Part shown: positions 1-32,000 of the stretch, one piece after another | Numbering within the stretch: the first letter of the stretch is position 1 | How the letters are laid out: each line of letters starts with the position of its first letter | From: Trichodesmium erythraeum IMS101 | Lineage (GTDB): Bacteria > Cyanobacteriota > Cyanobacteriia > Cyanobacteriales > Microcoleaceae | DNA: 32,000 bases | NCBI RefSeq assembly: GCF_000014265.1 | Contig: NC_008312.1 | Location: 1,500,001 to 1,532,000, forward strand | Direction of reading: 5' to 3' | The notes under the pieces: generated by a model | Database searches by the model: none | Told to the model about the DNA's origin: nothing | The model's input: only the letters and a program-made list of their open reading frames with translations | Translations under genes and position numbers: made by a program

Positions 1-202
1 TTAAATTTATAAAACTATAATGAATAAAGTTATTAAGGATATTTATGAACAAAAAAAACTGAAATAATAATAAATGAACCAGCACTTTTAGCAGAGCTTT
101 ATAAACTATGAGTTTTTAATTAGGCAGGAATATATCAAAACTATATAGGGTTTTTTAAGTTAGGTTGATACAGTTTTTTCTCTTTTCTATACCCTATTTT
201 TC

Positions 203-809
203 TTGCTTACTAATCTTTCATGGAATTTCCATCCACTTCCCCTGCTAAAACAAATAAATTTTGTACCTCAAGAGTTTGGGAATTGCTATATTAATAAATA
301 TTTTGTAGATAACTATATAAAAAAAATAACTAACTATGATAAGTTAATAGAAACAATAGAACATAAAATATTAAATAGCTTAAAATGATTTGTGTTATTC
401 TCCTGGTTCAATATTAATTGAAGATATTTTTAAAGACCACACTCGCGTTCTATTTACAGTTAGAAAAATTAAGCAGTTTGACTTTTTTATTGATGGTATC
501 CCCTTTGACTTCAAAATGACTTATTTCCCTGGAGAATTTATGAAAAAGTAAAGATAAGAAAGAGGTTTAGTCAGTGAAGAATTATCAGCATTGAAAAAAG
601 CAGCTAAATATTTTCAAATACCTTTTGATACTAAGTGTTATAAAAACGATTTAATCATTGACTTAATTACAGTTTTTTATGAAAGTTTAGATGAACAAGT
701 AAAAACGTTTTACAAAAGTATTTTTTCTGCAAGATATGAAATAATTAATCACACAATATCAAATCTTCGCCAATTATTATTTTGGCTTTACGAGAATTAT
801 GGTAGTTAA
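203..809 (+). pseudogene. Possible degraded gene of unknown function. ORF pieces 203-388, about 420-550 and 591-809 are collinear but broken by stops or frameshifts.
   Basis: Adjacent same-strand ORF fragments. The middle piece reads DIFKDHTRVLFTVRKIKQFDFFIDGIPFDFKMTYFPGEFMKK. I recognise no family. Confidence 0.2.
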
Positions 810-1446
810 AGATTAGATACTAATATTTGTTTATTTTTGGTAGTTATAGATCAAAATTATTTGGAATATATTTGAAAATTTAAACGAGATTATAAACTAC
901 TAAAAAGAGAAATCTAAAGTTATCAAGATAACCATAGTTTTAATCTAAATCAACTTTTGATGAAATGGTATTATAAAGGTCAAAACTATCAAAGTTATAC
1001 AGATTTTTTGTTGGCATTTAAGTAAATGTGAGAAGAGTAAAAAAACTCTAAATTTATAAAAAAATTACTGTGGAAAGTTATAACTGTGAGTCAAGCAAAG
1101 CCTATTCCTAAAAAATGTGGCGCACCGAGGGTATCAACTATTGCGTATGTTAGAATAATATTAAATATTACAAAAATTACAACCTATATTCCGTGCCACA
1201 AATATAATGCAAAAGTATTTTTAAGGCATAATTTGGGTTATAGCCTCTTTTCTTACTAAAAACTATTAATAGTCTATATAAGATTTATTTTTGCTTACAA
1301 AATTTATAGTTATTATCAGACAAGGCTTTCAATGGTTAACTTTAAATACTACGTTTTAACATGGGGAATATAGCTTAAAACTTAGAATTAATTATATTTA
1401 AGTTTTTTCTGAATAATGAAGTCTAACTCATTGATAGTGAATAATC

Positions 1447-2566
1447 ATGAAAAATAAAACACTGTCTGATATAAGACAAGAATATAAAGGACTTTACTTT
1501 AAAACAATCTCCAATAAAAAGAGATTCTATTCTCTTTTATCTACACTAAAACGAATATTTAAGATAGGGTTATTTGTAGCAGAAACCTATTTCCACTTTA
1601 TCCTTTTACCAAATTTATGGTTATCAAGAGATTTTTCTCAAGACAAACAAAAGGTATATTTGAGTCGACAAGGAAACTGGTTGCACAAAAAGTTCTTGAC
1701 TATGGGTGCAGTATTTATTAAAGCAAGATAATTTATATCTCTACGACCAGATATTCTGGATGACGAAATCTGCCATAAATTAAAAAAATTATACCAATTT
1801 TATCAACTTCAGCTAGACTTTTAGAAGTCATTTATTATAGAAAGTATACCCATTTCAGGAATAGTAAAAATCTAGATAAATCAATCAGTATAAACTATCA
1901 AAAAAATTTTTAAAACTGCGAGTATAGCTCAATAAAAGGAAGTATTTCAAACAATTTACTGGTTGAAAACTTAAGTTGCACAAAAAGTTCTTGACTATGG
2001 GTGTAGTATTTATTAAAGCAAGATAATTTATGTCTCTACGACCAGATATTCTGGATAACGAAATCTGCCATAAATTAAAAAAATTATACCAATGTTATAA
2101 ACTTCAGCTAGACTTTTAGAAGTCATTTATTATAGAAAGTATACCCACTTTCAGAAATAGTAAAAATTGAGATAAATCAATCATTATAAATTATAAAAAA
2201 AATTTTTAAAAGTGCGAGTATAGCTCAATAAAAGGAAATATTTCAAACAATTTACTAGTTGAAAACTTAAGTTGCACAAAAAGTTCTTGACTATGGGTGC
2301 AGTATTTATTAAAGCAAGATAATTTATGTCTCTACGACCAGATATTCTGGATGACGAAATCTGCCATAAATTAAAAAACTTATACCAATTTTATAAACTT
2401 CAGCTAGACTTTTAGAAGTCATTTATTATAGAAAGTATACCCACTTTCAGAAATAGTAAAAATTGAGATAAATCAATCAGTATAAACTATAAAAAAATTT
2501 TTAAAAGTGCAAGTATAGCTCAATAAAAGGAAATATTTCAAACAATTTACTAGTTGAAAACTTAAA
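1447..2566 (+). pseudogene. ABC1/UbiB-family atypical kinase, N-terminal remnant with an internal segment triplicated
   Basis: ORF 1447-1731 ends ...QGNWLHKKFLTMGAVFIKAR*. The next frame reads SLRPDILDDEICHKLKKLYQ and later ...ASIAQ*KEV...WLKT*V. This matches the conserved ABC1 stretch LGPxFIKxGQxxSxRPDxxP...AAASxxQVHxA...VAVKV. The GQ position is replaced by R plus an in-frame TAA. No downstream kinase core follows, because the next gene starts at 2663 on the other strand. Confidence 0.6.
1681..2566 (+). repeat. Tandem direct repeat, 3 units of 295-296 bp with unit starts at 1681, 1976 and 2272
   Basis: Direct reading. TTGCACAAAAAGTTCTTGACTATGGGTGCAGTATTTATTAAAGCAAGATAATTTAT... recurs three times head to tail with a few substitutions. 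Confidence 0.95.
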
Positions 2567-2662
2567 CAGTAAAAACAGTAAAATAAATTGTGATAATGTT
2601 AGGACTTAATTGAGTAACAGTACAAAAAAGGTTAGTTAAATCTCTCTAAACACAGCACTGTA

Positions 2663-3307
2663 CTATAATTTTTTTGATAAGGTATCTGTTAATTTATCTG
2701 CTATTCCTGAAATCCAATTTTCATCTTGTTTAGTGTAACTGCGAGGTGCATTTGCACCCAAGATCATTACACCATTATTGCCAAGAGGTTGACAAATTAC
2801 ACCTTGGGTATTTTCTGGCAAATAATTAAACTCAATGCGACCTGGATAAACTTTTAAATCTACTAAATAAATAGGTTTTTGCTTACCCAAAACTTGCTTT
2901 AAAATAGTTCCTGGCTTGATGTATGATTCAGATGGTAAAATTCCTCTTCTTAATAAGACCTTCTCTTGATGCCAGATAATAACAGTCTTAGTAACTGTAT
3001 TAGTTAGTAGTAAACTAGAAGCCCAAGCTAGTTCAGTTTTGACTATCTCTGATAATTCTGGCAATAATTCAAATTCTGATTTACCAATTAATTTGACAGT
3101 ATCAGGAGAGCGTGGTTGTATTTGTTGCCAAAGTAAACCAGTCAAAATTAAAAAAGCACTTAAAATTACTCCTACTACATCAGAACGAGTTTGGGAAGCT
3201 AAAAGATTAGGGGTGAAAAATCTATTAGTCATAAGTAAAGTTGCACCTAATCCTCCTGCTATTATAGGAAGCATTCGTAATACTTTATTTTGGTCAGATT
3301 GACTCAT
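2663..3307 (-). CDS. Cofactor assembly of complex C subunit B-like protein (CCB2/CCB4-type, DUF2930; cytochrome b6f heme ci attachment)
   Basis: Intact 214 aa ORF. The N-terminal membrane segment and the motifs SQTRSDVVGVILSAFLILTGLLWQQIQPR, ELAWASSLLLTNT, LYPGRIEFNYLPENTQGVICQP and GANAPRSYTKQDENWI match my memory of this cyanobacterial family. Confidence 0.75.
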   Translation of the reverse strand: MSQSDQNKVLRMLPIIAGGLGATLLMTNRFFTPNLLASQTRSDVVGVILSAFLILTGLLWQQIQPRSPDTVKLIGKSEFELLPELSEIVKTELAWASSLLLTNTVTKTVIIWHQEKVLLRRGILPSESYIKPGTILKQVLGKQKPIYLVDLKVYPGRIEFNYLPENTQGVICQPLGNNGVMILGANAPRSYTKQDENWISGIADKLTDTLSKKL

Positions 3308-3430
3308 ATTTTAAGGAAGACAAAAGAACGTCTTTACAGCTATTAGTTGTCAGTTATTAGATAATCAAAACCCTAGTTTCTAGTTACTAATAATTAGTTA
3401 ACCTTTGAATAGATAACTTTAACTATATTA

Positions 3431-3506
3431 AGACTTACAAAGAAACCGGGTTATGAGAAGTAATTATGGCAATAGACCTAGTTTCTTGTTTGGGTACATA
3501 AGTCCT
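3431..3506. repeat. MITE-like short element with imperfect terminal inverted repeats (AGACTTACAAAGAAAC ... GTTTCTTG..ACATAAGTCCT), just 3' of rpaB
   Basis: Inverted termini are visible in the sequence. The terminus is related to the GCGTAAGTCCT motif seen elsewhere in the window. Confidence 0.4.
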
Positions 3507-3513
3507 GTATATT

Positions 3514-4245
3514 TCAACCAACTTCATCACGTTCAATAATTCGTTGAAATAGATAACCAGTGCCTCGTGCAGTTAAAATCAATTCTGGGTTACTTGGATC
3601 TTCTTCCAACTTAGCCCTAAGCCTAGAAATATGAACATCCACTACTCGCGTATCTACATGACGCTCTGGAGTGTAACCCCAAACTTCCTGCAAAATCTCA
3701 GAACGAGAAAAAGGCTCTCCAGAACGACTTACCAATAACTCTAATAAACTAAACTCCATACCAGTTAGTCTAATTCTTTCATCACCTTTATAAACCTGAC
3801 GTTTATTAGTGTCAATTCTAATAGTGCTGACTTGAATAACACCAGAACTAGGAATACCATTACCACCATTTTTATCGACCCGACGTAATACAGAACGAAT
3901 TCTTGCTTCTAATTCTTTTGGAGAAAAAGGCTTCACCACATAATCATCAGCACCTAATTCTAGACCTGTAATTCTATCTGCAACATCTCCCAAAGCAGTT
4001 AGCATAATTATAGGAATATCTGATTCTTTGCGTAATTCTTGGCAGACACCATAACCATCTAATTTTGGCATCATCACATCTAATACCACCAGATCTGGGG
4101 TTGTATTGTGAAAAGTCTCCAAAGCTTCTTCACCATCAGCAGCAGTAACAACATCATACCCAATCATTGACAGTCGAGTTTCTAAAATACGACGAATACT
4201 TGCTTCATCATCAACAACCAAGATTTTTTCTTTATTATATTCCAC
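3514..4245 (-). CDS. rpaB: OmpR-family response regulator RpaB (Ycf27)
   Basis: Intact 243 aa ORF. KILVVDDEASIRRILETRLSMIGYDVVTAADGEEALETF...DLVVLDVMMPKLDGYGVCQELRKESDIPIIMLTALGDVADRITGLELGADDYVVKPFSPKELEARIRSVLRR is near-identical to RpaB orthologues as I remember them. It has a C-terminal winged-helix domain. Confidence 0.9.
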   Translation of the reverse strand: MEYNKEKILVVDDEASIRRILETRLSMIGYDVVTAADGEEALETFHNTTPDLVVLDVMMPKLDGYGVCQELRKESDIPIIMLTALGDVADRITGLELGADDYVVKPFSPKELEARIRSVLRRVDKNGGNGIPSSGVIQVSTIRIDTNKRQVYKGDERIRLTGMEFSLLELLVSRSGEPFSRSEILQEVWGYTPERHVDTRVVDVHISRLRAKLEEDPSNPELILTARGTGYLFQRIIERDEVG

Positions 4246-5371
4246 TTTTTCTCACACTCCTTAACTAAGGTTTATAATTATATTAATTTTTTTAACTGTA
4301 TCATCAAAATAACAACAAAAATTACTATTTTTTACTACTCCTAAGCTTGGAATTAGTTGAACTTTAGGATTAAAGTTAGGGGGGAGGGTGACAAAAAGGT
4401 TAAAAAGCCTTATTTATCAAGGATTAACCAAAACATGATTAAAAAATACGAGCCTAGATCTTGTTAACAAGGCTTATTTAATAAAAATTAATAAACTACC
4501 TTTATCCTACCATAAACATTTTAAAAGTCAATTAAAATTCAATGTTTGGTTAATGTTGAAAGTTTTGATTGCTATAATTAAAGAACACCGATAGATACGT
4601 TAAAAAACTCTGGCCAACCAAATCCCAAAATATATAAAATTTGAGAGCTGTTGTCCTGCTATGGAAAGGTTTTTATAATGAAAAATACTAAGATTTAAAA
4701 CTTTATAGTTTCCAATTTTAAAATCTTGGGTTAAATAAAACTTTGAAGCTAGGGAAATACTGACAATTATGATAAATATAAAGCATAAAATTGCGTAAAC
4801 TTACTAGTAATAAGCCTAATTTATAACTCTCGTATTAGACCAATTGAAATTACTATTTTTGACTAAAAAGTAATAATAATATTAGGGTAAGTCAAGAATA
4901 TTTATCTAGTTTTTTAGCTTTATTTTGTAATTTCTAAAAAGTAGTTTTAGGGAATAGATAATTTTGTAGTATGTAACTATATGAATTTTCAAAAGGTCAA
5001 GAAAAGACGTATTGTTGTTTGAAATTGAAAAAAAGCTTGGATATAAAAATAAAAACATAACTGTGTATAGCTCTAAAATAATTAGAAATAAAACCGGGGA
5101 TATTTATATATTTACAATGAATACAAATCACTAAAATTAAGTTTTTTACTGATAAATATTATCGAAAATAGAATATAAAATATAGATATAATATAGCAAA
5201 AGAGGCATAATTTATACTAAAAAAATCTGGAATTTATAAATAACAATAAATGTCTCTAAAAAATGAATAGATATTCAATAAATATTCTAGTATTTTAATA
5301 AAGGTATAATTTGGAAGGAACTAAAGTCAAAGGTGAAGGATTAATTTCCATCACATTATTGATAAATTTTG

Positions 5372-5648
5372 CTGACTTTTAATCCTTAATTGTTGGAAAA
5401 ATAACTTGTCAAAAAGGACTAGCAAATCATGTCAATTGTTCAATCGAAAAAGGAAGAAAATATCGACGACATAGCCATTTTTATACAGGAAATAGAGGTC
5501 AATCTTGGTTAAATTCCTTATTCATGTTTGCAGAATAAGTGGAGAATTTGATGGCCAATTACTCTGAAAAACAGCTCAATTATTAGACAGGTAGAAAAGC
5601 TGCAAACCATGTTATGTGAGCTTTTTAGTCTTACCTGTCACCTCTCCA
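5372..5648 (+). repeat. Left copy of a roughly 277 bp inverted repeat flanking radA; it ends about 45 bp upstream of the radA start
   Basis: The reverse complement of 8396-8672 aligns along the whole length at roughly 85% identity by eye. One example is AGGTAGAAAAGCTGCAAACCATGTTATGTGAGCTTTTTAGTCTTACCTGTCACC against its partner. Confidence 0.85.
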
Positions 5649-5692
5649 GGGATTTTTTATATTTGGTGGTGAACATTAACTTATTTTAAGAA

Positions 5693-7246
5693 ATGCCAAA
5701 ACACAAAACAAAGTATGTTTGTAGAGAATGTGGGTATGAGTCTACCCAATTTCTGGGCAGATGTCCTGGATGTAATACTTGGAACTCTCTAAAAGAGGAG
5801 ATAGAACAAACAACTGTAACTGCTTTACAAAGGCTGGGAATAACTGATATTGGTATTGGTTCTCAAGCATCTGAGGGAGATGATTCTTCTGGTCAACCAA
5901 GAGCATCTTTTTTACTATCTCAGATTTCTGACCAAACGTTGTCTAGAATGCCTTCTGGGTTTGAAGAGTTAGACCGAGTGCTTGGTGGTGGAATTGTTCC
6001 TGGTTCCTTGGTGTTAATTGGTGGAGAACCTGGTATTGGTAAGTCTACTCTTTTATTACAAGTAGCTAATCAGTTGTCTAATAGATGTCGGGTTTTGTAT
6101 GTTTCCGCGGAAGAGTCTGGACAGCAGGTGAAGTTACGTTCCCAACGTTTAATTGTTAACTTTAATGAAGCAAAAGTAGAGCATAAGGATAATGTTTCAA
6201 ATGTTGAGATCGATCAGGATTTATCTAATGATGAAAATCAAGAAAATTATGGCAATTCTGAACCTATAAATGATTCTACTACAGATTCAATGGAAAATTT
6301 ATTTTTATTGCCAGAAACAGATTTAGAAGTAATTTTAAGAGAGTTGGAATCTCTAAAACCATATCTAGCAGTAATTGACAGTATTCAAACTATCTATTTT
6401 GCTTCTTTGACTTCCGCTCCTGGTTCGGTTGCTCAAGTCCGGGAATGTACTTCAGCATTAATGCAAGTGGCAAAGCGGGAAAATATTACTTTATTAATAG
6501 TTGGTCATGTAACTAAAGATGGTGCTTTAGCAGGTCCTCGTGTTTTAGAACACTTGGTAGATACGGTTCTATATTTTGAGGGCGATCGCTTTGCCTCCCA
6601 CCGTTTGTTGCGCTCTATGAAAAATCGTTTTGGTGCTACTCACGAAATTGGAGTATTTGAAATGGTGGCTAATGGTTTAAAAGAAATATTAAACCCATCA
6701 GAATTATTCCTCGGAAGTAGGGATGAGTATTCTTCTGGAACTTCTACAGTTGTTTCAATGGAAGGTACTCGCCCCATAGTTGTAGAAATTCAAGCTTTAG
6801 TAAGTCCGGCAAGTCATGGTTCCCCTCGACGTTCTACTACTGGAATTGATGGTAGTAGATTACAACAAATTTTGGCAGTTTTGGAAAAACGGGTAGGCAT
6901 TCCTTTATCAAAGTTAGATACTTATGTGGCGACTGTGGGAGGTTTGAGTGTGGAAGAACCTGCTGCAGACTTGGGGATAGCTATTGCTGTGGTGGCTAGT
7001 TTTCGCGATCGCGTAGTTGACCCCCGAACTGTTTTACTGGGAGAGGTCGGTTTGGGTGGACAAGTGAGACCTGTATCTCAGTTGGAGTTGAGATTAAGGG
7101 AAGCTGCTAAGTTAGGTTTTAAAAGGGCAATTATTCCCAAAGGTCAGCAACCCATGGATTTAGGAATGCGTATTTTGCCTATTGCTAAGGTCATAGATGC
7201 AATTATTGCTGCTATTCCGGCCCAACCTCCTACCATGGAGAATTGA
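5693..7246 (+). CDS. radA: DNA repair protein RadA (Sms)
   Basis: Intact 517 aa ORF with an N-terminal C4 zinc finger (CRECGYESTQFLGRCPGC), Walker A GEPGIGKST, the KNRFG motif and a C-terminal Lon-protease-like domain. It contains two HIP1 sites. Confidence 0.95.
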   Translation: MPKHKTKYVCRECGYESTQFLGRCPGCNTWNSLKEEIEQTTVTALQRLGITDIGIGSQASEGDDSSGQPRASFLLSQISDQTLSRMPSGFEELDRVLGGGIVPGSLVLIGGEPGIGKSTLLLQVANQLSNRCRVLYVSAEESGQQVKLRSQRLIVNFNEAKVEHKDNVSNVEIDQDLSNDENQENYGNSEPINDSTTDSMENLFLLPETDLEVILRELESLKPYLAVIDSIQTIYFASLTSAPGSVAQVRECTSALMQVAKRENITLLIVGHVTKDGALAGPRVLEHLVDTVLYFEGDRFASHRLLRSMKNRFGATHEIGVFEMVANGLKEILNPSELFLGSRDEYSSGTSTVVSMEGTRPIVVEIQALVSPASHGSPRRSTTGIDGSRLQQILAVLEKRVGIPLSKLDTYVATVGGLSVEEPAADLGIAIAVVASFRDRVVDPRTVLLGEVGLGGQVRPVSQLELRLREAAKLGFKRAIIPKGQQPMDLGMRILPIAKVIDAIIAAIPAQPPTMEN

Positions 7247-7273
7247 TATTTTTTTGTTAACAGGAATAAGGAA

Positions 7274-8395
7274 GAAACAGACTATGTTTTTTATAATCAG
7301 CACCCCAAATGTAGGGATTTGTAGTTTTTTTGTATTCTTTTGGAATGCGCAATAGTTAAATATTTTGTTGGTTTGTACTAAAGAAGTATATATTGAAACA
7401 GACTATGTTTTTTATAATCAGCACCCTAAAGGTAGAACTTTGTAGTTTTTTTGTATTATTTTGTACTATTCTGGAATGCGCAATAGTTAAATATTTTGTT
7501 GGTTTGTACTAGAGCGGTGGAAGCTACCAGAGGTGACAGGTAAGGCTAAAAAGCTAACATAACATGGTGTGTTGGTTTGTACTAAAGAAGTATATATTGA
7601 AACAGACTATGTTTTTTATAATCAGCACCCTAAAGGTAGGGCTTTGTAGTTTTTTTGTATTATTTTGTACTATTCTGGAATGCGCAATAGTTAAATATTT
7701 TGTTGGTTTGTACTAGAGCGGTGGAAGCTACCAGAGGTGACAGGTAAGGCTAAAAAGCTAACATAACATGGTGTGTTGGTTTGTACTAAAGAAGTATTGA
7801 AACAGACTATGTTTTTTATAATCAGCACCCTAAAGGTAGGGCTTTGTAGTTTTTTTGTATTATTTTGTACTATTCTGGAATGCGCAATAGTTAAATATTT
7901 TGTTGGTTTGTACTAAAGAAGTATATATTGAAACAGACTATGTTTTTTATAATCAGCACCCTAAAGGTAGAGTTTTGTAGTTTTTTTGTATTATTTTGTA
8001 CTATTCTGGAATGCGCAATAGTTAAATATTTTGTTGGTTTGTACTAAAGAAGTATATATTGAAACAGACTATGTTTTTTATAATCAGCACCCTAAAGGTA
8101 GGGCTTTGTAGTTTTTTTGTATTATTTTGTACTATTCTGGAATGCGCAATAGTTAAATATTTTGTTGGTTTGTACTAAAGAAATAAGCTGATTAGGTGAC
8201 AGGTAAGGCTAAAAAGCTAACATAAATGGTGTGTTGGTTTGTACTAAATAAGTATATATTGAAACAGACTATGTTTTTTATAATCAGCACCCTAAAGGTA
8301 GGGCTTTGTAGTTTTTTTGTATTATTTTGTACTATTCTGGAATGCGCAATAGTTAAATATTTTGTTGGTTTGTACTAAAGAAATAAGCTGATTAG
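7274..8395 (+). repeat. Tandem array of 7 units with starts at 7274, 7395, 7599, 7799, 7930, 8061 and 8261. Short form is 121-131 bp; long form is about 200-204 bp and carries an extra segment of about 70 bp.
   Basis: GAAACAGACTATGTTTTTTATAATCAGCACCCTAAAGGTAGGGCTTTGTAGTTTTTTTGTATTATTTTGTACTATTCTGGAATGCGCAATAGTTAAATATTTTGTTGGTTTGTACTAAAGAAGTATATATT recurs head to tail. Confidence 0.95.
7306..7331 (+). terminator. Hairpin (CAAAT-GTAGGG-ATTTG) plus T7 tract about 60 bp after the radA stop; likely the radA intrinsic terminator and the first copy of the element repeated through the array
   Basis: Stem, loop and T-run can be read directly. The stem is short (5 bp, AT-rich). Confidence 0.45.
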
Positions 8396-8672
8396 GTGAC
8401 AGGTAAGACTAAAAAGCTAACATAACATGGTTTGCAGCTTTTCTACCTCTCTGATAATTGAGCCGTTTTTCATTTTCATTGGCCATCTACTCCTCTGCTT
8501 CCTCTGCAAACATGAACCAGGAATTGAACCAAGATTGACCTCTATTTCCTGCATAAAAATGGCTATATCGTCGATATTTTCTTCTTTTTTCAGTTTTATA
8601 ATTCACATAATTTACTACTCTTTTTTGACAAGTTATTTTTTCAACAATTAAGGATTAAGAGTAAGCTTTTGC
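8396..8672 (-). repeat. Right copy of the radA-flanking inverted repeat, embedded in the tandem array
   Basis: Reverse-complement match to 5372-5648. The track ORF 8427-8651 lies entirely inside it and is probably not a gene. Confidence 0.85.
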
Positions 8673-8678
8673 TGAATC

Positions 8679-8760
8679 ATAGTTAAATATTTTGTTGGTT
8701 TGTACTAAAGAAGTAAGAAAGAAAGAGGCTATGTTTTTTATAATCAGCACTCTAAAGGTT
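8679..8760 (+). repeat. Truncated, diverged array unit distal to the right inverted-repeat copy
   Basis: ATAGTTAAATATTTTGTTGGTTTGTACTAAAGAAGT...CTATGTTTTTTATAATCAGCACTCTAAAGG matches the unit consensus. Confidence 0.7.
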
Positions 8761-9308
8761 TTGCCAATAGTTCCTAATACTAAGTGTAATAGATATTTGT
8801 GACAAATAGGTAGAATATTTTTTAATAATTAAAAACTTAATACTCACAACTTAGGATGAATTGCTTCGGTCTCATTTCTGAGTTTATAGCTGATATTTTT
8901 AGTCAAAGGGATATCTCATCTAATACTAAGTTTAATAAATTTTTGCTGCAAATAACTAGGGAATTTTTGAATAAGAATTCAGGTATCTAAAACCCAGTGA
9001 TCAAGAGATTTATGAAAACGATTCACTGATTAATTTAACAGTCTTATTGTCAATAATTAGGAAAATAAAGGCTTATAGGCATCGAAAAATTGAAAATAGG
9101 ATTTTGAAGGAAGTTGTCAGAAATACTCATCCATCAAAATTTATAGGCTTTTCCATAGGACCTGAATTTTTACAAAAGCATAGACACTTGAGATACTAAG
9201 ATAAATGACTTTCCCTAACTCCATTATCTCGCTTTAAGAGATTCTTTTGTTATCAAAGCAGTTTTTTTGATTGAATATATAATAGGAAATAATTTATTTT
9301 TACGAAGA

Positions 9309-9348
9309 GAAAAAAGTCAATTAAAATAAGTAATTACTGACTTTTTTT
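9309..9348 (-). terminator. Imperfect hairpin (AGTCAATTA...TAATTACTGACT) flanked by an A-run and a T-run; candidate bidirectional intrinsic terminator 3' of the dehydratase gene
   Basis: Read directly. On the minus strand the hairpin is followed by TTTTTT about 30 bp after the stop codon. Confidence 0.5.
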
Positions 9349-9380
9349 GTTGACTACTGTTAATCTTTTTTATTTTTTTT

Positions 9381-10463
9381 TTAAGAACTTGAATAAACCT
9401 GTTTATAGTAAGCTTGATACTCTTCAGACAATAATGGCTCCCACCAATCTCGGTTATTTAAAAACCATTTTACAGTTTGACGTAAACCTTCTTCAACAGT
9501 TACTGAAGGTTGCCAACCTAACTCAGTTTTAATCTTTGTCGCATCAATAGCATAACGTCGATCATGCCCTGGTCTATCCTTGACAAAAGTAATTAATTTT
9601 TCACAAGGTTTTACAGGTAAATCATTTGCCAACTCATCCATAATTTGACACAACATTTGTACTAAATTAATATTTTTTACTTCATTATTTCCACCAACAT
9701 TATAAGTTTGTCCTGGTTTGCCCTTATGAATTACCGTATCTAATGCCCGACAATGATCTATTACATATAACCAATCTCTAATATTTTGCCCATCTCCATA
9801 AACTGGTAATTCTTTTCCTAATAATATATTGATGCACATTAAAGGAATTAGCTTCTCAGGAAAATGGTATGGTCCGTAGTTATTAGAACAATTAGTAATA
9901 ATTGTCGGAACACCATAAGTATGGTAGTAAGCTCTAGCAAAATGGTCACTTCCTGCTTTCGATGCTGAGTAAGGACTATTTGGAGAATAAGGTGTAGTTT
10001 CTGTAAAAGCAAGCTCTTGAGGACTTAAACTGCCATAAACTTCATCCGTTGATACATGGAGAAATATACACTTACGGTCTGGGTTTTGGGCCAGAGTCTG
10101 ATAATGACTTCTGAATGCCTCTAATAGGGTAAAAGTACCCACAACATTAGTTTGAACAAAAGCTGCTGGTCCTAATATAGACCTATCGACATGAGATTCT
10201 GCTGCTAAGTGGGCTACTGTATCTATATCCTCTTCCTGGAGTAAGCTATCTACTAAAGAGCGATCGCAAATATCTCCTTGGACAAAACGAAAATTTGATC
10301 TGTCTTGTAAATCAGCTAAAGTTTTCTTGTTACCAGCATAAGTTAGAGCATCTAACACAACTACTCGGTGATTAGGATAAGTCTGACACCAATAATGGGT
10401 AAAGTTAGAACCAATAAACCCAGCTCCCCCAGTTATCAACAATCGAGTTTCCATAATTTTCAT
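9381..10463 (-). CDS. rfbB: dTDP-glucose 4,6-dehydratase
   Basis: Intact 360 aa ORF with TGGAGFIGSNF Rossmann motif, YSASKAGSD catalytic YxxxK, and DRPGHDRRYAID. The architecture is typical of RmlB. Confidence 0.9.
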   Translation of the reverse strand: MKIMETRLLITGGAGFIGSNFTHYWCQTYPNHRVVVLDALTYAGNKKTLADLQDRSNFRFVQGDICDRSLVDSLLQEEDIDTVAHLAAESHVDRSILGPAAFVQTNVVGTFTLLEAFRSHYQTLAQNPDRKCIFLHVSTDEVYGSLSPQELAFTETTPYSPNSPYSASKAGSDHFARAYYHTYGVPTIITNCSNNYGPYHFPEKLIPLMCINILLGKELPVYGDGQNIRDWLYVIDHCRALDTVIHKGKPGQTYNVGGNNEVKNINLVQMLCQIMDELANDLPVKPCEKLITFVKDRPGHDRRYAIDATKIKTELGWQPSVTVEEGLRQTVKWFLNNRDWWEPLLSEEYQAYYKQVYSSS

Positions 10464-10748
10464 CTCCTAAAGCTGTAATTATCAAAAATATTAAACTAAT
10501 TATCTGATACTCCCAGGCTTTTAGCCGCAGGGGTTATTGATTTCTATGCATTACTTGTTATGCCAAAATTTTGTGAACCAAAAAGGTAAGCAAAATATTT
10601 TAACCATTAGCAAAATAATAGGGTGACTGAAGTAAAAAAGTACTTAAAACTTAAATTCATATCAGTTTTACCTAATCAAATGAGTACTATTAATTCAAAG
10701 TTTCGATATGCATATTAGTATATGTATAATTTACCATTAATGCTAAGT

Positions 10749-11475
10749 GGGAATTGAAACACAATCTACAGGTGAGGTTATAGGACTCAAGTATTTCCTA
10801 GCTGATTAGTCAGCAAACCCATATAATTTGCTAATTCCTATATATAGAGTTTTTTTCAAATTCCACATAAATGTGAAAGGGTTGCTCAAGAATTTGTACT
10901 TGTCTAAATCTATATCTGATGTAGGTTTGTCTAGATTTCAGGAATGGCTAGAATACTCTGGATATAAAAGCGGTTGGGTGTTGCTAGTCAAGTACACCAA
11001 TGAGATTATAATTCTACCACTAAAATATTTTCACCATTTACTCTGTAGGTCATTTAGTCAATCAGCGGTTGGGTGTTGCTAGTCAAGTACACCAATTGAG
11101 ATTATAGTCCTACCACTAAAATATTTTCACCATTTACTCTGTAGGTCATTTACTCAATCATATGCTGTAAGGTTTGAGAAATTAACAGTGTGAGTATTAC
11201 CTAACTACATATCTCAAGACTGTCCAAAGTGTAAAGGCAGAATAAAAAAAATCTCTATCAACTCGTATCCATGTTTGGCAATGTGAGTATATTGAAGACA
11301 GGGATATAGTGGCTAGCCTAAACATTCTGCAAAAAGGACTTAGTACTGTAGGGCAGATGGGAACTTACCCTTGAGGAGAAACTCCCTCTTAGCCGATTTT
11401 GATTGGGGCAAACCTGCTCCCTAAGAGGTAGTCGCAGAATCAAGATTTCCCTTGCCAATAGGTTCGCAGAGCGTT
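10749..11475 (+). pseudogene. tnpB: TnpB (IS200/IS605-family OrfB) pseudogene with internal deletion, stops, a 95 bp tandem duplication and a remnant of the 3' guide-RNA (omega RNA)/right-end region
   Basis: Fragments TGEVIGLKYFLAD, NVKGLLKNLYLSKSISDVGLSRFQEWLEYSGYK (RuvC-II region), and SQDCPKCKGRIKKISINSYPC...RQGYSG.PKHSAKRT.YCRAD (zinc-finger/RuvC-III region with stops), followed by the usual ...NQE-like tail. Confidence 0.7.
10970..11160 (+). repeat. Tandem duplication, 2 units of 95 and 96 bp, inside the TnpB pseudogene
   Basis: GCGGTTGGGTGTTGCTAGTCAAGTACACCAAT(T)GAGATTATA.T.CTACCACTAAAATATTTTCACCATTTACTCTGTAGGTCATTTA.TCAATCA occurs twice head to tail. Confidence 0.9.
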
Positions 11476-11498
11476 AATAAATTTAGCTAACATTCGGC

Positions 11499-13337
11499 GT
11501 GAGGAAAATAATAGTGAGTCAGGAAGAAATATTAATACGAGGAAAACAAGGAGACCCTAAAGCGATCGCATTTCTCATCAACCAAATATTAAATAATATA
11601 GGAATTCAAGCTAGAGCTAATATTCAGAAAAAGAATCTGCATCTTTTGCTAGAAGCATCTGAAGTGCCAAATCGCGAAATTTCTATTAGAGTAATTTATC
11701 AAGTGATGAAAGTCCTCAAATCACCATTGATTGATTTTGTCAATATTTATGGACGAATCAATGGTCATACAATTCCTGAGTGGACAGAAGTAATTGAATT
11801 ACATCAAGCTAAAATATACCATCCGGCAGGATTAGAAACAATTTTGTGGCAATTAGAAAACACAAATTATGCTCAAGAATATTCTATACTAACTCTGCCT
11901 TACCTACCTAAAAAAGCAACTTTACATAATTCAGAAATAACAAAAAAAAAGCAAAAAGAAGAAGTTGATTATTCTGTTATTAATATCAATCAAACTGTTA
12001 TAAACAGATGTCATGTAGTAAAAAAAGAAAAAAAATTTTTTTCCCAAATGGAGAGGCAATATTCAAAGAATAAAAATAAATTTATTTGGATATTAGCAAG
12101 TGCGATTAGTATATTATTGCTGCCTATATCCACTGTAGTTATTAATTCTCAAACTGACAGAATAAATCCTATTATTTCAAAGATTTTTTTGCTACCTAAA
12201 ATCTCTCATCTCAATACTTCAGAAGTAGAAGTTAGTAATTCAGTTCCAGCAAGTATATCTACTCGCAATACTAGACAAAGTATTGAAACTAAACCAACTA
12301 AAAGTCAACTTAATTTATCAGAAGTTTTTGAGTTTATTTTATCATCAATTAAATCTCCTATAAACCCTGATACTAGAATCACTATTAAGGCAGTGGGTGA
12401 TATTATTCCAGGTACTAATTATCCTCAAAATAAATTACATCCAAGGAAACAAGAATTACTGGCATCAGTGAAACCACTTTTGCAAAATGCTGATCTTGTA
12501 TTTGGTAATTTTGAAAGTACCTTAACAAATTATCCTAAGAGTCGGAAAAGAATGGGTAATGGTCGGGTATTTGCTTTTAGAACACCGCCAGATTATAGAA
12601 ATTTATTGAAAGATGCTGGTTTTAATATATTAAGTGTGGCAAATAATCATTCTTTCGATTTCTTTAAGCAAGGTTTTGAGGATACAATTGCAAATATTAA
12701 GACTGTAGGAATGCAGGCAGTTGGTAAAAAAGGAGAAATTGTTTATCGGAAAGTTAAAGGAATTAATATAGGGTTTATTGCGTTTAGTAATTATAGTTAT
12801 CATAACTCTATGCTTGACCTATATTCTGCTAAGAAACTTGTGCAAGAAGCAGATAAAAATGCAGATATTGTTGTTATATCTGTTCATGCAGGTGCAGAAG
12901 GAACTAGAGCATTAAGAATCAAGAATAAAACAGAGTATTTTTTTGGTGAAAATAGAGGCAATAAAGTTTTATTTGCCCATAAATTAATAGATGAAGGTGC
13001 AGATTTAATTTTGGGTCATGGTCCTCATGTACCAAGAGCAATGGAAATTTATCAAGGAAAATTAATTGCTTATTCTCTAGGAAATTTTATGGGTTATCGT
13101 ACTTTATCTAGTAAGGGAAAGTTGGGATATTCTTTGGTTTTAGAGTTAGATATTAATATTAGAGGAGATTTTATTTCTGGAAAAATTTTGCCTGTACATT
13201 TGAATAGTAAGGGTATTCCTTATCCCGATAAACTTGGTCGAAGTATTAAGTTAATTAAGGAATTAACACAAAAAGATTTTCCGAAGACAATGTTAGAAAT
13301 TAATAGTAAGGGTGAGATAACAAGGAAGAAAGGATAA
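11499..13337 (+). CDS. CapA-family (PGA_cap metallophosphatase-like) protein with an N-terminal cyanobacterial domain and one predicted transmembrane helix
   Basis: Intact 612 aa ORF with a GTG start (alternative GTG at 11514). The C-terminal half has GDIIPG, GNFES, ANNHSFD and GHGPHV motifs typical of CapA. It has a TM-like FIWILASAISILLLPISTVVI and one HIP1 site. Confidence 0.8.
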   Translation: MRKIIVSQEEILIRGKQGDPKAIAFLINQILNNIGIQARANIQKKNLHLLLEASEVPNREISIRVIYQVMKVLKSPLIDFVNIYGRINGHTIPEWTEVIELHQAKIYHPAGLETILWQLENTNYAQEYSILTLPYLPKKATLHNSEITKKKQKEEVDYSVININQTVINRCHVVKKEKKFFSQMERQYSKNKNKFIWILASAISILLLPISTVVINSQTDRINPIISKIFLLPKISHLNTSEVEVSNSVPASISTRNTRQSIETKPTKSQLNLSEVFEFILSSIKSPINPDTRITIKAVGDIIPGTNYPQNKLHPRKQELLASVKPLLQNADLVFGNFESTLTNYPKSRKRMGNGRVFAFRTPPDYRNLLKDAGFNILSVANNHSFDFFKQGFEDTIANIKTVGMQAVGKKGEIVYRKVKGINIGFIAFSNYSYHNSMLDLYSAKKLVQEADKNADIVVISVHAGAEGTRALRIKNKTEYFFGENRGNKVLFAHKLIDEGADLILGHGPHVPRAMEIYQGKLIAYSLGNFMGYRTLSSKGKLGYSLVLELDINIRGDFISGKILPVHLNSKGIPYPDKLGRSIKLIKELTQKDFPKTMLEINSKGEITRKKG

Positions 13338-13344
13338 GGAAGAA

Positions 13345-13703
13345 ATAAGAGGAATTGAACAAATTTTTTGATTTTTGAAAAAATTTTTTGGAGGCAGTTT
13401 GTAGGGATTTGGTTTTTAACTATACTTATATTTAAGCTGTCTTCTAAGTTAATAGTATCCTTGGTCTGCTATTGATTTAGCTAACTTATTATTAGCCAAC
13501 ATTTTCCTCACATTTAAGTCTTCTATTACAACCATGCCGTGGTTATTAGCTAAATGTATTTTAAATTTATTAAGTATGTTTTTATGAATATTTCACCGCA
13601 GGGCAGAAAAAACTACATTTTTGTGTAACTTAGCTATCTTTAAATGTGCCTTTTTGTAATTAGCATAACTAATTTTTTTCCGGTTTAGATATTGGTATCT
13701 AGG
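13345..13703 (-). pseudogene. tnpB: Second TnpB (IS200/IS605-family) fragment, truncated at both ends
   Basis: The minus-strand translation reads SYANYKKAHLKIAKLHKNVVFSALR*NIHKNILNKFKIHLANNHGMVVIEDLNVRKMLANNKLAKSIADQGYY*LRRQLKYK. This matches the TnpB region around the IVIEDLNV..M..N..LAK.I.D motif. Confidence 0.6.
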
Positions 13704-14081
13704 AAGTTTAGATTCAAATTTATTGTAATATTAATTTCCTTAAGTATAGGTAAACATTATACTCAGGAATGAAATTATATAATCTTATTAATCTTCAGTA
13801 AGATAGCCTAAGTTTATGAAGTTGGTATAAGAATTAGTACCTTCAAATACAATTCTTGCCATTAAAAAAGAATAAAGTTTTTACTTTTAAATTTACACCT
13901 ACAAATTTAGTATTTTTAGGTGTTGAAGTAGGGTTAAATTCGTAGCTACAATTTAAGTAGTAATTGCCTGCTTATCTACTAATTATTATTTTTTATAAAG
14001 TAGGTAGGTATGAAAAAACTTAGATATATTAATATTTATGTACTGACTCTAAGCTCTTCCACATATTTGATTGGAGGTGAA

Positions 14082-14099
14082 TTTACATTTTGTTACAGA
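14082..14099 (+). promoter_or_regulatory. HLR1-like direct repeat (TTTACATT-TT-GTTACAGA), the type of site bound by RpaB
   Basis: Matches (G/T)TTACA(T/A)(T/A)-N2-(G/T)TTACA(T/A)(T/A) with one mismatch. It lies in a 1 kb stretch with no recognisable gene. Confidence 0.3.
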
Positions 14100-14702
14100 G
14101 CGAAAAATTTCAACTCCAACCGACTTATTGTTTTAATAGGTTCATCAAGTTTGAAAATACTAATAAAAGGTAATTTATGATTTTATCTGTTTAGTTGTAT
14201 TAGTTTTCCAAAATTATCAATTGTGAAAAAATAATACCTATATTTATTCTTAAACTTTGAATATTTACCTAACCCTTGAAAGAATATTTTCAATGCTTCA
14301 TCTAAATTAAGACACCCTATTAATAAACTAGATTATGACAAGTTTTTATCAAATAAAAAATAGCTTTCGTGTGATTAGTAAAACTTCTCTAAGCTAAAAA
14401 AAATATTGATAATGATCTTTATATGCATGATTTTATAAACTTAAATTTCACCAAATTATAACACTATTTATTATTACCTAAATATTGATTCAAGAGTTTT
14501 TTTTATTATTTAAATTGAGCTTTTTTAGGCATAATTTTTATTTCTAACTGAGTTCAACCTATCTAAGATAGTATGTTTTTTTACTTATTAAAATATGGTT
14601 ATTGTCAATATTAAGTTAATGTTCTATTGCTCTATATACCATAGAAATTTTTGCGTAGTAATTTATAGATTTCTGGGAAAAATGTGGAGAGGTAACTTCT
14701 AT

Positions 14703-17700
14703 TCAAGTTTCCATTATCTGAATAATTTTCATAGTTTCGACACTAACATTATCAACTTTTTGTAGTAGGTCAATAACTGTTTCTTTATAGTTAGCAAAAC
14801 AATAAGTATCAAATTTTTCAGTGATGGTTTTATCTTTAGACTTTTTCTCTTTATATTGATCTAATACCCACTCCAAAGCACTCCGGTTTCCGAGGCAATA
14901 TTCCCAGGCAATTTTGGGAATTTTTTCTAATATTGTCAAAGTATCTATAAAGATTTTGTGGTTATTTTTATCTACTTTAAATTTTGTTTTGGGAGTGGGA
15001 AAGTTATCGGGAGTTGGTAAGTTAATGCGAGTCAATAAAAAAGGTTTAATATTTTCATAATTGATGTGTACTTCGATTAATTTTTTTTCCCATTTTACCC
15101 ACTGTTTAAAATTTTCATAGAAGGGGAGTCAGGGAAATTTTTTTTTGAGATAAAGTTCGTATTTTTGGCGGTAAGTGGGGTAGTGTAAAACGGCGTAGGT
15201 GTAGTAGAAAATATCGAGTTTTTTGATTTTTTTTATTGTTGTAATTAGATTGAAATTTTTGGATACTCCAGTCACTAATATTGTCTTGGTGCCTTCCTTT
15301 TTTGTTTTAATAGTAGAGAGTAAATATATTTTACCCACTGTTTAAAATTTTCATAGAAGGGGAGTTAGGGAAATTTTCGTTTGAGATAAAGTTCGTATTT
15401 TTGGCGGTAAGTGGGGTAGTGAAAAATGGCGTAGGTGTAGTAGAAAATATTGAGTTTTTTGATTTTTTTTATTGTTGTAATTAGATTGGAATTTTTGGAT
15501 ACTCCAGTCACTAATATTGTCTTGGTGCCTTCCTTTTTTGTTTTAATAGTAGAGAGTAAATATATTTTACCCACTGTTTAAAATTTTCATAGAAGGGGAG
15601 TTAGGGAAATTTTCGTTTGAGATAAAGTTCGTATTTTTGGCGGTAAGTGGGGTAGTGAAAAATGGCGTAGGTGTAGTAGAAAATATTGAGTTTTTTGATT
15701 TTTTTTATTGTTGTAATTAGATTGGAATTTTTGGATACTCCAGTCACTAATATTGTCTTGGTGCCTTCCTTTTTTGTTTTAATAGTAGAGAGTAAATATA
15801 TTTTACCCACTGTTTAAAATTTTCATAGAAGGGGAGTCAGGGAAATTTTTTTTTTGAGATAAAGTTCGTATTTTTGGCGGTAAGTGGGGTAGTGTAAAAC
15901 GGCGTAGGTGTAGTAGAAAATATCGAGTTTTTTGATTTTTTTTATTGTTGTAATTAGATTGGAATTTTTGGATACTCCAGTCACTAATATTGTCTTGGTG
16001 CCTTCCTTTTTTGTTTTAATAGTAGAGAGTAAATATATTTTACCCACTGTTTAAAATTTTCATAGAAGGGGAGTTAGGGAAATTTTCGTTTGAGATAAAG
16101 TTCGTATTTTTGGCGGTAAGTGGGGTAGTGAAAAATGGCGTAGGTGTAGTAGAAAATATTGAGTTTTTTGATTTTTTTTATTGTTGTAATTAGATTGGAA
16201 TTTTTGGATACTCCAGTCACTAATATTGTCTTGGTGCCTTCCTTTTTTGTTTTAATAGTAGAGAGTAAATATATTTTACCCACTGTTTAAAATTTTCATA
16301 GAAGGGGAGTTAGGGAAATTTTCGTTTGAGATAAAGTTCGTATTTTTGGCGGTAAGTGGGGTAGTGAAAAACGGCGTAGGTGTAGTAGAAAATCTTGAGT
16401 TTTTTGATTTTTTTTATTGTTGTAATTAGATTGGAATTTTTGGATACTCCAGTCACTAATATTGTCTTGGTGCCTTCCTTTTTTGTTTTAATAGTAGAGA
16501 GTAAATATATTTTACCCACTGTTTAAAATTTTCATAGAAGGGGAGTTAGGGAAATTTTCGTTTGAGATAAAGTTCGTATTTTTGGCGGTAAGTGGGGTAG
16601 TGAAAAACGGCGTAGGTGTAGTAGAAAATCTTGAGTTTTTTGATTTTTTTTATTGTTGTAATTAGATTGGAATTTTTGGATACTCCAGTCACTAATATTG
16701 TCTTGGTGCCTTCCTTTTTTGTTTTAATAGTAGAGAGTAAATATATTTTACCCACTGTTTAAAATTTTCATAGAAGGGGAGTTAGGGAAATTTTCGTTTG
16801 AGATAAAGTTCGTATTTTTGGCGGTAAGTGGGGTAGTGAAAAACGGCGTAGGTGTAGTAGAAAATATCGAGTTTTTTGATTTTTTTATTGTTGTAATTAG
16901 ATTGGAATTTTTGGATACTCCAGTCACTAATATTGTCTTTGTGCCTTCCTTTTTTATTTTAATAGTAGAGAGTAAATATTTGAGATCCTCTTGAACCTAT
17001 TCCACCATCACAAACAGTATTTGCTGCTTGAACAAAAAAGGAAACTTGATTGTGAATTGTTAAACAAATTGCTACATTATTTTTGACAATAATAAAAATT
17101 TGTTCCTGTTGATATAGTTTGTGTAGGATAGTTTTTGCCAGATAAAGATATTTTTTGGTAAGCGGACATTAAGTAGATGTAACTATAAAATCAGAATTAA
17201 ACTTTAGGCTAGAATTTCTCAGTAAATGCTCTTATAGTTCAGAAGTATACTTAATTTTTCTATCAAAAAAATCATTAATTACTGTTTTATTATTTGATTG
17301 ATTCCATCTAACTCTTTTTTGTTCATAAAACTTACAAAAAAACTGAACTTTTTCTGCTAATTGCTGTCTATCGAAGTCGTATAACCATTCATCTCTATTT
17401 GTTGCAATTCCTAATATAAATACTTTAAATATTGCTATTTCGCCTGTTTTGCTTTTAGCAAGTCTAGTATTTTTATCAGCTATAGGTAATAAATTATTAA
17501 AGTCATTATCTGTGAGATTTATCCAGTTATTATTTTTGTCTGCTTGAATATTTTCAAAATCAATTTTACTAAATTTAGTTGCTGCTAAAAATTGGAATTT
17601 ATTCTCTCTTAATTCGTGCATAGGAAATAGATGACTGTAATATATTAGATTTCCTACTGTTTTTTCTTGACCATCCTTAAGCAAAAAGGATACAACAATT

Positions 17701-19400
17701 CCTGTCATAGAAAATTTTCCAAATATAGTATGTTTTTCTCTGATAAAAATCCCATCTATACCTGAAATAGCTCTAATATCATCCCCCTAGTCAAGAAAAT
17801 AAGCATGAAAAAATTTTTTACTTATCACTTTTCTAAACCTGTCAAAAAAACTACCATCCAAAAATAAAGAGTTAGTTATAAAACAAATTATTCCTTGTTT
17901 ACCTAATCTATCTGTTGCCCACCTAAAAAAATGAGAATACGAATCATAAGCCTTTGTTTTTTTACCTCTACTTTCTTTAATATAAATATCTTTTAATCTG
18001 CTTATCAAGTTCTGGATACGAAGGATTTTTATTATTATTATTTTCATTTACTTGATTTTAATTATAAGGATGGTTACCAATAATCACCGAAATTTCACAA
18101 TCATTTTGCCGTTTAACACTCTCAGTATTTTTCACTATCATCGCAAATAAATATAACTGCTTACCCTCAAAGAAAGTATGTTCTAAAGTATCAACAAAAC
18201 AAATATTATTAAACTATTCATAACTCCCTATTTTCTGCTGATAAGTATATTCAATATTAAAATTCCCAATGTAATAAGGCAAAATTGCTACCTCATTACA
18301 AAAAATATTATTCTGATACTTATACTCCAACTTATTCTTAGGCAAATACTCAATCAAATCAGTCACAAAAGTACTTGTTCCTGTTGCTATTTCGAGAATC
18401 TTTACTCCTGAATCACATAATAATTTTCCAAAATTTTTATCTGCCAAATAATCTACACTTTCAATCATAAACCTGACAATTTATTTACGATTATAAACAA
18501 TTCCCAATCTATCAGTACCCAGGGGATGATAAGACTTATAAAAATTATCATAAACCACCTTCAAAAATTCCTATTTTTCGTGATAATTATAAATACTTGC
18601 CACCTTCCTTTTAATTACCCTATAATAACGCCCAATAAAACTTAAAGTATTTCGGCAATTTGTACCAGTAAAAAAAGTATTCAGAACATCCTCTAATTCT
18701 TTAGCAATATTGTTCTTTCAATGAAACTGAGACTTATTAAAAATATTCATAAAAATATCTTCAGTCAAGATGTGTCGAATAATCATTTCCTACACATCAA
18801 AGAGATTAACTTCAGAATTAATCTAATCTTGACAAATCCTCAAAAACTTATCCCTAGCTTGAAAAAAAATATGATTATTATTTCACTCTTTTGCAATTAA
18901 ATCTCGTAAACTATTTAAAATAGTAGGTAAGTCTGATTTAAAAGTAGTAATAGCCTCTAAAAAAAAATTTACTTCCTAGCGAATATAATTAATAAAAGCA
19001 TTAATAAACCCATCCAAAGCTTCAGTATTTCTCATCAATACTCTTGAAGTTTCTGTCGCTGCTTGAATCAAAACTGCCGTTCATGAATCCTCAAACAAAA
19101 TATTTTCTTCAGGACAATCTTTAGCTAACTTCCTACAATTTTTTTTATCCAAAAGATGATAATTATCCTTGCTTTCTCAAAATCCATAATTAAGACCCAA
19201 AGCATCTTTAACTGTGCCATCAGTAGTCACATTTTTTCCAGTCTTAGTTTGATAATCTAACTCTGAAACTAAAAAAAATCTCTCCTTTTACAATACTCAT
19301 TTAATAAGTTGTAAAAAACAGACAAAATCGAACTTTTATTCCGAGAAATGCTATATTTAATAATCTATTTGACTTCAGTATAATATCGATTAATCAAGAG
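14703..19400 (-). pseudogene. Type ISP restriction-modification enzyme (LlaGI/LlaBIII-like N6-adenine methyltransferase plus target-recognition part) pseudogene. It is 5'-truncated with no helicase or nuclease part, multiply frameshifted, and contains a 236 bp x8 internal array.
   Basis: Collinear minus-strand fragments: LGIVYNRK.IVRFMIESVDYLADKNFGKLLCDSGVKILEIATGTSTF (degenerate motif I), YDSYSHFFRWATDRLGKQGIICFITNSLFLDG, GIATNRDEWLYDFDRQQL, IFYYTYAVLHYPTYRQKYELYLKKKFP.LPFYENFKQW, and GNRSALEWVLDQYKEKKSKD...VSVETMKII (Type ISP C-terminal domain). There are many stops between 18470 and 19300. The 5' boundary is uncertain. Confidence 0.75.
15098..16979 (-). repeat. Tandem array of 8 units of 236 bp (one of 237, last about 229) with unit starts at 15098, 15334, 15570, 15806, 16043, 16279, 16515 and 16751
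   Basis: Direct reading. This array generates the seven near-identical 69-74 aa ORFs in the track. Confidence 0.97.
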
Positions 19401-19797
19401 TTTATAAATATTTTTAATAAAGAAGAAATAAGTAGTCAAAAGTAATAATTAATAAGTAATAAATAAAAAGTAATTATTTGGAATTCCTAGGAGAGCTATG
19501 GGATATGAAAAGCATAGATATGACCTATAATACTAACTAATAACTGATACCAAATATAGTTAAAAAGTACCTTTTTCCAATTCTTTTCTAACCATCTCCC
19601 CAAGAGGATACTCCATAAACCGTATTTACTATGAAGTGACTTCTGACTTTTGTACTTCGCCAATTCAACAGCTACTCTATCTTAATAAAATAGGGAAGAT
19701 ATCTTATACCTAATTTTTCTACTCCTTATTCCCTTTTGTAATACCAATTCTCATGCATTAATGCTATACTTCGTCAAGACTTTAGTTATTAAGTAAT

Positions 19798-19864
19798 ATA
19801 GGGTTTCTCAAGTGACTGAAGTCAAGTTGTTTTTCTTTTTTTATTCTCCTACTCCCTTACTCCC
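19798..19864 (+). repeat. Dispersed roughly 66 bp repeat, copy 1, ending 25 bp upstream of the M16 peptidase start
   Basis: ATAGGGTTTCTCAAGTGACTGAAGTCAAGTTGTTTTTCTTTTTTTATTCTCCTACTCCCTTACTCCC is the approximate reverse complement of 26815-26880. Confidence 0.7.
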
Positions 19865-19888
19865 TAATTCCTAATCCCTTTTCTCAAA

Positions 19889-21130
19889 ATGATTAATCAA
19901 ACAAATATAAATCGAACAGTTTTAAATAATGGCATAGTTGTAATTACAGCAGAAAATACAGTTGCTGATATTGTATCAGCCAAAATATTCTTGGGAATAG
20001 GTAGTAGTTATGAAGCTAAAAACCAAGCTGGAATTTCACACTTATTAGCAGCAGTTTTGACAAAAGGAACAAAAAAATTATCGTCTTTAGATATTGCTTT
20101 AAAAATTGAATCAGTAGGAGCAAGATTAGGAAGTGATACAACAGCAGATTATTTTTTGCTGAGTATAAAAACAGTATCAGAAGACTTTAATGATATCTTT
20201 CAATTATCAGGAGAAATAATCAGATGTCCCTCCTTCCCAGAAACAGAAATTGAGTTAGAAAAACGGATTACCATTCAAAGTATTCGTTCCCAACTAGAAC
20301 AACCTTTTACTGTAGCATTCTCTCAACTACGAGAGATGATGTATCAAGATCATCCTTATGCTTTATCAACTTTAGGCACAGAAAATACAGTATCTCAAAT
20401 TACCCGCTACGACATTCAAAAATTTTATGAAACTTACTTCCGTCCAGATAATATAGTAATATCTATAGTAGGTAAAATTAGTAATGCAAAAGCCATTGCT
20501 TTAGTTGAACAAATTTATGGAGATTGGCAACCACCAAGAACACTTCTACCAACTTTAAATTTACCAAGAATAACTCCTCAACCTTTCACAGCAAAAAAAT
20601 ATCAAGAAACTCAACAATCTATTATTATGCTTGGGTATTTGGCAGCAAATGTTAATAGTTCTGACTACGCTCCTCTAAAATTACTTAATACTTATTTGGG
20701 AAATGGCTTATCAAGTCGTTTATTTGTAGAACTAAGAGAAAAAAGAGGTTTAGCTTACGATGTTTCTGCATTTTACCCTACCCGTCTCTATACTTCTAAC
20801 TTTACAGTTTATATAGGTACGGCAGGAGAAAATACAGCGATCGCTAAGGCAGGATTAAAATCAGAAATAGAACGCTTAGTTACTGAATTACTCAGTGAAG
20901 AAGAGTTAGAAATATCCAAAAACAAATTATTAGGTCAGTATGCTTTGGGCAAACAAACAAATTCACAAATAGCTCAAATTTTAGGATGGTATGAAATCTT
21001 AAATTTGGGCATAGATTTTGATGCTAAATTTCAAAAAAATCTGGAAATGGTAACAACCTTAGACACACAAAAAGTTGCTATTAAATACTTTATTGAACCT
21101 TACATTTCAATTGTTGGAAAGGAAAAATAA
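19889..21130 (+). CDS. M16-family (pitrilysin/insulinase-like) peptidase homologue lacking the HxxEH zinc motif; probable non-catalytic subunit
   Basis: Intact 413 aa ORF with M16 fold hallmarks. The position of G.AH.LEH..FKGT reads GISHLLAAVLTKGT. It has one HIP1 site. Confidence 0.85.
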   Translation: MINQTNINRTVLNNGIVVITAENTVADIVSAKIFLGIGSSYEAKNQAGISHLLAAVLTKGTKKLSSLDIALKIESVGARLGSDTTADYFLLSIKTVSEDFNDIFQLSGEIIRCPSFPETEIELEKRITIQSIRSQLEQPFTVAFSQLREMMYQDHPYALSTLGTENTVSQITRYDIQKFYETYFRPDNIVISIVGKISNAKAIALVEQIYGDWQPPRTLLPTLNLPRITPQPFTAKKYQETQQSIIMLGYLAANVNSSDYAPLKLLNTYLGNGLSSRLFVELREKRGLAYDVSAFYPTRLYTSNFTVYIGTAGENTAIAKAGLKSEIERLVTELLSEEELEISKNKLLGQYALGKQTNSQIAQILGWYEILNLGIDFDAKFQKNLEMVTTLDTQKVAIKYFIEPYISIVGKEK

Positions 21131-21277
21131 TGACTAACAGAGGTCATTGTCTAGGAATAGTCTTAATTGATTCTGGCTTAGGTAATAAGAGACTGTTTCT
21201 CAAAAAAAAGCTAAAGGTGGCCATGAATAAATATTGAAGGTAGGAAAATAAAAAAAACAATAATCACTATCAAATAA

Positions 21278-21488
21278 ATGTCGTGAAAATCTTTAGTCAG
21301 GGCTCTAAGCTCTCGCCAGTGGGAACTACTCGAACTTCTACTACAGAAACCTCTCTCAACGAGGGCCAAAACCAAATGCTAATCTCGCAGAAGTAGTAAA
21401 TGGTATATCCTATATCCTTAGGATTTTGCTTAGGGGTGTTTGGGGCAAATTTTGTATAACTTATCAACCATTTTTGTATAAATATTGA
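21278..21488 (+). pseudogene. IS5-family transposase N-terminal (DUF4096-type) fragment with stops and a frameshift
   Basis: LSSRQWELLELLLQKPLSTRAKTKC*S then EVVNGISYILRI..., then ITYQPF. Compare LSD.QWELIEPLLP...GRPR...REVVNGILYILRTGC.WR.LP......TVYQRF. Confidence 0.55.
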
Positions 21489-22289
21489 TTAATTGTTATT
21501 AAATATTCTCGAAGTTCTTTAGAATTATAATAAGTCACTTCATCCCAAAATATTGCTAGTCTTTTTCCTAGTATTTGATGTTTTAAATATTTTGATAAAA
21601 TATATATAATTTTCAGTATTTCTGCTCTTTAATTATTAAACAATAAATTCTTTATTTTTATAGTTTAAGTCTCCATAATAAGTTGATATTTCCAAATCAT
21701 TTTTAATCGGAATTTATATTCTTTTATCTGTTATTCTCCAATAATATCCTAAGAAATAACCTCATAAAATATGAAATTTGTCAATGATAAAAAAATGTCA
21801 GGTTTTCAGCTTCTATTTCTAGTTGCTATTTAGTCAATAATTTATCCCTAACTTTTTTTCTTTCACTAATTTATAATTTTTATCTTGATTTTTTTGTGTT
21901 TTTTATACCTTATTTAGACTTTTGTTGAGGTTTTATAATGACTTATTAATATCTCAAAAACTACACTAAATTATATGTTAAAATATTTTTTTATCTGATA
22001 TTATCTGATAATATTGTGCCTTTAAAAACTAAATAATTTGCTATTTTTCGACTACTTTTAAGTAACCCTTTTTGCATTGATATTAAAGCCTCAAACTCTC
22101 TAAACCATGAAAAATAAATCGCCTATTTTTTCCATTCACTAATAAAACTTTGAGAAACTTTTAATAATTCTTTAACTTCATAGTAAGATTTTCCAGAAAA
22201 AATCATTTTGACATGCCTTTGCTATTTTAATTCCTTTCAGCTATACATATTTGATTAATAAAATTATCTAGTTCATCTGTAATATTCAT
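21489..22289 (-). mobile_element. IS630-family transposase pseudogene, 3'-truncated with many stops
   Basis: The minus-strand fragments resemble the cyanobacterial IS630 type. They read MNITDELDNFINQ..., KIAKACQNDFFWKILL.S.RIIKSFSKF (HTH part), DIFLSLTNFIFYEVIS.DIIGE.QIKEYKFRL, and GKRLAIFWDEVTYYNSKELREYLITINQ (compare WDGASYHRSKEVKEYL..VN). Confidence 0.6.
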
Positions 22290-22299
22290 TTCATTGATA

Positions 22300-22520
22300 T
22301 GTAGGACTCAACCCCAATAGTATTATTGAACAAAATACAAGGAAAACTTTTATTACCAAGAACCAAAACTTATAGCCATACTAATAGAGCTTTATATGGC
22401 AATCTATCATGATATTAGAGAAAGTATCTATCATCTGTAGAATATTAGGTATGCTAAACAATCGTACTTTTTCATGACCCCATTTATCTTTAAAATTATT
22501 TAGAATTAGTATATAAAATA
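22300..22520 (+). pseudogene. Possible C-terminal remnant of the same IS5-family transposase
   Basis: Weak match only: ELY.......IRESIYHL*NIRYAKQSY against ELYK.R..IE.FF..LK..R.IATRYDK. Confidence 0.25.
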
Positions 22521-22641
22521 AATTCCTCAAATTGTAATTATTCTCACAATCAAACTTCATTTACCATAACTAAAGAATCTTACCCAAAAATTGGATCAGA
22601 TACAGAAACCTCTAATATAAATTTGCTAAGTCTCATTCATT

Positions 22642-22767
22642 GGTATTAAAGGTGATGAAGTCAGAGGATTAGGATTACAAGAACTTCTACAAGTAAAAAG
22701 ATTTTGACAGGGAAAAGTTGATGGAGTATTTGGCCTTAAAACTCAAACTCCTGTGAAAGATGCTTAA
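22642..22767 (+). pseudogene. Fragment of a peptidoglycan-binding (PG_binding_1) domain
   Basis: GIKGDEVRGLGLQELLQVKRF*QGKVDGVFGLKTQTPVKDA against G..G..V..LQ..L...G.Y.G..DG.FG..T..AVK.FQ. It is an isolated stub with an internal stop. Confidence 0.45.
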
Positions 22768-22900
22768 AGAAAATATTAACAAGAGCACTCATGGCATTGT
22801 AGATACTTCTGTATAGATGACTTTACTAAGTTAATTCAAAAATTAGTCAAATGTGGTATACTTATATATGTAATTACGTAACTTAAAAAAAAAATTCCGT

Positions 22901-23875
22901 GTGCCTAAATCAGAACGTAAAATTTTACTAGATTTTGAAAAGCCTCTAGCAGAATTAGAAAACCGCATAAATCAGATTCGTGAACTAGCAAAAGATTGCA
23001 GTAGTGTAGACGTTTCTGAGCAAATTTATCAGCTAGAAGCAAAAGCAACTCAACTACGTCAAGAAATCTTTAGTAGTCTTTCCCCTGTACAAAAACTACA
23101 GTTAGCCCGTCATCCCAGACGACCAACTAGTCTGGACTATATCCAAGCTATCAGTGACGAGTGGATAGAGTTACATGGTGACCGTGGTGGTAGCGATGAC
23201 CCAGCAATAGTAGGAGGTTTGGCCAGAGTAAATGGTAGACCTGTAGTAATTATTGGTCATCAAAAAGGGCGAGATACAAAAGATAATGTCGCTCGTAATT
23301 TTGGTATGGCTTCAGCAGGAGGATATCGAAAATCAATTAGATTTATGGAGCATGGCAATCGCTTTGGAATGCCAATTTTGACATTTATAGATACTCCAGG
23401 GGCTTGGCCAGGTATAGAAGCTGAAAGATTAGGACAAGGAGAAGCGATCGCCTATAATCTACGAGAAATGTTTCATCTGGACGTACCAATAATTTGTACA
23501 GTTATTGGAGAAGGTGGTTCAGGAGGAGCTTTAGGTGTAGGAGTAGGTGATCGGTTATTAATGCTAGAACATTCTATATATACAGTTGCTAGCCCTGAAG
23601 CTTGTGCGGCCATTCTCTGGAAAGATGCTAGCAAAGCTTCCCAAGCAGCAGAGGCTTTGAAGATAACTTCCTGGGATTTAAAAAAGATAGGGATTATTGA
23701 TGATGTAGTTCCAGAACCCTCTGGTGGCGCTCATGCTAACCCCTTACAGGCAGCAGAAAACCTGAAAACGGCCATAGTCAAAAGTTTAGATGACTTAAAC
23801 CATTTAAGCAGTCCACAACGCCGAAAAAAGCGCTATCAAAAATTTCGTTCTATGGGAGTGTTTTTGGAAACCTGA
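22901..23875 (+). CDS. accA: Acetyl-CoA carboxylase carboxyltransferase alpha subunit
   Basis: Intact 324 aa ORF with a GTG start. [33 protein letters not shown] and [11 protein letters not shown] are classic AccA motifs. It has one HIP1 site. Confidence 0.95.
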
Positions 23876-24038
23876 TATGCTCCCAAACTAATGATGATAT
23901 TTAGTATAGGTTTTTTGGTTGCGAGTCCCACCGACTTATGTTTTATATTTCTGTCTGCTTTTAGATCGCTACACATAATAATGCCTAAATTGAAAGAAAT
24001 CAATTTGATATAAATAATTCTTTTAATGAAACAGAACT

Positions 24039-24136
24039 AACTTACGCACTACTACTATAGCTATATATGGTGTATTTTTGCTAATTTATTAGGATATTTA
24101 CACTACGATTAGAATTAGAACCTTTGCGTAAGTCCT
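24039..24136. repeat. MITE-like 98 bp element with terminal inverted repeats AACTTACGCA ... TGCGTAAGTCCT
   Basis: The inverted termini can be read directly. The 17-mer CTTTGCGTAAGTCCTAT recurs at 30063. Confidence 0.5.
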
Positions 24137-25248
24137 ATGAAAGTAATCTCAATATCCAGATTCCATATCAGTTAGGTATATCTGTGACAGGCAATAGTTT
24201 CACTGCATAATATAATAGTTTTATTATTAATGTTTTTACCTCAGACAGCAGATTCAGTGATTAATGTATTCAATGTGGTAATGTGGTCAAATAATTAGTT
24301 TATATTTTCCCCGGCGGTTAGGCATGAGGATTAATTATAAGCTAACGGGGGAGCTTACTTTTCTGGTCTGCATTCACATGAAGCTATCCCCCATCCCCTC
24401 TCCCTTAGGATAATTTAGGGTTCGGTTACCCTTACTTTCGTTTTTCTTTTTTTTTGTATCAGACTACTCCCGCGCGCGACTAGTTTAATCAGTATGATAT
24501 CTAATCACAGATGTCTTAAAAAAAACGGCTAAAAATTTGAATGATAGGCATACTAGGCTTTAAACCCAAGTTCTGTAAAATTTTTTTGCTGGTGCCCTAT
24601 CCTCCAACCTATCTTACCTGCTCCCTCAAAGCATCTATACAGGGTTACTTCATAACTTCCGCAACGGTTGTATGTGCTTAATTTGCTGTAGTTGGATATT
24701 CACGGGATACTTTCTGAAATAATTATATTAGTAGTATTAAGAATTTTGTTAAAGATTAAGTACTTTGATATCTGGGGGCGTTTACAGTATCTAGTAAATT
24801 TTGTTTTGTAGCTCCTGATGAAATAATCACAAAAAAATAAAGAACTACTTAATTAGTCTGACGAGTAATTATTTCTATCCTGTTTTTGTCAATATACCTC
24901 TCTAGGAGTAAGAAACTTATTTGGGATCAGTCTTAACTACTTGACCATGATAAAATATTAAGCACAGTTTATCAGTGAATTTTAAATGCTTTGCTGATAC
25001 CAATTTAGACAGTAGTTATTTACTTATTTTAGATAAATAATGACTTTTGACTTTAAAAAATGGATTCTTGGTCAGTGTAAAACTTACAGGAGAGAAATTG
25101 AAAAACTCTAATGGTTATAGTTCATTGCTTATTAATAACTAAAACTAATTAGTATTAATAAACAAAAAATTATAATCTAAGCTAAAAAATCTAGCATAAG
25201 TTAGGTCAAAATACAATTTGCTTTTTTTAAATTTGATCCCAATCTATT

Positions 25249-25980
25249 ATGACTCAATCTTCTTCCAACCGTTCCAATTCTAAGAACACACTCAACATGA
25301 ATGGAGTTAAAACTTCTGATGCAAATATGACGAGTCAAATTTCCTATAGACCTGAGCGTATCTCCTCATCCAATGGTCAATCAATTAAGCAAAAGCTTTC
25401 TACTGAAGACAGCAATGAGAGAATGAAGGAGGCAGTGCGGACAATCTTACTCTCAGTAGAAGAAAATCCTGAACGAGAAGGATTACTCAATACTCCCAAG
25501 CGGTTTGCAGAAGCAATGCAGTTTCTGACTAGTGGCTACAGTCAATCCCTCGAAGAAATTGTGAATGGTGCGATTTTTGACGAAGGTCATAATGAAATGG
25601 TTCTAGTTAGAGATATCAATTTTTTTAGTCTTTGTGAACATCATATGTTACCCTTCATGGGAAAAGCTCATATCGCTTACATTCCTAATCAAAAAGTAGT
25701 AGGACTCAGTAAGCTAGCTAGAGTTGTCGACATGTACTCTCGTAGATTGCAAGTCCAGGAGCGACTAAATCGTCAAATTGCTGAGGCAATTCAAACAATT
25801 TTGGAACCAAAGGGCGTAGCAGTTGTAATTGAGGCTACTCATATATCTATGGTAATGCGAGGGGTTCAAAAACCTGGTTCTTGGACTGTTACTAGTGCCA
25901 TGGTTGGTCTTTTTAAAGAAGATCAGAAAACAAGAGAAGAATATCTAAACTTAATTCGCCATCAACCTACCTTCTTTTAA
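25249..25980 (+). CDS. folE: GTP cyclohydrolase I with a Ser/Asn-rich N-terminal extension of about 55 aa
   Basis: Intact 243 aa [42 protein letters not shown] and RLQVQERL are FolE signatures. Confidence 0.9.
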
Positions 25981-26814
25981 CTGCCCCGAGAAGTCCTGCG
26001 CTCTTTTGAAGGAGAGCGTCGGGATAAAAGTCGGGCGTTATGTGCGTTTTTGATCTTAATTTTTATGATGGCTATTAACGATTATATATGCAGTCATTGT
26101 AATACTATATTGAGAAATAAAGCTCAATAAAAGGGGAAAACATTACCTTGGCTGAATAAACCTGCTTGGTTGCGTAAGCGCAACGTCGGGAGTTATGTAA
26201 ATAGATAGTAAGACCTTTTTACCGAAAATTTGGGTTTAAAGTCTTGCCTTTTTAGGTTGACTTTTTAGTTGATTTTTTTCAATAAATATGTTAATATTTT
26301 ATAAATTTTTCTTTCTCTTGAGAAAAAAATGGATAGGTCAGCAAATATAAGACTACTACCAAAATAGCGATAGACTTTCAAACTTAAACCCGATGAGGAG
26401 CTAGGGCTCAGTTGTTTCTCCGCACCTTTAGGTCGGGGAGAGTATTAACAAATTTATGCACTTACAAGTCAAAAAATAAGATAATTTAGCCTTAAAACTT
26501 ATAATTTGCAAGCTTTTTAGGCGATTATTTAAAATTTCAGCATGATGCAACTATTTATGGTATTATTTTAGCGAATTGGTATAACTTTTCCTATATTCTT
26601 CTTCTTTTATACAACTCTTTATAGGAAACCAGCTTTGAAAAGTTGAGATTTAAGGGGCTTCTGAACTAAGGGAGGAATCTTTACAAAAAAGCTTAATTCC
26701 ATCTTTTACTTCCTATCCTCTAAAACCATAATTTATACTTGGATCTATGCAATGCCAAATTCAAAGTATAACAATTTTCATGTTGGTGAGGCACAAAATT
26801 TGTTTCTGGCGCAA

Positions 26815-26880
26815 GAGTAAGGAGTCAGGAGTAGAAAAGAAGAAAAAGAACGGTACCTCAGTAACTTGAGAAAACCTATA
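26815..26880 (-). repeat. Dispersed roughly 66 bp repeat, copy 2, in inverted orientation relative to 19798-19864; a partial third copy lies near 28531-28575
   Basis: GAGTAAGGAGTCAGGAGTAGAAAAGAAGAAAAAGAACGGTACCTCAGTAACTTGAGAAAACCTATA aligns to the reverse complement of copy 1. Confidence 0.7.
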
Positions 26881-27064
26881 GCAATCAGATTAAACGGTTG
26901 TAACAATTCAAAAACGAAGAAATAAACTCCGAAATTCTTACTTATCGGTGCGATTCATCTAAAGCCTTATCTCAAAAAATTACAAGATTTTGGATAGGGT
27001 AAAAATAAGATTGCTATATAACAGGACTTAGACAAAAAAATATATATATTAAGAGATTTCTGAT

Positions 27065-28504
27065 ATGGCTAAACCAATTAAATTTGGAACAGATGGCTGG
27101 CGCGGTGTCATAGCTGATGATTTTACATTTGAACGAGTTACTCTAGTAGCTCCTATTGCAGCAAAAATTTTAGATAAAAATTATGCTGATTCTACTAATA
27201 ATAGTAAAACAATAATTGTTGGCCATGATCGCAGGTTTATGGCTGAAGAATTTGCTCAAGTAGCTGCAGAAGCTATTCAAAATGCAGGATTTGATGTTTT
27301 GTTAACGGATACTTATGCTCCTACTCCTGCTTTTAGTTTGGCAGCATTTCAAAAAAAAGCTCTTGGGGCTATTGTTATGACTGCTAGTCATAACCCAGGG
27401 AAATATTTAGGGCTAAAAGTAAAGGGTGCTTTTGGTGGGTCGGTACCTCCAGAAATAACTAAACAAATAGAAGATTTATTAACAGTTGAGACTGAAAAAA
27501 ATCTAGTTCAAGAAGGTAAAATAGAAACTTTTAATCCCTGGCAAAATTACTGTGAAACTCTCAAAAAAATGGTAGAGATTCACAGTATTAAGTCGGCGAT
27601 TAATGAAGGAAAATTAAAAGTTTTTGCAGATGTAATGCACGGAGCTGCTGCTGGAGGTTTACAACAAATATTGGGAGTAGAAATTGAAGAGGTTAATGGT
27701 AATAGGGATCCTTTCTTTGATGGTGGAGCACCTGAACCTTTGCCTCGTTATTTAAGTAAACTTTTTAAGAGAATTAAAAGTTATCGAGCAGCAAATGAAG
27801 GAAGTTTAGCAATTGGGTTAGTGTTTGATGGAGATAGCGATCGCATTGCTGCTGTTGATGGTGAGGGTAATTTTCTCAGCTCTCAAATTTTAATTCCCAT
27901 TCTCATTGAACATTTAACAACTACACATGGGTGTAGTGGAGAAGTTGTAAAAACTATTAGTGGTTCTGATTTATTCCCGAAAGTAGCAGAGTTATACAAG
28001 ATGCCAGTGTTTGAAACTCCTATTGGCTATAAATATATTGCTGATAGGATGTTGTCAACTCAGGTGCTTGTGGGTGGTGAAGAGTCTGGGGGTATTGGTT
28101 ATGGTACTCATATTCCAGAAAGGGATGCTTTGTTGTCGGCGCTTTATTTGTTGGAAGCAGTGGTCATGTCTAGTGAAGATTTGACTACTATTTATCGGCA
28201 TTTGCAAGAAAAAACGGGTTTTAGTTCTGTTTATGACCGGATAGATTTGCCTTTGCTTAATATGGGAGTACGATCACGCCTGTTGGAAGAGTTAATAAAT
28301 AATCCTGTGACTGAAGTTGCTGGCCAAAAAGTGCTTGATTGTATAACTATAGATGGGTATAAGTTTCGGTTAGCTGATGGTCGTTGGTTGTTAATTCGGT
28401 TTAGTGGTACTGAACCTGTTTTGCGACTTTATTGTGAAGCTACGGATATGCAGAAGGTTAAACAAACTTTGGAATGGGCAAAAAATTGGGCTAATAGTAT
28501 TTAG
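27065..28504 (+). CDS. Alpha-D-phosphohexomutase family enzyme (phosphoglucomutase/phosphomannomutase type)
   Basis: Intact 479 aa ORF with FGTDGWRG, the active-site TASHNP, metal loop FDGDSDR, GGEESGG and RFSGTEP. It has one HIP1 site. Confidence 0.85.
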   Translation: MAKPIKFGTDGWRGVIADDFTFERVTLVAPIAAKILDKNYADSTNNSKTIIVGHDRRFMAEEFAQVAAEAIQNAGFDVLLTDTYAPTPAFSLAAFQKKALGAIVMTASHNPGKYLGLKVKGAFGGSVPPEITKQIEDLLTVETEKNLVQEGKIETFNPWQNYCETLKKMVEIHSIKSAINEGKLKVFADVMHGAAAGGLQQILGVEIEEVNGNRDPFFDGGAPEPLPRYLSKLFKRIKSYRAANEGSLAIGLVFDGDSDRIAAVDGEGNFLSSQILIPILIEHLTTTHGCSGEVVKTISGSDLFPKVAELYKMPVFETPIGYKYIADRMLSTQVLVGGEESGGIGYGTHIPERDALLSALYLLEAVVMSSEDLTTIYRHLQEKTGFSSVYDRIDLPLLNMGVRSRLLEELINNPVTEVAGQKVLDCITIDGYKFRLADGRWLLIRFSGTEPVLRLYCEATDMQKVKQTLEWAKNWANSI

Positions 28505-29299
28505 GAGTTTGATGAATTATATTATGTCTGGTCTCAAGAATTCAGGAGTCAGAAGTCAGGAGGAGTAAAAATAATTTTTTCATTTTTGTTTATAGCAATC
28601 CTAAATAAGTTGTAAATTTGATAGTAGCGGTGTGTCTCTAAACCCAAGGGAAAAATAGGATTCTGAAGCCACACCCTTACAGTTTTTTTTTAACAAATAA
28701 TTTTATGCTGCTATAGCTAATTAAGCCGACAGGATATTATTTTCAATTGAAATAATAGATATCTCTAAAATAAAAATTAAGCTATAGTTTGAGTTGATTT
28801 TTTTGCAAAAATATAGTTAGTAATAAAAGATTTAAACATATCAATAAGCACAAAAAAACACCAAGATATTTATTTTATTACTGGTAAACAAGAAAAAAAT
28901 CATGGAAAATACTCAAATAAGCTTTTTATAAAGTGATGAATGAAATATCCCCGTAGCTCCTTTGTGGATTTTTGAACTTTGTTAAAAAGGATAAATTACT
29001 TGATGACTAATCTGGAAATTATTTAAAATCAAGTATTATTTAATCTTTCTATATAGGCTGTTAAACCTGTCTCTTTCTGGGCTCTTGAAGTGCCTTGATC
29101 CAAGAAAACAAGAGCGTATATCATACCATAAATCTTGACCCACAAACTGCGTCTATAGATACCTAATATCGCTATTTCACAATCCTATATTCTCCTTTTT
29201 TCTCTTCTTTTTCCTAAGTAAAAACCTACAATTTCTTTAGTGCCTATGTCAATTAGTTAACCCGAGCCATTGTTTATTATTTTTATGCTCTATAAATGA

Positions 29300-29560
29300 A
29301 CATATTTTATCACATTGGATAGTGAATTTACAGTTTTTTTTAGTACATTTAAGAGACTGGGAAACCGGAGGGTACTTATTATTGACATAACTCTGGATCT
29401 TGATGTTGGATCTTTATGTTTGACACACCTATTACAGGAACTATACCAGCTAAACTAATTTTTTCTAGCAGTAATTTATTTTCGGAGTTCTCTGGTTTCA
29501 TTACTAAATATAATTTATTTGACTATTTTGGACAAATTGTCTAGAACAATTTTGACATTG
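29300..29560 (-). pseudogene. Possible IS630/Tc1-mariner-type transposase fragment
   Basis: The minus strand reads YLVMKPENSENKLLLEKISLAGIVPVIGVSNIKIQHQDPE. Compare YLIMDNASFHKS..I.E.IE.AG..L.FLPPYSPDLNPIE. The match is weak and degenerate. Confidence 0.3.
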
Positions 29561-30208
29561 ATATATGCTACAGTAACGCGGGTAAGATGCCTGCAGTACA
29601 TAATTTTTACCATTTATTTTGTACATCATTTGCCCAAAATATGGTATGAGTCAATCATCACTTACAACTTTAGAATTTGAATCTCAAACCAAATGGAAAA
29701 TTGAAGAATTTCACGCCAGAATTAAATAATTAACAGGTTTAGGACGTATGCAGGGTGATGTTTGGGGAGAATAAAAAAAATTTTATGGCTTGTACAATGG
29801 AGCGTAAGTCCTGTTTGAAAAAAATTTGCACATAAATTTCGACAAGAGTATTTATCAAGAGTTGCTACTAATTATTATCAAAATATCTGGCCTCCGAATT
29901 GAAATATTCTTTAATTAAAATGAAGCAAATTTTTACTGGAATAACTAAAGTTTTTTTTTGAATAAAAATAGTTAAGCATTCGCTCCAGGTTGGGGCTTGC
30001 GTTATCCCATAAAGTGGAGCATGAAGATCGCGCCTTTTTTTGTCATGCACTATATATAGTGTCTTTGCGTAAGTCCTATATTTATCATATTTTGTTTCAT
30101 CTCAATTTCTCAAAAGTCTCTTCCAAAAGCTTTCCCATACTTAGTCTGAGCAGGAGAATATATTTATCCAGTTTTTACTGGTCATCAGCAGCTTCTCTTA
30201 TTCTCTAA

Positions 30209-30790
30209 GTTTTCACTTCCTTGATCGCTTTTTCTGCTTCCTCTTCCTCTATTTCACAGCCGTATTTTTTCCAGTAAGCTACAACGTTACCATTAAATGG
30301 TTTAGCACCTATTTCCCCAGAAATTATATTTAATGCCAGAGGATAAGCTTCATAAGCTGCCTCGATAGGTTGTAAATATTGTCAGTGGATAAATGTGTAT
30401 CTAGTTCTAACCAAGTTTTCTGATCTCAATTTCGACTTATTTCTTACAGTTAACTTACCTAATAGTATGCAGTGCCCAAATTTTTTATAAGGCTCTGGTA
30501 TTTGATGGGGGAAATATTGAGAAGTTAAAATGATTCAACTTTGATAATATTCTACTGCTAACAAACTCTTAAAAAAATTCTGCTGCCATTCATCTTTAAA
30601 ATTGTTCCAACTTTTCTCCTCATTTCTCTCTATAATATTTTCCTAAGAAACTATTAATATTAAATATTCATTATCTTGTGACTGCTTCACAAAAAGGTTT
30701 AATTATCTGTAGGTATTTTTGCGGTCTTTTTCCTGGAAGCGATCGCCCCACTTTTCCACCTATCAACTTGTTACACTAGCAAAGTCTGAA
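30209..30790 (-). pseudogene. Degraded gene of unknown family
   Basis: Collinear minus-strand pieces are broken by stops. They read VEKWGDRFQEKDRK..., ERNEEKSWNNFKDEWQQNFFKSLLAVEYYQS*, LTSQYFPHQIPEPYKKFGHCILLGKL..., and LQPIEAAYEAYPLALNIISGEIGAKPFNGNVVAYWKKYGCEIEEEEAEKAIKEVKT*. One HIP1 site lies at 30739. Confidence 0.3.
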
Positions 30791-31675
30791 GTTTGTCGAT
30801 CAGATTCAAAATTTTCATTGTTGAAAAACTAATAGAAATTGAAATATATTGTGGCTATCGTCAGGTATGGGTTTATTATAGTACTTTAAAAGATCAACTC
30901 TCTAAATATTTTACATTATAAAGACTGTTTAAAGTTTGCATCTAAACTCCGATATAAATCTGGGTAGGCGTAGCATTTGTGACAATAATTTCAATCTATC
31001 TAAATTAATATCAAAATTTGACTGTATACCAATTACTATAGAAATATAAATTTTTTTTTAAAAATATGTAAAAATATATAAAAATATATCAAATTTTTTT
31101 CCATCTCCTAAAATCTCAGATGTTTGTTATACGATTCAAATAGGATTTCTCTAAAAGTAATGCTATACTTATACTGTTGATTTGTAATATTGTTAATTAT
31201 ATCTTATTACACTGAATATTCTCATTTTTTATTGAGTGCAATTTAATAAAATAAATATTACTAGTACCAGTAAAATTTGTGCTCCTTGAAAGAATAGCTT
31301 TTCAACCTTTTCTAAAAAACTACTAAATTAAACACAGGAAAATTAAATTTGGTATTTTTTCTACTCTCTATTCCTTAGTAACGGAGATTGCGGTGATTTA
31401 GTTCGGTTATACCAACATAAGTAATAGCTAAATACCTATATCTTAAGTATTAAGTAAGGTATACTTCTATAAGGATAACCAATCAACAAATATTAAAGCC
31501 TTTATAGAAGTCTAAATTTATTACTTAACTAGCTATCAGCTTTTAGTATCGAGTGATCAAATTTTTGAATTAGGGTTTAATTTTTCTTATCCCATCTCAA
31601 AAAGATTTTCCGACTGATCGCTGACTGTTTTTTTTATAGATTAAAATTATTTATTCATTTATTTGCACAAAAAAA

Positions 31676-32000
31676 ATGGACAACTATATATTACCAACTT
31701 TAAGTGACATTTTTGCCTCAGAAAAGTCAAATATTGATGTTTATGCAACAAAAATGGAACTGTCAAAAGAAAATTACCCTCCTTCCATAACAGAGAAAAA
31801 TAAAGATTTATATTTAAAGGCTCAAAAGGAATGGTATAGTGCTGTTGCTACGATTAATCAACTGCTAGAAAAGTTAGTAAGAACCTCAGATTCTCAAGAT
31901 TTAAAAAATCAAGAAATAACAAAAACTTACAAACAGAAAGAAATTAAAAAAACTACTCCTGTACTAGAAAATTGGGAATCTCAAACTAGATCAAAATTCC
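31676..32000 (+). CDS. Hypothetical protein, 5' part only; the ORF runs off the window end
   Basis: ATG at 31676, then 108 codons with no stop (MDNYILPTLSDIFASEKSNIDVYATKMELSKENYPPSITEKNKDLYLKAQKEWYSAVATINQLLEKL...). I recognise no family, and an AT-rich context makes long open frames less likely by chance. Confidence 0.35.
   Translation, partial: MDNYILPTLSDIFASEKSNIDVYATKMELSKENYPPSITEKNKDLYLKAQKEWYSAVATINQLLEKLVRTSDSQDLKNQEITKTYKQKEIKKTTPVLENWESQTRSKF

Follow-up and report, generated by a model that had tools for sequence, protein, structure and literature searches.

A tandem array downstream of radA in Trichodesmium erythraeum, read as an amplified promoter block and seven-codon stub of an HTH_17 gene

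About 40% of the Trichodesmium genome is non-coding, and much of that portion is transcribed from repeats of unknown origin. What, then, is the tandem array that follows radA in Trichodesmium erythraeum IMS101, each unit of which carries a promoter-like box, a short hairpin, and a run of T? A sequence-only reading had proposed a multi-copy small RNA (sRNA) locus, with simple amplification of the radA terminator region as the alternative. We analyzed the array within a window of 32,000 nt (the whole stretch of DNA studied) together with loci fetched from other genomes and metagenomes. With a probability of about 0.6, we read it as an amplified promoter block plus seven-codon stub of an excisionase-family (HTH_17) gene, the units of which may yield short non-coding RNAs. 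The origin of this array is readable: gene loss at an inversion junction left a promoter and 5′ stub, which were then amplified. Should the units be transcribed, the locus would document how the promoter of a dead gene can give rise to a multi-copy non-coding RNA, and it would offer a natural setting in which to ask whether copy number tracks dosage needs among strains. If they are silent, it would be a cautionary case, in which a box, a hairpin, and a T-run per unit arose without an sRNA locus.

Layout of the array and homology of its units

The array itself proved real and consists of seven head-to-tail units of 121-204 nt each at 7274-8393, followed by a partial eighth copy at 8679-8760, all placed between radA and a dTDP-glucose 4,6-dehydratase gene (Table 1). 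Each unit starts with GAAACAGAC, the first of them 27 nt after the radA stop codon (7244-7246), and successive periods are 121, 204, 200, 131, 131, and 200 nt. The three long units owe their length to inserts. That of unit 2 derives from the inner end of a 273-nt repeat element, the flank of the unit 6 insert (GATTAGGTGACAGG) matches the right-hand copy of this element, and the first 40-70 nt of the right copy were co-amplified into units 2, 3, and 6, with element end and unit joined at a shared GGTTTG (microhomology). The eighth copy retains the ancestral junction AAGAAGTAAGAAAGAAA, common to Trichodesmium MAG_R01. Three other tandem arrays are present in the window.

Table 1. Coordinates of the array, its modules, and related features; positions are those of the window except where another locus is named.
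Feature	Position	Strand	Remarks
radA, 517 aa	5693..7246	+	ORF, Pfam domains; protein identical to T. erythraeum IMS101 RadA ABG50345.1
Unit 1, 121 nt	7274..7394	+	upstream form 10 bp shorter
Unit 2, 204 nt, long form	7395..7598	+	~73-nt insert, about 7512-7568
Unit 3, 200 nt, long form	7599..7798	+	insert as in unit 2, about 7716-7772
Unit 4, 131 nt, canonical short form	7799..7929	+	
Unit 5, 131 nt	7930..8060	+	stem with G-T variant
Unit 6, 200 nt, long form	8061..8260	+	second insert type
Unit 7	8261..8393	+	passes straight into 273-nt element
Partial eighth copy	8679..8760	+	core promoter end, stub, junction, start of next block
Invariant promoter core TATTCTGGAATGCGCAATAGTTAAATATT, example	8002..8030	+	homology to 14 intact loci
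Further promoter core starts	7467, 7671, 7871, 8133, 8333; variant at 7336	+	
Putative -10 AATAGT	8017-8022		then 8 nt, then relic start codon TTG at 8031
Relic HTH codons 1-7, example	8031..8051	+	TTG TTG GTT TGT ACT AAA GAA
Further relic copies, starts	7365, 7496, 7700, 7900, 8162, 8362, 8692	+	
10-bp phased TTTGTA repeats, about 3 copies, example	7973..8005	+	upstream of core promoter
Hairpin TAAAG-GTAGGG-CTTTG-TAG-T7	8093..8118	+	about -70 to -45 from putative start of next unit
GTTGGTTTGTACTAAAGAAGTATATATTGAAACAGAC			stretch within putative per-unit RNA
273-nt repeat element, right copy	8394..8666	+	inserted in array
273-nt repeat element, left inverted copy	5371..5643	-	88% identical, about 50 nt upstream of radA
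Second, single HTH promoter block copy	1095..1212	-	opposite side of inverted segment
Single-copy homologous block, Dapis	L014 5285-5416		
Single-copy homologous block, MAG_R04	L012 8142-8247		
Single-copy homologous block	L027 3913-4032		
Single-copy homologous block, MAG_R02	L028 3901-4033		

Every unit is homologous to the conserved ~125-nt upstream block and first seven codons of an HTH_17 gene, and this homology identifies the array as the tandem amplification of one such module. The intact gene follows closely on radA in Dapis and in Trichodesmium MAG_R02 and MAG_R04 and was also found on ten metagenome contigs; a metagenome scan with the box pattern gave 18 matches, ten of them true homologues, each directly upstream of M-x-x-GTTEAASLLSISAQRVRVL. 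Its protein matches HTH_17 (3e-5), TIGR01764 (excise, 0.003), and excisionase phrogs. The promoter of this "DNA-binding protein" gene in Dapis, Okeania, and Trichodesmium (e.g., P0135, L014 5385-5930) shares with the units the upstream block, phased TTTGTA repeats, the box, a hexamer plus 8 nt plus start, and codons 1-7. It is a single module, whereas the array repeats it seven or more times, and in the array homology to the gene ends after codon 7 with no intact HTH ORF following; a tblastn search with two HTH proteins likewise found no HTH ORF in the window or in locus L001. In the Okeania radA loci (L023-L025), the block is missing downstream of radA. Conversely, in L036, L040, and L042 the block is found together with the HTH gene and without a preceding radA, in contigs with 0.9-4.4 kb of radA-free upstream sequence, and amplification of a radA terminator is therefore rejected.

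Gene order indicates that the block of CCB2, response-regulator, and radA genes is inverted in both T. erythraeum and MAG_R01, in which the HTH gene is gone from the radA locus and its promoter stub is amplified there. MAG_R01 (L022) carries three diverged units that share this junction and retain the ATG; its flanks are 97.6% identical to the window, the units only 80-85%. Since the duplication junction is identical in the two lineages, the first duplication predates their split. Of the HTH gene, only the promoter and stub are left behind radA. The T. erythraeum array then grew to seven or more units, probably by unequal recombination or slippage between them, and the 273-nt element inserted into it, its end being co-amplified into three units. 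Copy number ranges from 2 to 7 among assemblies, in which contigs break or carry Ns at the array, so that the values for other strains, taken from short-read assemblies, are unreliable. Beyond the array, the stub at 8679, and the copy at 1095-1212, no further module copy was found in the window or the fetched loci, and an exact 20-mer of the unit core gave only a chance Pedobacter match among 185,579 reference genomes, a set that apparently leaves the source locus outside what is searchable. The copy at 1095-1212 adjoins no HTH ORF, tblastn for HTH being negative there as well, and is left unexplained by a simple one-step inversion.

The promoter core and its conservation

The box TCTGGA-N16-TATTTT had been reported from each unit as a sigma-70-like -35/-10 pair. 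It is exact in six units, with the example correctly placed at 8005-8010 and 8027-8032, and carries one mismatch (TTTGGA) in unit 1; at up to one mismatch the pattern has 8 matches, 7 of them within the array, where 0.56 would be expected by chance. The longer box TATTCTRNNATRCGCAATAGT, exact in six array units and near-exact in unit 1, recurs in 14 independent single-copy loci, in each of which an intact HTH_17-like gene has its start codon directly after the box. Because its end lies 8 or 20 nt ahead of the ATG in every intact locus, we take it to be the core promoter of the HTH gene, and the homology supports a copy of this promoter, with activity that we infer, in each array unit. A promoter in every unit is upheld in this way by the intact genes and not by hexamer resemblance. 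The proposed -10 overlaps the ATG of intact genes, which puts TCTGGA at about -26 to -21 and not at -35, and their match, at fewer than 9 of 12 positions, kept both hexamers off the list of a simple sigma-70 scan.

The likelier -10 is AATAGT, an imperfect one, preceded by a weak -35 region (TTTTGT or TTTGTA); the promoter call is based on position in the intact orthologues, not on consensus strength. An alignment of the 14 intact loci keeps the hexamer, 8 nt, and ATG throughout, whereas the array units show an ATG-to-TTG relic: those of T. erythraeum read AATAGT + TAAATATT + TTG, with ATG instead of TTG in MAG_R01. Codons 1-7 of the intact genes are ATG CTT GTT GGT ACT ACT GAA. Four box positions (GGAATG versus GCTATA) differ between the array lineages and the intact genes, a change that could have inactivated the promoter. 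We discarded a promoter on the minus strand, TTGCGC-N17-AATAAT: it matches at 8 of 12 positions only, no terminator lies on that strand, and the homologous gene contradicts the orientation.

Within the units, differences are unevenly spread. The 27-nt promoter core shows none among all units of the two lineages, compared with 14-33 in the other 95-107 columns (Fisher p = 0.0002-0.02), and about 60 nt, from the T-run to the relic start, are substitution-free in 10 of 10 units while the remainder differs by 15-30%; this conservation comes from two array-bearing lineages only and is complicated by concerted evolution within arrays. Such a pattern is unexpected for uniformly neutral DNA and argues, with the same reservations about concerted evolution and the small sample, against an inert by-product of recombination, i.e., a minisatellite-like amplification at the inversion junction of a genome rich in repeats, in which case the promoters would be dead and the array would lack any specific transcription or function. 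That account, which we regard as somewhat unlikely, draws on the position of the array at a rearrangement junction flanked by the 273-nt inverted repeat, on the other tandem arrays of the window, on the start codon decayed to TTG and the four altered box positions, and on the variation in copy number between assemblies.

The phased TTTGTA repeats upstream of the core have a period of 10 by TRF and are kept in all single-copy orthologues; they include the T7 run and, in units 2-7, GTA-N8-TAC. Could the array act as DNA, with the repeats and box as operators bound by NtcA, an OmpR-type regulator, or a paralogue of HTH_17, and with the seven copies forming a binding sink or an architectural element? 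Repeats containing GTA, three to five of them in 10-bp phase, persist across all taxa, unit forms differ by an indel of exactly 10 bp, six units contain GTA-N8-TAC, and the invariant DNA segment is precisely the promoter and operator part. We nevertheless hold this to be very unlikely, since none of the source-named matches of 58 family members is from T. erythraeum (many matches bear no source name), GTA-N8-TAC easily arises by chance in DNA of 30% GC, and the distance to a TAN3T -10 does not suit NtcA (N25 to TATTTT, N15 to AATAGT). An NtcA-type promoter in the six units, the spacing to any TAN3T being non-canonical, was kept as a lead only; GTA-N8-TAC-N21-TAAAT occurs six times. On the reverse strand, the repeats read TACAAA, which may resemble the RpaB HLR1 motif.

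The hairpin, the T-runs, and the putative transcripts

A short hairpin followed by T7 had been taken as a terminator-like element ending each transcript. Its sequence at 8093-8118 and the stem variants of unit 1 (CAAAT/ATTTG, resembling the Dapis stem) and of the unit at 7930 are as originally described, and the arrangement recalls a Rho-independent terminator in having a short inverted repeat, 3 nt, and a run of 7 T. However, the array stem has only four or five A-U-rich pairs, a stable G+C-rich stem directly before the U-run being absent from the units, and the hairpin at 8093-8118 has a stability of -2.0 kcal/mol, with a range of -2.3 to +1.0 kcal/mol across variants that is too weak for the proposed function. 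Minimum-free-energy folding usually selects a different hairpin, CCCTA/TAGGG (-5.8), which we rejected as a terminator: it is absent in 4 of 10 variants, and 8 nt separate it from the T-run. Folded over their full length, the putative transcripts did not outperform shuffled sequences (z = +0.3 to +1.1).

Nor did the suggested compensatory change of the inner stem pair hold in a larger alignment. Among 15 distinct unit variants and orthologues, the pair is GC in 2, UA in 2, GU in 1, and unpaired in 10, and the covariation score of the stem was reached by 362-406 of 500 shuffles. The hairpin and T7 also occur upstream of single-copy HTH genes, within the conserved 5′ block. Termination at the T-runs is probably leaky, since they lack a stable hairpin ahead of them. 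Rather than a terminator dedicated to an sRNA, the hairpin and T7 are thus best regarded as belonging to the conserved promoter region upstream, with its phased TTTGTA repeats.

What might the units produce? If each keeps a working core promoter, the order of AATAGT, 8 nt, and relic start would imply a start of transcription 1-2 nt ahead of the relic TTG. The RNA would cross the stub and junction into the T-rich upstream block of the next unit, meeting a T6 run after about 45 nt and the T7 run after about 85 nt. A short, near-leaderless non-coding transcript per unit is plausible from this arrangement. More speculatively, the units could represent an sRNA family emerging from a dead gene: the inversion would have removed the excisionase-family regulator, and its promoter and seven-codon stub, kept under constraint and amplified to seven or more copies, would now drive a dosage-tunable near-leaderless RNA, the body of which would evolve in concert across units. 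The A-core is replaced in all eight T. erythraeum copies. We consider this fuller scenario quite unlikely as a whole.

Translation of the units offers a different product, a small hydrophobic protein encoded by ORFs of 39-50 aa that read MFFIISTLKVGLCSFFVLFCTILECAIVKYFVGLY and recur in units 2-7. The ORF of unit 1 ends early, the ORF spans the promoter of the next unit, and the MAG_R01 units have CTAGG or CTAAT in place of the ATG and contain no equivalent ORF. This lack of conservation, together with the absence of any Pfam match, leads us to reject the small-protein reading as scarcely credible.

Precedents among cyanobacterial tandem arrays

The sequence-only reading had likened the locus to the NsiR1 array of heterocystous cyanobacteria and the TCTGGA hexamer to the heterocyst DIF motif. 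As summarized in PMC6596454 (from Ionescu et al. 2010), the NsiR1 array resembles the present one in its head-to-tail intergenic direct repeats, each with its own promoter, and in a copy number of the same order; tandem direct repeats each with a promoter are indeed what we found, promoter activity here being predicted by homology. NsiR1 lies upstream of hetF in heterocystous cyanobacteria, whereas the present array lies downstream of radA in a host, T. erythraeum, that forms no heterocysts. The units have TCTGGA (TTTGGA in unit 1) at about -26 to -21 and no TCCGGA at -35. In sequence and structure the two arrays do not match: cmscan of the window against 4227 families of Rfam 15, a set in which the presence of the NsiR1 model is unconfirmed, returned nothing at gathering score, a search of 7100-8900 at E <= 10 gave only two chance eukaryotic matches, and the orthologous loci L012 and L014 likewise gave nothing relevant. 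The proposed link to NsiR1 and DIF is not supported by these results. The present array further differs in lacking a credible terminator and in its origin, which can be followed back to a protein gene's promoter and 5′ stub.

A true multi-copy locus for a trans-acting sRNA, with one discrete regulator of ~85 nt per unit and a copy number selected for dosage as with NsiR1, would nevertheless account for the homology-supported promoter in each unit, for a promoter core that is unchanged although the gene it served is lost, and for the retention of the array in two lineages. It has precedents in NsiR1 (PMC6596454) and in a 7-unit array of T. erythraeum with one transcription start site (TSS) per unit that yields the most abundant non-coding RNA (PMC4143802). 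But no part of the unit changes faster than the body of the would-be RNA (A-core ATAATCAGC versus ATCTAAAGC, stem, and junction), its structure is neither stable nor covarying, and it has no credible terminator and no Rfam family. Different RNAs would be expected from the long units, the window and fetched loci hold no module copies elsewhere, and the 20-nt core has no other copy in the reference genomes, where the source locus is apparently not searchable. We therefore judge this account unlikely, and favor the amplified promoter block and stub with short RNAs as possible products.

A parallel to that reading comes from the same organism. Pfreundt et al. (2014; PMC4143802) described in T. erythraeum IMS101 a transcribed tandem array of >6 kb and 7 units, with one TSS per unit shown experimentally, in a differential RNA-seq study that excluded RNAs under 300 nt. 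Both arrays are non-coding, and in both the units contain a partial duplicate of a neighboring gene. The units of the published array measure 736-973 bp and give RNAs of ~260 nt, compared with units of 121-204 bp and predicted RNAs of about 85-160 nt here, and its transcription is demonstrated, whereas that of the present array is predicted. The gene fragment in the published array is taken from the 3′ part of a gene still present; downstream of radA, the fragment carried by each unit is the promoter and 5′ end of a neighboring gene that is now lost.

A tandem array of HTH-gene 5' regions downstream of radA

The tandem array that the sequence-only reading placed after radA is present as described, with seven head-to-tail units and a partial eighth copy. 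Two cores, CTATGTTTTTTATAATCAGCAC and TAAATATTTTGTTGGTTTGTACTA, are exact in every unit and in the partial copy. Six units carry TCTGGA-N16-TATTTT in exact form and unit 1 does not, against a chance expectation of 0.56 matches; the hairpin with its T7 run lies exactly where first quoted (8093-8118). The window, with a GC content of ~30%, encodes a RadA identical to that of T. erythraeum IMS101 (ABG50345.1) and of T. erythraeum MAGs. Same-species assemblies show two to five units, N scaffold gaps within the array, or contigs ending just past radA; the array is real and is collapsed by short reads, so that these assemblies are no guide to true copy-number variation.

Features of the radA region, in window positions
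Feature	Position	Strand	Length	Remarks
radA	5693-7246		517 aa	stop 27 nt before unit 1
Unit 1	start 7274		121 nt	TTTGGA replaces TCTGGA
Unit 2	start 7395		204 nt	long form
Unit 3	start 7599		200 nt	long form
Unit 4	start 7799		131 nt	
Unit 5	start 7930		131 nt	
Unit 6	start 8061		200 nt	long form
Unit 7	start 8261		~133 nt	
Partial eighth copy	8679-8760			
273-nt element, right copy	8394-8666	+	273 nt	directly after array
273-nt element, inverted left copy	5371-5643	-	273 nt	88% identical to right copy; 50 nt upstream of radA
Second HTH promoter block	1095-1212	-		single copy; other side of inverted segment; profile match

Sister-taxon loci were reached through RadA homologues. In four of them (L014 of Dapis BLCC M126, L012 of Trichodesmium MAG_R04, L028 of MAG_R02, and L027), the post-radA spacer holds one stretch 73-79% identical to the unit, directly 5' of a gene for a 141- to 181-aa protein. 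This product starts M-x-x-GTTEAASLLSISAQRVRVLLKEGRIQG and bears the weak but consistent signature of a small excisionase-family DNA-binding protein (HTH_17 at 3e-5, TIGR01764 at 0.003, excisionase phrogs). The family has 58 detectable members, whose named sources are all Dapis, Okeania, Trichodesmium and neighbouring cyanobacteria; among the matches carrying a source name, none is from T. erythraeum. The gene is multi-copy in the clade, also away from radA, and carries its box, the conserved promoter core just 5' of the start codon.

Scanning metagenome contigs with a degenerate form of this box, TATTCTRNNATRCGCAATAGT, gave 18 matches, 8 by chance and 10 directly upstream of the ATG of the same HTH gene. 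When aligned, every intact locus runs from the box through a -10-like hexamer (AATAGT, TATAAT, CATAAT, TATAAC or TAGAGT) and exactly 8 nt to the ATG; three TTTGTA-type repeats in 10-bp phase and a GAAGCACCC block precede the box, which makes up a conserved 5' region of ~125 nt in all. The array unit spans exactly this region plus HTH codons 1-7 (TTG TTG GTT TGT ACT AAA GAA in the unit versus ATG CTT GTT GGT ACT ACT GAA in intact genes), and the conserved sequence upstream also takes in the hairpin and T7 run, at about -70 to -45. Searched with a profile of the alignment, the window gave the seven units, the 8679 stub, one further copy at 1095-1212 (-) and no others. An exact 20-mer search of reference genomes, in which the array's own locus appears to be out of reach, returned a chance match only.

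The ~125-nt block also accompanies the HTH gene, in full, at three loci where radA is not upstream (L036, L040 and L042); two further loci (L029 and L043) have a different upstream sequence. Since the block travels with the HTH gene, it is part of that gene and not of the radA 3' end, which argues against the alternative of an amplified radA terminator region. We consider it secure that the array, which sits at an inversion junction, consists of tandemly amplified copies of an orphan promoter with the 5' stub of an excisionase-family gene now lost.

Promoter core and putative unit transcripts

The proposal of one promoter per unit is well supported by homology to the intact HTH loci, but the specific hexamers and the resemblance to the heterocyst DIF motif are not. 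Many intact genes have only 8 nt between the box and the start codon, so transcription should begin at the ATG or 1-2 nt before it, and the -10 should be the hexamer that lies within the box or directly follows it; the predicted start in the units is at the relic start codon. The -10 first proposed (TATTTT in T. erythraeum and TATTAT in MAG_R01) overlaps the start codon, and TCTGGA lies at about -26 to -21. T. erythraeum does not form heterocysts, so the DIF analogy has no biological footing.

Unit divergence could be compared between two array-bearing lineages only, one of them a MAG contig ending inside or just after the array. Between T. erythraeum and MAG_R01, the flanks are 97.6% identical and the units 80-85%, with differences clustering in the stub end and junction, in the ATAATCAGC versus ATCTAAAGC segment, and in the hairpin. 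Over the ~60 nt that begin at the T-run and reach the relic start, there is no substitution except one T/C in the GTA(T/C)TATT repeat, the other difference being a 10-bp indel of one phased-repeat copy; a 27-nt core has 0 differences, the other 95-107 columns 14-33 (Fisher p = 0.0002-0.02). The derived ATAATCAGC variant occurs in 8/8 T. erythraeum copies, a sign of concerted evolution.

Because the promoter core is unchanged while the rest drifts, and because T. erythraeum is known to transcribe tandem repeats heavily, the units probably still initiate transcription. The most abundant RNA of this species comes from a 7-unit array with one start site per unit (PMC4143802). The published IMS101 study excluded RNAs under 300 nt. 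The products would be short non-coding RNAs beginning at the relic start codon. That the units are an inert by-product is a serious rival, if a somewhat unlikely one, and a protein-binding array is a minor and improbable one. A small protein per unit was rejected.

A specific regulatory role of the unit RNAs appears unlikely, as neither conservation of the RNA body nor RNA structure supports it. Putative ~84-nt transcripts folded no better than dinucleotide shuffles (z +0.3 to +1.1). It is doubtful that transcripts end at the T6 and T7 runs, because no stable hairpin precedes them; the proposed stem ranges from -2.3 to +1.0 kcal/mol among variants. The terminator-like scan matches represent another hairpin, CCCTA/TAGGG, rejected as a terminator since 8 nt separate it from the T-run and it is disrupted in Dapis as well as in several units. 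Pairs were counted over all the different unit variants that 15 assemblies supplied, and over orthologues. The outer three or four A-U/G-U pairs are nearly invariant and therefore uninformative on covariation, while the inner pair is GC in 2/15 variants, UA in 2/15, GU in 1/15 and unpaired in 10/15. The compensatory change read into this stem thus dissolves, its covariation being equalled by 362-406 of 500 shuffles, and the loss of pairing in the larger alignment is the very result that the sequence-only reading had named as refuting it. Rfam matched no family in the whole window at gathering score, and 7100-8900 at E <= 10 gave two chance eukaryotic matches only, lending nothing to the suggested analogy with NsiR1.

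Locus history and neighbouring repeats

Dapis, Okeania, MAG_R02 and MAG_R04 share the gene arrangement dehydratase(+), CCB2(-), response regulator(-), radA(+), [HTH(+)], hemA(-), glpX(-); that of T. erythraeum, ALOHA_ZT_67 and MAG_R01 is glpX(+), hemA(+), ..., CCB2(-), response regulator(-), radA(+), array, dehydratase(-). The block from CCB2 to radA is therefore inverted in the second group relative to the first; compared with L012, L014, L023, L027 and L028, it covers approximately 2640-7250. The response regulator-radA spacer, about 165 nt before, has grown to about 1.3 kb. The window has no HTH ORF left. MAG_R01 has three units after radA, on a contig ending 474 nt past that gene; they share the array junction (stub ... 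AAGAAATAAGAAAGAAACAGAC ...) and keep an intact ATG. The T. erythraeum eighth copy retains this junction type, so the first duplication predates the lineage split. The right flank of the second HTH promoter block resembles the MAG_R04 arrangement, and no HTH ORF follows the copy. Inversion in one step, one breakpoint being in codon 7-8, does not account for this copy.

Dapis and MAG_R04 share a non-coding block, 89% identical, in the interval from radA to the HTH promoter block (L014 5173-5365 / L012 8032-8228). It contains CACTTCCCACAC, closes with a good terminator-like hairpin (CCCTAGACTAGGG followed by T8-9), gave no Rfam match, and could be an unannotated small RNA gene; array units keep just its last ~15 nt. 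Further local tandem duplication at the radA locus was seen in Dapis BLCC M229 and related contigs, where the first ~120 radA codons (the Zn-ribbon part) are tandemly duplicated one to two times upstream of the full gene (L026 4191-4958; L027 1812-2174; L039 ~6707-7051).

The ~70-nt insert in each of the three long units duplicates the inner end of the right 273-nt element and rejoins the unit at a shared GGTTTG. The element entered the array at a later stage, and part of it was co-amplified with the units. Its two copies bracket radA and the array, with the GTGACA-N16-TAACAT end pointing toward radA in both; it contains a short inverted repeat (CATGGTTTGCAG ... CTGCAAACATG), its ORFs differ between copies, and it may be a dispersed or MITE-like repeat.

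Other tandem repeats occur in the window. The array at 15092-16979 comprises 8 x 236 nt, with units 91-99% identical and a strong G-over-C skew; its promoter/terminator scan was not above shuffles and Rfam gave no match. At 1558-2565, 3 x 296 nt (72-96% identical) occupy the spacer upstream of CCB2, near the second HTH promoter block. Two tandem copies of a 96-nt unit lie between the dehydratase and PGA_cap genes (10969-11160), with a weak third match at 29577-29640.
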